Part shown: one piece after another, positions 1 to 64,000 of the stretch
How the letters are laid out: every line of letters starts with the position of its first letter
Numbering within the stretch: position 1 is the first letter of the stretch
DNA from: Chitinivibrionales bacterium
GTDB lineage: Bacteria; Fibrobacterota; Chitinivibrionia; Chitinivibrionales; WJKA01
Direction: 5' to 3'
Length of the DNA stretch: 64,000 bases
Assembly: GCA_014728215.1 (NCBI GenBank)
Contig: WJLZ01000080.1
Coordinates: forward strand, 8,755 to 72,754
The notes under the pieces: generated by a model
The model's database searches: none
Told to the model about the DNA's origin: nothing
The model's input: only the letters and a program-made list of their open reading frames with translations
Made by a program: the position numbers and the translations under genes

Positions 1-694
1 AGACACTGTTGCTTGCTATATATGAAATAATCACAACGAAAATATAACAGGTGATAAGCGGTACTGTCGCCAGTGTATCGACACCATCGGTAAAATTCAC
101 GCCGTTGGCCAATACCGCAACAACCAGTGTCATAAACGGTACAAAGAGCCAAGCCGGAAGATAGGGAAAAATCTTTTCGACGCTGAGAAAAGGAATGGTA
201 ATATGACCATTAATATTGGGAATATACTTATAGGCAAGAATAGCAACGCCGCCTGAAATGAGAATATAAAGCGTCAATCTGAGGCTGGCAGAAATACCGT
301 CCGATTTATACTGATAGTCCTGCTTTGTTATCAGCCCTTTTGCCAGCCGCCGTTTGTTGACTATTTTGGCTATATCATCCACCGCACCGATTATACTGAA
401 AAAAGAATAAATGATAAGAGTAGATATCACATAGGAATTAAACCGGGCGGTGAGGAGGGATACCGCAATTATAATTATTAAAAAAAGAATTCCCGCCGGC
501 ATGACCGGTTCACCTTTGCCGTTTTTTTCCGGTTCCAATTCCGAACTGAAGTTGAGTTTTCGAAGGTAATTGATATAGAAGGGGAAGGTAATCATCGCGG
601 CGCCGAATGAAAGGATCGTTGCAATGCTTGTGCTGAAAAGACGGCTGTACAGCAGATAGATTTCGGTATTACGGTAAAGATATTCAATGAGCAT
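1..694 (-). CDS. mraY: MraY-family phospho-N-acetylmuramoyl-pentapeptide transferase, divergent; 3' end runs off the window
   Basis: Not in the ORF track; translated by hand from ATG at 694: MLIEYLYRNTEIYLLYSRLFSTS...IIGAVDDIAK...LANGVNFTDGVDTLATVP. It has multiple TM segments, the DD pair and the N-x-TDG-x-D motif of MraY/GT4. Confidence 0.8.
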   Translation of the reverse strand, partial: MLIEYLYRNTEIYLLYSRLFSTSIATILSFGAAMITFPFYINYLRKLNFSSELEPEKNGKGEPVMPAGILFLIIIIAVSLLTARFNSYVISTLIIYSFFSIIGAVDDIAKIVNKRRLAKGLITKQDYQYKSDGISASLRLTLYILISGGVAILAYKYIPNINGHITIPFLSVEKIFPYLPAWLFVPFMTLVVAVLANGVNFTDGVDTLATVPLITCYIFVVIISYIASNSV

Positions 695-839
695 AATTAC
701 TGATATTTTCCTGCCGGGGATAAAGAGAATGGAATGATTTTTTTTTCCTTTTGGATAGGTGATATAACATTATTACATTCAAATATATGTTTTGATATAC
801 AAGACGTTACAATTTTAGTGGCGATTTGCAGTTGGTGAT

Positions 840-1073
840 TTATTGTGTTCTCCGCAGGCTTATAAAGACTGCCGCCGCTGCTGCGATAAGTGTTATCCTC
901 GGAAGCTTGCTTTTTATCACTGGTATCAGACCTTCCCACGGAATCTGTCGGGGGCCGAAATGCAAGGGAAGTATCTCAATAAAGAAAAAGATTACAATGA
1001 TAAGAATGAAAACAACGCCGCTTCTGACAACTTTCTGTAAGGTCGAATTCGTTTTTTCTGATTCGTTGCTCAT
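840..1073 (-). CDS. Small (77 aa) two-TM membrane protein, unknown function
   Basis: Hydrophilic N-terminus followed by two hydrophobic stretches; the most protein-like of four overlapping ORFs here. Weak RBS. Confidence 0.5.
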   Translation of the reverse strand: MSNESEKTNSTLQKVVRSGVVFILIIVIFFFIEILPLHFGPRQIPWEGLIPVIKSKLPRITLIAAAAAVFISLRRTQ

Positions 1074-1247
1074 GAAATCGCTCAGGTAAATTTTTTATTG
1101 AAACGTGTCGTCAAGGACACCGTCGTGTGTCCTGTGAATTAAAGATACTTTGAGGGTGATATAGATTGAAAAACCGAATAGTATTTTTACGAGGCTGACT
1201 TGAATAAATGGCGATCATTTTTTTGAATAACGGAATATAAGATTTCA

Positions 1248-2552
1248 ATGGCAGACTGGTTACTCTCCATCCCCGCGTTCATAAAAATAGCAGTTTCATT
1301 CTTTGGTATATTACTGTTGTATCGAATGAAAATTCCGCTGGGGATTTCCATGTTTGTTAATTCTCTGGGCCTTATGATTTGGGCCGGCACCGGATTCGGC
1401 CGTGTCTTTCGTCGTTTAAGATTGCTGCTTCTTCCAGAAAATGTATTGCTTCTTATAGCGATCGTTGCGCTGATTTTTTTCACCGAGGCCCTTCGAAAGA
1501 CAGGGAAAATGCAGCGGACAATTGATGCATTAAAAGGGATATTCAAGAAGACGACCGTTCTTTATGCCGGATTTCCCGCCCTCATCGGGTTGCTTCCCAT
1601 GCCCGGAGGTGCATTGTTTTCTGCTCCTTTTGTTAAGTCGGTCGATGAAAACGATTCGTTACACTCGGCCCATAAAGTGGCGATCAATTACTGGTTCAGA
1701 CATATATGGGAATACTGGTGGCCGCTTTATCCCGGTGTGATTTTAGCAATTAAGTTTTCGCAGCTTCCTCCCGGCATCTATTTCGCCCTTCAAATCCCCT
1801 TTACTATCGTTGCGGTTGCTGCAGGATACTTTTTTATCCTTCGCTCCATTATATCAAAAAAGGTTGATAATGAAAATATCGTGTATGACACTAAGGCCGT
1901 GATGCATACGCTGGTTCCTATCGGCGCACTGGTGCTTTTTGCTGTTGCGGGGACCTGGGCAATGAAAATTCTCGGATCACCGGAATCATTGAGTAATATT
2001 CCTGCAATTCTTGCCGGATTAGGGTTTTCACTGGTCCTGGTATTTTTTAAAAAGACCGGTGCAATCATTCCAACGCTTCAGATCTTTAAACAGAAAAGTC
2101 TCTGGACAATTATTGCCGTAGTACTGGGGGTACAGCTCTATTCTGTTGCCTTGAAAACGCCCCTGGGAAAAGAGGGGATGACCCTTGTTTCGCTTATGCG
2201 TGATGAGTTTCTGGAAACCGGCATTCCGCTGGTGCTTGTGATCATGTTAGTCCCGCTTATCTCGGGTATTATTACCGGTATTGCCATGGGATTTGTAGGA
2301 GCAAGTTTTCCCCTTGTTTTTGCACTTTTAGGGGAATCACCCGAATTTAATGTAATTGCAGCAACGACCGCACTCGCCTTCGGTTTCGGTTATGTGGGCA
2401 TGTTGCTTTCACCGGTGCATATCTGTTTTATGGTCACCAACGAGTATTTCAAATCCCGGCTGATACAATCCTATCCCTGGCTGATCGGGCCTGCAGGGGT
2501 AATGATTGTGGCGACATTATGTCTGTCTGCTTTGTATTACACCGTCTTTTAG
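1248..2552 (+). CDS. DUF401-family integral membrane protein (ion-transporter superfamily-like)
   Basis: 434 aa polytopic protein with GLLPMPGGALFSAP and NYWFRHIWEYWWPLYPG motifs typical of DUF401. Confidence 0.8.
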   Translation: MADWLLSIPAFIKIAVSFFGILLLYRMKIPLGISMFVNSLGLMIWAGTGFGRVFRRLRLLLLPENVLLLIAIVALIFFTEALRKTGKMQRTIDALKGIFKKTTVLYAGFPALIGLLPMPGGALFSAPFVKSVDENDSLHSAHKVAINYWFRHIWEYWWPLYPGVILAIKFSQLPPGIYFALQIPFTIVAVAAGYFFILRSIISKKVDNENIVYDTKAVMHTLVPIGALVLFAVAGTWAMKILGSPESLSNIPAILAGLGFSLVLVFFKKTGAIIPTLQIFKQKSLWTIIAVVLGVQLYSVALKTPLGKEGMTLVSLMRDEFLETGIPLVLVIMLVPLISGIITGIAMGFVGASFPLVFALLGESPEFNVIAATTALAFGFGYVGMLLSPVHICFMVTNEYFKSRLIQSYPWLIGPAGVMIVATLCLSALYYTVF

Positions 2553-3028
2553 TGGATTCCCGCGGCTCTTTTCCCGTAATGAAGGAGAATTTCGTCGGTA
2601 TGATGGAGCCGTCGTGCAAGCTCGCGGGCAATATTGAGAATGAGAATTGAAAAAAGATTTTTGTCTCTGTCGAATATTTCCATCATGATTTTTCTCGACA
2701 AAACCAGCACCTCGATATCTTCGATGGCAACCACCGAAGCACTATGGTTCAATATTCCGATCACAGATACCTCACCAAGACATTTGCCCGCTCCAAGCTG
2801 AATGATTTCAAGTGCTTCTCTATCGATATCCAGAATAACTTTGGCCGTACCGCTGATTATAATCAGAATGTCTTTTCCCTGCTCACCTTCTCTGATAATA
2901 ACATCACCGGCGGGAAATTTCACGATTTCACATTTTTCCGCAATCCGGCTGATATTCTCTTCACCCAGACCGGCAAAGATGGTAACTTTCTTGAGGATCG
3001 GAAGAAGTTGTTCGAGAGTATAATACAT
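2549..3028 (-). CDS. Stand-alone cyclic nucleotide-binding domain protein
   Basis: GDVIIREGEQG...LGEVSVIG...HSASVVA cNMP-binding signature; no HTH follows. ATG at 3028 preferred over TTG at 3058. Confidence 0.85.
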   Translation of the reverse strand: MYYTLEQLLPILKKVTIFAGLGEENISRIAEKCEIVKFPAGDVIIREGEQGKDILIIISGTAKVILDIDREALEIIQLGAGKCLGEVSVIGILNHSASVVAIEDIEVLVLSRKIMMEIFDRDKNLFSILILNIARELARRLHHTDEILLHYGKRAAGIH

Positions 3029-3175
3029 TAAATGGCCTTTAAAGGAAATCAGGCACAAATCTTTTGTAAGATAAAATTACCTTCAGTAATTTATCAGGAT
3101 CAAGAAAAAAATATTAAACTGTTTACCCAAAAGTGTCTGAAACCATTTCAAGCTCAGGGATGTATAATGGTGCAG

Positions 3176-4492
3176 TTATTCTTTTCTCGTGATTTGGGCC
3201 CCTAAACTCTGCAACCGGATGTCGATATTCTGATATCCCCTGTCAATTTGATCGATGTTTTGTATATGACTCTGACCTTCTGCGGCAAGTGCTGCAATGA
3301 GCAGTGCCATTCCTGCACGGATATCAGGAGAACTGATTGAAGCTCCATAGAGGGGTGAAGGGCCTACGATAACTGCACGGTGAGGATCACAGAGCACGAT
3401 TTGTGCGCCCATGCTCAGCAGTTTGTCAACAAAAAACAACCGGGCTTCGAACATTTTTTCGTGAATAAGGCAGGTACCTCTGGATTGGGTTGCCACAACA
3501 AGAAGGATTGAAACCAGGTCGGCCGGAAATCCGGGCCAGGGGCTGTCTTCGATTTTTGGAATTACGCTTCCCAGATCCTTTTTTATGGTCAACGGCTGTT
3601 TTTCCGGAACATGGATCATCCGTTTTTTATAATCGTTTTCTACCACTACCCCGATTCGTTCGAATTGAAAAAGGATCATTCGCATTATTTGAGTATTGAT
3701 ATTGGTGACCGTTATAGACGATCTGGTTGCCGCCGCAAGGCCGATAAATGATGCCGCTTCAATGTAATCACTTCCCACCACATGTTCTGCAGGGGTGAAT
3801 TGATCGGTTCCGTAAACGGTCAGCATATTTGAACCGACGCCCTTTATTTTTACCCCCATTTGCTTGAGGAAATGACAGAGACCCTGTACATGGGGTTCTG
3901 ATGCTGCGTTGGCGATCGTTGTTTTACCTTTTGCCGCCGAAGCCAGGATAAGAGCATTTTCTGTCGCTGTAACAGATGCTTCATCAAGATAAATGGAAGC
4001 GCCGGTGATACCCTTTGGAGCTTCGAGGACATATGCCGTTGTTTGAAGACCCCGCTCGTCGACTTTCCGTTGTATTTTCAACTTTGCTCCGAGGTGTTCA
4101 AAAACCAGAAAATGTGTATCCAGACGTCGTCGGCCGATAGAATCACCCCCCGGTTGAGGAATAATAGCCTGGCCTGTGCGGGCAAGGAGCGCCGAAGCAA
4201 ACAGAATAGAGGCCCGTATCTGCGATGAGAGCATGAGCGGCAGTTCTGTCTTTTCAATTGAAGGAGTGTGAAGACTGATAATACCCGGCTTATTTTTTTT
4301 TACTCTGGTTCCAAGGTGTTCTGCAATTTCAAGCATGGTGCGAACATCAACAATATCAGGCGAGTTGTAAAGGGCGATCGGATCAGCGCATAACAATGAC
4401 GCCGCAATGAGAGGAAGTGCTTCATTTTTATTTCCTGTCACGCTTATTGAGCCGTGAAGCTGCTTACCACCCTCAACGATAAATTGTGCCAT
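3176..4492 (-). CDS. murA: UDP-N-acetylglucosamine 1-carboxyvinyltransferase
   Basis: GNKNEALP, RASIL, SVTATEN, PWPGFPADL, DIRAG motifs. ATG at 4492 follows a GAGGAG RBS at 4501-4506. Confidence 0.97.
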   Translation of the reverse strand: MAQFIVEGGKQLHGSISVTGNKNEALPLIAASLLCADPIALYNSPDIVDVRTMLEIAEHLGTRVKKNKPGIISLHTPSIEKTELPLMLSSQIRASILFASALLARTGQAIIPQPGGDSIGRRRLDTHFLVFEHLGAKLKIQRKVDERGLQTTAYVLEAPKGITGASIYLDEASVTATENALILASAAKGKTTIANAASEPHVQGLCHFLKQMGVKIKGVGSNMLTVYGTDQFTPAEHVVGSDYIEAASFIGLAAATRSSITVTNINTQIMRMILFQFERIGVVVENDYKKRMIHVPEKQPLTIKKDLGSVIPKIEDSPWPGFPADLVSILLVVATQSRGTCLIHEKMFEARLFFVDKLLSMGAQIVLCDPHRAVIVGPSPLYGASISSPDIRAGMALLIAALAAEGQSHIQNIDQIDRGYQNIDIRLQSLGAQITRKE

Positions 4493-4750
4493 TAACAATA
4501 CTCCTCAGGTATGATATAGTTAAATAGTGATAAATATATGTTTAATAGTAAGGATAAACAAAATTTTATGCTATCATTAACGTAGTAATAGATATTTATT
4601 TTCAGCAGGAGAATATCCGATTTCAGCACTTAATCAACCCTGGGAAAGGGGACCTTTGGCCTGAAAATCTGGATTATAAGAAGCTGTGCCAGTTTTTGGA
4701 GGATTTTGTAATATTTTTGTTCATTTTTAGAAATTTTTGATTATATTAGT

Positions 4751-4931
4751 AGATAAGCTCTGTTTCACTTGCGTATATCGCATTTTTTGACCGAACACCA
4801 TTTTTCAGGGAATTCTACTTTGGGTAGTAAGTAGAGCCGCTGCCTGCGGATTCACGAGCTATTCAAGGGAAACACCATTATATCTTGAAAAAGGGCTCAA
4901 AAAATCGGCGTAAGTTGAAGCAGGGCTCTTT
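4751..4931 (+). ncRNA. ssrS: 6S RNA
   Basis: About 180 nt rod. AGCTCTGTTTCA (4756-4767) pairs with TGAAGCAGGGCT (4916-4927), CTTGCG with CGTAAG, and ATTTTTTGA with TCAAAAAAT. It contains the 6S-like motifs TGACCGAACACCATTT..GGGA and CACC..TCTTGAA..GGGCTCAA flanking a central bubble, and ends in a T-run. Confidence 0.8.
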
Positions 4932-5103
4932 TTTTACTCCGAAGCCCGTAATTCAACAGTACATGGTCCAATAGACCATGCCATAAATCCAGTTTTTCCA
5001 ATTGATAAATATCCGCAATTGGTGATCAGTCCCCCCCTTTTATTGTCTTCTTGAGGGCAAATCAGTTATTTTTTGGTGTTCCATATACAATTACCCGCTT
5101 ATT

Positions 5104-5185
5104 GCGAGGATGGCGGAATTGGTAGACGCGCTAGACTTAGGATCTAGTAGGGCAACCTGTGGGGGTTCGATTCCCCCTTCTCGCA
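5104..5185 (+). tRNA. tRNA-Leu (anticodon TAG)
   Basis: Acceptor stem GCGAGGA/TTCTCGC, D-arm GGCGGAATTGGTAGACGC, anticodon stem CTAGA-CTTAGGA-TCTAG, long variable arm, T-loop GTTCGAT. CCA not encoded. Lies in the usual position upstream of tig. Confidence 0.97.
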
Positions 5186-5220
5186 TTGTGTGCATGATGT
5201 TTCTTTGAAGGAGGAGTTTA

Positions 5221-6483
5221 TTGAAAACCACTATTGAAAAACCCGAATCATGGAAAAGAATCCTGGATATAGAAGTGCCTGAAGATGAAATCGACAGCGC
5301 TTTTTCGGAAAAACTGGGAAACTACAAAAAGCAGGTAAAGCTTCCCGGGTTTCGAAAAGGAAAAGTTCCTCCCCATATTTTAAAGTCGAAATACGGTGAT
5401 GCAATCCGTGCCGAGGTGATAGAAAGTCTCATACAGAAATCATTTGAACAGGCCTGTCGGGAACATGAACTTACTCCGATAAGTCAGGGTAAGATCAACA
5501 AAATGAATACCGAAGAAGGCACTCCGCTTTCCTTTTCCATTGAAATGGAAGTCGATCCGGAAATACAAATCAAGGGATATGAAAAACTCAAGGTTAAAGT
5601 TTCGCCGAAAAAGATAAAGAAAGTGGATGTTGATGAAGCCATTACCAATCTTCAGGAACGGCTTGCGGAATTCGAGGATGTTGATCGGGAGTCGAAAAAA
5701 GGAGATTTTGTCACGATTGAATACGAACGGGTTGAAGTTGATGGAGAAGAGAAACCCGAAGTGACCAGTCCCCAGTATCCGATCGAGATTGGCGCCAGCC
5801 AGATCAAGGAATTTGATAAAGGCTTAACCGGATTACGCGCAGGAGACACCGCCGATATCACCGTCAAATTTCCATCCGACTATGGCGATCCCGAACTTGC
5901 AGGGAAAACCGGTAAAATGTCGGTAAAGGTGAATAAAGTCCAGGAACGAAAGCTTCCGGAGATCAATGAAGAATTTCTGAAAAAAGTGGGCGATTTTGCC
6001 GATGAGGAGGCACTTCGGGAAGCGATCCGCAACGACCTTCAGCAACGGGAAAATGAACGGGCGCGTAATGAAGCCTATAACAAAGCGATCGATACACTCA
6101 TCGATAAAAATCCCTTTGATGTACCTCCCTCGCGAGTCGAGCATTATATCGACCATGTTTATGAGGAGGCTAAGCAATACGCGGCTCAGGGAAGGCCTGT
6201 TCCTTCCCGAGAAGAAATCGAATCCCGCTACCGGGAATCGGCGGTCAAGGCGCTTAAACGGTACCGTATCATCGATTATATTGCAAAGAAAGAAAATATC
6301 AAGGCTACTCAGGAAGAGGTGGATGCCGAAATACAGAAGATCGCCGATCAGTATAATCAACCTTTCGATCAGATAAAACAGGTCTTTCGGCAGAACGGAA
6401 CAACCAACCGGATCCGGAACGATATCCGGGAACTCAAAACGCTCACATTACTTGTAAAAGACATTGAGCCGGATTCACAATAA
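5221..6483 (+). CDS. tig: Trigger factor
   Basis: PGFRKGKVP ribosome-binding motif and FKBP domain. TTG start after GGAGGAG; upstream of clpP-clpX. Confidence 0.97.
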   Translation: MKTTIEKPESWKRILDIEVPEDEIDSAFSEKLGNYKKQVKLPGFRKGKVPPHILKSKYGDAIRAEVIESLIQKSFEQACREHELTPISQGKINKMNTEEGTPLSFSIEMEVDPEIQIKGYEKLKVKVSPKKIKKVDVDEAITNLQERLAEFEDVDRESKKGDFVTIEYERVEVDGEEKPEVTSPQYPIEIGASQIKEFDKGLTGLRAGDTADITVKFPSDYGDPELAGKTGKMSVKVNKVQERKLPEINEEFLKKVGDFADEEALREAIRNDLQQRENERARNEAYNKAIDTLIDKNPFDVPPSRVEHYIDHVYEEAKQYAAQGRPVPSREEIESRYRESAVKALKRYRIIDYIAKKENIKATQEEVDAEIQKIADQYNQPFDQIKQVFRQNGTTNRIRNDIRELKTLTLLVKDIEPDSQ

Positions 6484-6537
6484 ACAACACTTTCAAGCGA
6501 AAAGAAATAAGGAAATCTATAACGAAAGGAAAAATAT

Positions 6538-7122
6538 ATGTCACTCATACCAATGGTAATTGAACAGACCGGACGAGGTGAGCGGTCGTATGATATCTAT
6601 TCCCGCTTGCTGAAAGAGCGGATCATTTTCTTGGGAAGTGAAATCACCGATCCGATTGCCGATTTGCTTATGGCACAGCTTGTTTTTCTGGAATATGAAG
6701 ATGCCGATAAGGATATTACAATTTATATCAATTCTCCCGGCGGGTATGTGTCTTCCGGATTAGCGATTTATGATACCATGCAGTATATCAAACCTGATGT
6801 CTGCACGATTTGTATCGGTCAGGCATCCAGTATGGGAGCAGTACTACTTGCCGCCGGCACCAAGGGAAAACGGTATGCGCTGCCCCATTCCCGGGTCATG
6901 CTCCATCAGCCCCTGGGCGGCGGTGGCGGACAGGCATCCGACCTTGCAATTCATGCCCGAGAAATTGTCCGGATAAAAGAAACAATCAACAATATCCTCG
7001 TCAACCATACTGCACAGAAAATCGATGTAATCCAGAAAGATACGGACCGTCATTTTTATATGGACGCAAACGAGGCAAAAGAGTATGGTATAATAGATGA
7101 GATTCTTTCATCCCGGGAATAA
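6538..7122 (+). CDS. clpP: ATP-dependent Clp protease proteolytic subunit
   Basis: [28 protein letters not shown] (catalytic Ser), MLHQP. Confidence 0.98.
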
Positions 7123-7143
7123 AAAACACATGGAGCCTGTACA

Positions 7144-8400
7144 ATGAATACAAAGGCCAAATATCCAAAAATCAAGTGCTCTTTCTGCGGTAAGGGCACT
7201 GATGGCGTCGACAGAATGATAACCGGCCCGTCGGTCCATATCTGCAACGATTGCGTTGAAATGTGCAATGAAATCCTGCGAGAAGACAAGGCAACAATTG
7301 CCGACGGCCTCTCCTGGGATACGCTTCCGACTCCCCTTGAATTAAAAGAGTTTATCGACCAGTATGTGATCGGTCAGGATAGCGTGAAAAGGGGGGTATG
7401 CGTTGCCGCATATAACCATTTCAAGCGTGTTCTGTCCAGAGCCGCGAAGGATAAAAGCGATGTTGAAATCGATAAAGCCAATATCCTCATGATCGGCCCT
7501 ACCGGGACGGGAAAAACATTGATCGCTCAAACGCTGGCCAAACTGCTGAAAGTTCCTTTTACCATTGTCGATGCGACCATCTTTACCGAGGCCGGATATG
7601 TGGGTGAAGATGTCGAGAATATGCTGGTAAGACTTCTTCAGGTGGCAAATTACGATGTTGCCGGTGCCGAAAAAGGGATTATCTACATTGATGAATTCGA
7701 TAAGATTGCCCGTAAATCCGCGAATCCTTCGATAACCCGTGATGTTTCCGGGGAAGGTGTTCAGCAGGCGATGCTGAAAATTCTTGAAGGCACTGTTGCA
7801 TCAGTTCCGCCTAAGGGCGGACGGAAACATCCCGAACAGAACCTGGTGCAGATAAATACACGGGATATCCTTTTTATCTGCGGTGGTGCGTTTGTAGGAC
7901 TGGAAAATATTATCGAACGACGGCTTAATGAGAGCCGGATGGGATTTAATGCCGAGGTGCGGGGTAAAAAATCGATGAAAATCGGCGATACGCTGAGAAA
8001 AGTAGAGCCCGACGATCTTATCGAATTCGGTATGATTCCCGAGCTGGTTGGACGGGTACCGGCAATGTTCGGCATGGATGAGCTTGATGAAGATGCATTG
8101 CTCGAGATCCTGACCCGGCCCAGAAATGCGCTGACAAAACAGTATCAGAAGCTGTTTTCCATGGAGAGAGTCAGATTGACATTTGCCCGTGAAGCTTTAC
8201 GGGAAATCGTCAGGATCGCGCAACGGAAAGGAACCGGCGCCCGTGGTCTTCGTAATGTGCTGGAAAGGGTGCTCGGACCGATCATGTTCGATATCCCCTC
8301 ACGAAAAGACATTAAGGAATGTCTGGTTACCCGTGATGTTGTTCGAGAGAAAAAAGAGCCGACCTACAGTTTTATTAAAGGCCAGAAAAAAATTGCCTGA
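7144..8400 (+). CDS. clpX: ATP-dependent Clp protease ATP-binding subunit
   Basis: N-terminal CSFCGK...CNDC zinc finger, GPTGTGKT Walker A, IYIDEFDK Walker [11 protein letters not shown]. Confidence 0.98.
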
Positions 8401-8414
8401 AAAAGGAGACGTGT

Positions 8415-8966
8415 ATGATTAGATCGTCCCTTCGTGTTACCGCCGGTATAGTCTTGCTCTGTTGCCTGGTTGGTGCCGGTGTTATTGCCCGGTCATCGGG
8501 AAAACTTCCGGTGCCTCCCTTCGCAAACGGCGGTATCACCAGCCTCTGGGCACATGATCATGAGTATATTCAAAAAGAATTTGGAGAATTTGAACTCCTC
8601 TCCTACGGGAATATCGATTATCGGGTCGAAAAAAACGGTGTCACCGATACAACCTGGAAAGTGGTTGCCATGGGCAACTACCTGCAGGAGGGCATACAAT
8701 TTGCAACCCTGGCACGATTAAAAAATCGTACCGACGGTATTCTGCTCATTATGTTTGACTGGGCTGAAATAGGAGATTCTCCTCAGACCAATGGTGTGTT
8801 CTATCATTCCTTTATCGGCAAAGAATCGCTTCTGATCCGGACAAAACAATCTTCCTCCGGCACCGACACTCTCGAATTTTCCTGCGCCGATACAGAGCGC
8901 CTTTGCGGAAAATGCTATTTCGATTCAACAAGCAATCAGATGCTTTTGAAAATGGTGGGGAAATAA
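8415..8966 (+). CDS. Hypothetical exported or membrane-anchored protein (183 aa)
   Basis: RBS AGGAGA before ATG and an N-terminal hydrophobic segment; no recognisable domain. Confidence 0.7.
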   Translation: MIRSSLRVTAGIVLLCCLVGAGVIARSSGKLPVPPFANGGITSLWAHDHEYIQKEFGEFELLSYGNIDYRVEKNGVTDTTWKVVAMGNYLQEGIQFATLARLKNRTDGILLIMFDWAEIGDSPQTNGVFYHSFIGKESLLIRTKQSSSGTDTLEFSCADTERLCGKCYFDSTSNQMLLKMVGK

Positions 8967-8989
8967 GCGAAACAACCGCAAGCAATCTT

Positions 8990-9973
8990 TTAATCTAAAA
9001 GCATGGATACAATTTCGTTAGCCGAAATATTTTCGGTTTCTGCGTGAAAGGACCGTATCAGGCGATGGCGCAGAACCGGCGGTGCGGCACGCTTGATATC
9101 CGATATGTCGGGAGTCGGGCGACCCTCAAGAGCCGCATATGCCTTGGCGGCCAGAATCAGATACTGGGATGCCCGGGGACCCGCTCCCCAAGTAAGAAGA
9201 TTCCTGATTTTATCAGAACAGGCTTCATCATCAGGACGGGAGCGGCGGACAAGCGAGACAGCAAATTCAATAACAGAATCGGCGGCAGGAACGCGGCGGA
9301 CAAGCTCCTGAAACCTTTTGATATCATCGGCCTTCATCTGAGGGGTCAGTGAAATCTCCTGGATGCGGGTCGTCGCCTTTACAATTTCAACTTCCGATGC
9401 ATATTCCGGGTAATTGACCTCAATTGAAAACATGAACCGGTCCTGCTGGGCTTCGGGAAGCGGATAGGTACCTTCCTGCTCGATGGGATTTTGCGTTGCC
9501 AGAACCCAGAAGGGTGAGGGGAGGGGAAAGGTTTTGCCCCCCGAGGTGATTTCGTGTTCCTGCATCGCCTGAAGGAGCGCCGATTGAGTTTTGGGAGGCG
9601 TCCGGTTTATTTCATCGGCCAGAAGAATGTTGGTGAACACCGGTCCGTTTACAAATCGAAACTCGCGGTGCCCGGTGGTCCTGTCTTCATAAAGAATTTC
9701 GGAACCGGTGATATCGGAGGGCATCAGATCCGGTGTGAATTGAACTCTGTTGAATACGCAATCAAGCGATTCCGCCAGACTTTGCACCAGCATTGTTTTG
9801 GCCAGGCCGGGCACACCAATGAGCAGGCAATGACCTCCGGCAAGAAAGCATGCCAGAAGGTCATCAATAACATCATTCTGACCCACGATTTTTTTGCTCA
9901 GTTCGGCTTTTATTTTTGTGTGCGCTTCGGAACAGCTCTCAATCAAAGCAACATCATTCGTATTCGTCGTCAT
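8990..9973 (-). CDS. moxR: MoxR-family AAA+ ATPase
   Basis: GVPGLAKT, RVQFTPDLMPSDITG, LLADEINRTPPKTQSALL, ATQNPIEQEGTYPLPEAQQDRF. Confidence 0.95.
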   Translation of the reverse strand: MTTNTNDVALIESCSEAHTKIKAELSKKIVGQNDVIDDLLACFLAGGHCLLIGVPGLAKTMLVQSLAESLDCVFNRVQFTPDLMPSDITGSEILYEDRTTGHREFRFVNGPVFTNILLADEINRTPPKTQSALLQAMQEHEITSGGKTFPLPSPFWVLATQNPIEQEGTYPLPEAQQDRFMFSIEVNYPEYASEVEIVKATTRIQEISLTPQMKADDIKRFQELVRRVPAADSVIEFAVSLVRRSRPDDEACSDKIRNLLTWGAGPRASQYLILAAKAYAALEGRPTPDISDIKRAAPPVLRHRLIRSFHAETENISANEIVSMLLD

Positions 9974-10024
9974 TATACCTCCGGTATTACTGAAAATCTT
10001 CTGCAGGTCCCCGGCTGAACCGGT

Positions 10025-11017
10025 CTATTTTTCCAGGTTTGTTTTGGCTTCGGAGATCTCCCTGAAACTGATATCGGTTCTGAAAAAGAAAAACAAACCT
10101 GCCGCTGTTATTGAAATATACGTAGTGGCATGATATAAGATTGCCGCTGCCCGTGCCTGTTCTTCACCCAGACCACAGTAAAGAAAACCCTGGAGAAGTG
10201 ATGCATGCAAGGTTCCGATATAGCCGGGAGCGAGCGGTATTGCCGCACCGATCGAGGCAAAAGCCTGGGCAAGAAGCGTATGTAAAAAGGAAAAATTTTT
10301 GACATTTCCCATAATCAGCATCATGGCAAAGGCAAAGCAGAGAATCGTTGCATAGGAAAGAATAATAATAGCAAGGGTCTTTTTAAGCGAAAAGAGCCAG
10401 GAAAGGTTTGAGGCAAGCTCTGCACCGATTTTGGCAAATTTCTTCTGGGGTGCCGCCGGCAACAACCCGATACTCTTTTGTGCCAGGAATTCGATCTTTT
10501 TGGGTATCAATGCATAGAGCGCCATACACCCTATACTGAAACAATAGACTGCCAGAAGGAAATACGCCGGGTAGGTCAGTTTGCCTAACCCATCGAGCGT
10601 GAAAACCGGGATAAAGAAAAAGGAAGCAAACACAAGGACATCAAATCCCCGTTCCAGAATAAGGGAGCCGATAGCCGTAAAGGGAGCATAGCTATTTTTT
10701 TTCCAGAGAAAGAGCGCCCGGGCGGCTTCACCCATTCGTGCAGGAAGGATATTGTTTGCCATAAATCCTATGGTCGCAAAAGCAAAGAGATTCTTCTTGC
10801 TTGCTTTGTCTGAATCGGGGAGGATAAGGGCCCACCGAATGCCGCGGAGCCACAGAGAAAAAACCGTCAATGCGGCAGCAAGCAGCAAAGAAAATGGAGA
10901 TATTTTCTTCAGTTCATTTCCCAACTGGACTAAATCAACCCCTCTGAAAAAGACATAGAGACAGGCGCCGGCAATGGTTATTCCACCGATAAGTTGCGCA
11001 AGACGGGAGAGTTTCAT
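10025..11017 (-). CDS. Lysylphosphatidylglycerol synthase TM-region (UPF0104 flippase-like) membrane protein
   Basis: LRGIRW, ANNILPARMGEAARA, LILERGFD, PLAPGYIGT motifs; polytopic. Confidence 0.85.
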   Translation of the reverse strand: MKLSRLAQLIGGITIAGACLYVFFRGVDLVQLGNELKKISPFSLLLAAALTVFSLWLRGIRWALILPDSDKASKKNLFAFATIGFMANNILPARMGEAARALFLWKKNSYAPFTAIGSLILERGFDVLVFASFFFIPVFTLDGLGKLTYPAYFLLAVYCFSIGCMALYALIPKKIEFLAQKSIGLLPAAPQKKFAKIGAELASNLSWLFSLKKTLAIIILSYATILCFAFAMMLIMGNVKNFSFLHTLLAQAFASIGAAIPLAPGYIGTLHASLLQGFLYCGLGEEQARAAAILYHATTYISITAAGLFFFFRTDISFREISEAKTNLEK

Positions 11018-12315
11018 GCCTCCTCCAGTTTATTGAGAACAAGACCCGAATAGAATTTAGGAAAGAAATTTGTAGACTTTTGGGGCATCCGCTCATTACC
11101 GGCGACGATATCCCTGACAACTCCTATTTCGATCGGTCTGAGAAAAAATGTACCGTAGTAATCCGGGCTGTCAAGGGTTTTGTGGTAGGCGGCGGTAATA
11201 TCTTTTTCATAATCGATAACATCATGAAGCGTCGTGCCGTCCATTGGGAGACCGAGAATTTTATTAATCACCAGCGAATTTATTATCGATACGTCGAGAT
11301 GGTTCCATTGGTATGACATACCATTGGTATTATCGCACAGGTATTTTTCCCCCTTCGGACTGAGACTCAGAAAATAAGCTTTTCGGGTTTCATGGTCTAA
11401 ATATGCCATCCGGTGATTGTCACGACTTCCGGTAAAGGTTATAATTTCATCGACAGAGGAATTTTCAAATTCTTTGATTTCAAAGTACTCTTCAAGTTTT
11501 GAGAGCATTGCCGGGCCGGTTACTGACGGCCTCTTTTTGATACTCCGGTGGAACGGCCGGATAATCAGGCCGGGATCAGCCATGGAGACAAGCGTCATCA
11601 TGACAAACTGATGAGCGGGTTCACCGGACTCCTGAGCAAACTGAAGTGCGGTTTCATACCGGTGATGACCGTCGGCAATGAGAATAATCCGATCCGAGGC
11701 CAGATCTACCAGGCGGTTGATCGTTTGCTGGTCTTTGATACGGAAAAGCGTATGCTGAACATTGTCATCGGTAAAACTGCCGGCGGGGGCGTCCGTTACA
11801 GCCTTCGAAACAGATCCAAAAAAATCGCCTTCATCCTGGATAATACCGAATATCTGTCCTGTGTTACAGTGTGTTGCTTTCAACAGCTCATAGCGGTCGA
11901 CTTTAGGGGCGGATAATGTGTTTTCGTGGGGAAGAACGATTTTTTCCTTGAAATCAACAAGCCGTACCCGCGCAACGATACCGGTTCGTTCATAGGTAAC
12001 CGCATCATTGTCTTCACCCGCGCTGAAACGTTGGCGGTAAACATAAATTGAAGGTTCTGAGTCCTTAAGGAGAATGTTTTCGGTAATCCATTTATTCAGG
12101 AGTGCTGCGGCCCGCTGATGGCGGTCGTTGTTGACCTGGTCTCCTGGCTCCGGTTTGTTCTGAATTATCCTGATGATATTATGGGGATCTTTTCGGTAGA
12201 GTATCTCCTGCATGTCGCCGTCGATCATGTCATAAGGAGGAGCAACAAATTGTTGCAGGTTGCCGGGATCGTCAAGATTAAATCGATAGCCGCAGAATGG
12301 TCGTATCTCAGCCAT
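11014..12315 (-). CDS. DUF1015-family protein
   Basis: MAEIRPF, APPYD, ILPHE-like VLPHENT, IADGHHRYETA, MPQKSTNFFPK motifs typical of DUF1015. Confidence 0.9.
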   Translation of the reverse strand: MAEIRPFCGYRFNLDDPGNLQQFVAPPYDMIDGDMQEILYRKDPHNIIRIIQNKPEPGDQVNNDRHQRAAALLNKWITENILLKDSEPSIYVYRQRFSAGEDNDAVTYERTGIVARVRLVDFKEKIVLPHENTLSAPKVDRYELLKATHCNTGQIFGIIQDEGDFFGSVSKAVTDAPAGSFTDDNVQHTLFRIKDQQTINRLVDLASDRIILIADGHHRYETALQFAQESGEPAHQFVMMTLVSMADPGLIIRPFHRSIKKRPSVTGPAMLSKLEEYFEIKEFENSSVDEIITFTGSRDNHRMAYLDHETRKAYFLSLSPKGEKYLCDNTNGMSYQWNHLDVSIINSLVINKILGLPMDGTTLHDVIDYEKDITAAYHKTLDSPDYYGTFFLRPIEIGVVRDIVAGNERMPQKSTNFFPKFYSGLVLNKLEEA

Positions 12316-12368
12316 TGGTGGTGTATTCTCCTTCCTTATTTATACTCATTTTTACATTTTGTTTTCCT

Positions 12369-13010
12369 CTATTCGAGGGGTAATACGATTTCCGACAGTG
12401 TCGGCAGGCAAAAGCTTTTCCGATGGATAGGACATATCCCGTTTTTACTGATCAGTTTTTTATGCCTGGGGGTCGGATACCCCTTGTTTGAAGAAAATTC
12501 GTAGAGAGGATACCGAAAATGATTGTCTTCCATTATCCTGTCTCTTTCGACTTTAGCTAAAATAGATGCTGCGGCAATCGATGCGCTTGTACCGTCTCCC
12601 CGGATTATTGTTTTTTGTCGTGCTGCGTGGAGAGAGGGGATCGGCCGGTTGCCGTCTACAAGCGCCAGAGTCCACTGTGTTTTTAGTTGATCGATTGCCC
12701 GTTGCATGGCAAGAAGAGATGCTTGAAGGATATTGATTTTGTCGATTTCGTGGGGATCTGCCAGGCCTATTCCATAATCCTTTGCCGAGGCTTTGATTTC
12801 TTCACAAAGCCTTTCCCTTTTCCGGGCTGTTAATTTTTTGGAATCATTTATTTCTTCCAGGGGAGAATCAAGATCCAGAAGGACCGCTGCGGCTGTCACC
12901 GGTCCGGCAAGAGGGCCCCGACCGGCTTCATCGATACCGATCAGAACACTGTCATTTTCCCGGACAATACCAATATCATAGGAATAAAGAGCGCGGCTGC
13001 TAAATTTCAC
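12369..13010 (-). CDS. rnhB: Ribonuclease HII
   Basis: GIDEAGRGPLAGPV, NDSKKL, VDGN, SIAAASILAKVERD, NKGYPT. Confidence 0.97.
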   Translation of the reverse strand: MKFSSRALYSYDIGIVRENDSVLIGIDEAGRGPLAGPVTAAAVLLDLDSPLEEINDSKKLTARKRERLCEEIKASAKDYGIGLADPHEIDKINILQASLLAMQRAIDQLKTQWTLALVDGNRPIPSLHAARQKTIIRGDGTSASIAAASILAKVERDRIMEDNHFRYPLYEFSSNKGYPTPRHKKLISKNGICPIHRKSFCLPTLSEIVLPLE

Positions 13011-13617
13011 CGGTCACTCTCCGTCCGCTGACTGCTATTTTGTTTCGGGCTACCGCCTCAACTGCACGCCAGTAATTGGCATGCTCGAGCTTTAACACCC
13101 GCTCCGCAAGCGTCTCAGGATCATCATCATCCAGAACAGGGGTCGAAACCTGAAGCACAATTGGACCGCTGTCGTACTGTTCGTCAACAAAGTGGACCGT
13201 AATTCCGCTAATCTTGGATCCATAGTCGAGCACTGCACGGTGAACCTTTTTACCATACATCCCTTTGCCGCCGAAGGAGGGGAGGAGTGCCGGATGAATA
13301 TTGAGTATCCGGTTACGATAGCGCTGTACCACCGCGGCAGGAATGATTTTCATATATCCTGCAAGCACAATCATATCAACAGAATATTCATCCATAGCCT
13401 TCATAAGTTCCCGGGTATAGTCTTCGAGGGTACTGAAGCGGGAGGGGGGAAGATGAATCGCCGGGATACCGTTATTCCGTGCCCGTTCACCGGCGTAGGC
13501 TTTGCTGTTGTTGCTGATAAGAACAGCGAAGTCCACATGAAGTTCACCTGATTTTTGATGATCGATGAGAGCCTGAAAATTACTTCCGCCGCCTGATGCA
13601 AATACTGCACAGTTCAT
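13000..13617 (-). CDS. purN: Phosphoribosylglycinamide formyltransferase
   Basis: ASGGGSNFQAL, VLAGYM, LNIHPALLPSFGG, GITVHFVDEQYDSGPI. Confidence 0.97.
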   Translation of the reverse strand: MNCAVFASGGGSNFQALIDHQKSGELHVDFAVLISNNSKAYAGERARNNGIPAIHLPPSRFSTLEDYTRELMKAMDEYSVDMIVLAGYMKIIPAAVVQRYRNRILNIHPALLPSFGGKGMYGKKVHRAVLDYGSKISGITVHFVDEQYDSGPIVLQVSTPVLDDDDPETLAERVLKLEHANYWRAVEAVARNKIAVSGRRVTGEI

Positions 13618-13644
13618 AGCCGCTTCCTTTCAATAGAATTCCGG

Positions 13645-14856
13645 TCAGCGTTTCACGGAGATGACTTTTCCCGAAAAGACTCTCAACCGATATTCCACTC
13701 CGCTCCAGATGATTGTATTTGTAAATGAGGTCCGGGCAAGGGCATAGAGGTGCATCCAGCGTAGCAACGGCTCCTGAACAATAAAACGGAAAAATCTGTC
13801 TATCCGTCCCATGAAAATATAGAGTGGTGCGGCCAGGAGGTCCAGAGCCGTAAATGCCAGAGGTGCGGCGCCGCCAAGTTCAAAAAAGGAGCGGGAGGAA
13901 ATACTGCTGATGATAACTGCAGGAATAAGCCAGAGCTGAATGAGCAAAATGCTGAATACCACCGGCATCGCTAAACACCATAAGTGGGTATGATACATTT
14001 TAAGAAACATCATCTGCCGTTCGATCCAGGCGGTACTCTTCTGCAAAGGAAGCGCTTCATTGGTGTCGGTAATACAGGGAGGAACAAGAACGGATCGCTT
14101 CTTGTTTTTCATGATTATTTCCGCCAGACTCATGTCGTCAACTACAGTCTCTTTCCACCGCTCAGCCACCCCGAGCTTCTCGAAATCTTCCCGCCGCATC
14201 GCCATGGATCCGCCCCACAATCCGGCGTTGCCGATCATCGATGCCGTACAGAAAAGAACGTAGAGAAAATTGTTGAAAAACATGTGATTGTATTGGCCGA
14301 AACTTCCTTTTGCAAGATGGATCCAGCGGAATCCGGTTGTCGCGGCGGCATCAGAGCGGGAGAGTGGAAGAATCAGCTCGTGCAGCCACTCTTTCTGGGG
14401 AGTGATATCTGCATCGGCAAAAACATACACATCCGGTTTATTTGCATTTTCTACGCCCTTGAGCATATTCCAGTTTTTCTGTGCGCAACGGGAGGAAAGA
14501 CCGGCGACCACGAGTTTGGCATTTGGTTTGCCCGAGATCGCCTCTTTGATTACCGGTACTGCGCTATCATGCTCGCTTTCAACCGCAAAGATAATTTCAA
14601 AGTTGTCGTAATCGACTGAAAGATAGGCATCGATACTGGGTCGAAGTCCGTCATCAGAACCTTTGCACGGTACGATAATCGCACAACTGGGGTTATATGA
14701 AGAATCAAAAGAAGGACGGAGTATTCGTTCATACCAGAATCGCTGATAAAAGGCAACTAATATTCCAACTGCAATGACGGAAAGTCCAACCGCTGCTGCG
14801 ATAATCAGCATAAAAGAGGTAACAAGCGAATCGCCGGATAAAACTGAAAAGGACAA
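13645..14856 (-). CDS. GT2/GT21-type glycosyltransferase (ceramide glucosyltransferase/HpnI-like)
   Basis: N-terminal TM, IIVPCKG, CAQKNWN, FADAD (DxD), WGGSMAMRR, VVDDMSL, C-terminal TMs. TTG start after AGGAG. Confidence 0.8.
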   Translation of the reverse strand: MSFSVLSGDSLVTSFMLIIAAAVGLSVIAVGILVAFYQRFWYERILRPSFDSSYNPSCAIIVPCKGSDDGLRPSIDAYLSVDYDNFEIIFAVESEHDSAVPVIKEAISGKPNAKLVVAGLSSRCAQKNWNMLKGVENANKPDVYVFADADITPQKEWLHELILPLSRSDAAATTGFRWIHLAKGSFGQYNHMFFNNFLYVLFCTASMIGNAGLWGGSMAMRREDFEKLGVAERWKETVVDDMSLAEIIMKNKKRSVLVPPCITDTNEALPLQKSTAWIERQMMFLKMYHTHLWCLAMPVVFSILLIQLWLIPAVIISSISSRSFFELGGAAPLAFTALDLLAAPLYIFMGRIDRFFRFIVQEPLLRWMHLYALARTSFTNTIIWSGVEYRLRVFSGKVISVKR

Positions 14857-14993
14857 TGGAAGCTCCTGTTAATTGAATGTTTAAAAATAATCTTAGGTGG
14901 GGAAATGATCAAAGGCAGGTTAACAAAGAGTCCGATTTTTAGCGGGATTATCCCGATTTCGCCGATATTACCGGTGATTTCTATGAACTCTTC

Positions 14994-16280
14994 TTATGAA
15001 CCCTTGCGTTTGGTCGAATTCCTGGGCTTTTTTGCCTGGCGGACTGAGATTTTCATATGCTTAACCTGATTTCTTCCCCCCTTTTTGGCTTTATACAATG
15101 CCTTGTCGGCAGTATGAATAACATCGATGATCGTCTGGGTTTTATCATACCTATGGGATATACCGATTGAAAGAGTTACTTTGATATTTTTCTTTTTAAA
15201 AGTCGTTTTCATTTTTTCGACCGCTTTGCGGACTTTTTCCATCACCGGAACCACATCTTTGGTAACTTTTTGGGGAAAGAATACCGCAAGCTCTTCGCCC
15301 CCGTACCGGCAAACCGTGCCGTCGGGAATAACCTCTCTGCAGACTGTCTGCGCTGTATTATAGAGAACATGATCTCCTGCCTGATGGCCATAGGTGTCGT
15401 TCACTTTTTTAAAATGGTCGATATCGAGCATGGCAACGGCAAAGGGCGGCAGTGTATTGAGATTGCTCTGTTCGGTGATTACCCTGCTGCAGTAATTTCG
15501 ATTATAAATGTGAAGCAGCGGGTCGTATGAAATTCTGTGCTCCATACGGAAAAACCAGTGGACAATGGAGCCGATCTGCAGATAAAAGGGCACCTGGACC
15601 ATCATGATACACTGAACAGATTGAGGATTTGCATGGAGAGGGGCATAGTGTCGAGCAAGAAGATAAAGCAGCGCTGTGCCAGCAAATATACCGCCGAGGT
15701 AGAATTCTTTGCGCAGGAGCCATATTGACAGCCATAAAACAATACCGAACCACATGAAACCGGTCCAGAAAGCAAAATCGGTAATGCTTTCGAATCGAAG
15801 TATTCTGGTCCAGTGCAAGCTTGAAGGCACAAACCTGAAAATCAGGATTAACACTGTTTCGAACCCGGCAATGATAAAGGTGAGTTGTTTTGTCAGTCGA
15901 TATCGGAGGTATGATGGGAGGGCGAGGGCCGCAATAATATTTACAAAAGCCAGAATAAAAAGCGCATGGGTGAAATTCGCCGGCGCAGGGGGAACAAAGG
16001 GTTTGAACGGAGGTTTATAGAGCAGAAAGTACCCTAGGCCGATCAGGCCGACAAGATAGCCGATCAGATAAACTTTTAAATTCTGGACACGGGGGTAGGA
16101 AAAATGACCAACCAAAAAAGAGGTGCAGGAAAGGATCAGCCCGATTGCCGGAAGAACTTTTTTATAAAGAGCCGGATTTCCTTCAGGCTGATAGATAAAG
16201 CTGAGGGTTATACCGGTTCCTGCTATCGCCAGCGCGCAAAAAAAGAGAACCAATCCCCAGCGATTTTTAGTCTTGGGCAT
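14994..16280 (-). CDS. Membrane-bound diguanylate cyclase (multi-TM N-terminus + GGDEF)
   Basis: About 8 hydrophobic segments, then DIDHFKKVNDTYGHQAGD and RYGGEEL. Confidence 0.9.
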   Translation of the reverse strand: MPKTKNRWGLVLFFCALAIAGTGITLSFIYQPEGNPALYKKVLPAIGLILSCTSFLVGHFSYPRVQNLKVYLIGYLVGLIGLGYFLLYKPPFKPFVPPAPANFTHALFILAFVNIIAALALPSYLRYRLTKQLTFIIAGFETVLILIFRFVPSSLHWTRILRFESITDFAFWTGFMWFGIVLWLSIWLLRKEFYLGGIFAGTALLYLLARHYAPLHANPQSVQCIMMVQVPFYLQIGSIVHWFFRMEHRISYDPLLHIYNRNYCSRVITEQSNLNTLPPFAVAMLDIDHFKKVNDTYGHQAGDHVLYNTAQTVCREVIPDGTVCRYGGEELAVFFPQKVTKDVVPVMEKVRKAVEKMKTTFKKKNIKVTLSIGISHRYDKTQTIIDVIHTADKALYKAKKGGRNQVKHMKISVRQAKKPRNSTKRKGS

Positions 16281-16507
16281 AACTCAAGATACTCTATGGC
16301 AAATTCGTTTTACCGAGTTTAAACGGTTTTCTCACGAGGCGTCACGGGACATGAAATATCGCCGAAGTCGCCCGCTAACTGAAATATGAAAATACAATAT
16401 TACTTATGGAATTGCATTTATATTATTATTTGTAGTATTTTCCAACGGCATGATCTACGGCAGGTTTCTGCCCTAGAGGGCCAGTACTGTCTACAAAACG
16501 GAACAAT

Positions 16508-17383
16508 ATGCCAGTTCGCAGTATGACCGGCTTTGGACAAGCCGAAGCAACATCTCCGCTTGGTACCTTTCGAATCGAAATTCGGGGAGTTAACAACCGT
16601 TTTCTTGACCTGCAGCTTCGTCTGCCCCGGTCGTTTTCTCAACTCGAGGCCCGGCTTAAAAAAACGGTATCCGAAAAAGTCTCCCGCGGATATATCACCG
16701 TTCTGGTCTCAGGGATCCAGGATAATGAAAAAGCACTTCTTACCTGGGATAAAGATTCTGTCGAAAGTTATCTGCGCATTTTTAACGAAATAAAAGACAA
16801 CTACGAGCTTGAGGGCAGAGTTACCCTGAGCGATCTGCTTCATTTCAGCGATTTTATCAAGGCCGAATCCAGGGATTTCGATGAAGAGAATGTGTGGAAA
16901 TACCTGGAACCGATTTTAAAAAAGGCGCTGAAAAGCTTCCAGGAGTCCCGTGAGTCGGAAGCGGTTCATATTATTAAAGACATGCAGAAAATGCTTTCGA
17001 TTTTAGATCGTACTCTTACTCAGATAAAAAAACGGGCGCCCATGAGGATTAAAAAGTATTCCCGTGAGCTTTCCAAGCGGGTCGAACAGCTTGTTGATAC
17101 GCAGGTTGATCCTCAACGTTTGGCCGTAGAAATTGCCCTGATGGCCGATCGAATCGATATCTCTGAAGAATGTACTCGTCTGTCGGCCCACATTCAAGAA
17201 TTTGGAAAAACATTTAAAAGCAATGAACCGGTCGGAAAGCGAATGAATTTTATTCTTCAGGAAATGAATCGCGAAGCCAATACTATCGGTTCAAAAGCGA
17301 ACGATACACAAGTCTCCCATCTTTCAATAAAACTGAAAGAAAATATTGAAAAAATCCGGGAGCAGGTGCAAAATATCGAATAA
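16508..17383 (+). CDS. yicC: YicC/YloC-family endoribonuclease
   Basis: SMTGFG, RGVNNRFLDL, DISEECTRL, GKRMNFILQEMNREANTIGSK. Confidence 0.95.
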   Translation: MPVRSMTGFGQAEATSPLGTFRIEIRGVNNRFLDLQLRLPRSFSQLEARLKKTVSEKVSRGYITVLVSGIQDNEKALLTWDKDSVESYLRIFNEIKDNYELEGRVTLSDLLHFSDFIKAESRDFDEENVWKYLEPILKKALKSFQESRESEAVHIIKDMQKMLSILDRTLTQIKKRAPMRIKKYSRELSKRVEQLVDTQVDPQRLAVEIALMADRIDISEECTRLSAHIQEFGKTFKSNEPVGKRMNFILQEMNREANTIGSKANDTQVSHLSIKLKENIEKIREQVQNIE

Positions 17384-17437
17384 TACCCTAAACATTAAAG
17401 TGACACGGTCGTGCTGTGTCCGAATAAGGAGGTTGTA

Positions 17438-17656
17438 ATGAAATTGGATATGCTGGAGCTTGAACTCGACAAGATCGAGGAGAGAGGAATCAACCGGTAC
17501 AAGGCGGTGCTGATGGCCTCCAAGGAAGCTCGTTTCATTAACGATCAGGTACGGCTTGGGATTACCAAGGCCAAAGACAAACCCACGACTATTGCTCTTA
17601 AGAAGCTTTTTGACGGTCGTATTGTTGAATCAAATGAGAGTGAAATTGAAGGATAA
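17438..17656 (+). CDS. rpoZ: RNA polymerase omega subunit
   Basis: NRYKAVLMASKEAR and KPTTIALK resemble omega. ATG at 17438 follows AGGAGG; lies immediately before coaBC. Confidence 0.8.
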   Translation: MKLDMLELELDKIEERGINRYKAVLMASKEARFINDQVRLGITKAKDKPTTIALKKLFDGRIVESNESEIEG

Positions 17657-18874
17657 ATGTCCGAAAATATCCGAATTGCGCTTGGCGTATGCGGCGGTAT
17701 TGCTGCATACAAGATTCCGCAGCTTGTCCGCTTGTTTCGCAAGGAACATAGTGAAGTGCGGGCGGTGCTTACTCCCAACGCCCGGGGGTTTGTCGGCGAA
17801 GAAGCCCTTCGGACCGTAACCGAAAATCCCGTTCTTTTCGATCTCTCACCTTCACAGAACAAAAGTACATATCTGTATCCCGGAAGATTGGATCATATCG
17901 ATCTGGGCCGGTGGGCCGATTATCTGCTTATTTGCCCGGCAACGGCTAATACTATCGCCAAACTTGCTTGCGGCATAGCCGATAATCTGTTAACAACGGT
18001 TGCTCTGACATTTGCGCCCGAGCATATCATTATCGCACCCGCAATGAATTCAGCCATGTGGCGGAATCCTGTTAACTTGCAGAATGTGGCGCGGCTCAAA
18101 GAACGGGGAGTAGAGGTTCTTCCGGTGGATGACGGTGAGTTGGCTTGTGGGGATGACGGTCCCGGCCGTATGCTCCCGGTTGAAGATATTGTGGAGTATG
18201 TAATCTCGTGTTCTGTCCCTCGCTCTCTTACCGGGAAAAAAGTACTCATTTCATCGGGGCCCACGGTGGAGCCTGTCGACCCGGTGCGGGTGCTGACCAA
18301 TCGTTCTTCCGGAAAAATGGGAGCCGCACTTGCCCGTGCCGCACGGGGAATGGGGGCTCAGGTAACCGTCGTGACCGGTCCTTCACAAGAACCGCTTCCC
18401 GCGGGAATCAGAAAAATACCGGTTCGTACTGCTGCCGAAATGAAAGATACACTGGAGAGTGAATTTGATGCTGTCGATATCTGTATTATGGCCGCTGCAG
18501 TAAGTGATTATCGCATCGAAAAAACCGAAAAACAAAAAATTAAACGGGATAAAAATGAAACACTCACCCTGAATCTTGTGCCGAACCCCGACATTCTGCA
18601 GCTACTTGGAAAGAAGAAAAAAAAGCAGCTCCTTGTTGGATTCGCTCTGGAATCGGACATCGATGAACAGGGCGGGGGAGCGAAAATGAAAAAAAAGAAC
18701 TGTGATATAATGATTTGCAATCAGGTGGAAACATCATTGGAAAAAGACTGCACACAAATATGTATTTTAAAGAAAGGGTGTGCACCGGAATATCTTCCTG
18801 AAATGGAGAAATCCAAAGCCGCAGGTGCAATAATTGTCGGCATTGCCGAATATCTGGGACTTACTGATGACTGA
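17657..18874 (+). CDS. coaBC: Bifunctional phosphopantothenoylcysteine decarboxylase/ligase
   Basis: GGIAAYK, HIDL, PATANTIAK, APAMN, LACG, SGPTVEPVDPVR, NRSSGKMG, AAVSDY. Confidence 0.97.
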   Translation: MSENIRIALGVCGGIAAYKIPQLVRLFRKEHSEVRAVLTPNARGFVGEEALRTVTENPVLFDLSPSQNKSTYLYPGRLDHIDLGRWADYLLICPATANTIAKLACGIADNLLTTVALTFAPEHIIIAPAMNSAMWRNPVNLQNVARLKERGVEVLPVDDGELACGDDGPGRMLPVEDIVEYVISCSVPRSLTGKKVLISSGPTVEPVDPVRVLTNRSSGKMGAALARAARGMGAQVTVVTGPSQEPLPAGIRKIPVRTAAEMKDTLESEFDAVDICIMAAAVSDYRIEKTEKQKIKRDKNETLTLNLVPNPDILQLLGKKKKKQLLVGFALESDIDEQGGGAKMKKKNCDIMICNQVETSLEKDCTQICILKKGCAPEYLPEMEKSKAAGAIIVGIAEYLGLTDD

Positions 18875-19691
18875 TCCGCGATCGCTTCTTGCACGATATT
18901 TTGAGCAACAGTCCGAGCTTTCCATGCCCGACCATATTTTTTCCCGGCCCTTTGATTCTGAAGCTACAGGATATGCGCTTACTTCCCAGGAAACTGCCTT
19001 TGCCTCCGGATCAGGCACGCCTGCGCCGGTCCGTGAGAAATCTGTTCACCTGTCTGGCGATGAAGGGCAGTCGGTAAAAACACCTGCAGTAAAAAGCGAT
19101 AAGGATGATACCAGGAAACGGGAGAAACTTAAAGAGTTATACTACGAGTTCAAAGAGTGTCACCATTGTTCACTGGGCACGACACGAAAAAATTTCATAT
19201 TCGGGGCAGGGAATGTTCTGGCACCGCTTATGATTATCGGTGAAGCACCCGGCGCTGAAGAAGATCAAAAAGGTCTTCCTTTTGTCGGAAAAGCCGGGCA
19301 ATTGCTGACTAAAATGTTGAAGGCGATAGATCTCAATCGGAAAAACCATATTTTTATCACGAATGTTCTCAAATGCCGGCCACCGGCAAACCGGAATCCC
19401 GAATCGACCGAGATCACGCTCTGCCTTCCATTACTTAAGCGGCAAATAGAAATAATCAAACCCGAAGCGCTCCTGCTTCTGGGCAGAATTGCCGCTCATG
19501 CGCTGCTCGGGAAATCAGAAAGTATCGGCGCGCTGCGTACCATGACCAATACCTATAATGAAATCCCGGTAGTCGTCACCTACCATCCGGCCGCGCTTCT
19601 CAGAAACGAAACCTATAAACGTCCGGCATGGGAAGACCTTCAAAAGCTCAGGGATATTTTAATGCAACGAGGAGTATATGCCGAAAGTTAA
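18867..19691 (+). CDS. Uracil-DNA glycosylase family 4
   Basis: CHHCSL Fe-S cysteines, IGEAPG, PFVGKAG, KCRPPANRNP, TYHPAALLR. ATG at 18867 overlaps the coaBC stop. Confidence 0.93.
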   Translation: MTDPRSLLARYFEQQSELSMPDHIFSRPFDSEATGYALTSQETAFASGSGTPAPVREKSVHLSGDEGQSVKTPAVKSDKDDTRKREKLKELYYEFKECHHCSLGTTRKNFIFGAGNVLAPLMIIGEAPGAEEDQKGLPFVGKAGQLLTKMLKAIDLNRKNHIFITNVLKCRPPANRNPESTEITLCLPLLKRQIEIIKPEALLLLGRIAAHALLGKSESIGALRTMTNTYNEIPVVVTYHPAALLRNETYKRPAWEDLQKLRDILMQRGVYAES

Positions 19692-21069
19692 TGGACAAAA
19701 AGAGAAGAGGTCGCCTTTTACCCAGAGGATCCCGCCACAGGCGCCCGATGTCGAGCGTGCGGTGTTGGGCTCCATGCTTATCGATGCAAGCAATGTTGCG
19801 ACGGCGATGGAAATTCTTGATGAAAACTGCTTTTATGTAACAGCCCATAAGCGTATTTATGAATGCATGGTTTCCATGTTCGATAAGGATGTGCCGTTGG
19901 ATGTTTTAACGCTTTCGGAAGAGCTTCGGAAGCGCGGATGGCTCGAATCGGTCGGCGCTGAGCCCTATCTCAGTGAACTGGTCGAAAGCATCGCAACATC
20001 GGCCAATATCGAGCACCATGCGAAAATTCTTTTAGAGAAATCCACCCTTCGCCAGTTAATCAGTATCGCTGCTGAAATTACGACCGAAAGTTTTGATTCG
20101 GAGCGTGTGGCACAGGAGATTCTCGACAATGCAGAGCAGAAAGTGTTCGGTATCTCCGAGGCCAGGGTCAAAGGTCAGTTCGAATCGATGCATGATCTTT
20201 TGCAGATTACCTTTCGTGATATCGAGCAGTATGCGCAGGAAGGCGGTGTTCAGGGGGTACGGAGCGGTTTTACCAAGCTCGATGAAATGATGGCCGGATT
20301 TCAGGCCGGTGATCTTATCATCGTTGCTGGCCGGCCCAGTATGGGAAAAACAGCATTCTGCCTTTCCCTTGCTCTCAACGCCTCTGTCCGTGCTTCCAAA
20401 CCAGTCGGAGTGGCGATATTTTCGTTAGAAATGTCAAAGTCTCAAATAGTCCAGCGTATGCTCTGTTCGGAGGCGAAAGTGAATATGCATGCCCTCCGGA
20501 GCGGACATCTGCCGAAAAGGGACTATCCCAAACTGAGTATGGCTGCAGGCCCTCTTTCACAGGCCCGGATTTTTATCGATGATACCCCTGGCATTACTAT
20601 CCTCGAGCTTCGGGCAAAAGCGCGTCGGTTGAAAGCTCAGCATAATGTCGGGCTTATTATAATCGATTATCTTCAGCTCATGGGTTCGGCTGTATCTGCA
20701 GAAAACCGGCAGCAGGAAATATCGCAGATTTCCCGCGCCCTCAAGGGGGTGGCAAAGGAGCTTAGTGTGCCGGTGATTGCGCTATCGCAGCTCTCACGGG
20801 CTGTTGAGCAGCGGGGCGGCGATCATCGGCCGCAACTCTCCGATCTCCGTGAATCCGGTGCAATTGAGCAGGATGCTGATGTTGTCATGTTCATTTTTCG
20901 TGAATCAGTGTATAATAAAGAACTGGACGATCATCGCAAAGGAGTTGCGGAGATTATCCTGAGGAAACAGCGAAACGGGCCGGTAGGAACCGCCGAGGTT
21001 GCTTTTGTGGAAGATTTTGCCAGTTTTGAAAACCTTGCTGAAATGCAGGTGGAGGATTCAGGATTTTGA
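19678..21069 (+). CDS. dnaB: Replicative DNA helicase
   Basis: AGRPSMGKT, FSLEMS, IIIDYLQLM, LSQLSRAVEQR, SDLRESGAIEQDAD, KQRNGP. No intein. Confidence 0.98.
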   Translation: MPKVNGQKEKRSPFTQRIPPQAPDVERAVLGSMLIDASNVATAMEILDENCFYVTAHKRIYECMVSMFDKDVPLDVLTLSEELRKRGWLESVGAEPYLSELVESIATSANIEHHAKILLEKSTLRQLISIAAEITTESFDSERVAQEILDNAEQKVFGISEARVKGQFESMHDLLQITFRDIEQYAQEGGVQGVRSGFTKLDEMMAGFQAGDLIIVAGRPSMGKTAFCLSLALNASVRASKPVGVAIFSLEMSKSQIVQRMLCSEAKVNMHALRSGHLPKRDYPKLSMAAGPLSQARIFIDDTPGITILELRAKARRLKAQHNVGLIIIDYLQLMGSAVSAENRQQEISQISRALKGVAKELSVPVIALSQLSRAVEQRGGDHRPQLSDLRESGAIEQDADVVMFIFRESVYNKELDDHRKGVAEIILRKQRNGPVGTAEVAFVEDFASFENLAEMQVEDSGF

Positions 21070-21860
21070 CATTCGGTATTGCAGGCCGGGTTGGACGATT
21101 GACCCTTTCAATCGTGCATAAACTGGCCGAATTCCTGAGAAACATAGCCCGTATTACCTATCTTATTTACAGTACGATAATGCGGCTGCCTCTTTTTGTG
21201 AAAAATGTTCCCCTGGCGATCGAGCAAATGTATGCCATCGGCATCGGCTCGCTTCCGCTGGTATCGATCATTGCAGTATTCCTGGGTGCCGAGACGGTTC
21301 TTCAGGCCGAGTATCAATTCAGGAACATTATTCCTCTTAAATATCTCGGAACCGCGGTATGTAAATCGATCACAAACGAACTTGGACCGGTGGTTACCAG
21401 TCTTGTGGTTTCCGGGCGGGTTGCGACGGCTATTGCCGCCGAAATCGGTTCCATGAAAACAACCGAACAGCTCGATGCCATGAATATACTCAATCTTGAT
21501 CCGATCAGGTATCTGATCGTTCCGAAAACCATCGCCTGCGTTATAATGATTCCGGCACTGGTTATCTGGAGCGAGCTTCTGGCTGTTCTCGGGTCGATTG
21601 TGACCGTGGCGCTGTCGCTTGACGTAACCATGTATACGTATGCCACCGGTCTCAAGCTCTTTTTTACGTCCGGGGACCTTTTCATGGGAATTGCCAAGAG
21701 CATGGTGTTCGGTGGGATTATTGCCGTTACCGGATGTTATTTTGGTTATGAGGCCAAAGGCGGTGCCAAAGGAGTCGGTAATGCGACCACAAGGGCGGTA
21801 ATGACCTCGGCGGTATTGATATTGATTTTTGATTTTTTAATTGCAGCGTTATTCTGGTAA
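21066..21860 (+). CDS. mlaE: MlaE-family lipid ABC transporter permease
   Basis: ELGPVVT, GRVATAIAAEIGSMKTTEQLDAM, GAKGVGNATTRAV. Confidence 0.92.
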   Translation: MTFGIAGRVGRLTLSIVHKLAEFLRNIARITYLIYSTIMRLPLFVKNVPLAIEQMYAIGIGSLPLVSIIAVFLGAETVLQAEYQFRNIIPLKYLGTAVCKSITNELGPVVTSLVVSGRVATAIAAEIGSMKTTEQLDAMNILNLDPIRYLIVPKTIACVIMIPALVIWSELLAVLGSIVTVALSLDVTMYTYATGLKLFFTSGDLFMGIAKSMVFGGIIAVTGCYFGYEAKGGAKGVGNATTRAVMTSAVLILIFDFLIAALFW

Positions 21861-21894
21861 ATGTTGCGGAACACGGAAATTGTAACAGTACACT

Positions 21895-22797
21895 ATGCTT
21901 AAAATCGAGCATTTAAAAAAGCATTTCGGCAGCCAGCTTGTACTCGATGACATCAACCTTGATGTTAATCAGGGGGACGTTCTTGCTATTATCGGAGAAT
22001 CGGGCGGCGGAAAGAGCGTTATCCTCAAGCATGTTATCGGCATGATGATTCCCGATGGTGGACGGATACTTTTTCGCGATAAGGTAATTAATTCTCCTAC
22101 CACCAAACCATCGGATTTCAACAAAATCCGGCATCATTTCGGTATGCTGTTTCAGGGAGCCGCACTTTTTGATTCCATGAGTGTTGGCGAAAATATCGCA
22201 TTTCCCCTTCGGGAGCGAACAAGCTATACCGAAGAAGAGATACAGGAGATCATGGAAGAGGCTCTGGAGATGGTTGGTTTGCAGAAGGCATTTCAGGAAA
22301 AGACGCCTGCGGAGCTGTCGGGAGGTATGCGGAGCCGTGTCGGTCTGGCCCGGGCGCTGGTGATGAAACCCGATATTATGCTCTATGATGAGCCCACCTC
22401 GGCACTCGATCCGATCATGACCGATAAGATCAACGATCTTATTCTCAGTTTGCGTGACAAGCTGAATATGACCTCGATTATTGTCACTCACGATATGGCC
22501 TCGGCCTATAAAACAGCCGACAAGATAGCGATGATCCGTTCGGGTAAGATCATATTCTCCGGGGCGCCCGGTGAAATCAGATCATCCCGGAATCCCTATA
22601 TCCAGCAGTTTATCCGCGGCCAGCGGAAACTTCATTATGCTGTGGAGGAAGAGAAATCATACGCTGCATCGGTTGATGTAGCAAAATTCAAGCGCCCTGC
22701 CGATATCAGCAAGCTTTTCAAAGCTTCCCAGCCGCCCGCAAAAGAATCGGAAAACCCAAAGGCGGCTGAAAATAGCGATACAGAAATTAATGAATAA
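21895..22797 (+). CDS. mlaF: MlaF-family ABC transporter ATP-binding protein
   Basis: GESGGGKS, LFQGAALFDSMSVGENIAFPL, LSGGMRSR, LYDEPTSALDP; adjacent to mlaE. Confidence 0.9.
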   Translation: MLKIEHLKKHFGSQLVLDDINLDVNQGDVLAIIGESGGGKSVILKHVIGMMIPDGGRILFRDKVINSPTTKPSDFNKIRHHFGMLFQGAALFDSMSVGENIAFPLRERTSYTEEEIQEIMEEALEMVGLQKAFQEKTPAELSGGMRSRVGLARALVMKPDIMLYDEPTSALDPIMTDKINDLILSLRDKLNMTSIIVTHDMASAYKTADKIAMIRSGKIIFSGAPGEIRSSRNPYIQQFIRGQRKLHYAVEEEKSYAASVDVAKFKRPADISKLFKASQPPAKESENPKAAENSDTEINE

Positions 22798-24166
22798 AAA
22801 AACAAAAACCGTTTATGTCTGCAATCAGTGTGGTGAAGATTTCCCGCGATGGCAGGGACGATGTACCAATTGCGGTTCCTGGAATACTATTTCGGAATTC
22901 AAAGAACCGCGGGTAAAAGGAAAACGCTCATCGGTAATGAGGGAACAGGCCGCTTCGGTTACCACCGTAGCCGATACCTCGAATCGTTCCTATGAGCGCA
23001 TCGAATGTCCCCGCTTTCCCGAAATCAACAAAGTCCTCGGTGGCGGGATGGTTCCCGGTGCGGTAATCCTTCTGGGAGGCGATCCGGGGATCGGAAAATC
23101 TACCCTTCTTGTCCAGCTCATGGCTGCGTTGAGTGGTGATGCGCAGAAAAAAGCACTCTATATTTCGGGTGAAGAATCTGTTGACCAGATCTCGCTCCGG
23201 GCGCAGCGATGTACGGCTGGTGGTTCCTCTCTTGCACTTCTGGCGGAAACATCGATCGAAAACATCCTTGCCCGGGTTCAGAGTGCAGAACCTGATATTA
23301 TTGTCATCGATTCAATACAGACAATGTATTCGGAGCAGCTTGACAGTGCGCCCGGAAGCGTCTCGCAGATACGGGAATGCGGCGCCCTGCTTCTCCGGTA
23401 CGCAAAGAATACCGGAACGGTGCTCTTTTTTATCGGTCACGTTACCAAAGATGGTGCCATTGCCGGACCGAAACTCCTCGAACATATGGTCGATACGGTC
23501 CTTTATTTTGAAGGAGATAATCATTATCAGTACCGGATTGTCAGGGCGGCAAAAAATCGCTTTGGCCCATCGGGGGAGATCGCTATTCTCGCCATGTCCG
23601 ATCGGGGGCTCGAAGAAGTCGAGAATCCGTCGGAAATATTTCTCCTCGACCATATCGCTTCACGGCCGGGAGCTTCAATCGTACCGATCATTGAAGGCAG
23701 CAGAGTGCTTGTTGTGGAACTTCAGGCGCTGGTGAACAGATCACATTTCGGATTGCCTCAACGGGTTGCATCGGGGGTTAATCCTAAAAAGCTTTCGCTG
23801 CTTCTTGCAGTATTGGAACGTTTCGGCGGAATAACGCTGGGTGATCATGACGTATTCTTCAATATTGCCGGCGGGCTCAGTGTTACGGAACCGGCAATCG
23901 ATCTGGGGATTGCTGCAGCAATCGCATCATCCTTTCTCAATCGTCCCATACGGAAAGGAACCGCTTTTCTGGGGGAGATCGGGCTGGGTGGCGAAATCCG
24001 TCCGGTGGGCAGAACAGACCTTCGTCTCAAAGAACTCGCCCGGTTAGGGTTTACAGAATGCTTTATCGCCGATCCGTCAAAGAAGACCGGCCGGGAGAAG
24101 GGTTCCGGGGGAATAACAACAATCGTATGCCGATCAATCGGAGAAATGAAAGACCGGATATTTTAA
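22790..24166 (+). CDS. radA: DNA repair protein RadA/Sms
   Basis: CNQCG...CTNCGSW zinc finger, GGDPGIGKST, KNRFG motif, Lon-like C-terminus. Confidence 0.97.
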   Translation: MNKKTKTVYVCNQCGEDFPRWQGRCTNCGSWNTISEFKEPRVKGKRSSVMREQAASVTTVADTSNRSYERIECPRFPEINKVLGGGMVPGAVILLGGDPGIGKSTLLVQLMAALSGDAQKKALYISGEESVDQISLRAQRCTAGGSSLALLAETSIENILARVQSAEPDIIVIDSIQTMYSEQLDSAPGSVSQIRECGALLLRYAKNTGTVLFFIGHVTKDGAIAGPKLLEHMVDTVLYFEGDNHYQYRIVRAAKNRFGPSGEIAILAMSDRGLEEVENPSEIFLLDHIASRPGASIVPIIEGSRVLVVELQALVNRSHFGLPQRVASGVNPKKLSLLLAVLERFGGITLGDHDVFFNIAGGLSVTEPAIDLGIAAAIASSFLNRPIRKGTAFLGEIGLGGEIRPVGRTDLRLKELARLGFTECFIADPSKKTGREKGSGGITTIVCRSIGEMKDRIF

Positions 24167-24268
24167 TAGTGCAAATATTTCGACCTCATCTTGAATAAAT
24201 GCGATATACGATGTATAATTTAATCCTGCCACAATAATATTATGGTACACTTCCAGGAGGGTGATATT

Positions 24269-25399
24269 ATGCGAAAATGCGTGGCTCTGTTGGCACTTCT
24301 TGCCGGTTTCTGTTTTGCACAGGAAGAAAATGTTATTGCTGAAGGGTTCGGGCAAGGCGTCAACCGTCAGGAAGCGCTTATGGCGGCAAAGCGCAATGCA
24401 GTCGAAAAAGGGATCGGCATGATTCTTCTTTCGCAAACCGAAGTTGAAAATTTTCAGCTCAAACGCGATCAGATTATTACCAAAACTATCGGAGCGGTAA
24501 AGGATTATGTAATAATTTCCGAGACCAAATCTCCCGATAACCTCTTTGAAATACAAATAAAGGCGACGCTTTCACGGTCGACAATGCACAAGGATCTGGC
24601 ATCATTTCATATACTCATCGAATCGATGAACAAGCCACGGGTGATGGTTGTAATTGATGAGAACAACGTTGGTAATGATGAGCCCACGAACAAAGCGGCG
24701 GAGACTGCATTGATAGGTTTTCTGCGTGATCCCTATGAGTTTGAACTGGTTGATCCCGAAGTCGTTGCATCGATTAGAAGTTCCAAAGAAAAAATGGTTT
24801 CGCTTTCCGGTGATGCCAAAGCTGCAGCGGCCCTGGGGTCCCGTTACGGCGCCGAAGTGGTGATCATGGGTAATGCGGTCGGTCGAAAAGCTGAAGGCAT
24901 GTCTAAAAGCCTTGGCGGCATGGTGTCGGTCCAGGCTGATGTGACCTTGAAGGCGATCAATTGCGCAACAGGAAGAATAATCGGGACTGCCGGCGGCCAC
25001 GCGGCAAAAGTCCATATCAGTCCCAATACCGCGGGGACCCAGGCCATTGCAAAAGCCACAGAAAAAGCGGGCAATAAACTTCTGGATGTAATTATGAAAG
25101 AGTGGCAGAATCAGCTTAATAATGGAATCCCGCTGACAATCGATATAAAAGAGGTCGCCTCGTTCAGAGACCGTAAAGCTGTTCTCTCAACGCTTCAGGC
25201 AATTACCGGCATTACCGCCGTGCGTGAACGCAATTGGGACAGCCAGAGCAAAGTCCTGAGCATAAATGTGCAGTACAAAGGTAATGCAAATGGCTTTTGC
25301 GAACGGGTTGATGGCTATAAAATGAGCTCCGGCGGTGGAAGTCTTGCGGTGACCGGCCTTAACGGCATGCAGGTCACTCTTGCGCTGCAGGTGATGTGA
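24269..25399 (+). CDS. Exported protein with FlgT-N-like and CsgG/FlgT-middle-like domains
   Basis: ATG at 24269 follows AGGAGG; signal peptide ending CFA. AEGFG...EALMAAKRNAVEK pattern, then PRVMVVIDE...GAEVVIMG...ATGRIIG. Domain call is by recall only. Confidence 0.65.
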   Translation: MRKCVALLALLAGFCFAQEENVIAEGFGQGVNRQEALMAAKRNAVEKGIGMILLSQTEVENFQLKRDQIITKTIGAVKDYVIISETKSPDNLFEIQIKATLSRSTMHKDLASFHILIESMNKPRVMVVIDENNVGNDEPTNKAAETALIGFLRDPYEFELVDPEVVASIRSSKEKMVSLSGDAKAAAALGSRYGAEVVIMGNAVGRKAEGMSKSLGGMVSVQADVTLKAINCATGRIIGTAGGHAAKVHISPNTAGTQAIAKATEKAGNKLLDVIMKEWQNQLNNGIPLTIDIKEVASFRDRKAVLSTLQAITGITAVRERNWDSQSKVLSINVQYKGNANGFCERVDGYKMSSGGGSLAVTGLNGMQVTLALQVM

Positions 25400-25415
25400 C
25401 TGATACTAATTTTAA

Positions 25416-26477
25416 ATGAATTCCCGAAAAAAAACAAAACCTGTCTTCGTTGGTCCGGTAGGTATCGGCGGTGATAATCCAGTGGTCATTCAGTCGATGA
25501 CCAACACGCCCACCGAGAATATCGATGCGACAGTGGCCCAGATCAAAGCACTGGCCGATGCTGGATGTCAAATAATCAGGGTTGCGCTTCCTCACCAGAA
25601 AGCGGTAAAGGCCTTTCGGAAAGTGAAGGAGCAGTCACCGATTCCGGTTGTTGCCGATATCCATTTCCAGGCATCCTATGCCGTTGCTGCAATCGAGGCG
25701 GGGGCGGATAAGGTACGGATAAATCCCGGAAATATCGGCGGTAAAGAAAAGGTGAAACTGGTTGTTGATGCCGCCCGGCAAGCCGGTATTCCGATTCGAA
25801 TCGGTGTCAACAGCGGGTCGGTCGAAAAAGACATCCTCGAAAAATACGGAAGCCCCACACCACGGGCACTTCTGGAAAGTGCACTCCGGTATATCGCTAT
25901 GATGGAGTCTTTCTCTTTTGATACCATTGTTCTTTCCATAAAGGCCAGCGATGTTCTTACTACAATCGATGCATGCAGGCTTTTATCGGAACACTGCGAA
26001 TATCCTCAGCATATCGGAATCACCGAATCGGGAACAGTGCGTACCGGTACGATCCGCTCTTCGGTCGGCGTCGGTGCACTTCTGGCCGAAGGCATCGGTG
26101 ACACGATCAGGGTTTCGCTCAGCGGTGATCCGGTGAATGAGATCTATGTTGCCCGGGAGGTCCTCAAATCGCTGGGACTGGTCTCCGGACCGGTTGTGAT
26201 CGCCTGTCCCACCTGCAGCCGCACACAAATCGATGTTTCCTCGCTGGCCGAAAAAGTTGAGGCCATGGTTGCAGGTATAACCGCTCCCATAAAAATCGCG
26301 GTAATGGGTTGCGTGGTCAATGGGCCGGGTGAAGCTAAAGAGGCGGATGTCGGTATTGCCGGTGGTAAAGATAAGGGACAGGTTTTTGTCCGGGGAGAAC
26401 CAAAGGAAACGGTTCCCTATGATCGTCTGCTCGAGGTTCTGGAAAAATATGTCCGGGAGATGGTTGGTTCCGAATAA
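25416..26477 (+). CDS. ispG: (E)-4-hydroxy-3-methylbut-2-enyl-diphosphate synthase
   Basis: VIQSMTNT, VADIHF, RINPGNIG, IGVNSGS, GDTIRVSL, CPTCSR, MGCVVNGPGE. Confidence 0.98.
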   Translation: MNSRKKTKPVFVGPVGIGGDNPVVIQSMTNTPTENIDATVAQIKALADAGCQIIRVALPHQKAVKAFRKVKEQSPIPVVADIHFQASYAVAAIEAGADKVRINPGNIGGKEKVKLVVDAARQAGIPIRIGVNSGSVEKDILEKYGSPTPRALLESALRYIAMMESFSFDTIVLSIKASDVLTTIDACRLLSEHCEYPQHIGITESGTVRTGTIRSSVGVGALLAEGIGDTIRVSLSGDPVNEIYVAREVLKSLGLVSGPVVIACPTCSRTQIDVSSLAEKVEAMVAGITAPIKIAVMGCVVNGPGEAKEADVGIAGGKDKGQVFVRGEPKETVPYDRLLEVLEKYVREMVGSE

Positions 26478-28250
26478 TCAAAAAACCTCAACCCGGTTCC
26501 TTCCATTCTGCTTTGCCCGGTAGAGCGCTTTGTCGGCTTTTTGAATGAGGCCGTCGCTTTTATTCGAATGCTTGCCGTAGATTGCGATCCCAAAGCTCAT
26601 TGATGCACTCATGTCTTCTCCGGATGGGGTCCTGAAAACCTGTTTGTTTATTTCCTGGCGAATACGGTCGACAGTCTCGATTGCACGCTGTTCAACGGTT
26701 TTAACCAGAATGAGGGCAAACTCCTCGCCACCATAGCGCGCCGAAATATCGATACTGTCGCGGATGCTCTCCTGCAGTTTCTTTGCGATTCCCCGGAGCA
26801 CCGTATCACCGAAAGGATGGCCGTGGGTATCGTTGATTTTTTTGAAGAAATCGATATCGCCGATTACAAGGGCAAGAGGATCATTGTACCGGGTAGATCG
26901 AATGATTTCATCCCTGAGCAGTTTCTGGAACTGGCGGTGATTATTCAGGCCGGTAAGACCGTCATGGGTAGCAAGGTTCCGCGCCTGTTCGAGAATCTGG
27001 ATTTTTTCGATAGCCAGTCCGGCCGAGGTCGCCAGACGGGACAGAAGGGCACGGTTGAAACCCGTAAAGGCGTCTTTCTGAGTCGACTCAAGAAGAATGC
27101 CGCCCTTGCATTCGTCAACACCAACCGGGTAGGCCAGAAAGGATCGCATTTCCTTTGATTTGGGTTCGCCGTCAAAATATCGTGTTTCATAATGGTTGGA
27201 AAAATTACGAAAGAAACACATGTTTTTCGAATACAGAAGACTGATAAGTGATTTTTCATTTAATGAGAACGATTGATCCAGAAATTGTTCGCCATTGGGG
27301 CCCCAGGCCCGTTTGATTGTGGCCGAATCGCCGGATTCGGATTTAAGGCTGATGGTCAGACGGTCGCATTGAATCGCAAAGGGGATAATTTCGGCCATTT
27401 TATCGAGAACCGCTTCGATTTCATGCTTCTGGAAGAAATACTTTTCGGTATTGCTCATTGCTGCGAACCGCACATACTTGAGTTTATGTTCGGTATGGAC
27501 ATAGGCATAATAGGCGGCTTGTCCGCACAGATGGCCGATAGTGCTCAGAAAAGTATGGTCTTCATCGGTAAAGTGCTTTTGTTCGGTACTGTCGACAATA
27601 ATTGTTCCGCGCTCGATACCTGCTGCGATGATCGGACTGGCCATCAACGAGCGGATACCCGCATCTTTGGTATAGTAATACAGTGTCATGCTGTCGGTAA
27701 CGATATCCTGCAGGTTGAGCTGCTTGAGGCCGTCTTTAAGAAAGCTTCCAATAACACCGACGCCGGGATAAATGACCGCTTCTTTATTGATGTTTTCGCT
27801 GCAGGAATCGAACCGCCGGATTTTATAGCCGCCGTCATCGCTGGGGAAAAAGAATGCAACCGTATGGGCATCGACCCGGGCCCTCACCAGGGCGATAAAT
27901 TTATCGAGAATTATATCAACAACATCTTCGATCTCTTTCCATTGCTCTTTTGAGTAAAGACTTCCCAGCACCGAAAGCTTGATCGTATTGTCTGCGGCAT
28001 TTACTTCCTTTTCAATCTGCGATGGAAGGGAAAGCATGCCTGAGCTGGAGGGGCGGGCAGGGGTCATGGCTCTTTTTCTGCTCACCGTCGGTCGCCTGAA
28101 ACCGATAAACAAACAGAGGGCACAGAGGAAAATGGCGAGAGGAAGGCAGAGTGCCTGCACATAGAGTGCTGCAAGATGAAGGATTATTCCTGCACATAAG
28201 ATCAGCGCTCCCGCAATTAACCAGTTTTTCTTTTCGAGTGATAAAAACAT
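26478..28250 (-). CDS. Diguanylate cyclase with N-terminal TM and two GAF-like domains
   Basis: HDGLTGL, DIDFFKKINDTHGHPFGD, RYGGEEF; central GAF-like regions (SLMASPI...GTIIVDS; SFLAYPV...GGILLES). Confidence 0.9.
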   Translation of the reverse strand: MFLSLEKKNWLIAGALILCAGIILHLAALYVQALCLPLAIFLCALCLFIGFRRPTVSRKRAMTPARPSSSGMLSLPSQIEKEVNAADNTIKLSVLGSLYSKEQWKEIEDVVDIILDKFIALVRARVDAHTVAFFFPSDDGGYKIRRFDSCSENINKEAVIYPGVGVIGSFLKDGLKQLNLQDIVTDSMTLYYYTKDAGIRSLMASPIIAAGIERGTIIVDSTEQKHFTDEDHTFLSTIGHLCGQAAYYAYVHTEHKLKYVRFAAMSNTEKYFFQKHEIEAVLDKMAEIIPFAIQCDRLTISLKSESGDSATIKRAWGPNGEQFLDQSFSLNEKSLISLLYSKNMCFFRNFSNHYETRYFDGEPKSKEMRSFLAYPVGVDECKGGILLESTQKDAFTGFNRALLSRLATSAGLAIEKIQILEQARNLATHDGLTGLNNHRQFQKLLRDEIIRSTRYNDPLALVIGDIDFFKKINDTHGHPFGDTVLRGIAKKLQESIRDSIDISARYGGEEFALILVKTVEQRAIETVDRIRQEINKQVFRTPSGEDMSASMSFGIAIYGKHSNKSDGLIQKADKALYRAKQNGRNRVEVF

Positions 28251-28261
28251 GTGAATGATAG

Positions 28262-28633
28262 TTAATCCCCAAGAATAGACTGCACTGTTTTTATTATATC
28301 ATCTTTGTCAAAAGGTTTTGGTATAACATCATTAAAGCCCAGAGTCATAAGACTTTTAACAGGATTTTTTTCGATAAATGACGTTAATGCGATGACTGGA
28401 ATCGATCGGGTCTCCGTCCCTTTTTTCAGGCGATTTATAAATCGTATGCCGTCCATAACCGGCATCATGATATCGGTAATGATAAGGTCGGGCATATGTT
28501 CCTGTGCGCAGTTGAGCCCGTCAAAACCGTTCAAGGCTGTGATGACTTCATATTTTCTGAACAGAACCACTTCGATAAGATCGAGTGTATCGTGGTCGTC
28601 ATCAACAACAAGGATTTTTTTCTTATTGCTCAT
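28262..28633 (-). CDS. Single-domain response regulator
   Basis: ILVVDDD, LIITDIMMPVMDG, PVIALTS, IPKPF. Confidence 0.93.
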   Translation of the reverse strand: MSNKKKILVVDDDHDTLDLIEVVLFRKYEVITALNGFDGLNCAQEHMPDLIITDIMMPVMDGIRFINRLKKGTETRSIPVIALTSFIEKNPVKSLMTLGFNDVIPKPFDKDDIIKTVQSILGD

Positions 28634-31218
28634 GCATCGCTCTTTCTATACAGCAGAATGCCCAGGAGTAAAAAGATGGCATTTCCCAGCCAGGCGCCGG
28701 CTAAAGGAGGAAGCTGCCCGCTTTTACCAAAAGCCAGGGCAAAGCGCACAATTATCCAGTAGGAAAAAACGATCAGTAACCCTATACCGAAAAGGAGCGC
28801 TCCGCCGCCTTTACCAATTCGCGCAGTTACCGAAATTCCCAGCAGAATGACGATAAAATTCATGAAGGGGTAGGCAATTTTGAAATAGAGATCGGTATTG
28901 TATTTCAGTACCTTCTCACCCCGGCGTCTGGTCTTTTTAATATAATCTTTCAATTCCCAGTAGCTCATTTCTTCCGGAGTCTTGATTCGTACCACCATTT
29001 CTTCGGGAGTGGCATTCAGAATATTGTCCTGAAGGGTATCGAAGGTCATCATGGTTGATGAATCACCCTGAAATTTTCTGATTGTCCCGTTAATAAAAGA
29101 CCAGGCATTGTTGTGATAAACGGATTTTTCGGCATGAATTCGTTGCGTAATCGAATTACCTTCAAATGTTTCTCTCCAGACATTTTTCGCTTTTTGTGGA
29201 AATGTTCTGAATTCCTGAAAACAGTAGATTGTGTTTTTATTGCCGAAATAGTAGAAATTTCTCCGAAAATCTCTCCGTCCGCGGTACACTTTACCCTCAG
29301 CGGCTTTTTCCTGCATTTTAATTTCTTCGAGAAGCTCCCGTCGTTTGACATTTGCTTCCGGAAGAACCAATTCACTGACATAGAAGTTTGCGCCAACAAG
29401 ACAGAGCCCTAAAAACAGGAGAGGAAGGGTTACGCGGCGGATGCTTTTCCCTGCCGCTTTCATGGCAATCAGCTCACTGTTTTTGGCCAGTTTACCCATG
29501 GCGAACATGGAAGAGAGTAGCATGACAACCGGAAAAACGAGTTGTATGATCCAGGGCATGTAATACCAGTAGAAAAGAGCGGTCTGCTGAACCGGAACGC
29601 CTTCAAAACGTCGGGAATTCGAAACATAATCGACCACAACGAAAACCACCATAATTGCAGCAAAAACACCCACCATGTTCCCGACAAAAAGGCGGATTAT
29701 ATAATTGGGAAGGATGCCGATAACATAGCGAATGGCGATAAGCGGTAAAGAGATTATTTTCATGGGCAGACCCAGAACAAAGCGTACGGTTTTAAAAAAG
29801 ACGTTTTGCTTTTCTCCGGCCTCGGTGAACTTATGCCACCACCGTAAAAGGGGTGTCCAGGAGATGAATGTCGTCTCGCGGACCATGCGGATGATCAGAA
29901 AGGCACCGCAGGCGCCCAGAAGGATATTTCCCGACCACATGGCGCTGAAAGGTGACACCACGAGGCGGTCGGCAAGGTTTTCTCCCTTTATCAAAAAGGC
30001 CCAATAGAGGATAAAAAAGAAAATGCTGTAACTTACGGCAACGGTCATTCCACCCCGCCGTGCCATAATGCCGAGGGGAGCACCGATAAGAACAAAGATA
30101 ATGCAGGCAAACGGTATTGCGTATTTTTTATGAATTTCGACCAGATACTGGGCTATTCTTTTCTTTTCACTTTCTATACGGCGAATGATTCGTTCACTCT
30201 CGCGGACAGTACGGTTTTGCGCTACCATTGCATTGCCCCGGGCAGGGGTAAACTGCTTTGCCCAATGCTGAAATGACAGAAGGGAATCCGGGCTGGTGGT
30301 TTGTCGGCCGGATGGTGCCGGGTGGGCGGCCGACAGACTGTCAAAAAAAGCAACAACGGCAAGCGTGGAATCGATCATGCCCGAATGCTGCGCCAGATGG
30401 CCTTTCTTTTTCTTGCGGTTCTGTTTAATATCGTTGAGCATCATCTGGGAGCTTTTTTCACGGTCCCCCCGGTATCTGCTGTCTGTTCTATGAAGGTCAC
30501 TGTCGACATTATTGATAAACAGCACCTGTTTATCAAAATGGCCTACAAAATGCTGTTCCCTGTTGTCACTGCTTATACTGTGGGTCTCGCCGTGATAGAG
30601 TGTCAGACGCAAATAGGCGCCGTCGACGGTTTGTTTAACTTCTCCGGAGTCGGCGATGGTTGTTGAAGGATCTTCACCGGGAACATCGGAAAAAATCTTG
30701 ATGCCTTCCAGCCTTCCGGTCCGGCCGTTGGCCTTCTTCACATAGATTGCGTAATTCTCGAAATCTTTAATTAATACTTTAGGTTCGATAAATGCAGCAG
30801 GTCGTTTCCGTGAAATATCCGACATCAGATTTGCCGTCCGATGGTTGGCGTCGGGAAGAATCAGATTGTTGAAAAAAATCAGGCATATACAGACAACCGA
30901 TGCGGATACAATGACCGGGGCAATCAGATGATAGAGATTGAGTCCTGATGCTTTGATTGCCAGAATTTCGTTATCCGCCGACATTCTCCCAAAGGCCCAG
31001 AGCGTGGCACTGAGGATCGCCATAGGAATTGCCAGCGCAATAATCCATCCAAGATTAATAGCAAAAATTTCAAGAACAATGGCGGCATCAAGGCCCTGAG
31101 AAATAATCTTGTCAAGAATCTGAATCGCATACTGCATTATAAAGATAAAGACAAGAATTGCCAGGGAAAAAAAGAAGGGGAAGATATGTTCTTTAACGAC
31201 GTGACGGTAGAGAATCAT
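28630..31218 (-). CDS. lptF-lptG: LptF-LptG fusion: LPS export ABC transporter permeases in one polypeptide
   Basis: 862 aa uninterrupted ORF with two YjgP/YjgQ units: NEILAIKASG...EIHKKYAIPFAC...GAPLG, then NSELIAMKAAG...SYWEL...KIAYPF...LLGISV. Confidence 0.88.
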   Translation of the reverse strand: MILYRHVVKEHIFPFFFSLAILVFIFIMQYAIQILDKIISQGLDAAIVLEIFAINLGWIIALAIPMAILSATLWAFGRMSADNEILAIKASGLNLYHLIAPVIVSASVVCICLIFFNNLILPDANHRTANLMSDISRKRPAAFIEPKVLIKDFENYAIYVKKANGRTGRLEGIKIFSDVPGEDPSTTIADSGEVKQTVDGAYLRLTLYHGETHSISSDNREQHFVGHFDKQVLFINNVDSDLHRTDSRYRGDREKSSQMMLNDIKQNRKKKKGHLAQHSGMIDSTLAVVAFFDSLSAAHPAPSGRQTTSPDSLLSFQHWAKQFTPARGNAMVAQNRTVRESERIIRRIESEKKRIAQYLVEIHKKYAIPFACIIFVLIGAPLGIMARRGGMTVAVSYSIFFFILYWAFLIKGENLADRLVVSPFSAMWSGNILLGACGAFLIIRMVRETTFISWTPLLRWWHKFTEAGEKQNVFFKTVRFVLGLPMKIISLPLIAIRYVIGILPNYIIRLFVGNMVGVFAAIMVVFVVVDYVSNSRRFEGVPVQQTALFYWYYMPWIIQLVFPVVMLLSSMFAMGKLAKNSELIAMKAAGKSIRRVTLPLLFLGLCLVGANFYVSELVLPEANVKRRELLEEIKMQEKAAEGKVYRGRRDFRRNFYYFGNKNTIYCFQEFRTFPQKAKNVWRETFEGNSITQRIHAEKSVYHNNAWSFINGTIRKFQGDSSTMMTFDTLQDNILNATPEEMVVRIKTPEEMSYWELKDYIKKTRRRGEKVLKYNTDLYFKIAYPFMNFIVILLGISVTARIGKGGGALLFGIGLLIVFSYWIIVRFALAFGKSGQLPPLAGAWLGNAIFLLLGILLYRKSDA

Positions 31219-31467
31219 AGAGTTTTTGCGCTATCACAAGGCGTTGATGGGATCGCTGATGCTGGTTGTTAGAGAAGCGATTCCCTCACTAAAATAACAC
31301 CTTTCATAAAAGGCTTCAAGAAAAGGGCTGGAAATGTCGATAAATCAATATGTAAACAACGCTTGCCCCCCCTGGGGTACCAATGATATACTTAGATAGA
31401 ATTCATACTATTAATCATTATATAATAATAAATAAAATACTTTAAATGAAATGTTTCGGGGAACGTT

Positions 31468-32244
31468 ATGAATAGCAGGCTTCGCCTTTTCAGCATACTT
31501 CAAGTTCCGGTCCTGGTTGCACTTACAGGATGTGCCGGTTCGGCCAAAAATGTGCAAAATGAGATGCTGCTGCCTGAAATTGATGTAGTTCAGGTAAAAG
31601 AAAATTCTGATGAAGCGCTTCGTCTTGCTCAGGAAGCGCAGCTTGATGTTGAGGTGGTAAATACCAAATTGACCGAGATCGATAATAAACTGGTACTGCT
31701 CAATGAAGAAATTTCCAGTGTTTCCATAGCGAAAATTGAAGAATTGGAGAATCGTCTTTCTCTTATTATTGAAGCAGTTAAAGACCTTCAGGCTCAAATT
31801 GATGCGTTGGAGGTGATGCCACGGGTAAAAAGTACCCGAAAACCCAAAGGACCCGCCACTTTTTCAGTTTCATCGCCCGAATATGCTGCCTATCAGAATG
31901 CCCTGCATACATTCAATGCACGGAAATATAAAGAAGCGCGGGTGCTTTTTTCAGAGGTGCTTAAGCAATATCCAAGGGGCAAATATGCCGACAACTGTCA
32001 GTACTGGATAGGCGAGTGCTACTATGCTCTCGGCGATTATGCCCAGGCCATCGCTTCATTCAGCAAGGTTTTTGACCATTCCAACAGCTCCAAAGCCGAT
32101 GATGCGCAGCATAAACTCGGCAAATGTTATCTTAAAATGGGCCAAAATGGTATGGCAAAAAGTGCCTGGAAAAAACTGATCGATCGCTATCCGGGTTCTG
32201 AATATGTCCCACGGGCACAGAAAAGCCTCGTCGAGCTGAATTAA
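31468..32244 (+). CDS. cpoB: CpoB/YbgF-like TPR protein, predicted lipoprotein
   Basis: Lipobox LTGC, coiled coil, then YQNAL...YPRGKYADNCQYWIGECYY...KADDAQHKLG...YPGS TPRs. Confidence 0.8.
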   Translation: MNSRLRLFSILQVPVLVALTGCAGSAKNVQNEMLLPEIDVVQVKENSDEALRLAQEAQLDVEVVNTKLTEIDNKLVLLNEEISSVSIAKIEELENRLSLIIEAVKDLQAQIDALEVMPRVKSTRKPKGPATFSVSSPEYAAYQNALHTFNARKYKEARVLFSEVLKQYPRGKYADNCQYWIGECYYALGDYAQAIASFSKVFDHSNSSKADDAQHKLGKCYLKMGQNGMAKSAWKKLIDRYPGSEYVPRAQKSLVELN

Positions 32245-32417
32245 CTTTTATTTATTTACTCCTCTTTTTGCAAAAAAAGATCCCGAATACCATATCGGGC
32301 CCGGCATGCTGTATTTTATGGTTTCAGCAGTGGCGCCTGTTCTTTCAACTTCGACATCAAGCACTCGATAAACAATAATTGCATATGCATAATCGTTATT
32401 CAGATATGTACAAATTT

Positions 32418-33185
32418 ATGCAGAAAAATACCAATCCGTTCTTTTTGCTTTTGCTCGGTATATTCATCATGATTCCCTGGGGCGGAGCCGAAGCAAAAAA
32501 GATAAAAGAAGCCTATAACTGCTCGGAGCGATTCGAGAAGGTAAAGAAGAAATTCGAAAAGGGCAAGTACGGTGATGTCAAAAACATCTGTGACGACATA
32601 CGGTTGAATTGCCACGGTCATAATGTTATGGATTCGGTGATATATTATCTGGCAAAAGCTCAGATGCTCACCAAGAATCCCGATGAGGCCAAGGTCGAAT
32701 TTCAACAGATTGTCCGGGATTACCCCAATTCTCCTTTTGCCGAGGAAGCACGTTTTCGTATCGGTCAGTGCAGCCTGCTTGATTCAAAGTCATTCGAACG
32801 CGATCAAGCCACTACCAAAGAGGCGATCAGGGAACTGCGTCGGTTTGTTATTTCTTATCCCCAAAGTCCCTTTGCCGACAGCGCGAAGGTGTATTATAGT
32901 CAGGCCATCGAGAAGCTTGCCAAAAAGGAATTTTCCAATGCCAGGTTTTACGAAAAGATTGATGAGTATGAAGCCGCAGTGGTGTATTACAAAGTACTTA
33001 TTAATGAATTTCCCGAATCAAAATATGTTCCTGAAGCCAAATTGAATATGGTCGAAGATCTTATGAAAGTCAATCGGGAAACAGAAGCGCAGGCCATTCT
33101 CGAAGATCTTTTAAACAGCGAGATCGGTAATGAAATTCGCGGCAAGGCTGAAGCATTGAAGGAACGTTTGGGCAAATCCGGGTAA
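32418..33185 (+). CDS. bamD: Outer membrane protein assembly factor BamD
   Basis: TPRs with YPNSPFA, RDQATTKEA, YPQSPFA, KLAKKEFSNARFY pattern of BamD/ComL. Start uncertain (32379-32418). Confidence 0.85.
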   Translation: MQKNTNPFFLLLLGIFIMIPWGGAEAKKIKEAYNCSERFEKVKKKFEKGKYGDVKNICDDIRLNCHGHNVMDSVIYYLAKAQMLTKNPDEAKVEFQQIVRDYPNSPFAEEARFRIGQCSLLDSKSFERDQATTKEAIRELRRFVISYPQSPFADSAKVYYSQAIEKLAKKEFSNARFYEKIDEYEAAVVYYKVLINEFPESKYVPEAKLNMVEDLMKVNRETEAQAILEDLLNSEIGNEIRGKAEALKERLGKSG

Positions 33186-33189
33186 TTGC

Positions 33190-33771
33190 ATGACTCCATA
33201 CGGCGTGTTGGGCGGCAGTTTTGATCCTGTACATAATGGACATCTGGCTATTGCCGACGCTGCAAAAGAACATTGTAATCTTTCAAAAATAATCCTTATT
33301 CCTGCAGGAAATCCCCCTCATAAAGCAACGTCGGTCAAAGCAGAGGCGCATCACAGGCTGGCCATGCTTGAATTGGCCACCGGGCAATCGAATTATCTGG
33401 AAATCTGCGATATTGAAATCATCCGCCCGGGCTTTTCGTACACTATAGATACGCTGCATTTTCTGAAAAATGAGCTGCCCGAACCGGAGATATATTTCAT
33501 AATCGGCTCCGATAATCTGACCGAAATACCCTTCTGGCATAAATATAAAGAAATCATTTCTCAGGCGGTCCTCTGTGTCACGCACCGACCGGGTACTACG
33601 ATGGAAATTCCCCGGGAACTCAGTGATGCAGCCATTGAGACGTTTCCATCGCCGGAACTCGATATCAGTTCATCGCAAATAAGAAAAAATATCTCCGAGG
33701 GACGTACCTATAACCATCTGGTTCCTCCCCCGGTTAAAACATATATCGATCAACATGGGCTTTATCGATAA
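33190..33771 (+). CDS. nadD: Nicotinate-nucleotide adenylyltransferase
   Basis: GGSFDPVHNGH, PPHK, SYTIDTL, IIGSD, ISSSQIR. Confidence 0.96.
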   Translation: MTPYGVLGGSFDPVHNGHLAIADAAKEHCNLSKIILIPAGNPPHKATSVKAEAHHRLAMLELATGQSNYLEICDIEIIRPGFSYTIDTLHFLKNELPEPEIYFIIGSDNLTEIPFWHKYKEIISQAVLCVTHRPGTTMEIPRELSDAAIETFPSPELDISSSQIRKNISEGRTYNHLVPPPVKTYIDQHGLYR

Positions 33772-33782
33772 GGGCCTGTATT

Positions 33783-33989
33783 ATGCAGGAATCACCAGGT
33801 AATAAGAATTCCCAAAGAGAACGGCGACCATTTATCGGCATTCATTTTACGTGCTGTAATGCCTACAACAGGATTTACAAAAACAAAGAGGGAACAGCCT
33901 ATGAGGGGAGTTGTCCCCGGTGTGGGAAACTGGTCCGGGTACCGATCGGTGAAGGCGGTACCGGTGAACGATTTTTTGTCGCCCATTAA
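33783..33989 (+). CDS. Small conserved hypothetical Cys-rich (zinc-ribbon-like) protein
   Basis: 68 aa: RPFIGIHFTCCNAYNRIY...YEGSCPRCGK...GGTGERFF; packed between nadD and amrS. Confidence 0.75.
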   Translation: MQESPGNKNSQRERRPFIGIHFTCCNAYNRIYKNKEGTAYEGSCPRCGKLVRVPIGEGGTGERFFVAH

Positions 33990-34089
33990 ATGGTTTGTAA
34001 ATTTCTGTCTCTCCCCGTTCAAAAAATCATTTGCCGGTTGGACTTATGAATCGAAACATGCTCCGGTTTCATTAATTTATTTTTTTATT

Positions 34090-35181
34090 ATGGCAACACG
34101 CAGAGAAGCTTTAAGAAATGGTCTTGGATTGGCCTGCGCCTTCACGGCGCCTTCGTGTATGGCCGGGAAATCCTCTGTCCCGCATATGGCGATGCATTGG
34201 CAGCCCTTCGGTGATATGGTACAATGTGAGCTGTGTCCCCATGAATGTACACTCGAAAATGGGAAAACCGGTATCTGCCGGGTAAGAAAGAATAAAAACG
34301 GCACACTGGTTACTCTCGGCTATGCTAATCCCTGTGCCGTGCATGTCGATCCTATAGAAAAAAAACCGCTTTACCATGTTCTGCCGGGAGCGCGGGCCTA
34401 TTCGGTCGCTATTGCAGGATGTAATTTCCGATGCAAGAACTGTCAGAACTGGACTATTTCACAGCAGAGTCCGCTGGAGACACGGAATGAACATCTTCCT
34501 CCTCAGAAACTGGTCGAAGAAGCTGTTCGTCGTAAATGCACCGCAATTGCCTACACCTATTCGGAACCGGTCGTCTGGTACGAATGGATGTACGATTGTG
34601 CAAAACTTGCCCGTCAAGCCGGCCTTAAAAACCTCATGATCACTTGTGGATATGTCAATGAAGCACCGCTTCGTCAATTGGCGCAATACATGGACGCCGC
34701 GAATGTCGATCTGAAAAGCTTTGATGATTCGATTTACCGGAAACTCAATGCCGGACGGTTGCAGCCGATTCTCGACACACTGAAACTCGCGAAAAAACTC
34801 GGGATATGGGTCGAAATAACCAATTTAATCGTTCCGCAATGGACCGATGATCCCGCGATGATCGGAAAAATGTGCGATTGGATAACCGCAAATCTGGGTG
34901 ATGACGTACCGCTCCATTTTTCCCGGTTCAGCCCGATGCATAAGCTGGCCCATCTCAGTCCCACACCGGTCGAGACGCTTATGAATGCAAAGGCTGTCGC
35001 CGGTAAAGAGGGATTGAAACATGTGTATGTCGGCAATGTGGCCGTTGATACCAATACCTATTGCCCATCATGTAAAAAAGCGGTCGTGGTACGGCAGGGA
35101 TATCTGGTGAAAGACGTTTCGATCAAAAACGGCGCTTGCAGCGCCTGTGGCGCCGAAATAAGCGGCATCTGGACCATGTAA
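34090..35181 (+). CDS. amrS: AmmeMemoRadiSam system radical SAM enzyme with twin-arginine-like leader
   Basis: CELCPHEC, VDPIEKKPLYH, CNFRCKNCQN (CxxxCxxC), AYTYSEP, AANVDLKSF, PLHFSRF. ATG at 34090 gives MATRREALR; the ORF-track extension to 33859 overlaps the upstream gene. Confidence 0.92.
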   Translation: MATRREALRNGLGLACAFTAPSCMAGKSSVPHMAMHWQPFGDMVQCELCPHECTLENGKTGICRVRKNKNGTLVTLGYANPCAVHVDPIEKKPLYHVLPGARAYSVAIAGCNFRCKNCQNWTISQQSPLETRNEHLPPQKLVEEAVRRKCTAIAYTYSEPVVWYEWMYDCAKLARQAGLKNLMITCGYVNEAPLRQLAQYMDAANVDLKSFDDSIYRKLNAGRLQPILDTLKLAKKLGIWVEITNLIVPQWTDDPAMIGKMCDWITANLGDDVPLHFSRFSPMHKLAHLSPTPVETLMNAKAVAGKEGLKHVYVGNVAVDTNTYCPSCKKAVVVRQGYLVKDVSIKNGACSACGAEISGIWTM

Positions 35182-35222
35182 CAGTAGTGTATTACCAGGG
35201 TATGTTTTGTAAAGAGGTTGGT

Positions 35223-36698
35223 ATGGCCCGAGCGCATAAACTCCACTCTGTTTATCTCAAACTTACAGGAGTACTGCTCATGAGTATGCTTAATTGTGAA
35301 TCTTCACCTGCAGAAGAATCTGTTCGGAAAGCTGTTTTTGCCGGATCGTGGTATGAAGGCGATCCTCAGGCATTACGACACAGTATCGAAAATTATATTA
35401 CCAGTCAAGCCGGAGTGCGGTCTTCGCCGCGGCTGCTTATCAGCCCCCATGCCGGGCACCCCTTTTCGGGACCGGTTGCGGGGAAGGGATATGGCACCAT
35501 GAACAGAGACATAAAAACCGTCATCCTCCTCGGACCGTCACACCGGGTAATGGTGCAAGGCGTCTCTATTCCCGATGTCGATTACTACGAAACGCCTCTG
35601 GGGAAAATACCACTGGATAAAAATATTATTTCGGAACTCCGGAAACACCCAATGGTAGGATCGAACACGCGCGCCCATTCTCAGGAGCATTGCCTGGAAA
35701 TTCAACTCCCCTTCCTCCAGACCGCTATTGATTCCTTTACCCTTGTGCCCATGCTGATGAGCAATGTGGATCCGGAAGCGATCGCCGGATATATCAGGCC
35801 CTATGTCGATGAAACAACACTGGTTGTGGCTTCGTCGGACTTCGCCCATGTCAATAGTGCAGATCAATGCAAAAAGCTGGATAAGCGGTCGATCGAAACA
35901 ATTATGGATCAGGATCCGAACGGCTTTATTGAGGCCTGCGGTGAAACGCCGATACGGGTGCTGCTCTATCTCTCAAAGCACCTTGGTTTGAAACCGATAG
36001 TGCTTGATGCCCGCAATTCGCAGGAGATTGTCAATGCTCCGGAAAGCGGGTATACCGTCGGATATGCTTCAATCGTCTTTGTAAAAAAGGATGAAAACGG
36101 TGGAACGTCCGAAGACAAAGAAAAAAGAGAAAATGAGTCTATCGTTAAAGAGCTGGATGGCGGTGATAAAGCATTTCTGCTCAATCTGGCCCGGAGAGCA
36201 TTTGAAGCCGCAGTTAAGGGTGCGCCGCCCCCCGAGCCGTCCGATATTCCCGACGTAGCGAAGCAGGATGTTGGTTGCTTTGTAACCCTCCATAAGCATG
36301 GCGAACTTCGTGGCTGTATCGGTTATATTGAAGGCATTAAACCGTTGTATGAGGCAATAATTGACAATGCAAAAAATGCCGCACTGAGGGACCATCGCTT
36401 TCGACCGGTCCGCCCGGAGGAGCTCGACGAAATCAAGGTAGAAGTTTCTGTATTGACAAGGCCGGACCCTGTGTCCTACAATGATCCAAGTGAGCTCCTT
36501 AATAAAATCGTCGCCGGCAAGGATGGCATAATACTGAACAAGGGGGGGCATCAGTCAACCTACCTTCCTCAGGTATGGGAGCAGATCCCGGATAAAAAGA
36601 CCTTCCTTGAATATCTTTCCCGCAAAGCCGGCATGCCGTCGGATGGATGGAAAACGGCGGAGGTAAAGCGGTATCGTGCGATTCATTTTGAGGAATAG
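35223..36698 (+). CDS. amrB-amrA: AmmeMemoRadiSam protein B (MEMO1) - protein A (AMMECR1) fusion with lipoprotein-like signal
   Basis: MEMO motifs AGSWY, SPHAG, GPSH, EHCLE, SSDFAH, DACG-like EACG, VGYAS; then AMMECR1 GCFVTL, LRGCIG, EVSVL, TYLPQVWEQ. ATG at 35223 follows AGAGG. Confidence 0.92.
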   Translation: MARAHKLHSVYLKLTGVLLMSMLNCESSPAEESVRKAVFAGSWYEGDPQALRHSIENYITSQAGVRSSPRLLISPHAGHPFSGPVAGKGYGTMNRDIKTVILLGPSHRVMVQGVSIPDVDYYETPLGKIPLDKNIISELRKHPMVGSNTRAHSQEHCLEIQLPFLQTAIDSFTLVPMLMSNVDPEAIAGYIRPYVDETTLVVASSDFAHVNSADQCKKLDKRSIETIMDQDPNGFIEACGETPIRVLLYLSKHLGLKPIVLDARNSQEIVNAPESGYTVGYASIVFVKKDENGGTSEDKEKRENESIVKELDGGDKAFLLNLARRAFEAAVKGAPPPEPSDIPDVAKQDVGCFVTLHKHGELRGCIGYIEGIKPLYEAIIDNAKNAALRDHRFRPVRPEELDEIKVEVSVLTRPDPVSYNDPSELLNKIVAGKDGIILNKGGHQSTYLPQVWEQIPDKKTFLEYLSRKAGMPSDGWKTAEVKRYRAIHFEE

Positions 36699-38631
36699 CG
36701 CTCATCCCCACTCTTTTATTTTTGTTACCGGCTTCTGCAGTATCGGAGTTCAGTGCCTTTTTATACGGGAGGCACTGGCCGTATTTTACGGCAATGAGCT
36801 GATCCTCGGTCTGGTGCTTTCGACCTGGCTTCTCTGTTCAGGTATCGGCAGTTTTATCGGCGCCAAATCGCCAAAATGGGATACCTGGGGTGTCGTGACT
36901 GTTTATGTCTGGGCTGCTGTTGGCGGTATTCTCCTGCTGCGCGCCGGAAGGCTTCTTTTCTCGCCGGGAGAAATTATTTCACCCCTTGCTTCACTGGGTA
37001 TTCTCTCCGTAAGTCAGGGGCCATTTGCCTTTGTTAATGGTTATGTTTTCGGCCGCCTTTCGCAGGCCCGGCATACCGCACCGCATCTTTATCGATACGA
37101 AAACATGGGCAACATCGCCGGCTCGTTGATCGTTTTTCTGGGGGTTGTCCTTTTCTGGAAAAATGCCCTGATCCTTATCGCACTTCTTGTTCCGGTTTTA
37201 TGGCTCTGCAAAAAGAAACCGTGGCTGTTTGCAATCATTGGCGGCGCCTTTGTTTGTATTGCCCTGTTTGATAGTATATCACAGGAATGGAAATATGATG
37301 TCCCCGTTACGAGGATATCCTGCGGCAGGGAGGGCGAGGTTGTCCTTACCGAGCAGCACGGCGATACTGCATGGCTGCTCAACAATACACTGTACCGCTC
37401 TTCTGCCGATGACGCCTTTATCGAGCAGGCAGTGCATATTCCCATGGCGCAGAGGGAGCACGCTCGCCGGGTGCTGGTTATTTTCGATAAAGGGCATTAT
37501 GATGAACTGAAGGCCTACAATCAAAGTGAGGTGGACATAATTGAAACCGAACGGCTCCTTGCACGTAAAGGAAGTATTGTTACTTCACCGGAATCTCATG
37601 CGGCCGGAGGAAAATATGATGTGATTCTTATGGCAGCGGGCATGCCGGAGACCATGGGGAGCAGCAGATTTTATACACAATCCTATTTTACCCGAATGAA
37701 ATCGCTCCTCAGTGATTCCGGAGTCTTTTCGTTCAGCCTTTCCCTCAGCAGTAATTATCTTAACAGGCCGGAGCAGGAAATCGTGCACGTTCTTCACTCG
37801 ACCCTGAATGAAGTATTTAATCGGGTCCTGATTTTTCCCGGTGAGGGATATACCTTTATGGCTTCGGACAGCGCTTTAAAGGCTCGTCCTGAGCTTATGG
37901 TCCAAACACAATTTGTGGGTCCTTATATTATGCCCGCGCTTTCGGATGAAAGAATCGAAAGTGCAAATACATTTTCCGGGAAAGCAACAATAAGCACCAT
38001 CGACAAGCCTGTTGTTCTTATCGCAGGACTTCAACGGTGGATGAAACTGATCGAAGCTCCCGTATGGGGGCTTTTGATAATCCTCGCCCTGGTCATTATT
38101 GCTGGGGTCGCTTTCTTTCCCAAAAAAGGCGAAATGCTTTCCGTAGGATCGAGCGGGTTTACCGCCGGTATCTTTTCGGTGGCCCTTCTTTTGCTCTACC
38201 AGGCAGGATACGGAGCGCTCTACTCACGCATATCGCTGCTGCTCCTGGCACTTACCCTGGGATTTGCCCTGGGAAGTTATGTGCGGAAATTTCCCCATTC
38301 CGATGGAGTTATTGCGGTGTATGTGGTTGTATCGATGGCTCTGTTGACAAAGTGTACGGCCGCTCCGCAACTGCTCTTTTATCTTTTGCACGGGGGCATA
38401 GGATTTTTGTGCGGCGCCCAGTTTGTGACCCGGAAAAACAGTGAAACCGGTATACTCTATGCTGTTGATCTTTTCGGTGGCGTCATCGGTATGGTGTTGT
38501 CTTCTACTGTGCTGGTCCCCATGTTCGGGGTGATGAATGTTGCGCTTGGTCTGGGAGCGGTGAAACTGCTGGTGTGGGGAGCGAATACTCGTTCAATAAA
38601 CCGGGGGCGTCTTTCCACGGGCATGATATGA
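36676..38631 (+). CDS. Polytopic membrane protein with central degenerate spermidine-synthase-like domain
   Basis: N-terminal TMs (QCLFIREAL...GNELILG, YRYENMGNIAGS), central SpeE-like fold (EQAVHIP...RRVLVI...YDVIL...RFYTQSYF...GVF), C-terminal TMs (LYAVDLFGG). GTG start overlaps the amrB-amrA stop. Confidence 0.8.
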   Translation: MRFILRNSAHPHSFIFVTGFCSIGVQCLFIREALAVFYGNELILGLVLSTWLLCSGIGSFIGAKSPKWDTWGVVTVYVWAAVGGILLLRAGRLLFSPGEIISPLASLGILSVSQGPFAFVNGYVFGRLSQARHTAPHLYRYENMGNIAGSLIVFLGVVLFWKNALILIALLVPVLWLCKKKPWLFAIIGGAFVCIALFDSISQEWKYDVPVTRISCGREGEVVLTEQHGDTAWLLNNTLYRSSADDAFIEQAVHIPMAQREHARRVLVIFDKGHYDELKAYNQSEVDIIETERLLARKGSIVTSPESHAAGGKYDVILMAAGMPETMGSSRFYTQSYFTRMKSLLSDSGVFSFSLSLSSNYLNRPEQEIVHVLHSTLNEVFNRVLIFPGEGYTFMASDSALKARPELMVQTQFVGPYIMPALSDERIESANTFSGKATISTIDKPVVLIAGLQRWMKLIEAPVWGLLIILALVIIAGVAFFPKKGEMLSVGSSGFTAGIFSVALLLLYQAGYGALYSRISLLLLALTLGFALGSYVRKFPHSDGVIAVYVVVSMALLTKCTAAPQLLFYLLHGGIGFLCGAQFVTRKNSETGILYAVDLFGGVIGMVLSSTVLVPMFGVMNVALGLGAVKLLVWGANTRSINRGRLSTGMI

Positions 38632-38653
38632 ACCATAACGTCGGGAAATTCAA

Positions 38654-39160
38654 TTATAACAGAAATCCTGTTATGAGTCCGGCAATAAGACCTGTAACGA
38701 TACTACCGATTATCATGCCTTTCTTTCGGTCTTTATCCAATATAACCCGATCTTCAATTTCTTCTTCCGAATAGTTTTCATCGCTGGAAATTTGTGACGC
38801 CTGCGTTGCTTGGTTGAATTTGAGAAAAGTTGCTGTAACTCGATAGCAGGAGCTTAAAAAGTCGGCCCTTTTCTCTTCAACAATATTTATGACATCCGCA
38901 TTAACGGCACATCCTTCTTGCCGTAAAATCTTCAATGCATCACTCTCTTCACATTTTATCGAAAAGCCCGTATCACCAAGCTTGATCTTACCAACTACTT
39001 TTACTTCATTTTCCGAATAGTTATAATTTTTCTTAATAAGAATATCACAATCAGTAGATACTGGAGTATCGCTATTATAGCCAATTCTTTTAACCCTGTG
39101 CGTACAACCGGCAAGGCTACAAATCAATATCAATAGAAATAATAGAAAATTCAATTTCAT
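38654..39160 (-). CDS. Hypothetical lipoprotein with C-terminal Gly-rich TM helix
   Basis: Signal MKLNFLLFLLILICSLAGC (lipobox LAGC); C-terminus GMIIGSIVTGLIAGLITGFLL; AT-rich coding sequence. Confidence 0.8.
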   Translation of the reverse strand: MKLNFLLFLLILICSLAGCTHRVKRIGYNSDTPVSTDCDILIKKNYNYSENEVKVVGKIKLGDTGFSIKCEESDALKILRQEGCAVNADVINIVEEKRADFLSSCYRVTATFLKFNQATQASQISSDENYSEEEIEDRVILDKDRKKGMIIGSIVTGLIAGLITGFLL

Positions 39161-39172
39161 AGTTATATCCTA

Positions 39173-39553
39173 TTAGTTCAGTGATGAAATTACTATTGCT
39201 GCTATAAGTGTTCCTACAGCACCTCCGCCTAATGCACTTAAAACATTTCTACCTTTTGCTCTTCTGCCGTAGCCTTTAGCGAAACAGTCAATATCAATTT
39301 CCGGATCTTCAGGCAATGATTTCGGAGTCGGATTCGGGATAGCGGCAACACCTGTTATAACACCGGTTCCAATTAAACCAAGAAGCACACCTGAGCCTAC
39401 ACCGGCTACACCCCAGACAATACTGTTATGAGACCTTGCAGCTTCCACTTTGCCTTTTAATTTAGACTTTGTACAATCCGAAGCAAGTATTGTCACCGGA
39501 TACATAATGATCAGAAACAACGCTATCGGTCTGATAAAAGTTTTTTGCAACAA
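39173..39553 (-). CDS. Hypothetical exported protein with two glycine-zipper-like hydrophobic segments
   Basis: TTG start after AGGAGG, signal ending ILA, segments GVAGVGSGVLLGLIGTGVITG and LGGGAVGTLIAA; AT-rich. Confidence 0.75.
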   Translation of the reverse strand: MLQKTFIRPIALFLIIMYPVTILASDCTKSKLKGKVEAARSHNSIVWGVAGVGSGVLLGLIGTGVITGVAAIPNPTPKSLPEDPEIDIDCFAKGYGRRAKGRNVLSALGGGAVGTLIAAIVISSLN

Positions 39554-39838
39554 CGTGCCTCCTGTTGATTTAATTATGGAAAGAAAGATTGAAATTATTT
39601 AAAAAATGAGAACCATATATCACATATAGAGTAAAATTTATACGTTGATATTTACAAACTTCTCTAAAATAATGTATAGACATTTACATTGCAAAATATT
39701 TTTTGCAAATTTATTTAATGGTCTATTCGCGCTTGGTCTATGCAATGCCCTATAGTCCCAAGTCATGATGACAACTGTAACAATCACCTGTGCATGCCGA
39801 CTATTGAAATCTACATAATTAACAGCATGGATAGAGCG

Positions 39839-39909
39839 CGTCATGCCGGACTTGTTTCGGCGTCAATGAGTCATTGAAAGACTGGATTCCGGCTTACGCC
39901 GGAATGACG
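39839..39909. repeat. Head-to-head dimer of CGTC-tagged REP-like palindromes (REPIN-like miniature element)
   Basis: Left CGTC-ATGCCGGA-CTTGT-TTCGGCGT. Right, read on the minus strand, CGTC-ATTCCGGC-GTAA-GCCGGAAT (perfect 8-bp stem). Central palindrome CAATGA-G-TCATTG at 39864-39876. Confidence 0.75.
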
Positions 39910-40341
39910 GAAAAACAGGCAATTAATTAGGTAGGTCTCAATAATAACAAATTCCCCAAAAATCGATTTCACTTTCGGGATTGACTCAACGTTAGGTATA
40001 GTCGAGGTGTGTCAGGGGGTATTCGGGGTCTGTTGAAAAAATGTGCGGTAATCTTAACAGGGACAATACATATCTTTGCTAATCCGGGGTTTACATACGA
40101 TTTAAACCGTATTTCGGTGACGTCCCGAGGTTGATTCCGGTAATCAGACTAAAGAATACCAACAGATTATTGTTCGAACCGCTTTTCATACTCTCAGCAT
40201 GCCTGCGTTTTCGTGGTTTCTGCATAAGCAACCGAATAATCGTCATAGTGTCTGGTTTACAAGGAGAGGGGCGGGCATTGGCATGACGATTGCAATGCTT
40301 TTACTCAAACTGGTGTATATACTATCGACCGGGGCCGGCGC

Positions 40342-41811
40342 ATGGCAGGTAAAGGCAACAATGAGCGTGTTTTTAATGAGCAGGTGAAAATGGTCTATTC
40401 GCTCATGCCGCTGGGCCTGATTGCATCTTTTGTTAACGGCACAATGGTGGCCGCCCTGCATGTATATATTGTTCCGCTGCCGGTTCTCGGAGCCTGGCTT
40501 ATGCTTTTACTTTGTTTCACTTTGCTCCGGGGATTTCTTTTAATCCCGGCGAATCGGAGTATTTCCAATGGAAAGCATATCAGGTTCTGGGCACGGATCT
40601 TTATTTCCGGTATGCTGGTATCCGGTATTGTGTGGGGAAGCGCGGCATTTTTTCTTTTTTTTCATGAATCGCAGGCCCATCGTATTCTGATCGCCTATGT
40701 TCTCGGCGGCATGGCTGCTGGAGCTGCAGGAACGTTTTGTGTTATTCGAAAGGCATACCTGGCATTCACGATTCCTGCTCTGCTTCCCCAGATCATTTTG
40801 TTTTTTGCAGTAAACAGTACAGTCAATGTTTTAATGGGAGGCATGCTCCTTTTCTTCTGGATACTGATAAGCTTTACGGCGTTTACAAACAGGGCGACAA
40901 CCCTGTCTTCTTACCGCTTGCGTTTTGAACGGGAAGATCTTATCGCATCATTGTCTACAGCCAGAGATCAGACCCAGCGAATTAATGAAGCATTAAAAAA
41001 AGAGATTGAGCAGCGACGGACTGCTGAAAATGAACTACGGGAAGCCCATGCCGGGCTGGAACAAAAAGTCCATGATCGGACTGTCGAGATGGAGACCGCA
41101 AACAGCCGGCTTGAACAGGCGAACAGGGAGCTTTCGGAATTTTCCCGTTCGGTATCCCATGATTTGCGGTCGCCACTGCATATGATTGAAACATTCAGCG
41201 ATCTTCTCAATGATGAATACAGCAGATATCTCGATGAAGATGGCAAACTGTTTTTATCACGGATACGTATGTCTGTAAAGCGCATGGCTGAGCTTATCGA
41301 AGATCTTCTGCAGTTGTCCCGAATCAGCCAGAGTGAATTACACAAAGAGCAGGTTAATTTGAGTGATCTTGTTCATACTATCAACGCTAATTTACAGGCG
41401 AATAATCCCAACAGAAAGATTGAACTTGTTGTGCAAAGCGATGTTGTTGCGATATGTGATTCGCGGTTGATGCGAATTGCATTGGAAAACCTTCTGGGCA
41501 ATGCATGGAAATACACAAGCAAAACCGATAAAGCCCGCATCGAGTTCGGCGTTACCAGGATGGAAGAGATGATTGTTTATTATGTGCGGGATAACGGCAA
41601 AGGGTTTGATATGGCTGCCGCTGATAAATTATTTGTGCCCTTCAAGCGACTGCATACCGATCCTGCTTTCCCCGGTACAGGAATCGGTCTGACCACGGTG
41701 ATGCGTATCATTCAACGGCATGGCGGCACAATCTGGGCCGATTCGAAACCGGACAAAGGGGCAACATTTTACTTTACCCTGCCGGATAGTATGCAATTGC
41801 CTCGACAGTGA
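40342..41811 (+). CDS. Membrane sensor histidine kinase (orphan)
   Basis: About 5-6 TMs, H-box SVSHDLRSPL, N-box NLLGNAWKY, DNGKGFD, GTGIGL, GATFYFTL. Confidence 0.93.
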   Translation: MAGKGNNERVFNEQVKMVYSLMPLGLIASFVNGTMVAALHVYIVPLPVLGAWLMLLLCFTLLRGFLLIPANRSISNGKHIRFWARIFISGMLVSGIVWGSAAFFLFFHESQAHRILIAYVLGGMAAGAAGTFCVIRKAYLAFTIPALLPQIILFFAVNSTVNVLMGGMLLFFWILISFTAFTNRATTLSSYRLRFEREDLIASLSTARDQTQRINEALKKEIEQRRTAENELREAHAGLEQKVHDRTVEMETANSRLEQANRELSEFSRSVSHDLRSPLHMIETFSDLLNDEYSRYLDEDGKLFLSRIRMSVKRMAELIEDLLQLSRISQSELHKEQVNLSDLVHTINANLQANNPNRKIELVVQSDVVAICDSRLMRIALENLLGNAWKYTSKTDKARIEFGVTRMEEMIVYYVRDNGKGFDMAAADKLFVPFKRLHTDPAFPGTGIGLTTVMRIIQRHGGTIWADSKPDKGATFYFTLPDSMQLPRQ

Positions 41812-41822
41812 AGACGGCTTCT

Positions 41823-42830
41823 TTAAAGAATAATCCCCGTATCAACTCCGCACTTCGGACAACAAGCCCTTTTGTTCCCAGTGGCTGCCCCAAGCTTTTC
41901 GTGGATTTTAGTAAAATATCCGTTACGATCGATCAGAAGAGTGTTGCATGATGGGCACCTGGTGTTGGAGCAATCACCAGACTCCATATTGCCGATAAAA
42001 ACATAATTGAGATACTCTTTTGCAATTTCCCATGCCGTCTTAACTGTTTCTTCGGGTGTGGCCGGATTGTTACTTTTATATCGTGGGAAATACCGGGACA
42101 GGTGAAGTGGCGTATCCTTGCCCAGATTTTGTGCAATATACCGGGCCAGTGCACTAAAATCTTTTTCGGTATCATTTTCGCCGGTAACGACCAGATTGGT
42201 AATTTCCAAATGTGCATGCTTTTTGACTTTTTCGCAACTTGCCAGAACGGGCTCAAGTTTTCCTTTGCAGAGATGGGTATAAAATTCCGGACGCATTGAT
42301 TTGATATCGATATTCATGGCGTCGACAACATTCAAAAGCTCATCAAGCGGTTTCTGCTCCATGAAACCGTTGGTGACCATGACGTTTTTCAACCCCCGCG
42401 CCTTTATTTCAGCGCCGATATTCATGATTGTCTCGAACCAGATAAAGGGCTCTGAATAGGTGTAAGCGATACCCATGCTGCTGCTGGAACAGACTTTTTC
42501 GATTATCGCATCTTCAGGAAACTTCCGAACAGGAAGGGTATCCTGGGAAATCTCGAAATTCTGGCAGAACGAGCATTTGAGTGTACATCCATTTGGTCCG
42601 GTCGAGAAAATTGAAGAACCGGGATAAAAGTGATACAAGGGTTTCTTTTCGACAGGATCAACGGCCAGAGATACAGGCCTGCAGTAATTGAGTGAATAAA
42701 GAATACCGTCCCTGTTCTGCCGGGTCAGGCAGACACCTCGTTTGCCGTCGGTTAATAAGCAGTGATGGGGACAGAGTTCGCACCGAACCTTTTTATCGTC
42801 GAGTGGGGTAGAGTAGGATGCCTTTTTCAT
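41823..42830 (-). CDS. amrS: Second AmmeMemoRadiSam radical SAM enzyme (no leader)
   Basis: CELCPHHC, VDPVEKKPLYHF, CTLKCSFCQN, AYTYSEP, AMNIDIK, PLHLSRYFP. Confidence 0.93.
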   Translation of the reverse strand: MKKASYSTPLDDKKVRCELCPHHCLLTDGKRGVCLTRQNRDGILYSLNYCRPVSLAVDPVEKKPLYHFYPGSSIFSTGPNGCTLKCSFCQNFEISQDTLPVRKFPEDAIIEKVCSSSSMGIAYTYSEPFIWFETIMNIGAEIKARGLKNVMVTNGFMEQKPLDELLNVVDAMNIDIKSMRPEFYTHLCKGKLEPVLASCEKVKKHAHLEITNLVVTGENDTEKDFSALARYIAQNLGKDTPLHLSRYFPRYKSNNPATPEETVKTAWEIAKEYLNYVFIGNMESGDCSNTRCPSCNTLLIDRNGYFTKIHEKLGAATGNKRACCPKCGVDTGIIL

Positions 42831-42886
42831 ACAATCAATCTCAGATTTTGAATCGTTGTTTCGTTGTGGTTAGTTGCTTATTTTTC

Positions 42887-43573
42887 TTACTTTGTATATT
42901 TGGTTTTCACCCCTATCCTCTCGCAATACGTGTATATCGGACAAATATCGCACCGGGGATTTATCGGCCGGCACAGATGTTGTCCGAAAGAGACAAGATA
43001 GGAGTTAATGCCCAGCCAGAATTTTTTTGGAAGGATTTCTCTGAGTTTCATTTCGGTTTCAAAGGGGGTTTTTGTCTGCAGGTATCCCAGACGGTTAACG
43101 ATCCGGTGCACATGAACATCAACGCATATCGCCGGTTTATTGAAACCGATAACCACCACAAGATTGGCGGTTTTTCGCCCTACGCCGGGAAGCTGAACGA
43201 GTTCTTCAACCGTATCCGGGACTTTGCCCCCGTAGAGTTCATTCAGCGCCCGGGGAAGTTTTTTTAAGTGGCGCGCCTTGTTCTTATAAAATCCAACCGG
43301 ATAGATTAATTGCTCAAGCTTTCCAACCGGTATTTTTGCCAGATCTTCGGGCGTATGGACCACCGAAAAGAGTTTGTTTGATGCTGCGGTAGTGGTTTCA
43401 TCCTTGGTACGGGCGCTGATAATGGTCGAAAGCAGCACTTTGAACGGATCCCGTGTCTGTGCCTGGACCAGATCGACCACCGGCATCCGGTGTTTTTTAA
43501 ATTCCCTTTCCAGGATAGAGTATACCGCCTGAATATCCGTTTTCTTATTCATTCCCATTGTATTTTTGCCCAC
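42887..43573 (-). CDS. nth: Endonuclease III
   Basis: LLSTIISARTKD, LPGVGRKTAN (HhH), VDVHVHR, CRPINPRCDICPIYTYC Fe-S cluster. Confidence 0.95.
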   Translation of the reverse strand: MGKNTMGMNKKTDIQAVYSILEREFKKHRMPVVDLVQAQTRDPFKVLLSTIISARTKDETTTAASNKLFSVVHTPEDLAKIPVGKLEQLIYPVGFYKNKARHLKKLPRALNELYGGKVPDTVEELVQLPGVGRKTANLVVVIGFNKPAICVDVHVHRIVNRLGYLQTKTPFETEMKLREILPKKFWLGINSYLVSFGQHLCRPINPRCDICPIYTYCERIGVKTKYTK

Positions 43574-43588
43574 AGTGATGAGTTGACA

Positions 43589-44803
43589 TTATTTGTCTTG
43601 TGCCGGAGGCTTTTTGCCGCGCAGGAACATGACACTGATTTCGAACCGGTGAGCTATCATGGAAAAATTATCCCCGGGCTTTGAAGTTGCCGCATAGATA
43701 TCTCCTCTTTTCAATCGCGAATCGTCACCGTAAAACATTCCGGACCAGTGGCCGAGATAATAGATACCGATATTCATGCCGGTAGAGGGGGTAAAACTCC
43801 GTAAGGATGATATCCCGATTTTCCAGGACAACCCCAGACCGAAGGCGTCAAAGGATGAAAAGGGAGTGACAGCCCTGCTCTTTAAGTGAGAAAATAAGCC
43901 GTCAGGTAAACCTTCAGCTTTGGCAGAGGTCCCGGTTTGTATATAGGTTAAGGGTGCAACAGCAAATGCGGCATTGAATGTTGTCTGCTCTGTTTCATTG
44001 ACCCTGAAATATTGTTCGGGTATTACAAAACTATACTGTGCTCCAAGAGAGAGCGACAAATAGGTAAGAGAGTGTTTGATATCGATACGATTGGAGAGTG
44101 AATCATCCTGCAATGAGGAGATAAGTGATTTTCTGATAAAAAAGAATGAGGATTCAAATCTGAGTCGACTGGTGGTATCGGTCAGTGTCGCAACAGAGAA
44201 CATCAAGGGGAAATAAATATGATAGTTGCTCGGGCTTTCCTGAATTTCATAGGAGATATTTGTTGTGTCGGTATCGTGAGCGGAGGGAACAAACTGAGCC
44301 CGGGGAATTTCGGACTCCAGCCCGAAGTCGGCGAGATTCCGGGGCAGGCCCTTCTCCCACATGTCAAAGGCAGAGAAGCTTCCGAGGGTCCATCCGGCGC
44401 CAAAGGCCCAGTAGGGAGAGAAATAAAACTTATAACTGGTATCGATTCCTTCCCAGGCCGATTTTTCCCCTATCGTATCGGGTATTGTTTCAATCGTTTT
44501 TTCCAAAGAATCGACTTGAACCTCTCTTAATGATGTATCCGATGGTGATGATACCGAATCATGGGCTATCGAGGTGCTGTCGGTGCCCGGCTCCGTGGTA
44601 TCAGGTTGTTCGACTGTCTGAATACTTTGGATGGAATCTGTTTTCGCAGGAGATAGATCGCCGATTATGGAGTCCTGGCCGGAGATTGTTGAATCGGCGG
44701 TCGCTGATAATGCGTTATCCGGCGAATCTGCAGGTGCGCCTGACGCAGCAAAAACACGGGAAAGCAAAAACAAAAAGATACAATATCTGAAATGCATGTT
44801 CAT
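43589..44803 (-). CDS. Hypothetical exported protein: D/S/T-rich N-terminal linker plus possible beta-barrel domain
   Basis: Signal ending VFA, about 95 aa low-complexity acidic/Ser/Thr region, then amphipathic strand-like segments ending HRFEISVMFL. Confidence 0.75.
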   Translation of the reverse strand: MNMHFRYCIFLFLLSRVFAASGAPADSPDNALSATADSTISGQDSIIGDLSPAKTDSIQSIQTVEQPDTTEPGTDSTSIAHDSVSSPSDTSLREVQVDSLEKTIETIPDTIGEKSAWEGIDTSYKFYFSPYWAFGAGWTLGSFSAFDMWEKGLPRNLADFGLESEIPRAQFVPSAHDTDTTNISYEIQESPSNYHIYFPLMFSVATLTDTTSRLRFESSFFFIRKSLISSLQDDSLSNRIDIKHSLTYLSLSLGAQYSFVIPEQYFRVNETEQTTFNAAFAVAPLTYIQTGTSAKAEGLPDGLFSHLKSRAVTPFSSFDAFGLGLSWKIGISSLRSFTPSTGMNIGIYYLGHWSGMFYGDDSRLKRGDIYAATSKPGDNFSMIAHRFEISVMFLRGKKPPAQDK

Positions 44804-44855
44804 TGGTTATGAAAAATAACATTTGTCGAAGGAAGGCAGAAATCCGATACCTATT

Positions 44856-44969
44856 TCATTGCCCGTATAATTGCTCCGCCGAATGAAACGTGGCCTGGAA
44901 GGCCGTACCGGACTCCTTTCCACCATCCTGATCAAGCGGTTTGCGCTCAGAGCCATTATCGTAATCCAT
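44856..44969 (-). CDS. Putative 37-aa small protein (below the ORF-track cutoff)
   Basis: GGAGGAG (44974-44980) then ATG at 44969: MDYDNGSERKPLDQDGGKESGTAFQATFHSAEQLYGQ*. Fills the gap between two same-strand genes. Confidence 0.45.
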   Translation of the reverse strand: MDYDNGSERKPLDQDGGKESGTAFQATFHSAEQLYGQ

Positions 44970-45022
44970 TTCACTCCTCCATTACTCCACTTCTTTGAGA
45001 TGCAATCAGCATCTCCTCCGGC

Positions 45023-46282
45023 TTACTGCGTGAATTCGATGACTATCAAGGTATAATCATCCTCGTAGATATACTGGCATAATTGCTGCTCGATCCCTGG
45101 AATAACTTTAGGAAAGGGCAACTGATTGCATGAGAGAAGAATGTCCTGGAATTTTTTATATCCAAGCACACCTTTTTTATGTTCTTGCTGCTCTCCCATT
45201 ACTTCATAGATACCATCAGTGAAAAGGTACAGGCGGTCGCCTTTCTGGAAATGGTAAGTGTTTTGCTCATATTCTGGATTATCGATAATGCCTAAAAAGG
45301 TTCCTGAAGCCGAAAGGATGTTGAGATCCTGCTGTTCGCTGATTACAACCGGTTTAGGATGCCCTGCCCGGGCGTAGGTTATGGAGTTGTCGGTAAGATC
45401 GATAACTCCCCAGAAACTAGTTACATAATGGCCGGTGTGGATATTATGCAGCAGATCTTTGTTCATACGATCAAACAGGCCACTTGCCGGCATCTCCTGT
45501 TTGGTATGATTATAAAGCACGATTTTTGAAATGGTACCGATAAACGACGACGCCAGGCCATGACCGGATGCATCGCCGATAAAAACGCCCAGTTTTGAGT
45601 CCGAAAAGGAGATAAAATCATAGAGGTCGCCGCCCACGCTTTCCACCGGATGGTAAGTTGCGGCAATTTTCAGACCGGGTATTTCGGGAATATGTCGGGG
45701 CATGATTCCGAGTTGTATTTGACGGGCCAGGTCGAGTTCTTCTCTGGTATGATCGTTAGCCTTTCTGAGTTTGTCGGTGGCCTGGGCAAGAACAGCATTT
45801 TGTTCCTCGAGATGGCCTTTCAGCCGTTCAAGCTCGGTAATATCACGGATATGCTCGACAACGGCATTGTCGGAGCCCTTTGTATCGTTAAATGGATAAA
45901 AAGTTATTGAAATGACGCCGTCGTTAGGATGAACCGGATGGGGTGAGCGTTCGGTAATTTGCTTGTTCTTATAGCCCAGCACCCGCTTCATTTTACAGTC
46001 AAGGCATGGTTCATTTCTTTTGCGAAGAACATGATAGCATTTCTGTCCAAGTGCCTGTTTAAAATTGTATCCCACCAGTGATGCGTATGATTTATTGACA
46101 CGGATGAGCGTATAATCCTTATCGATTATTGAAAGTGGATCGTCGATTGAGTCGAACGTGGTCTGGAGATGAGTTTTGCTCTTCACAATAAGGTGCATCG
46201 GGTATCTTTTGTAAAAAATAAAGACACCGCCGCAAAATAAAAGAAGTATGATCCAGGGGAGAAAGAGAAGAAGGTTCTGCAT
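45023..46282 (-). CDS. PAS-domain PP2C/SpoIIE-family (RsbU-like) phosphatase with N-terminal TM
   Basis: PAS-like TFDSIDDPLSIID...GQKCYHV; ELDLARQIQ, VGGDLYD, GDASGHG, YARAGHP, LFTDGIYE, EDDYTL. Confidence 0.9.
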   Translation of the reverse strand: MQNLLLFLPWIILLLFCGGVFIFYKRYPMHLIVKSKTHLQTTFDSIDDPLSIIDKDYTLIRVNKSYASLVGYNFKQALGQKCYHVLRKRNEPCLDCKMKRVLGYKNKQITERSPHPVHPNDGVISITFYPFNDTKGSDNAVVEHIRDITELERLKGHLEEQNAVLAQATDKLRKANDHTREELDLARQIQLGIMPRHIPEIPGLKIAATYHPVESVGGDLYDFISFSDSKLGVFIGDASGHGLASSFIGTISKIVLYNHTKQEMPASGLFDRMNKDLLHNIHTGHYVTSFWGVIDLTDNSITYARAGHPKPVVISEQQDLNILSASGTFLGIIDNPEYEQNTYHFQKGDRLYLFTDGIYEVMGEQQEHKKGVLGYKKFQDILLSCNQLPFPKVIPGIEQQLCQYIYEDDYTLIVIEFTQ

Positions 46283-46305
46283 AGGTGAAACCTTAAAAAG
46301 AATTG

Positions 46306-46983
46306 TTATGCTTCGGCATATGCCTTTGAAAGATAACGGGGTGTCAGCTCTTCGACCGATATCCAGCTCTCGTTGTCACATGACTGCATGCCCTTTCTGG
46401 CACAGGCCAGACCGCGTTGCACCGGATACTGGTCGATCGAATAGGCCTGCGGCCTTTCTTTTAAAAAATCGAACACACTGCTCTTAGTGTACCCTAATGT
46501 ATCGGTGATAACAATATCCTCCTTCGATACAATGGATTGAAATTCCTTTGCAGGAGCACAGGCGTCCTCGGTTTTTCGTAGAATCCTGTGGCCGTTCGAA
46601 TGGAAACGGGCCCAGAATATCGTATCTCGACGGGCATCGAAGGCGATAACAATGGGCTGGTGATGGATATTCGATCCGATGGCGACACTTTCAAGGGATG
46701 ACACCGGCAATATTCGAACCGGGGGTTCCAGACAAAACCCTTTAACGAATGCAATACCGATACGGAGGCCGGTAAAAGAACCCGGACCGGTAGCAATGGC
46801 AATTGTATCGATATCGGCAGGCCCGATTTTAGCTGTTTTCAGGATAAATTCGATTCCTTCGGCAATAAGTTCTGCATGTGAATATCGTACATACCGCGAA
46901 AAACCCGCGATACACCGGCCGTTGTTTGCAAGGCCTATTCCCAGTTCGGTGGATGACGTATCGATTCCGAGTATCCAGTTCAT
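46306..46983 (-). CDS. tsaB: tRNA t6A modification protein TsaB
   Basis: LGIDTSS, HAE, GPGSFTGLRIG, DARR. Confidence 0.93.
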   Translation of the reverse strand: MNWILGIDTSSTELGIGLANNGRCIAGFSRYVRYSHAELIAEGIEFILKTAKIGPADIDTIAIATGPGSFTGLRIGIAFVKGFCLEPPVRILPVSSLESVAIGSNIHHQPIVIAFDARRDTIFWARFHSNGHRILRKTEDACAPAKEFQSIVSKEDIVITDTLGYTKSSVFDFLKERPQAYSIDQYPVQRGLACARKGMQSCDNESWISVEELTPRYLSKAYAEA

Positions 46984-48017
46984 GACCGTTTCCGCAGAGT
47001 TAAAGAGCGTTGTATGATGATATCCAGCAGTTCTGCATAAGAGCCGCCTTCGCAGGCAAATGATTTGGGTGCAAGCGAATTAGGCGTGAGCCCCGGAAGA
47101 GAATTTAATTCGAGAACAAAAAGTCCCTGATCGTTTGCTATCATATCGGTGCGGGATAGGCAGCTGCAACCGAGCAGGGTATGGGCCCGAAGCGCGGTTT
47201 TTTGCACTTCTTCGACAAGGCCCGCGGGTTGCGGGGCAGGAACGATTTCTTCACAGGCTTCATCGGTATACTTCGCCGCAAAATCGAAAAAAGCAGAGCT
47301 TACAGGCCTGATTTCCACCGGCTGAAGAGCCCGGGGATTTCCGTTGCTGTCTTCAAGTACGGGACACGACATCTCAATGCCCCTGATTTCCGATTCGACA
47401 AGAATATCATCCGCTTCCTTCCGGTATTCATCCAGCAGCGCCCTGAGACTCCCGATATCATCGGCTTTGTCCATTAATCTACTCGACCCCGACTGGGGAC
47501 ATTTGACAAAACAGGGAAAACCCCGTTCATCGGCAATAGATTCGGCAGTAGCGCCGGGATTTGATTTACCGTATATCGAAAAAGGAGGTGTCATAATCCC
47601 GTGCTGTTCAAAGAGGTGTTTCGTTGCTATTTTATTCATGGCTACTGCGCCGGCAAAGACACCGGAGCCGGTATAGGGGACATGTAAGGTGTCGAGATAT
47701 CCCTGAAAAATGCCGTCTTCACCAAATGCTCCGTGAAGGGCTATAAACGCCATGTCGCAGTTTTTCCAGACCGGCGCGCAGGAATCGGGCAGATAGGGTC
47801 CCTCAAACATCTCGCTTTCCATAGGGGCGGAGAGTATCGCGATATCGGAGATATCAGTCCCTGCAGGGGCAATAAAAAATTCGGTTGCATGGGAAATGAC
47901 CACGGCCCGGGGAACATATTTTGACTTGTCCAGACAACGATAGACCTCCCAACCGGTTGCAAGAGATACTTCATGCTCGGCCGAGGGGCCGCCCATGACA
48001 ACATTGACATTAAGCAT
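46980..48017 (-). CDS. ddl: D-alanine--D-alanine ligase
   Basis: GGPSAEHEVSL, LHGAFGEDG, VPYTGSG, MNKIATK, FFDFAAKY, RTD, LELNSLPG. Confidence 0.9.
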   Translation of the reverse strand: MLNVNVVMGGPSAEHEVSLATGWEVYRCLDKSKYVPRAVVISHATEFFIAPAGTDISDIAILSAPMESEMFEGPYLPDSCAPVWKNCDMAFIALHGAFGEDGIFQGYLDTLHVPYTGSGVFAGAVAMNKIATKHLFEQHGIMTPPFSIYGKSNPGATAESIADERGFPCFVKCPQSGSSRLMDKADDIGSLRALLDEYRKEADDILVESEIRGIEMSCPVLEDSNGNPRALQPVEIRPVSSAFFDFAAKYTDEACEEIVPAPQPAGLVEEVQKTALRAHTLLGCSCLSRTDMIANDQGLFVLELNSLPGLTPNSLAPKSFACEGGSYAELLDIIIQRSLTLRKRS

Positions 48018-49342
48018 TATGCCCCCGCTTCTTTCATTTCTTTGCGGATCTTTTCCACAACCGAATCGGTGCCCACACGAAACTGGTCACGGGTATCCCG
48101 TTTACGAATCGTCACCGTGTCGTCTTCTATGGTCTGACTATCGACTGTCACGCAATAGGGGGTGCCGGCTTCGTCCTGACGGGCATAGCGGCGGCCGATG
48201 GAAAGATTGATATCCAGGAAGGTGGCGACACCGTTATCCAGAAATTCGTTGTAAATCTTTTCGGCCTTTTCGGGCATGCCGTCCCGTTTAACGAGCGGTA
48301 ACACCGCCACTTTGATCGGCGCCAGGGAAGGATGTAACCGCAGGATGGTCCGCTTGTTTTTACCTTCACCTTCAACATCATAGGCGTCCACAAGGTAGGC
48401 GAGTGTGGCGCGGTCGGCGCCGGCCGCGGGTTCGATAACATAGGGAAAAATATGCTGCTTGGATTCTTCATCAAAATAAGCCAGACTTCTCCCGCTGAAT
48501 TCCGAATGCCGTTTAAGATCGAAATCGGTACGATTGGCGATACCCTCAAGCTCATTCCATCCAAAGGGAAACTTGTATTCAACATCAACGCATGCTTTTG
48601 CATAGTGGGCAAGCTCATCCTTTTCGTGGTCCCGCAGACGAAGGTTCTCTTTTTTAATGCCGTTTCGAAGGTACCAGTCGAATCGTTCATTTTTCCAGTA
48701 TTCGTACCATTGCTCATCGTTCTGAGGATAACAGAAAAATTCCATCTCCATCTGTTCGAATTCCCGCGTTCGATAGGTAAAATTGCCCGGGGTAATTTCG
48801 TTCCGGAAGCTTTTGCCTATCTGGGCGATACCGAAGGGAAGTTTCATTCTCGAGGCCTGTTGGACATTGAGAAAATTGACAAAAATACCCTGTGCGGTTT
48901 CTGGCCGAAGATAGACCGTGGCCGACTGATCTTCAACAGGGCCCATGAATGTTTTGAACATAAGATTGAATTTTCGCGATTCGGTAAGTTCGCCACCGCA
49001 TTTCGGGCATTGGGAAGTGTCTTCGAGATGGTCGGCTCTGAACCGGGATTGACACTTCTTGCAGTCGACAAGCGGGTCGGTAAAGCCTTGAAGGTGTCCG
49101 GAGGCCTGCCATACTTTGGGATGCATAAGTATGGAGGCATCCTGACCTACAATGTCCCGCCGGGTGGTGACCATGGCTTTCCACCAGGATTCCTTAACGT
49201 TCCGTTTTAATTCGACGCCCAGAGGACCATAATCCCAGCAACTGTTGAGACCATCATATATTTCACTCGACTGGAATATGAATCCCCGTCGCTTACAGAG
49301 CGAGACAATGGTTGTCATTAAATCGTTTCTGCTGTCTGCCAT
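48017..49342 (-). CDS. glyQS: Glycine--tRNA ligase, homodimeric (class IIa) type
   Basis: [55 protein letters not shown], anticodon domain [10 protein letters not shown]. Confidence 0.96.
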
Positions 49343-49372
49343 TAATTACTCCTTATAGTCTGTATTCTTTAA

Positions 49373-50338
49373 TTACGAAATACCCTGAAGATTCTTTTTC
49401 AGACGGTCTTCGATCGGTAATTGTTCGTCAATTTCAAAAGATTGACCGGTGATCATTTCATAGAGTTGAATATATCGTGATGACAATTCGATTACAAGGT
49501 CTTCCGGCGCTTGCGGTAATACGTTGTCTTCGTAGGGATTGCAGTGTTCTTTAAACCAGAGACGAAGGAATTCTTTATCGATATTTTCGGGCTCTTTGCC
49601 CTGCGAAAAGCGTTCCTCATAGGAACCGGCAATCCAGTACCGTGAAGAATCCGGGGTATGGATCTCATCGATAAGTACTATTTCGCCCTTTGTGTCCTTA
49701 CCGAGTTCATACTTGGTATCCACCAGGATCAGGCCGTGCTCTGCGGCAATCTGTGAGCCTCGCTCGAAAAGGGCGAAGACAATCTCCGACAGGCGGTCCC
49801 AGGTTTTTTGATCAATAATATCGCGGGAAACGATCTCCTCCGCCGAAATAGATTCATCGTGGTCTTCGGCTTTGGTTGTGGGAGTAAGAATCGGTCTTTC
49901 GAATTTCTGGTTTTTCACCATGCCGTCGGGAAGAACATTGCCGCAGATATTTCGATTTCCGTTTGAATACTGGGTCCATGCCGAGGTGCTGGTAGAACCG
50001 GTAATATATCCCCGCATAACGAATTCGATAGGCAATACTTCACATTTTTTTCCGATTGTTACATTGGGGTCGGGGATATCGAGCACGTGGTTGGCCACGA
50101 TGTCTTTTGTTGTGTCGAACCAGAAACCGCTTACCTGATTAAGCACCTGTCCTTTGAAAGGAATACTTGCCAGCACACGGTCGAATGCGCTCTGGCGGTC
50201 TGTTGTGATCAGCACCAGCTTGTCGCCAAGATCGTAGGCGTCCCGGACTTTCCCCTTGCGTCTGTTGGGCAAATCGAGGAATTCGGTTGTTTCCAGGCAG
50301 TTGTTTAAATTTTTCTTGATCGCTTCCTTTGGAATCAT
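49373..50338 (-). CDS. purC: Phosphoribosylaminoimidazolesuccinocarboxamide synthase (long type)
   Basis: GKVRDAY, TDRQSAFD, PIEFVMRGY, TPTTKA, VDTKYE, DEIHTPDSSRYW, DKEFLR. Confidence 0.96.
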   Translation of the reverse strand: MIPKEAIKKNLNNCLETTEFLDLPNRRKGKVRDAYDLGDKLVLITTDRQSAFDRVLASIPFKGQVLNQVSGFWFDTTKDIVANHVLDIPDPNVTIGKKCEVLPIEFVMRGYITGSTSTSAWTQYSNGNRNICGNVLPDGMVKNQKFERPILTPTTKAEDHDESISAEEIVSRDIIDQKTWDRLSEIVFALFERGSQIAAEHGLILVDTKYELGKDTKGEIVLIDEIHTPDSSRYWIAGSYEERFSQGKEPENIDKEFLRLWFKEHCNPYEDNVLPQAPEDLVIELSSRYIQLYEMITGQSFEIDEQLPIEDRLKKNLQGIS

Positions 50339-50458
50339 ATAAAAGTCCTTTTAGTATATAGATTAATATTTTTATCAGAGCTTTAAAATAAACTTCTCCC
50401 GATAGAGATTCCACACCCGGAGCCGAGGTGCTCGTGTATAGAGAAAAAAATCCTTTGG

Positions 50459-50548
50459 AAGGGGCTGGGCGCCCCTTGAACCCAGCTATGAAAATGCTTC
50501 TCCTGAAAGCTCAACCCCCGGGCTTCGCCCACCCCCATACTTGGGGGG
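50459..50548. repeat. Cluster of short GC-rich palindromes (REP-like or terminator/RNA-stability hairpins)
   Basis: AAGGGGC-TGGGC-GCCCCTT (50459-77), GGGC-TTC-GCCC (50520-30) and CCCCCA-TACT-TGGGGG (50532-47) in the gap between the APH-like gene and purC. Confidence 0.4.
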
Positions 50549-50575
50549 ACAGCGCTGAGCCCCGAATTTTCCCTT

Positions 50576-51517
50576 TCACCTCATCTTTTCCACAATATCA
50601 AACACCTGTCGTTTATGCGCCCGTGCAGACTGGGGATCGTTATTTCTTCCGCTCCTGATAACGATATATTTCTGAATTTCATAGAGCAGATAAAAGGCAT
50701 TTCGGATTTGGGCTTCGGGAGACTGATCGCGTTCTCTTCCATAGCCTTTCCAGAATGATGGCGTCGAGACGCCGCAGTAGTCCAATACGGCAAATTCTAT
50801 CTCGGGATCGCCCCAGAGGGCCCGGTCCCAGTCGACAATGCCGGTGAGATTCCCCGTGTTTTCGACGAGTAAATTTTGCGCCCAGATATCCATATGTAAG
50901 AGGCTCGACTGGACCGGGCGATCAAAAAGGCCGTCATGAGTGGATAGAAGCGTTCGGAGTGTATCGGCTTCTTGTTCCGAGTAATACCCCACTGCAACAA
51001 TATCATCGATCATCCGGTTCCACATTTCCTGAAATGCGTCATGCCAGGTTGGTTGCGGTTTCATGGGGTGATGGTCTCCGATATATCCATAGGTTTCGGC
51101 GGTCAGTGCATGGACCTGGGCAAGGCAGGCCCCCACCTGGTGCATCGTTCGCTCGCTCTTTACACCGGATGATTGCGAAAGCGGTGTTCCCGGAAGGCGG
51201 GACATGATAATGAAATCATTGGGTATAATCTGAAGCGTTTCATCAAAGGCGATAATTTCCGGTACGGGCACGGAGGTCTTTTCCCGCAGAAGCTTATGGA
51301 TAGCGGGTTCCTGTTTCATCATCCGGCGTTCATAAAAAACAAACACAGAATCCCGCGGGGGTGCAATGCGCAAAACGTACCGGTCGGCTGAGAGTTCCAC
51401 AAACCAGGAAGAGTTAAATTTGCCGGTGGTGATCGGGGACAATGACGCCTGTTTTGCAGAGGAACCTAAATGTCTGATTAAACATCCGGTTAATTGCTGA
51501 TGTGAAAATCGGGGCAT
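50576..51517 (-). CDS. Aminoglycoside phosphotransferase/choline kinase-like family protein, substrate unknown
   Basis: VLRIAP, VPVPEII, HMDIWAQNLL (Brenner motif), IVDWD, WGDPEIEF. Confidence 0.85.
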   Translation of the reverse strand: MPRFSHQQLTGCLIRHLGSSAKQASLSPITTGKFNSSWFVELSADRYVLRIAPPRDSVFVFYERRMMKQEPAIHKLLREKTSVPVPEIIAFDETLQIIPNDFIIMSRLPGTPLSQSSGVKSERTMHQVGACLAQVHALTAETYGYIGDHHPMKPQPTWHDAFQEMWNRMIDDIVAVGYYSEQEADTLRTLLSTHDGLFDRPVQSSLLHMDIWAQNLLVENTGNLTGIVDWDRALWGDPEIEFAVLDYCGVSTPSFWKGYGRERDQSPEAQIRNAFYLLYEIQKYIVIRSGRNNDPQSARAHKRQVFDIVEKMR

Positions 51518-51644
51518 TAAAATAATCCCAAACAGGAGCGAGTGAAAAATAATTATGAGATAGAGAAGTCAAAAATATAATTTAATAATGGTATTGGGAG
51601 TGATTGATCGCTTTCATACACTAATTATATGAAGGAGTAGTTCC

Positions 51645-53234
51645 ATGCGATGTGTCCTTTGGGTGCTTTTGTGTGCATGTGTGATTTTTGCAGATTTTTC
51701 CGATGATAAATTGACTCTAAATTCTTCCGCGGCTCGTCTGGGCGCCGGATGTCCTACCTTTTCGGCCATTAAAGGGTATAACAGTTATGATTTTGCGGGA
51801 TCGCCCTTGGGGCTTTTGGAAAAGGGAAATACACTTCTGAAATTTGAGACAGGACATCGACTGGTCAATTTCGTGCTTGATGATGATCCCGACTCATTAC
51901 TGTATAAATCAAACTCCTTCGCCTTGCCTTTTGTAACGGTGGGCAAACCCGGCATTTTTTATGCACAATTTCAGTATATCCCCCATAGTATGAAAGTAAA
52001 AGATAACGGCCGGCAGTATGAGCTGCCCCATTCACCATCTTTGCCCGACTCTGTGGCTTCCTACAAACTGCCGCTTCATCGATTCGGCGTTGCTCTTGCA
52101 GGGGGAACGACCAATGGCGTCTTTCGTATCGGGGCTAATTTCGACGGTTTTTACGGAGAGGAGGAGATCGCGGGGGGCGACAGCAAACGAGTAATTATGG
52201 GTTTCCGGAACCTCGGGTTGCATATCGGTTTTCAGTTGCACGATCTGTTGAGGATCGGATTCAAGGGGAGCGCCTCTGGGTATCTCGATACGTTGAATGA
52301 CTTGGATAACGAGCGTGCTCGTAATGAAGACCGATACTGGAGCGGGCCCATACCAAGCATCGGTGGAAATATCGATTTCGGCGCCGATAATTTCCCCGTG
52401 CACAGCAACTTTGTCTTCAGTAAAGCGAGCTCGGACTTTATTTATGTCACAAAAGTCCGGGGCATTGGTATCAGGGAAGACGGCGATGAAGATCCCATCA
52501 GGGGCGATAGTCTTTTCTGGAAGTGGCAAACCCTGGTTTTGGTGGAAAAAAGCCGGTTTATCTTTCGCCCTTCTTTTTTATTCGGTTACTGGAGAAATGA
52601 ATTGCAGCAATATGAGCCCGACGATGAGAATGATTTGCCCTGGAAACGGGGACGGGAAAGGACCGATACCACCTGGAAATACTCATCCTTCAATTTTGGT
52701 ATCGGCGGCGGCGTGGAACTCAAAGAATACGGCCGTTTCCATTTTGAATATTCCTTTAAAAATTTAAAGCTGGCTTACGGGGATGCCTGGCCCGATTCGA
52801 CGGATAAAAGGAGCGGGTATCCGCGGATCAGCGCCGGTATTCTTGGAAACATTCACGCCGTTCCCTTTCTGAATATTCCCCGGTCAATCGAGATCTTTGC
52901 CCGTCTCGGTTATTTATTTCAGAAAGAAAACGATCGCTTCAACACCTATCGGTCCGAAGAATTCGGTCTGGTCAACACCCGGGTTTCTCCCCTCTCACAA
53001 TATCATCGCTATCTCTATTTTGATCCACTGTTCGGATGGGTCAAGGAGAATACAATTTCCCGTTTCAGCTTCGGACTGGGCGGGACTTTTCTCGACAGGA
53101 TGTTTGAGGGAAACCTTTTTTGTGCCTTTCCGGTCAGGAAAACCGGCGAGGAAAAACATAAAGGTTTCGAGTTCGGAGTGGACCTTTCGTACCATTTACG
53201 GGTAGGGAGCTCCAAAGAAGAAGGGCAGGGATGA
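51645..53234 (+). CDS. Hypothetical exported protein, probable outer-membrane beta-barrel
   Basis: RBS AAGGAG, signal ending IFA, many Gly/aromatic amphipathic strands, terminal FEFGVDLSYHL-type strand. Confidence 0.7.
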   Translation: MRCVLWVLLCACVIFADFSDDKLTLNSSAARLGAGCPTFSAIKGYNSYDFAGSPLGLLEKGNTLLKFETGHRLVNFVLDDDPDSLLYKSNSFALPFVTVGKPGIFYAQFQYIPHSMKVKDNGRQYELPHSPSLPDSVASYKLPLHRFGVALAGGTTNGVFRIGANFDGFYGEEEIAGGDSKRVIMGFRNLGLHIGFQLHDLLRIGFKGSASGYLDTLNDLDNERARNEDRYWSGPIPSIGGNIDFGADNFPVHSNFVFSKASSDFIYVTKVRGIGIREDGDEDPIRGDSLFWKWQTLVLVEKSRFIFRPSFLFGYWRNELQQYEPDDENDLPWKRGRERTDTTWKYSSFNFGIGGGVELKEYGRFHFEYSFKNLKLAYGDAWPDSTDKRSGYPRISAGILGNIHAVPFLNIPRSIEIFARLGYLFQKENDRFNTYRSEEFGLVNTRVSPLSQYHRYLYFDPLFGWVKENTISRFSFGLGGTFLDRMFEGNLFCAFPVRKTGEEKHKGFEFGVDLSYHLRVGSSKEEGQG

Positions 53235-53319
53235 TCGATGGGTTGAATGTGTTTGAGGCCTGCTCCCTGTAAACAGGCAAATTTACTTTTAGGCACAAGT
53301 ATTTATAGCTCAAGTAAGG

Positions 53320-55653
53320 ATGGAAGCCATGAAAAAAGATCAAACAGGAACTGTATTGTTGTGGTGTCTGGTGTGCTCTCTCGCCCTGGTAACAACGTGC
53401 GCATCACCCAAAGCTCCATACGAGCAGCACAGAAATGCTCAGATCGACACTGATAATTCGCTGATTTCACTTCCCGATTCTCTCGCTACCGAAAACTCTT
53501 ATCAATGCACGGTTGCAGTCATTCTTCCGGATCTTATCGATAGCTTTCTGGTGCGACGGATGTTTAATGACACGGGTACATCGTTACTTGCGGCGGGTGC
53601 CGTTGCCGACAATCAATTCGTGTTTCCTCTTTTGGTAAATCAGTCGGGAGAATACGAGCTTCAGGTAGTAATCATAAAGGGCGACGCCTCCCGTGATTCG
53701 ATTGTTTTTGAATTTTATGGGTACGGCAAGGATGTTGCCGGTTTTGATGAAAGCGGATTTTTGACTATCCTTTCGGATTCGATGCCGGTTTCCGAACAGA
53801 GCCGTGTATGCACGGCTGCGGTGTACTTTCCCGATTGTATCGACAGTTTTATTGTTCGGCGAATACACAACAATTTTTATGATACCCTCCTGGCCGAGGG
53901 GGCTGTAAATACCGAACATATACAATTTTCAACGGTATTGCCCTTGCCCGGAAAATACCGGTATACGGTTTACCTATCAAAGCAGATGGAAGAAGGTGAT
54001 TCAACCTGGGTCCAGTGGGACAGCCTCTCAAAAACAGTCACAGCCATTTCGGATAATTCACCGTCAATTATCTCTTTTTCCTTAACAAAAGATTCTCTGG
54101 CCATTTTTGAGGAATATGCGTGTACGCTTGCGGTATCCTCGCCCGAACTGGTCGACAGCTTTGAGGCGGTGCTGCTGTATAATGAAGCGCATGCCGTAAT
54201 CGCTCGGGGTAAAGTGTCGGATTCTCCGGTCACCTTTACGTTTCCTGTGGAATATGAGGGAGAATTTTTCCTGAAAGTCACAATTTATAACTACGACGGG
54301 ACCGAAAAGCAGCAGATACAAACTCATACCGGTTATCGTATGTCTCCAATTGTGGAACCGGAGTCGACTTTTTATACTGTAAACCTTACCGGAAGTGTTG
54401 ATGTCGCTTTTTTGGTATCCGATCCCGACGGCAATTTGTGGAGTTATACAACATGGATCGATTCGTCCGATTCTCTTGAGGGTCTCTTTTCTCTTGATAG
54501 AAGGGAAAGAGATACGGTGGTCCGGTCTGTTGACGGGAGCCGGATGGATACTTTTACGGTCCAGGCTGCAGTTATGGATGAAGACAGTCAGTGGAGTGAG
54601 ATTGCCCGGTGTACGGTGGCGGTAATCGATACGATTCCTCCGCAGCTTTCTTTTGTCGGTATCGAGCCTTCTGCAAACGATACGCTGATTGAGGAACTTC
54701 CCTGTAGCCTGTTGGTGAGGGTTATGGATGATTCCCCTGTTGATTCGGTGAAACTGGAGGACGAACGCATGATTCTGGAGGGTGATTCGGCATTTATTAA
54801 AATTTCTTCCCTCGATTCAGGCAGCTTCGATTATAAGGTATATGCCTGGGACCGGGCCGGGAACATCGAAAGCCTGTCGGTTCGGATTGAGTATGAAGGT
54901 GCGGTGACGTATCCACCACAAATCAATACGGCCCGCTTGCAAAATCAGACAATTACCGAAAACGGTACTTTCGATACTCTGTTTCTCGATTCCTGCGTTT
55001 CAATCGATCCGCTTTCCGGGTATAGTGTTGATGATCTTACCTGGTCGATTACCGAGCAGGATTCCACATCGGGAGTTGAACATCACATTGATTCCGTCCT
55101 GCGAAAAATCCGGTTTACGGTTGCCGATTCCGAATGGAATGAAAGTGAAGCAATCTTTTTCACGGTCACTTCACCCGCCCTGCTCTCGGACAACAAAGCG
55201 ATAACCTTTACCGTTGAGGGTATCAATGATGCTCCGGTTGTGAGGATCGATGATCAATCGGTGTATATCGATTCGGAGTTTGATTCAATTTATCTCGATT
55301 CTTCAACTTTTGACCCCGAAGATCTTCCATCTGAGCTTGAATGGAGCTACACGAAGGGCGATGTTTTTGAAGTCGACTCTGTTTTTGCATTGCAGTGTAT
55401 TCCTCAAAAAGGAGATTTTGGCGGATCCTGCTTGTATTTTAGTTACTTTACCGGCAAAATACGCATTGCCTACCGAACTGATACGAGTATCGATTCCACA
55501 ACCTGGACAGGGACCGATACCCTCTATTTCAGAGTCAGGGACAGCGAGGGCAAATGGTCGGTGAATACTCCTGTGACCTTCACGAAAACTAATTCGATAA
55601 TCTTCGATCCTGTTTATCCTGTGGGGCCGGTTTTTCCGAAGCTCAGGAAGTAA
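53320..55653 (+). CDS. Large putative lipoprotein with repeated Ig/cadherin-like domains
   Basis: Hydrophobic signal ending VTTC; three ~100-aa internal repeats; VSDPDGN, DTIPPQL, AWDRAGN and INDAPV motifs typical of Big/cadherin-like modules. Confidence 0.8.
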   Translation: MEAMKKDQTGTVLLWCLVCSLALVTTCASPKAPYEQHRNAQIDTDNSLISLPDSLATENSYQCTVAVILPDLIDSFLVRRMFNDTGTSLLAAGAVADNQFVFPLLVNQSGEYELQVVIIKGDASRDSIVFEFYGYGKDVAGFDESGFLTILSDSMPVSEQSRVCTAAVYFPDCIDSFIVRRIHNNFYDTLLAEGAVNTEHIQFSTVLPLPGKYRYTVYLSKQMEEGDSTWVQWDSLSKTVTAISDNSPSIISFSLTKDSLAIFEEYACTLAVSSPELVDSFEAVLLYNEAHAVIARGKVSDSPVTFTFPVEYEGEFFLKVTIYNYDGTEKQQIQTHTGYRMSPIVEPESTFYTVNLTGSVDVAFLVSDPDGNLWSYTTWIDSSDSLEGLFSLDRRERDTVVRSVDGSRMDTFTVQAAVMDEDSQWSEIARCTVAVIDTIPPQLSFVGIEPSANDTLIEELPCSLLVRVMDDSPVDSVKLEDERMILEGDSAFIKISSLDSGSFDYKVYAWDRAGNIESLSVRIEYEGAVTYPPQINTARLQNQTITENGTFDTLFLDSCVSIDPLSGYSVDDLTWSITEQDSTSGVEHHIDSVLRKIRFTVADSEWNESEAIFFTVTSPALLSDNKAITFTVEGINDAPVVRIDDQSVYIDSEFDSIYLDSSTFDPEDLPSELEWSYTKGDVFEVDSVFALQCIPQKGDFGGSCLYFSYFTGKIRIAYRTDTSIDSTTWTGTDTLYFRVRDSEGKWSVNTPVTFTKTNSIIFDPVYPVGPVFPKLRK

Positions 55654-55737
55654 GCGGTGAGTGAGGTTTTTTACCCCTTTTATAAAAGAGGGTGGTCCGG
55701 CTACACCGGCTATTATGTATTTTAAACATCCGTAATT

Positions 55738-56331
55738 ATGCTTGATTTCTTTCTCTATATCGACCGTACTCTTTTTCTTTTTTTCAACAGTACTATTGCC
55801 AATCCTGTTTTTGATGTCATTTTTCCGATTATTACCAATGAAGAATTCTGGATAATTCCGGCGATTGTTGCCGCAATTTTTTTCATTCGCTTTGAAAAAA
55901 AGAAGGCTCTTCTGGTTATCGGGGCCATGCTCATTGCGGTTGCGATATCCGATCCGGTATGCTGCAGGATTCTTAAGCCATTGTTCGATCGTCCCAGGCC
56001 ATGCCATCCCGAGGTGCTTCTTGAAGGAGGGCGTTTTTTGATGGGAAACAAGCGCTCACCATCGTTCCCCTCGGCCCATGCCATGAATATGTTTACCCAG
56101 GCAATGCTTCTTACAATGTTTTATCCTCGACGGTGGATCTGGTTTTTTCTTTTTGCCTCATTGATTGGTTTTTCGAGGATATATGTGGGCGTTCATTACC
56201 CTCTGGATGTTTTAGCAGGAGCTTTATTTGGGATTCTAACTGGATTTTTTGTATTTTCTGGCCTCACAATTATTAGTAACAAGATTCGTAGAATGCAGAT
56301 TGCTTCAGGAAAACTGAAAAACCCCGGGTGA
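55738..56331 (+). CDS. PAP2-family phosphatase (undecaprenyl-pyrophosphate phosphatase-like)
   Basis: KPLFDRPRP, SFPSAH, SRIYVGVHYPLD. Confidence 0.92.
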   Translation: MLDFFLYIDRTLFLFFNSTIANPVFDVIFPIITNEEFWIIPAIVAAIFFIRFEKKKALLVIGAMLIAVAISDPVCCRILKPLFDRPRPCHPEVLLEGGRFLMGNKRSPSFPSAHAMNMFTQAMLLTMFYPRRWIWFFLFASLIGFSRIYVGVHYPLDVLAGALFGILTGFFVFSGLTIISNKIRRMQIASGKLKNPG

Positions 56332-56345
56332 ATTAAAGAATAACC

Positions 56346-57239
56346 ATGCATAAAATTCTGATTGTCGATGACAGCAAAAATTTCTGTACCATGATGCAAG
56401 ACTTTTTCAAGTTGAAGTATAATGTCGCTGTTGCTCATAGCGGTGAAGAGGCCCTGGAACGGTGCAGAAATGAATCCTTTGATATGGTTATTTCCGATAT
56501 TAACATGCCCGGCATAAAAGGTCCCGAACTTCTGCAGCAGATCAAAGAAGCCTGGCCACAGATTCACACCATTTTAATAACCGCATACAGCATCGACAGC
56601 TACATTAATATTGCCAAAAAATTCAACATATCGAGTATCATGCCAAAAACGGTTCCATTTAATTTCACGGAACTCTTCACGATGGTTGATGGAATCCTGA
56701 CCGGAAATATATTCGGTTTATCCCGCTATCTTCTTTCAGGCGCAGAGATCAACTCCAGTACTATCAAATCTTCCCGCGAATCCCGTCAGATAAGAGAATC
56801 GATTGTCGATCTGCTTTCCCTCAGGTTTGAGAGGGCATCGGATATGAAATTGTTGCTGGATGAAGCAATTACTAATGCGATTTACCATGCCCCCCGATGT
56901 CCCGATGGATCGCAAAAATATAGAGAGTTCACCGAAGTTGAACTCGAGCCGCACGAATTTGTTGCAATAGAATACGGATTCGATTCCGAAAAATATGGTG
57001 TTTCAGTCAGTGATAACCTTGGGAAACTGAAAAAAGAGACGGTATTGGAAAGAATAGACCGTCATACGGCAGGAGAAGGAATTATGGATGATTCCGGAAG
57101 GGGTATTCATATGAGCCGGCTGTTTGCGGATCGTATGTTTATCAATATACAGCCTGATATAAAAACGGAAGTTATTCTTATCAACTATATTTCAAAAAAG
57201 TATAAAGGTTATAAGCCCTTATACGTAAATGAATTGTAG
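56346..57239 (+). CDS. Receiver domain fused to an RsbW-like HATPase_c domain
   Basis: ILIVDDS...VISDINMPG...ITAY receiver; C-terminal DEAITNAIYH, VSDNLG, SGRGI boxes; no HisKA His-box. Confidence 0.85.
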   Translation: MHKILIVDDSKNFCTMMQDFFKLKYNVAVAHSGEEALERCRNESFDMVISDINMPGIKGPELLQQIKEAWPQIHTILITAYSIDSYINIAKKFNISSIMPKTVPFNFTELFTMVDGILTGNIFGLSRYLLSGAEINSSTIKSSRESRQIRESIVDLLSLRFERASDMKLLLDEAITNAIYHAPRCPDGSQKYREFTEVELEPHEFVAIEYGFDSEKYGVSVSDNLGKLKKETVLERIDRHTAGEGIMDDSGRGIHMSRLFADRMFINIQPDIKTEVILINYISKKYKGYKPLYVNEL

Positions 57240-57285
57240 CCTCTTAAACGCTATCAAAGGAACTGCACGATGAAGGGAGGTGGCC

Positions 57286-58068
57286 ATGATCAACCGTTGT
57301 CGCGGTAAAAAGATCAAACTTGAAGGGTTCAATAACCTGACAAAATCATTGAGCTTTAATATATATGATATATGTTATGCCCGTTCCAAGGCGTCTCAGG
57401 AAGATTACATGAATTATATCGATGAAGCGTATAATTCCAAAAAGCTCCAGTCGATTGTCGAGGAAGTCTCCCGCATAATCCAGGCAAAAATTATCAATAT
57501 GTCTACCCAGGACTACGATCCCCTGGGCGCCAGCGTTACTGTTTTGATCAACGAAGAAGGATTAATTCCTTCCGGCGCCGGTTCCGCAACCGCCCATCTT
57601 GATAAAAGTCATATAGCGATTCACACCTATCCCGAAACCAATTCCTACACGGGAATTTCCACCTTCAGGGTTGATGTCGATGTTTCGACGTGTGGAATGA
57701 TTTCTCCTTTGCGCGCCCTCGATTTTCTTATTGACAGTTTTGAATCGGATATTGTTCTGATGGATTATAAAGTCCGCGGATTTACCCGTGATGTAAGGGG
57801 CAGAAAACTATATATCGATCATGATATCACCTCAATCCAGGAATATGTCTCCGATGAAATACTTTCCCGGTATATCGCCTATGATATTAATATTGTTTCG
57901 GATAATATTTTCCATACAAAGATGATGGCAAAACGATTCAAGCTTAATGATTACCTTTTCGGGCCGGACAGTGAAAATCTTTCATCTGCAACCAAGGCCA
58001 AGGTAAGAAAACTTCTCAAAAAAGAAATTCAGGAAATATTTGAGTGCCAGAATATTCACCAAGACTGA
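57286..58068 (+). CDS. speD: S-adenosylmethionine decarboxylase proenzyme, class 1A (E. coli type)
   Basis: GFNNLTKSLSFNIYDICYA, QDYDPLGASVT, HLDK/SHIAIHTYPE self-cleavage site, VSTCG, DYKVRGFTRD. ATG at 57286 follows GGGAGG. Confidence 0.96.
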   Translation: MINRCRGKKIKLEGFNNLTKSLSFNIYDICYARSKASQEDYMNYIDEAYNSKKLQSIVEEVSRIIQAKIINMSTQDYDPLGASVTVLINEEGLIPSGAGSATAHLDKSHIAIHTYPETNSYTGISTFRVDVDVSTCGMISPLRALDFLIDSFESDIVLMDYKVRGFTRDVRGRKLYIDHDITSIQEYVSDEILSRYIAYDINIVSDNIFHTKMMAKRFKLNDYLFGPDSENLSSATKAKVRKLLKKEIQEIFECQNIHQD

Positions 58069-58080
58069 AAGGTATGCGGT

Positions 58081-59004
58081 ATGACTCGGAAAAAAGATGA
58101 GAAAAGGGTATTTCATGAGCAGCTTAACGACAATTTCGGATTTTATTATACAATAAATGAGACCCTTTACCGTGGAAAGACCGCATTTCAGGATATTGAA
58201 CTTGTCGATACCCCCGAATTCGGTAAGGTACTGTTGCTGGATAATATTACGCAGGTTGCAGAGAAAAATGATTATCAATACCATGAACCGATGGTACATC
58301 CGGCGCTGTGTTGCCATCCCAAGCCGCAGGATATTCTCGTTATCGGTGGCGGTGACGGTGGTATACTTAAAGAGGTTTTAAAATATCCAACGGTACGGAA
58401 AATTCATTTTGCGGAACTGGATAGTGATGTAGTCAATTTTTCCAAAAAGTATCTCTCTTCAATGAACAAGAATTCCTTTGACCAGCCCCGGGTACGGATG
58501 AATTTCACCGACGGCCGTGCGTTTGTTGAAAAAAGGAATAAGGAATTTGATGGGGTCATTATGGATATGACTGATCCCTTCGGACCGTCAAAAATGCTCT
58601 ATACCAAAGAATTTTTCCAGGCGGTGAAACGATCGCTCAAGAATCCCCGGGGGGTTTTCGTTATGCATTCCGAGTCGCCGATAACCCGCCCGGTAGCATT
58701 TAATTGCATAAATAAAACATTAGGTAAAGTGTTTACTCATGTTAATATCGTATATATTTATATACAGATGTATGCTGTATTGTGGTCAATCGCTGTTTGT
58801 TCCGATGAAACCGATATTTCGAAGACAAAGGCAGCGGTAATAAACAGAAGGCTTGAGACGTATGGTATTACCAATAATAAGGTCTATACCGGAGCGACTC
58901 ATCATGCTATGCTGGCGGCCTATCCTTATATCGAAGATATACTTAAAACACGGGCGCCGATCATTACTGACAGCAAACCGGATTTCCCCGACAGTCATAT
59001 TTGA
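58081..59004 (+). CDS. speE: Polyamine aminopropyltransferase, copy 1 (DMTDP type)
   Basis: TAFQDI, FGKVLLLD, YHE, IGGGDGG, ELD, TDGRAF, DMTDP, LYTKEFF. Confidence 0.93.
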   Translation: MTRKKDEKRVFHEQLNDNFGFYYTINETLYRGKTAFQDIELVDTPEFGKVLLLDNITQVAEKNDYQYHEPMVHPALCCHPKPQDILVIGGGDGGILKEVLKYPTVRKIHFAELDSDVVNFSKKYLSSMNKNSFDQPRVRMNFTDGRAFVEKRNKEFDGVIMDMTDPFGPSKMLYTKEFFQAVKRSLKNPRGVFVMHSESPITRPVAFNCINKTLGKVFTHVNIVYIYIQMYAVLWSIAVCSDETDISKTKAAVINRRLETYGITNNKVYTGATHHAMLAAYPYIEDILKTRAPIITDSKPDFPDSHI

Positions 59005-59063
59005 TTCTGTTTCGGGGAGGTATCCGGCAGATTTTTCCTGCAAAAACGACGGTAACGGTACGT

Positions 59064-60164
59064 ATGGATTATAAGCAGCTTCGGGACCTCGCGTTACATC
59101 ATGAGACACCGGTACTCTTTTTGTCGAAAAACCGACTGAAAGCGAATTGTGATGCTCTTCATTCGGTGCTTCCGGGAGTCGATATTTATTATGCGGTAAA
59201 ATCAAATTCGATTCCCGAAATACTCACGGTGTTGGCAGAGGAGAATATGTTCTTTGATGTCTGTACCAGCGGTGAAATTGAAGATGTCCAAGCTGCCGGA
59301 ATTACCGGCGCGCGATGTCTTCATACGCATCCGGTAAAAACCGATCGTGAAATTAAAAATGCCCTGGATTTCGGGATTTCGCTGTTTGTGGCCGATAATG
59401 AGTATGAACTCAAAAAGCTGGTCCCTTATAAAGATACGCTGAAAGTGCTGATCCGATTGAGTATCCAGAATCCCGGATGTGTGGTAAACCTCTCTCATAA
59501 ATTCGGTGTTGAGCCGGAAGCGGCCTTTGATCTCATTAAAGCTGCTCATGAGAGGGGGCTGATGGTTGAAGGGATCTGTTTTCATGTTGGTTCCCAGAAC
59601 GAAAATTCGCTCAAATTCAATGAAGCCCTCGAATATTGCAGGGACATATGCCGCAAGGCGGCCTTAGCCGGTATTGTCCTTAAGATTATCGATATTGGAG
59701 GAGGGTTTCCCATCGATTATGTAACCAGTGCGGTTCCTCTGACAAAGTTCTGTCTCCCGGTTAACGAGTATCTGGAGCGATATTTTGCAGGATACCGGAT
59801 AATCGCCGAGCCCGGCCGGTATATCAGCGGTACGTCCATGACGCTTGCAACAAGCATTATCGGCAAGTCATTGCGTAACGGGGTGTGGTGGTATTATCTT
59901 GACGATGGTGTGTATGGTTCGTTTTCCGGGAAGATATACGACCATGCCGATTACCCCATGATTGTTCCCCGGGAAGGAGAACGGTTTAGCTCGACACTTG
60001 CAGGACCGACCTGTGATTCGATTGATGTTATCTACGAAAACATTCCGCTTCCGGAACTTGAAATCGGCGACATTCTGCTTTTCGAGTCGATGGGGGCATA
60101 TACAAATGCAAGCGCATCGAATTTTAACGGCTTTCCAAAAGCGAAAGTTGTCGTGATAGACTGA
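59064..60164 (+). CDS. Fold-type III PLP-dependent ornithine (or lysine) decarboxylase
   Basis: YYAVKSN (PLP Lys), SHKFG, FHVGSQ, DIGGGF, AEPGRY, GPTCDS, GAYT. ATG at 59064. Confidence 0.9.
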   Translation: MDYKQLRDLALHHETPVLFLSKNRLKANCDALHSVLPGVDIYYAVKSNSIPEILTVLAEENMFFDVCTSGEIEDVQAAGITGARCLHTHPVKTDREIKNALDFGISLFVADNEYELKKLVPYKDTLKVLIRLSIQNPGCVVNLSHKFGVEPEAAFDLIKAAHERGLMVEGICFHVGSQNENSLKFNEALEYCRDICRKAALAGIVLKIIDIGGGFPIDYVTSAVPLTKFCLPVNEYLERYFAGYRIIAEPGRYISGTSMTLATSIIGKSLRNGVWWYYLDDGVYGSFSGKIYDHADYPMIVPREGERFSSTLAGPTCDSIDVIYENIPLPELEIGDILLFESMGAYTNASASNFNGFPKAKVVVID

Positions 60165-60184
60165 AGAGGTAGAGAGAAATCTTT

Positions 60185-61060
60185 ATGAGTACTGAAATGA
60201 ACTATCAACAGTCGGAGGGAACATCGATCTGGCTGGAAAATCTTGTTGACGGTACCGCCGGATTGAGAATTAAAACCCGTCAGGCGGTATCCTGTTCCGC
60301 AAGTCCGTTCCAGAAAATCGAGGTATTCGATACCTATGCATTCGGCCGGATACTCGTTCTCGGCGGGGTTATTGTTCTTACCGAAAAGGATGAGGGTATT
60401 TATCACGAAATGATTACCCATCCGGCCATGCTTATGCATTCGTCACCGGAGAACGTATGTATTATCGGCGGCGGTGACGGTGGTTGTTTGCGGGAAGTCC
60501 TGAAACATGATTGTGTTAAAAAAGCGACGGTTGTTGAAATCGACGAGCAGGTAAAGGAGACGGTTGCACAGTATTTTCCAGGTTTGGCCGAGGGATTTTC
60601 CGACGCCAGGACCGAAATCATTGTTCGTGACGGGTTCGATTATTTAAACAATTCGGATGAGAAGTACGATATAATAATTGTCGATTCTTATGATCCCGGC
60701 GGACCGGTGCAATCGCTCGAGACTGCCTCATTCTTTGCGGTTGCCGCAGAACGGCTTAATAAAAAGGGTGTCGCGGTGTTTCAGACCGATTCTCCCGTAC
60801 GCCGCGGGGATTTTTTCAGACAGGCCGCCCGCAATATCGCATCATACTTTACGGTATCACAACCCTATCTTTGTATGGCGCCGTCATTCCCGGGAGGAAT
60901 ATGCAGTTTTGTTATTGGCGCCGGCGATAATGTTGCTGTTTCCGGATTCAATCGTGAACGATATAATGCACTTGCCGGTACATGTTGCTATTATAACGAA
61001 AAGGTGCATTCCGGAGCATTTTTACTTCCAGAAAATATAGCAAAGTTACTTGAGTTATAA
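60185..61060 (+). CDS. speE: Polyamine aminopropyltransferase, copy 2 (DSYDP type)
   Basis: SPFQKI, FGRIL, YHEMITH, IGGGDGG, VEID, DGFDY, VDSYDP. Confidence 0.92.
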   Translation: MSTEMNYQQSEGTSIWLENLVDGTAGLRIKTRQAVSCSASPFQKIEVFDTYAFGRILVLGGVIVLTEKDEGIYHEMITHPAMLMHSSPENVCIIGGGDGGCLREVLKHDCVKKATVVEIDEQVKETVAQYFPGLAEGFSDARTEIIVRDGFDYLNNSDEKYDIIIVDSYDPGGPVQSLETASFFAVAAERLNKKGVAVFQTDSPVRRGDFFRQAARNIASYFTVSQPYLCMAPSFPGGICSFVIGAGDNVAVSGFNRERYNALAGTCCYYNEKVHSGAFLLPENIAKLLEL

Positions 61061-61078
61061 ATTAGCGAGGACGAAATT

Positions 61079-62569
61079 ATGAATGAAAAGAAACACGATG
61101 ATTTTTTTGATGAAGGCAAAGAGAAGCAGAGTCCCCAGCAGGACCTGATGGATCTTATTGAGAAGCAAGACAGGAAATCCACGGCAAAAACTTTTTCAAA
61201 GGGTGACAAAGTCTCCGGTCCGGTGATCAAACTCGGAAGTGAATATGCATTTCTGGACATCGGCGCTAAAAATGATGCGGTCATGAAGGTGGATGAATTG
61301 AAAGACGAGAGTGGCGAAGTGCCGGTCAAGGAAGGAGATACGATTGAAGGATATATTATCTCCGACAGTGAGGGAGAGATTGTTGTCAGTCGTTCTCTTG
61401 CCGGTTATAGCGGCAGCATCGCGGATCTGAGAAATGCGATGAATTCAAGAATGCCGGTCCAGGGGAAGGTCACCGGCGTCAATAAAGGCGGCTTGAATGT
61501 TAAGATTATGGGAAAGCGTGCGTTCTGCCCTGTTTCCCGGATCGATGTCAAATATGTTGAGGACGTTAATTCCTATTTAGGAAAAACAATGTCTTTTGTT
61601 ATCACACAGATTACCGAAGGTGGCCGGAATATTGTTGTCTCGAGAATACCGCTTCTTGAACAGGACCTTGAAAAGGCGCTCGATAAACTCGCTGCCGATG
61701 CAGGAACCGGGACCGTCTATACCGGAACGATTACGCGCATAACAAAGTTCGGGCTCTTCGTAGATCTTGGTCCTGCTGAAGGGCTTGTTCATATTTCCGA
61801 AGTTTCGTGGGACCGGGCAGAGAAACTCGAGGAATCATTCGTTCCCGGACAGAAAATCGAATGTGTTATCCTGGGTGTTGAGAAAAAGAAACGGCTTCAG
61901 GATACGAAAATATCACTTTCAATCAAACAGGTGCAGGAAAATCCCTGGGAACAGGTTGCAAAAACATATTCTGTCGGTTCGCAGGTCCATGGAGAAGTCA
62001 CCCGCCTGACCGATTTTGGCGCCTTTGTAAAACTGACGCCCGGTATTGAGGGACTGGTGCATGTCTCGGAAATGGCGTGGGGTAAACGGGTGCGACATCC
62101 TAAAGATGTCCTTTCGGAGGGACAGCAGGTAAAAGTAACCGTTTTGAGGATTGATGAAAATAAGAGAGAGATATCCCTGACACTCAAGGATGTGGATTCA
62201 GATCCCTGGAAAAATATTACCGTCCAGTTTCCTGTGGGGAGTATTGCAAAGGGTACTGTTGCAAGCCGGACAAAATACGGATATTTCATCGATTTGACCG
62301 AAGAGATTACCGGCTTGTTGCCGAACAGTAATATCGGGGCGAATAAAAAAGGATCGATCAAGGTAGGCGATGAAATTGAGGTGCGTATCCAAAGCATCGA
62401 TCTGGAACGGCGGCGGATATCACTGTCCTATGGAATCGAACATACTGAAGAGAATGCCCAAGAAATGGAAAAATTTATGAAAGAGCAGAAGAAAAGGCCC
62501 GCGGCGTCTTCAAAATCCTCATCGGAATTCGGTGAAGCCCTGCGCGCAGCGCTGACAAAGAAAAAATAG
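61079..62569 (+). CDS. rpsA: Ribosomal protein S1-like protein with five S1 domains
   Basis: Repeated S1 motifs (FGLFVDL...EGLVHISE; FGAFVKL...EGLVHVSE; YGYFIDL) and RRISLS. Confidence 0.8.
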   Translation: MNEKKHDDFFDEGKEKQSPQQDLMDLIEKQDRKSTAKTFSKGDKVSGPVIKLGSEYAFLDIGAKNDAVMKVDELKDESGEVPVKEGDTIEGYIISDSEGEIVVSRSLAGYSGSIADLRNAMNSRMPVQGKVTGVNKGGLNVKIMGKRAFCPVSRIDVKYVEDVNSYLGKTMSFVITQITEGGRNIVVSRIPLLEQDLEKALDKLAADAGTGTVYTGTITRITKFGLFVDLGPAEGLVHISEVSWDRAEKLEESFVPGQKIECVILGVEKKKRLQDTKISLSIKQVQENPWEQVAKTYSVGSQVHGEVTRLTDFGAFVKLTPGIEGLVHVSEMAWGKRVRHPKDVLSEGQQVKVTVLRIDENKREISLTLKDVDSDPWKNITVQFPVGSIAKGTVASRTKYGYFIDLTEEITGLLPNSNIGANKKGSIKVGDEIEVRIQSIDLERRRISLSYGIEHTEENAQEMEKFMKEQKKRPAASSKSSSEFGEALRAALTKKK

Positions 62570-62611
62570 CAAGACCCGGGGCAAAAATTCCTGAAAAGAA
62601 AGGCAAAAACG

Positions 62612-63595
62612 ATGAATGTTCTGGTTGTTGGTGGTGCTGGTTATATCGGAAGTCATGTCGCCCGGGCATTTTTGGATTCCGGCCATACCGTTACCGTCTA
62701 TGATAATCTCAGTCTCGGTTGCCGGGAAAATCTGTTTGATGATGCTGCCTTTGTTGAAGGCGATATTCTCGATTATGACCTTCTGTGCTCCACGATGAAA
62801 CAGGGTTTTGACGGCCTCATTCATCTGGCGGCGTTCAAGGCTGCCGGTGAATCCATGATTGTGCCGGAAAAATATGCAACAAATAATATCAGTGGGACTG
62901 TTTCGTTGTTAAATGCCGCTATGGCAAGGGGGGTAAACAATATCGTGTTCTCTTCTTCCGCGGCCGTCTATGGAGACCAGCAATATCTTCCCGTGGATGA
63001 AAATCATCCGGTTATGCCGGAGAACTTTTACGGCTACACCAAATTGGAAATCGAACGGATGCTCGAGTGGTATTCCCGCTTGAAAGGAATGCATTATGCC
63101 GCGCTTCGCTATTTTAATGCGACAGGGTACGATCATAAGGGAAGAATAACCGGGCTGGAAAAGAACCCGGCGAATCTTCTTCCGATTATCATGGAGGTGG
63201 CGGTCGGTCTGCGAAAAGAGCTTCAGATTTTTGGTGATGATTATTCCACCGGGGACGGCACCTGTATTCGTGATTATATTCACGTCAGCGATCTTGCTCA
63301 TGCTCATGTAAAGGCCCTGGAGTATATCACGGAAAAGGCCAATAATCTAATCGTTAATCTCGGCAGTGAAACCGGTGTCAGTGTCAAGACCATGGTCGAT
63401 GTCGCCCGGAAAATCACCGGAACACCGGTGCCGGCAAATGTTGTCGCCCGCAGACCGGGCGATCCCGAAAAACTGATCGCTTCATCACAAAAAGCATTCG
63501 AACTGCTCGGATGGAAAGCCCGGTACAGCGATGTCGAATCGATTATCGAAAGCACCTGGAATGTCTACCGGAAAAACTTTAATCAGGAAAAATAA
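62612..63595 (+). CDS. galE: UDP-glucose 4-epimerase
   Basis: GGAGYIGSH, HLAAFKAAGES, SSSAAVYG, YGYTK, LRYFN, GTCIRDYIHV, RRPGDP. Confidence 0.95.
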   Translation: MNVLVVGGAGYIGSHVARAFLDSGHTVTVYDNLSLGCRENLFDDAAFVEGDILDYDLLCSTMKQGFDGLIHLAAFKAAGESMIVPEKYATNNISGTVSLLNAAMARGVNNIVFSSSAAVYGDQQYLPVDENHPVMPENFYGYTKLEIERMLEWYSRLKGMHYAALRYFNATGYDHKGRITGLEKNPANLLPIIMEVAVGLRKELQIFGDDYSTGDGTCIRDYIHVSDLAHAHVKALEYITEKANNLIVNLGSETGVSVKTMVDVARKITGTPVPANVVARRPGDPEKLIASSQKAFELLGWKARYSDVESIIESTWNVYRKNFNQEK

Positions 63596-63659
63596 GAGCG
63601 CACCGGTTAAAGCCGGGGCCTGACGTTTTTTTAATACCCCGATTCATCTTTAGGCTTTT

Positions 63660-64000
63660 CTACCACCTGAAAATCATCGATGACGATGCTGATTTGTAAA
63701 GCGAGCGCACCAGGGGGGGAGCATAGAACCGCCGGGCGAATTCGTTGATATCCTTATCACCCTGCTCCCTTTTGAAAATTGAATAGAGAATCGGTCGTTT
63801 CGTGGTATTTGCACCGATTCGTTCGAAGAGAAGGTTCCCTCTATTGTCCCAGATTTGAAGGTGAAATTTTGTTTGGGCCGCGTAGGAAACCGGACGGGAA
63901 TAATGGCCTTCACCGTATTTATCATTACGCCATCCTCTGGGTTGTGCCACCCGGTGCTGGATACAGCATGAGTAGGGAAAGGCGACAAGGTCGACTTTGT
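63660..64000 (-). CDS. 3' end of a hypothetical protein entering from beyond the window
   Basis: Frame open from the window edge: KVDLVAFPYSCCIQHRVAQPRGW...FHLQIWDNRGNLLFERIG...SMIFRW*, convergent with galE. More protein-like than the frame ending at 63674. Confidence 0.55.
   Translation of the reverse strand, partial: KVDLVAFPYSCCIQHRVAQPRGWRNDKYGEGHYSRPVSYAAQTKFHLQIWDNRGNLLFERIGANTTKRPILYSIFKREQGDKDINEFARRFYAPPLVRSLYKSASSSMIFRW

What the first reader, a model, noticed from the sequence alone, without database searches (positions are those of the whole stretch)
34090..38631. Apparently exported AmmeMemoRadiSam module: Tat-like radical SAM + lipoprotein-like MEMO1-AMMECR1 fusion + membrane SpeE-fold partner
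Seen: amrS begins MATRREALRNGLGLACAFTAPSCMAG, a ~30-aa leader absent from the paralog at 41823-42830. amrB and amrA are fused and begin MARAHKLHSVYLKLTGVLLMSMLNC. The next gene overlaps their stop and is a polytopic membrane protein with a SAM-binding-type fold. Established: the radical SAM/MEMO1/AMMECR1 trio (TIGR04335-04337) has no known substrate, and radical SAM enzymes need SAM, an Fe-S cluster and a reductant, normally in the cytoplasm. Inference: this copy acts in the periplasm or at the membrane, with the membrane protein supplying or handling SAM or a substrate. That would be unusual extracytoplasmic radical chemistry, perhaps envelope or glycan modification. Caveat: TRREALR deviates from the S/T-R-R-x-F-L-K consensus and the h-region is short.
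Basis: partly seen in the sequence, partly recalled or inferred. Interest (0 to 1): 0.82.

Follow-up and report, generated by a model that had tools for sequence, protein, structure and literature searches.

The report
Export-signal-bearing radical SAM/Memo/AMMECR1 module
Three neighbouring genes encode the enigmatic radical SAM / Memo / AMMECR1 enzyme trio plus a transporter-like membrane protein, and each carries conserved signals placing its working part outside the inner membrane, where radical SAM chemistry has never been shown.

Summary
AmrS (34090-35181) passes TIGR04337 and has a 36-residue N-terminal extension, MATRREALRNGLGLACAFTAPSCMAG. AmrB-AmrA (35223-36698) is a fusion with a hydrophobic leader. 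The overlapping gene (36676-38631) is a 14-helix MFS-like protein with an inserted spermidine-synthase fold.

The leaders are real and conserved:
- 96 of 104 full-length AmrS homologs keep an RR or KR motif, and the RR codons differ synonymously between relatives.
- 63 of 65 long AmrB-A N-termini are strongly hydrophobic.
- The positive-inside rule puts the SpeE-like domain on the periplasmic side.

Across 80 loci from many phyla, leader type follows phylogeny and the export machinery present. TatC occurs in 43 of 46 genomes with RR/KR leaders but in 3 of 14 with Sec-type leaders. One clade encodes the RR leader as a separate mini-ORF. One Bacteroidota clade lost the AmrS leader, the AmrB-A signal and the membrane gene together.

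Export targeting is therefore well supported. Catalysis outside the cytoplasm, SAM supply and lipoprotein status are not shown. In this lineage the SpeE-like domain has lost its glycine-rich nucleotide loop, and generic Tat HMMs do not score the window's own leader. Earlier notes of this scan describe the same theme in at least 55 genomes. I found no published description.

The parts
34090..35181 (+). amrS: AmmeMemoRadiSam radical SAM enzyme with an N-terminal Tat-type leader
   Evidence: TIGR04337 355.6 bits against a cut-off of 220; PF04055. Closest solved relative is PFL-activating enzyme 3c8f, E 3e-6.
34090..34167 (+). AmrS leader MATRREALRNGLGLACAFTAPSCMAG: n-region with the twin arginines (R4 and R5 at 34099-34104), a weakly hydrophobic h-region, then C-M-A
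   Evidence: 96 of 104 full-length homologs have an RR or KR motif, 50 fit [ST]RRx[FLIVM][LIVM][KRQ], and 58 have a Cys 12-28 aa after it. RR codons vary synonymously. No hit to TIGR01409 or PF10518 for this copy.
34225..34278 (+). N-terminal four-Cys motif C46, C49, C53, C63 (CELCPHEC...C), a likely auxiliary metal or cluster site
   Evidence: Invariant in alignment A1; positions.
34420..34443 (+). Radical SAM cluster motif CNFRCKNC (C111, C115, C118)
   Evidence: Invariant in A1.
35062..35148 (+). C-terminal CxxC...CxxC pair (C325, C328, C350, C353)
   Evidence: Invariant in A1.
35223..36698 (+). amrB-amrA fusion: Memo-like domain (35325-36080) plus AMMECR1 domain (36174-36689, LRGCIG motif at residue 362)
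   Evidence: TIGR04336 218 bits, TIGR04335 199 bits, PF01875, PF01871. It is the only AmrA/AmrB copy in the genome.
35223..35297 (+). AmrB-A leader MARAHKLHSVYLKLTGVLLMSMLNC: a Sec-type signal; cleavage by SPase I or II is undecided
   Evidence: 63 of 65 homologs with at least 26 aa before the Memo domain have an h-region (mean Kyte-Doolittle hydropathy (KD) 2.51, against 1.63 for AmrS leaders). 31 have a Cys just after it and only 1 has an RR motif. The motif ..GVLIMSLFNC.. is conserved.
36676..38631 (+). SpeEm: MFS-like membrane protein (7 helices, 36706-37296; 6-7 helices, 38062-38616) with an inserted spermidine-synthase-fold domain (37297-38061) predicted to face the periplasm
   Evidence: AF2 model pLDDT 83. 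Foldseek finds aminopropyltransferases and MFS transporters. K+R is about 16 on one side and about 2 on the other across 29 homologs. Homologs pass NF037959. The G-rich loop is lost in this lineage.
33783..33989 (+). Conserved 68-aa Cys-rich (zinc-ribbon-like) ORF between nadD and amrS; its membership in the module is uncertain
   Evidence: Orthologs lie at the same place in L083 and L087. No Pfam or NCBIfam hit.
41823..42830 (-). Leaderless AmrS paralog, used for comparison; not part of the module
   Evidence: TIGR04337 295.5 bits with the match from residue 5. It is a long-branch outgroup in the tree.

Best explanation
This is an extracytoplasmic version of the AmmeMemoRadiSam system.

Proposed mechanism:
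1. AmrS folds and receives its iron-sulfur clusters in the cytoplasm. It is then exported folded through the Tat pathway by its twin-arginine leader.
2. The AmrB-AmrA (Memo-AMMECR1) fusion is exported by Sec and stays at or near the membrane.
3. The third protein is an MFS-type transporter scaffold. It holds a spermidine-synthase-fold domain on the periplasmic face.
4. The three act together on the outer face of the inner membrane on an unknown small-molecule or envelope substrate.

What is shown: the leaders, their conservation, their co-variation with each other and with the host's export machinery, and the outward topology prediction.

What is inferred: that export really happens, that AmrS is catalytically active outside, and how it gets SAM and electrons. 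I see two workable routes. SAM may be carried out bound to the folded enzyme and used catalytically, regenerated each turnover as in lysine 2,3-aminomutase. Or a cosubstrate may be delivered through the MFS-like protein.
For: - Family membership and leaders.
- RR/KR motif in 96 of 104 homologs; h-region less hydrophobic than in AmrB-A (KD 1.63 against 2.51), as expected for Tat against Sec.
- Synonymous variation of the RR codons and a conserved ATG.
- Own genome has TatC and about 12-15 ordinary Tat substrates. These include the NiFe hydrogenase small subunit, a superoxide dismutase, sulfatases and RR-plus-Cys leaders such as 'LSRREALH...FFPGC'.
- 80 loci across phyla: AmrB-A, SpeEm and AmrS are the only conserved gene families.
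- SpeEm lies within 7 kb of most leader-bearing AmrS and of almost no truly leaderless one.
- Leader type is clustered on the tree: 6 changes against 26.8 in shuffles.
- A Paludibacteraceae clade lost the AmrS leader, the AmrB-A signal and SpeEm together.
- A clade of 'leaderless' AmrS has a 44-62 aa RR mini-ORF just after amrS. It carries the leader plus the KEA[RM]F[YW] strand.
- TatC is present in 43 of 46 genomes with RR/KR leaders, 7 of 7 with split leaders, and only 3 of 14 with Sec/TM-type leaders. Fisher p = 3e-7, not corrected for phylogeny.
- A DsbD_2 membrane redox protein sits in 8 of the Sec-type loci.
- SpeE-like domain is on the K/R-poor side: about 16 against about 2. It is inserted after helix 7 of an MFS-like fold.
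Against: - No experiment exists. SignalP and TatP could not be run.
- TIGR01409 and PF10518 give no hit on the window's own leader. They pass or nearly pass only on some orthologs.
- SAM and a low-potential reductant are not known in the periplasm. No electron-transfer gene lies in this operon, and no DsbD_2 homolog is in this genome.
- The SpeE-like domain of this lineage lacks the G-rich nucleotide loop.
- Sec-type leaders in Omnitrophota and Planctomycetota would require Fe-S cluster assembly outside the cytoplasm, which is unknown.
- Four Bacteroidota loci (L018, L019, L052, L056) have a leaderless AmrS, and three of them (L018, L019, L052) pair it with a signal-bearing AmrB-A; no AmrB-A was found within L056. 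This is unexplained.
- The TatC contrast is confounded by phylogeny and MAG incompleteness.
Confidence: 0.6

Rival explanations
1. The leader is a membrane tether or a vestigial Tat motif (as in NarG). It holds AmrS on the cytoplasmic face next to the membrane protein. Radical SAM chemistry stays in the cytoplasm, and only AmrB-A is outside.
For: Radical SAM enzymes need SAM and a reductant, both known only in the cytoplasm (established knowledge). Generic TAT HMMs do not score the window's leader. Some lineages pair a leaderless AmrS with an exported AmrB-A, so the two need not share a compartment.
Against: The leader has a full n/h/c architecture. In other lineages it is swapped for canonical Sec signal peptides with AXA sites or a lipobox, which would translocate the domain. 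Leader type follows the presence of TatC. Most 'leaderless' cases have a separate RR mini-ORF. The partner domains are predicted outside.
Confidence: 0.15
2. Export is real, but the radical step is not sustained outside. AmrS uses its SAM once, either before export or on a single periplasmic target such as AmrB-A. Alternatively it serves outside as an Fe-S or binding protein rather than a multi-turnover radical enzyme.
For: AmrS is closest to glycyl-radical activases, which act once on a protein partner. Tat exports cofactor-loaded proteins (established knowledge). No SAM or electron supply is encoded in this operon, and the SpeE-like G-loop is lost here.
Against: The CX3CX2C motif and all eight accessory Cys are invariant in exported forms. 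In other lineages redox partners sit beside the module: DsbD_2 and a NapH/NosR-like protein. This suggests continued electron demand outside.
Confidence: 0.15
3. Artefact: the true starts lie downstream, and the 'leaders' are untranslated or chance sequence.
For: No Shine-Dalgarno sequence precedes 34090. In-frame ATGs exist at residues 24, 32 and 34. Public gene calls for these proteins disagree on starts.
Against: The leader is conserved at protein level in over 90% of homologs, with synonymous codon changes. The AmrB-A leader motif is conserved, and short calls start inside it. The leader co-varies with TatC and with the partner genes.
Confidence: 0.03

Closest known systems
Canonical AmmeMemoRadiSam system (NCBIfam TIGR04335 AmrA, TIGR04336 AmrB, TIGR04337 AmrS)
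   Same: All three family models are passed well above cut-off. The genes are adjacent. The CX3CX2C motif and the AMMECR1 LRGCIG motif are present.
   Different: The canonical proteins start at the catalytic domain and have no leader, like the paralog at 41823-42830. Here AmrS has a Tat-type leader, AmrB-A a Sec-type leader, and a third conserved partner (MFS plus SpeE-fold protein) is added. AmrB and AmrA are fused.
Pyruvate formate-lyase activating enzyme (PDB 3c8f, 3cb8) and other glycyl-radical activases
   Same: Closest solved relative of the AmrS core (E 3e-6). Secondary NCBIfam hits to PFLA and activases.
   Different: PFL-AE is cytoplasmic, about 245 aa, and lacks the N-terminal four-Cys motif, the C-terminal CxxC pairs and any leader. 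No glycyl-radical enzyme is nearby.
Tat-exported iron-sulfur proteins (NiFe hydrogenase small subunit, Rieske protein)
   Same: An RR leader on a protein that must bind Fe-S clusters before export. An archaeal ortholog's leader scores on the Rieske Tat-signal model PF10399 (E 5e-5) and passes TIGR01409. The genome's own hydrogenase small subunit has an RR leader ending in Cys.
   Different: Those are electron-transfer proteins. No radical SAM enzyme is known among Tat substrates (own knowledge; nothing found).
Radical SAM maturases of exported proteins (anSME for sulfatases; HXS antiphage system, PMC13128918)
   Same: They link radical SAM chemistry to an exported protein.
   Different: In those systems the radical SAM enzyme stays in the cytoplasm and its substrate is exported afterwards (HXS: abstract; anSME: own knowledge). 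Here the radical SAM enzyme itself carries the export signal.
Fused MFS/spermidine synthase (NCBIfam NF037959) and membrane 'polyamine aminopropyltransferase' PRK03612
   Same: Homologs of the third gene pass NF037959 and align to PRK03612 over 400 residues. The window protein has the same fold.
   Different: The window protein scores only 27-28 bits on SpeE models. It has a second helix bundle after the domain. In this lineage it has lost the GGxxG loop and about 15 residues. Neither family has a tested function, as far as I know.

Membership tests
AmmeMemoRadiSam system | Radical SAM enzyme passing TIGR04337 with a CX3CX2C motif | tested here: met
   355.6 bits against 220; CNFRCKNC at residues 111-118.
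AmmeMemoRadiSam system | Memo-like AmrB (TIGR04336) and AMMECR1-like AmrA (TIGR04335) encoded with it | tested here: met
   218.2 bits against 26, and 199.4 bits against 99, in one fused ORF 41 nt downstream of amrS.
Tat substrates | Twin-arginine motif in the n-region followed by an uncharged h-region | tested here: met
   T-R-R-E-A-L-R, then NGLGLACAFTAPS. RR/KR in 96 of 104 homologs and the strict consensus in 50.
Tat substrates | Recognised by curated Tat-signal models (TIGR01409, PF10518) | tested here: inconclusive
   No hit for the window's leader. Ortholog L002 scores 26.3 bits against 16.7; another ortholog scores 15.8 and 16.4 bits, just under the cut-offs.
Tat substrates | Tat translocase present in the genome | tested here: met
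   TatC 204.7 bits on C87; other plausible Tat substrates.
Tat substrates | Export depends on Tat and on the RR pair | not testable with these tools
   Needs reporter fusions or fractionation.
Bacterial lipoproteins | Lipobox [LVI][ASTVI][GAS]C at the end of the h-region | tested here: not met
   AmrB-A has M-L-N-C (Asn at -1). AmrS has A-P-S-C (Ala at -3, Pro at -2). Lipoproteins of this genome use LAGC, LTGC, FAGC and ITSC. The Cys is conserved in 31 of 65 and 58 of 96 homologs, but C-x-[AS] also fits an SPase I site.
Polyamine aminopropyltransferase (SpeE) | Passes TIGR00417 / PRK00811 / PRK03612 cut-offs | tested here: not met
   27-28 bits against cut-offs of 250-472.
Polyamine aminopropyltransferase (SpeE) | Glycine-rich dcSAM-binding loop (GGGDGG-like) | tested here: not met
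   VLVIFD--KGHYDE replaces VLLISGGxxG, and about 15 residues are deleted. This is shared by five Fibrobacterota-lineage orthologs.
Polyamine aminopropyltransferase (SpeE) | SpeE fold (N-terminal beta-hairpin domain plus Rossmann domain) | tested here: met
   Foldseek hits 1uir, 7xih, 3anx, 6bq2 at E 1e-7 to 1e-5.
Fused MFS/spermidine synthase (NF037959) | Passes the NF037959 cut-off (40 bits) | tested here: not met
   No NF037959 hit for the window protein. Homologs L007, L002, L049 and L005 pass with 50-67 bits. MFS transporters appear among the fold matches.

The most novel reading that the evidence does not exclude
A multi-phylum clade of AmmeMemoRadiSam systems, this one included, carries out genuine multi-turnover radical SAM chemistry outside the cytoplasmic membrane. 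The Fe-S enzyme is exported by Tat, or by Sec where Tat is absent. A dedicated MFS/SpeE-fold protein delivers or presents the cosubstrate or substrate. This would be the first extracytoplasmic radical SAM enzyme system.
Probability: 0.2. Interest if true: 0.92.

Novelty: new variant of a known kind. Interest (0 to 1): 0.72.

Why it matters
Radical SAM enzymes are regarded as strictly cytoplasmic. They need SAM, an oxygen-labile [4Fe-4S] cluster and a low-potential reductant. A large, conserved clade whose members carry export signals matched to the host's export machinery challenges that view. It raises concrete questions: how SAM and electrons reach the periplasm, and whether Fe-S clusters can be assembled there in lineages that use Sec-type leaders.

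It also gives a new handle on the AMMECR1/Memo/radical SAM trio, which has human homologs and no known reaction. In this clade the substrate must be something available at the outer face of the inner membrane. A transporter-like partner is genetically tied to it. The claims are cheap to test with standard leader-reporter and topology fusions.

Tried and rejected
- Polyamine link. In relative L082 the module is interleaved with carboxynorspermidine dehydrogenase and decarboxylase genes and lies beside speD-speE-ODC-speE. Five other related contigs and the 80 loci do not repeat this. I treat it as local synteny.
- Extra conserved partners. All-against-all clustering of ORFs in the 80 loci found only AmrS, AmrB-A and SpeEm as widely conserved families.
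- DsbD_2 in this genome. tblastn found none.
- Electron conduit near the genome's Tat-signal DUF362-like gene. Its contig (C42) is only 4 kb.
- Generic TAT HMMs on the window's leader gave no hit.
- Transcript or read evidence for the start codon. No public run holds the stretch.
- Literature. Six papers mention AmmeMemoRadiSam only in passing. Searches for radical SAM with twin-arginine or Tat signal found no exported radical SAM enzyme. Burroughs et al. 2019 (J Biol Chem 294:10211, PMC6664185) describes Memo-AMMECR1-radical SAM gene contexts, but it is not held. I cannot exclude that it mentions secreted or membrane-linked versions.
- The long ORF from 33859 as the AmrS start. It is rejected because it overlaps the conserved small ORF in another frame, and relatives align only from the ATG at 34090.
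Full report
**What is in the window.**
- ORF listing and family scans confirm three co-directional genes.
- amrS (34090-35181) scores 355.6 bits on TIGR04337. The match begins only at residue 37.
- The paralog at 41823-42830 matches from residue 5 and has no extension.
- amrB-amrA (35223-36698) is one ORF. TIGR04336 covers residues 35-286 and TIGR04335 covers residues 318-489. A good AAGAGG ribosome-binding site precedes it.
- The third gene (36676-38631) starts with GTG, 23 nt before the AmrB-A stop. On SpeE models it scores only about 28 bits.
- The genome holds no other AmrA or AmrB copy. It has two further complete AmrS paralogs, both leaderless, and a partial AmrS-like match on C79.

**Are the leaders translated and conserved?**
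- The ORF can be extended upstream to 33859. That stretch overlaps a conserved 68-aa Cys-rich ORF in another frame (33783-33989).
- Relatives L083 and L087 align with the window only from the ATG at 34090.
- The two arginine codons differ synonymously in the three genomes: CGC AGA, CGA CGG, AGA AGA.
- Among the 119 best database homologs, 104 have a full N-terminus. Of these, 96 carry an RR (93) or KR (3) motif followed by an h-region. Fifty fit [ST]RRx[FLIVM][LIVM][KRQ]. Fifty-eight have a Cys 12-28 residues later.
- R4 and R5 are at least 90% conserved in alignment A1.
- For AmrB-A, 63 of 65 homologs with at least 26 residues before the Memo domain have a strongly hydrophobic segment. Their mean Kyte-Doolittle hydropathy (KD) is 2.51, against 1.63 for the AmrS leaders. 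That is the expected Sec-against-Tat difference. Only one has an RR motif.
- Many shorter public gene calls begin at a Met inside the conserved '..GVLIMSLFNC..' segment. These starts are probably mis-called.

**Can the host use a Tat leader?**
- The genome encodes TatC (204.7 bits).
- A motif census found about a dozen ordinary-looking Tat substrates. They include a NiFe hydrogenase small subunit, a superoxide dismutase, three sulfatases and several RR leaders ending in a lipobox Cys. One reads LSRREALH..., the same 'RREAL' variant as AmrS.
- Curated Tat-signal HMMs do not score the window's leader. They pass on the archaeal ortholog (TIGR01409, 26.3 bits against 16.7) and fall just short on another ortholog.
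- SignalP and TatP were not available.

**The membrane protein.**
- I built an alignment of 29 homologs from related loci. The AlphaFold2 model has pLDDT 83 and pTM 0.87.
- The model shows seven helices, a beta-rich Rossmann domain at residues 208-462, then six or seven more helices.
- Foldseek matches the middle domain to aminopropyltransferases (1uir, 7xih, 3anx, 6bq2; E 1e-7 to 1e-5). It matches the helices to MFS transporters such as POT, SV2A, EfpA and NorA.
- Homologs from other phyla pass NF037959 'fused MFS/spermidine synthase' and align with PRK03612.
- Counting Lys and Arg over the 29 sequences gives about 16 on the loops of one side and about 2 on the other. The SpeE-like domain lies on the K/R-poor side, which is the periplasmic side by the positive-inside rule.
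- In the window protein and four relatives of its lineage the glycine-rich loop (VLLISGGxxG) is replaced by VLVIFD--KGH. About 15 residues after strand 2 are missing. Other SpeE-type positions remain: E250, H254, E277, E290, D315, P324, R331.
- The fold is therefore right, but canonical SAM or dcSAM binding is doubtful in this lineage.

**Comparative test.**
- A scan of one genome per species returned 80 loci from Bacteroidota, Ignavibacteriota, Thermodesulfobacteriota, Verrucomicrobiota, Planctomycetota, Omnitrophota, Nitrospirota, Chlamydiota, Aenigmatarchaeota and others.
- The only gene families shared widely among them are AmrS (80 loci), AmrB-A (45) and SpeEm (43). The usual order is amrBA-speEm-amrS.
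- AmrS N-termini fall into four classes:
  - RR or KR Tat-like leaders, about 46 loci. Bacteroidales mostly use S-K-R-[DE]-F-[IL]-K.
  - Sec-type signal peptides, lipoprotein signals or single anchors, 14 loci, mostly Omnitrophota.
  - 'Leaderless' genes followed by a 44-62 aa mini-ORF. The mini-ORF encodes an RR leader plus the KEA[RM]F[YW] strand that normally precedes the first Cys motif. These are L032, L044, L054, L067, L068 and L076. L071 has an upstream piece in another frame.
  - Truly leaderless genes.
- On a maximum-likelihood tree the leader type is strongly clustered. Tat needs 6 changes, against 26.8 in shuffles (0 of 500 as low).
- The leaderless Paludibacteraceae clade of seven is nested among leader-bearing Bacteroidota. 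AmrB-A was seen in six of its seven loci and lacks a signal in all six, by my reading of the N-termini (the automatic classifier scored five; L027 I re-read by hand). No SpeEm lies nearby.
- The three export features are thus lost together.

**Leader type against export machinery.**
- TatC was found in 43 of 46 genomes with RR/KR leaders.
- It was found in 7 of 7 genomes with split leaders and in 11 of 11 leaderless ones.
- It was found in only 3 of 14 genomes with Sec/TM-type leaders. Fisher p = 3e-7.
- The test is not corrected for phylogeny or MAG completeness. Still, it is the pattern expected if these N-termini are working export signals that adapt to the pathway available.
- Eight of the Sec-type loci also carry a DsbD_2 (PF13386) membrane protein in the operon. 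None is detectable in this genome.

**Close relatives.**
- L083 (76% identical AmrS, same genus) and L087 keep the window's order: YfiO, NadD, small ORF, AmrS, AmrB-A, SpeEm.
- L085 and L086 have unfused AmrB and AmrA.
- L082 and L084 place a DUF2809 gene after amrS and move amrBA-speEm a few genes away.
- In the same order, 8 of the 11 top-scoring AmrS copies I could read, the window's included, carry the RR leader.

**Interpretation.**
- Three independent kinds of signal agree that the globular parts of all three proteins face the periplasm. They are a Tat motif, a Sec-type signal and membrane topology.
- The features appear, change type and disappear together across phyla.
- I therefore put about 0.6 on a truly extracytoplasmic module.
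- What happens there is inference. The operon encodes no electron donor, and the SpeE-like nucleotide loop is degraded here.
- For this copy I therefore favour SAM being carried out bound to the folded enzyme, used either catalytically or once, over continuous SAM supply by the membrane protein.
- Main rivals: a cytoplasmic-face tether (0.15); real export without sustained radical turnover (0.15); a start-codon artefact (0.03).

**Known or new?**
- The trio is a curated but uncharacterised system. Its closest solved relatives are PFL-AE, MEMO1 and the archaeal AMMECR1 homologs.
- Literature searches found no exported radical SAM enzyme. They found only systems where a cytoplasmic radical SAM enzyme matures a protein that is later exported, such as HXS (PMC13128918).
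- The one paper likely to discuss Memo-AMMECR1 gene contexts could not be read.
- Earlier AI notes of this scan report the same theme in at least 55 genomes. I treated them as leads only. I tested the split RR mini-ORF and saw the DUF362 association on my own loci. The outward-facing MFS/SpeE protein and the DsbD_2 association I had found before reading them.
- This window is therefore one more member of a recurring, apparently unpublished variant. It is not a unique oddity.

Noticed in passing
window 33783-33989 (+): A conserved 68-aa Cys-rich ORF (..[29 protein letters not shown]..) lies between nadD and amrS. Orthologs sit at the same place in L083 (2553-2759) and L087 (7800-7994). It has no Pfam or NCBIfam hit. 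It is unclear whether it belongs to the module.
   Followed up: partly
window 33901-35181 and 35202-36698 (public gene calls P0001, P0121): The deposited proteins for this contig start upstream of the starts I use: 426 aa from MRGVVPG.. and 498 aa from MFCKEVGM... The AmrS call puts the RR motif at about residue 67, where signal predictors would miss it. In homologs, 53 of 118 AmrB-A calls are instead too short, and many of these start inside the h-region.
   Followed up: partly
L032 4813-4947; L044 8008-8160; L054 8097-8243; L067 7957-8124; L068 5373-5561; L076 7939-8151: Unannotated 44-62 aa ORFs lie directly after leaderless amrS genes. Each encodes a canonical RR leader plus the strand that normally precedes the AmrS Cys motif. 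This looks like a split leader, possibly for hitchhiker export. All seven genomes of this class (these six loci and L071) have TatC.
   Followed up: yes
L005, L008, L010, L038, L041, L048, L064, L070: A DsbD_2 (PF13386) membrane thiol-redox protein sits in the operon of Omnitrophota and Planctomycetota versions whose AmrS has a Sec-type leader. Most of these genomes lack TatC.
   Followed up: partly
L061, L066, L072, L075, L080 (about 1 kb upstream of amrS); L082 14621-15095; own genome contig C42: A Tat-signal DUF362-like protein accompanies one well-supported clade of RR-leader AmrS that has no AmrB-A nearby. The window's genome has a similar RR-leader protein (MRKARREFLQTVAGG...VLIKPN) on a 4-kb contig.
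   Followed up: partly
L082 1069-4825 and 8597-11086: In one Chitinivibrionales relative the module is interleaved with carboxynorspermidine-type genes and lies next to speD-speE-ODC-speE. Other relatives do not repeat this.
   Followed up: partly
L004-L047 (Bacteroidales loci): Bacteroidales AmrS leaders almost always read S/N-K-R-[DE]-F-[IL]-K, with Lys-Arg instead of Arg-Arg, yet their genomes have TatC.
   Followed up: no
window 28630-31218 (-): A single 862-aa ORF appears to join two LptF/LptG-type permease units. Another reader also noted it.
   Followed up: no
L044 about 5203-6600 (+): A 466-aa membrane protein with two ferredoxin-type CxxCxxCxxxCP motifs (NapH/NosR-like) lies just upstream of the split-leader amrS in a Planctomycetales genome.
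   Followed up: no

Follow-up and report, generated by a model that had tools for sequence, protein, structure and literature searches.

The window, a 64,000-nucleotide stretch of DNA from a Chitinivibrionales bacterium, carries a gene for a 651-residue membrane protein with a degenerate SpeE-like domain. It belongs to a co-directional, overlapping gene string whose upstream members, amrS and an amrB-amrA fusion, encode the three proteins that define the AmmeMemoRadiSam (Amme) system, namely AmrS (TIGR04337), AmrB (TIGR04336), and AmrA (TIGR04335). The end of amrB-amrA overlaps the start of the membrane protein gene by 23 nt. The features of the locus are listed below.

34090..35181, + strand: amrS, AmmeMemoRadiSam radical SAM enzyme (TIGR04337, 354.7 bits; cut-off 220)
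35223..36698, + strand: amrB-amrA fusion, Memo + AMMECR1 (PF01875, 1.4e-51; PF01871, 4.2e-49)
36676..38631, + strand: gene for the degenerate SpeE-like/MFS-like membrane protein (GTG start, 651 aa)
36706..37287, + strand: N-terminal membrane block, first 6-TM repeat (TM1–6) and TM7 (residues 11–204, AF2 helices)
37288..38010, + strand: SpeE-fold domain, N-terminal beta-hairpins and Rossmann core (residues 205–445; Foldseek and PDB profile matches)
37480..37497, + strand: remnant of the Gly-rich dcSAM/SAM loop, I-F-D-K-G-H (residues 269–274)
37615..37647, + strand: remnant of the catalytic D-S-x-D-P segment, Y-D-V-I-L-M-A-A-G-M-P (residues 314–324)
38062..38619, + strand: C-terminal membrane block, TM8 and second 6-TM repeat (TM9–14) (residues 463–648)

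The true start of amrS is likely to be 34090 rather than the ORF-finder start at 33859, as judged by comparing the N-termini of orthologues, and amrB-amrA probably starts at M30 of the ORF opening at 35136. The fusion also matched TIGR04336 and TIGR04335 in the HMM search. The eukaryotic relatives of the system are AMMECR1 and MEMO1, which are conserved from archaea to humans and linked to disease; what they do biochemically is unknown. In a 2019 study (J Biol Chem 294:10211), Burroughs et al. reportedly tied Memo contexts to nucleotide-base and isoprenoid modification. No functional study of AmmeMemoRadiSam or of a fused MFS/spermidine synthase was found in the literature searched. The window also contains two canonical speE genes, at 58081–59004 (GGGDGG and DMTDP kept) and 60185–61060 (GGGDGG and DSYDP kept).

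Motif loss in the SpeE-like domain

The original prediction stated that IFDKGH replaces the GGGxG loop and YDVILMAAGMP replaces the D-S-x-D-P segment, that the flanking landmarks EQAVHIP, EVDIIE, RFYTQSYF, and GVF remain, and that two intact-looking speE genes exist at 58–61 kb. All of these claims held, and the positions of the replacements agreed. Profile alignment to SpeE from T. maritima (1inl) and P. calidifontis (7xif) showed that LIIGGGDGG is changed to LVIF--DKG, with the loss of two glycines and a Phe in place of the third; the loop is two residues shorter than GGGDGG. DVIIIDSTDP is changed to DVILMAAGMP, in which the Pro is kept and both Asp residues are gone. A further deletion removed a stretch of ~15 residues that bears a D-G-R motif in the nearest relatives. 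The motif loss is not confined to the window. The degenerate forms xDxG[HQEYF] and GxGxPx[TN] are found family-wide (21 to 41 homologues, 38–65% identity), with both D-S-x-D-P Asp residues replaced by small or hydrophobic residues, and the four landmarks are conserved in the same family. The profile scores of the protein are 16.2 bits for PF01564 (cut-off 22.9), 27.9 for TIGR00417 (249.55), 28.5 for NF002010 (260), and 27.3 for NF002956 (472), all far below their cut-offs.

Compared with SpeE (PF01564, TIGR00417; 1inl, 1uir, 7xif), the domain retains the same two-part fold, an N-terminal beta-hairpin domain and a Rossmann core, together with the E-x-x-x-H-x-P helix, the acidic residue ending beta-2, the Y/F-D-V-I strand, the Pro of D-S-x-D-P, and the G-V-F strand. 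Unlike SpeE, it lacks the GGGDG loop, the catalytic Asp pair of D-S-x-D, and the D-G-R segment, and it sits between two 7-TM blocks at a predicted extracytoplasmic position, where dcSAM is not expected. From the sequence alone, and without an enzyme assay, we infer that the protein cannot synthesize polyamines; any other SAM- or dcSAM-dependent transferase role is also inferred to be very unlikely. With neither the Gly-rich loop nor the D-G-R region left, it is doubtful that the classical site still binds a ligand. The original prediction that the domain binds SAM, dcSAM, or MTA is supported by nothing in the analysis. A polyamine transporter coupled to synthesis was considered and ruled out, with the acidic polyamine-binding residues lost and the real polyamine operon located at 58–61 kb.

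However, an altered catalytic or ligand-binding function remains possible because several polar residues near the old active site are still conserved (E250, H254, D271, E290, R331, and Y333). In this alternative, the pocket has been rebuilt around these six residues, and the domain is still an enzyme acting on the substrate or product of the Amme system, or a specific receptor that binds a by-product (5'-deoxyadenosine or methionine) for re-import. In its favor, the former active-site residues are invariant or nearly so, and several of them are common to the motif-intact partners. D271 was aligned by HMMER with the Asp of GGGDG, and E290, the acidic residue that ends beta-2, is invariant. An acidic residue at this position contacts ribose in Rossmann methyltransferases. 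The placement of E290 relies on the AF2 strand boundaries and a MAFFT alignment with intact relatives; the HMMER local alignment, which puts the beta-2 acid four residues off, was not followed. Against a remodeled pocket, the loop is two residues short and without its glycines, the D-G-R segment is missing, neither Asp of D-S-x-D-P survives, and the long stem branch of the family fits a loss of ancestral constraint. We regard this alternative as unlikely.

Membrane architecture, predicted topology and export signals

The AF2 model of the single chain (pLDDT 84.9, pTM 0.83) consists of helices at residues 11–204, a beta-hairpin and Rossmann domain at residues 211–397, and helices at residues 463–648. 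Seven TM helices thus precede the SpeE-fold domain and seven follow it, which confirms the prediction that the domain lies between two multi-TM blocks. In Foldseek, the central domain matched the SpeE structures 1uir, 7xih, 1inl, 6bq2, and 2i7c with a probability of 1.0 and target TM-scores of 0.51–0.63, and profile matches to SpeE chains in the PDB were also obtained. The N- and C-terminal blocks are an internal repeat (hhalign probability 96.3%, E = 1.5e-9).

The 14-TM transporters of the major facilitator superfamily likewise have two homologous 6-TM halves and two additional central helices. Unlike in these transporters, the outer loop between the two central helices of the window's protein holds a 240-residue enzyme-fold domain, and the protein has no MFS match at the sequence level (no Pfam MFS match at E ≤ 1 in the HMM search). 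Foldseek gave only weak matches to SLC45A4, NorA, and PepT (E from 2.5e-3 to 1e-2, rmsd of about 20 Å). The MFS likeness therefore rests only on the fold and the internal repeat, and transport has not been shown. A 976-aa paralog in the same genome matches MFS_1 at 1.9e-9.

The mean K/R count of the loops over 38 sequences is 14.05 for the side comprising the N-terminus, the even-numbered loops, and the C-terminus, versus 0.47 for the domain-bearing side, and the alternation is perfect over the 14 helices. Motif-intact relatives show the same bias (12.6 versus 1.0). These counts predict that the SpeE-like domain lies outside the cytoplasm; in combination with the model, they predict that TM7 carries the chain to the outer face and TM8 returns it to the cytoplasmic face. 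The topology is based only on the positive-inside rule and the AF2 helix boundaries. A periplasmic location of the domain, alongside signal-bearing AmrS and AmrB-A, goes beyond the original prediction.

Signals for export were found on the encoded partners. The N-terminus of AmrS is a twin-arginine signal, MATRREALRNGLGLACAFTAPSCMAG, and its M-x-x-R-R-[ED]-x-L motif is invariant in six AmrS orthologs. TatC is encoded in the same genome. The AmrB-A product opens with a lipoprotein-like signal, MARAHKLHSVYLKLTGVLLMSMLNC, whose lipobox, M-L-N-C, is non-canonical. Sec or lipoprotein signals (signal peptides or lipoboxes) are also present on Memo and AMMECR1 orthologs, including those encoded by separate genes. 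A regular expression for the Tat motif matched in 45 of 80 cases; it under-calls, as most of the rest also have [KR]-R-x-F-[LI] together with a hydrophobic stretch when inspected by eye, and no exact frequency is given. The signals are thus shown, but the export of AmrS and AmrB-A is inferred from sequence alone.

A second alternative places the soluble domain in the cytoplasm and assumes no export of the Amme proteins, so that the protein is a membrane-anchored inactive SpeE paralog or a polyamine-related transporter that has nothing but its operon in common with them. In its favor, the cytoplasm is the site of dcSAM and SAM chemistry and, as far as is known, of all characterized radical SAM enzymes; no paper describing a periplasmic radical SAM enzyme was found in the literature searched; and the signal and topology calls are only sequence-based. 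On the other hand, the K/R alternation over 14 helices (14.05 versus 0.47), the invariant R-R of the AmrS orthologs, and the Sec or lipoprotein signals borne by Memo and AMMECR1 even as separate genes all argue against it. The same genome encodes two further AmrS paralogs, and these have neither a signal nor this neighbor. This alternative is considered very unlikely.

Conservation of the family and its gene neighborhood

The family comprises about 45 proteins at 38–65% identity with about 70 invariant columns. It occurs as one copy per genome in about 38 of the 201 sampled Fibrobacterota genomes, and the carriers all belong to a single order (Chitinivibrionales-type MAGs), that of the window itself. 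Within this order, about 38 genomes from five families carry the gene with an unbroken reading frame; an internal stop interrupts one other match, and three more are divided between two frames or contigs. In the phylogeny, the degenerate proteins form a single clade (SH-aLRT 100) on a long stem.

It could be argued that the gene is decaying and encodes a pseudo-enzyme heading for loss, without a function of its own, because the canonical motifs are gone and the stem branch is long. However, the frame is intact in about 38 genomes of five families, homologs as distant as 38% identity still share about 70 invariant columns, and the gene position and translational coupling are conserved. The motif changes themselves are conserved across the family of ~45 proteins, and the gene is therefore not a pseudogene. 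The pseudogene reading was rejected on this conservation, and decay is all but excluded. Dead paralogs are known to partner polyamine enzymes, for example, the AdoMetDC prozyme of trypanosomatids, and the window's protein resembles the prozyme in that selection maintains a domain that is catalytically dead.

The AMMECR1 gene was found immediately upstream of the family gene in all seven contig look-ups and directly upstream in 14/14 distinct loci examined by tblastn, while the outer flanks vary. The linkage extends beyond the family. Among the metagenomic loci of related AmrS that are flanked by 4 kb or more on each side, 20 of 23 carry a fused MFS/SpeE-like gene, mostly within about 1.5 kb of AmrS and at most about 5 kb away, and other Fibrobacterota genomes show the same arrangement. 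The metagenomic partners outside the degenerate family keep SGGxxG, VE[LI][DN], and DxR. Related AmrS proteins usually have an MFS/SpeE-like protein with the Gly loop beside them. The window's protein is therefore a fourth component that recurs with the Amme system, here in a degenerate form specific to its lineage. The Amme system is defined by three soluble proteins; here, each has an export signal and a constant fourth component is in the membrane.

The closest described proteins are the uncharacterized NF037959 ("fused MFS/spermidine synthase") and PRK03612-like proteins of about 700 aa, which have the same 6TM-TM-SpeE-TM-6TM architecture and K/R bias and are likewise linked to AmrS/Memo/AMMECR1 genes. 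Q26, R31, G-N-E, W51, Q509, Y516, D598, and N/S-R-F-Y-T are common to both groups; by residue, the degenerate and intact partners share Q26, R31, N40, E41, W51, Q509, Y516, and D598, as well as E250, H254, R331, and T334. The NF037959-like proteins keep SGGxxG, VE[LI][DN], DxR, and usually [DNA]-x-P-[DEx]-P, whereas the window's protein has FDKGH at the Gly loop, and its family is a separate clade on a long branch. Full-length profile matches connect the protein with relatives of 660–730 aa. It has no match to NF037959 (cut-off 40 bits) at E ≤ 1. Ten relatives were tested against this profile, including P0088, P0096, P0105, P0119, and P0123 from the profile search and P0049 and P0051 from the word search; six scored above the cut-off (45.6–80.3 bits) and four scored 25.8–37.

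Proposed role in the Amme system

The original prediction proposed that the protein is not an aminopropyltransferase and instead serves the neighboring Amme system as a transporter or scaffold. This is supported by the motif loss, the HMM scores, the AMMECR1 linkage, and the MFS-like bundle. Because the motifs are lost and the gene always follows the signal-bearing Amme set, the protein is probably a membrane subunit of this system. We favor, with moderate confidence, a reading in which an MFS-like transporter carries a domain without catalytic activity and works for an exported AmmeMemoRadiSam module; transport, docking, and export are all inferred without experimental or transcript evidence.

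In the favored reading, the protein would be the membrane subunit of a periplasm-facing module. Its internally duplicated 6+6 TM bundle would be joined by the TM7/TM8 helical hairpin between the halves, which would hold the SpeE-fold domain out on the periplasmic side of the inner membrane. By comparison, the putative ancestor is among the widespread fused MFS/spermidine-synthase-like proteins found beside Tat-signal AmrS in many anaerobes, which still bear the Gly-rich nucleotide loop. In one Fibrobacterota order, the domain would then have lost this loop, the D-G-R segment, and both Asp residues of D-S-x-D-P, and the degenerate protein would have stayed under purifying selection. What is retained is the domain scaffold and the membrane bundle, with conserved polar residues common to the intact relatives. 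The bundle may move a small molecule between the cytoplasm and the periplasm for the exported enzymes, and the dead domain may dock AmrS and/or the AmrB-A lipoprotein at the outer mouth of the transporter. SAM is the leading guess for the cargo because an exported radical SAM enzyme would lack this co-substrate; this guess is untested. If the domain of the intact relatives binds SAM for AmrS, the loss of the loop here argues against such binding as the shared essential function.

A bolder and less likely version can also be entertained, in which the MFS-like half would export SAM, or exchange SAM for 5'-deoxyadenosine, and thereby feed a Tat-exported periplasmic radical SAM enzyme. In most lineages, the exporter would pass SAM on to the SpeE-like domain that it carries on its outer side; in the Fibrobacterota order of the window, that domain would serve only to dock AmrS and the AmrB-A lipoprotein. 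To our knowledge, no bacterial SAM exporter of this kind has been described. If this version is correct, the dead variant separates the transport or docking role from any transferase role and offers a way to approach what the Memo/AMMECR1 system does, which is unknown.

Radical SAM enzymes are assumed to do their chemistry in the cytoplasm, and a constant outward-facing partner bears on how an exported system could be supplied. In this respect, a natural variant without the motifs helps to separate the essential part of the partner, that is, a transporter or scaffold as opposed to transferase chemistry. Several homologs are named "spermidine synthase" in the JGI annotation, and the finding corrects automatic labels of this type on proteins of the family.

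Loss of the catalytic motifs in a conserved family

The membrane gene at 36676–38631 encodes an SpeE-like domain lying between MFS-like helical blocks. The original prediction that this domain has lost both catalytic motifs held exactly, with I-F-D-K-G-H at 37480–37497 and Y-D-V-I-L-M-A-A-G-M-P at 37615–37647. The two intact speE genes that it placed at 58–61 kb were also confirmed; GGGDGG and D-x-x-D-P are present in both 58081–59004 and 60185–61060.

Aminopropyltransferases were the sole matches among PDB sequences in both the single-sequence and the family-profile searches. In the alignment with T. maritima SpeE, LVIF--DKG of the window's protein is opposite LIIGGGDGG and DVILMAAGMP is opposite DVIIIDSTDP; in that with the P. 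calidifontis enzyme, KYDVIIMDLTDP is opposite KYDVILMAAGMP. The SpeE-type HMMs all scored the protein far under their cut-offs (PF01564, 16.2 vs 22.9; TIGR00417, 27.9 vs 249.55; NF002956, 27.3 vs 472). An AlphaFold2 model, for which 21 homologues were supplied, was confident (pLDDT 84.9, pTM 0.83) and consists of seven long helices (residues 11–204), four beta-strands with a Rossmann-type core (211–397), and seven further helices (463–648). In Foldseek searches of the PDB, the central domain matched SpeE structures (probability 1.0, target TM-score 0.51–0.63), and the whole chain weakly matched MFS transporters.

About 45 proteins (the tight family), 627–683 aa long and at 38–65% identity, were retrieved by a word-indexed search; those that are named come from MAGs of Chitinivibrionales or Fibrobacter. 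A 21-sequence alignment has about 70 invariant columns, and the degenerate motifs themselves are kept in it (L-V-I-F-D-x-G-H and Y-D-x-I-x-L-G-x-G-x-P-x-T). The family occurs as a single copy in about 38 of 201 sampled Fibrobacterota genomes, all within the window's order and distributed over five of its families. The window's protein is thus a conserved family member and not the product of a decaying gene.

In an exhaustive profile search, full-length tight-family members scored 566–965 bits; after a gap, scores resume at about 320 bits with a very large set that shares the full-length architecture (2509 proteins under 1e-30). Of ten members of this set that were tested, six scored above the NF037959 (fused MFS/spermidine synthase) cut-off, and each of the ten gave a sub-threshold match to NF002956. 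The intact relatives retain S-G-G-x-x-G, V-E-[LI]-[DN]-P, and usually [DNA]-x-P-[DEx]-P, whereas in the tight family these motifs read x-D-x-G-[HQEYF], [ST]-E-P, and G-x-G-x-P, respectively; the D-[GA]-R segment of the relatives is absent, D-G-R having been removed by a deletion of about 15 residues. The tight family forms a single clade (SH-aLRT 100) with a long stem in the maximum-likelihood tree, and outgroup comparison suggests that loss of the canonical motifs dates to the ancestor of this order-level clade. Residues that the tight family has in common with its Amme-linked intact relatives are found in the membrane part (Q26, R31, G39-N40-E41, W51, G98, Y139, G145, G149, Q509, G513, Y516, D598, G601, and G605) and in the domain (E250, H254, E277, Y281, D315, P324, R331, T334, F337, Y361, and P388-G389). 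Judged by sequence and fold, without activity data, the protein is not a polyamine enzyme, and its domain is very probably not a SAM- or dcSAM-dependent transferase.

The same genome has a motif-bearing member of the fused superfamily on contig C117 (L023, 796–3693). This paralogue, of 976 aa, matches Pfam MFS_1 and Spermine_synth (43.8 bits, exceeding the cut-off) and has TPR repeats at its C-terminus; no Amme genes adjoin it.

Linkage to the AmmeMemoRadiSam genes

The membrane gene follows two Amme genes:

36676–38631, + strand: membrane gene, GTG start, 651 aa
immediately upstream: amrB-A, Memo and AMMECR1 fusion (PF01875, 1.4e-51; PF01871, 4.2e-49; TIGR04336 and TIGR04335)
preceding amrB-A: amrS, AmmeMemoRadiSam radical SAM gene (TIGR04337, 354.7 bits vs a cut-off of 220)

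The 5' end of the membrane ORF shares 23 nt with the 3' end of amrB-A. The GTG start at 36676 is credible because the N-terminal V-R-F-I-L-R-N aligns with the N-termini of the homologues. The next gene is on the opposite strand; therefore, the unit comprises amrS, amrB-A, and the membrane gene.

In contig look-ups of homologues from different assemblies, the gene lies directly 3' of AMMECR1 in seven of seven cases; AMMECR1 is a separate gene in some and fused to Memo in others, the radical SAM gene usually lies upstream, and the loci have unrelated outer flanks. By tblastn of all tight-family loci, AMMECR1 directly precedes the gene in all 14 distinct loci. A metagenome scan with an AmrS alignment returned 80 loci. 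In 23 of these, at least 4 kb is available on each side; 20 of the 23 contain a fused MFS/SpeE-like gene and 18 contain AMMECR1. The fused gene is mostly within about 1.5 kb of AmrS (outliers to about 5 kb), and the genes usually run Memo, AMMECR1, MFS/SpeE, AmrS. These partners keep the Gly-rich loop, except for the tight-family members among them. An intact-type partner also adjoins AmrS or Memo in other Fibrobacterota genomes, including one from the window's own family. The association with AmrS thus extends beyond the tight-family clade.

Export signals, topology, and proposed role

The AmrS proteins of tight-family operons open with M-x-x-R-R-[ED]-x-L-[KR] and then a hydrophobic stretch; R4, R5, and L8 are invariant across six orthologues. 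From this conserved motif, the window's amrS likely starts at 34090, not 33859. The ORF-finder start lies 77 codons 5' of the conserved M-A-T-R-R-E start, and such a false N-terminal extension (33859–34089) could mask the Tat signal in automatic annotation. Signals of the Sec or lipoprotein type are present on Memo and AMMECR1, even when these are encoded by separate genes (loci L002 and L006); the lipobox of the window's amrB-A, M-L-N-C, is non-canonical. The genome encodes TatC. Two additional AmrS paralogues over the cut-off provide an internal control: their catalytic domain begins at the start, without a signal, and neither adjoins Amme genes or a membrane gene of this type. One lies in the window:

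41823–42830, - strand: signal-less AmrS-type radical SAM gene (TIGR04337, 295 bits, 335 aa)

It adjoins an HhH-GPD glycosylase gene (42887–43573), with no Memo or AMMECR1 alongside; the third copy is on contig C151 beside MlaE/MlaF-like ABC genes. Many metagenome AmrS proteins have an R-R or K-R motif, [KR]-R-x-F-[LI]-K, with a hydrophobic stretch, which the regular expression under-counts. In loci L042–L104, many have K-R instead of R-R in this Tat-like motif (e.g., S-K-R-E-F-I-K), and a conserved W-K-W-S-[KR]-E-A segment separates the signal from the catalytic core.

Lys and Arg were counted per loop in 38 family members using the AlphaFold2 helix boundaries. The N-terminus, loops 2-3, 4-5, 6-7, 8-9, 10-11, and 12-13, and the C-terminus together have a mean of 14.05, and the alternate loops have 0.47; 92 motif-intact relatives have a like bias (12.6 vs 1.0). 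The soluble domain, between TM7 and TM8, is on the K/R-poor side and is therefore predicted to be extracytoplasmic by the positive-inside rule. Residues 8–180 are homologous to 484–645 (hhalign probability 96.3%, E = 1.5e-9, 145 columns); therefore, the membrane part consists of two 6-TM repeats (TM1–6 and TM9–14), and TM7 and TM8 are an added hairpin displaying the domain. A 6+6 arrangement with an added central hairpin resembles 14-TM MFS proteins.

The protein is best read as a membrane subunit of an outward-facing AmmeMemoRadiSam module, which we consider likely, although export and topology are predicted and neither experimental nor transcript data are available. The MFS-like bundle, with polar residues common to the intact relatives, and the domain scaffold are retained under selection; a transport function and docking are inferred from this, which bears out by inference only the original proposal of a transporter or scaffold for the Amme system. 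The bundle would transport a cargo that is undetermined, and the scaffold would dock the exported enzymes. SAM is an attractive but merely possible cargo, because it would be required by any radical SAM enzyme that is exported and because a SAM-type loop is present in the ancestral domain; transport and binding data are lacking. Export or presentation of the Amme substrate and re-import of by-products are equally compatible with the data. The loss of the loop in the tight family indicates that the operon, whatever its role in this order, does not require the domain to bind SAM in the classical manner.

Variants of the partner and flanking genes

Amme-linked MFS/SpeE-like partners of 810–860 aa (usually about 700 aa) with an extra domain occur in loci L042, L048, L049, L051, L052, L062, L067, L073, L086, and L103. 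P0086, a distant relative of 919 aa, shows a weak C-terminal match to NapH/MauN-type ferredoxin. In one relative, amrS and amrB-A are separated by a small gene for a DUF2809 membrane protein (L005, 1606–2001).

Upstream of amrS, 31468–33771 contains two BamD/YfiO-like TPR lipoprotein genes and a nadD-like cytidylyltransferase-fold gene. This block is also upstream of amrS in L001, L003, L004, and L007, forming a larger syntenic block. An 862-aa ORF on the - strand (28630–31218) has two stretches matching LptF_LptG (PF03739) and is an apparent LptF-LptG fusion.
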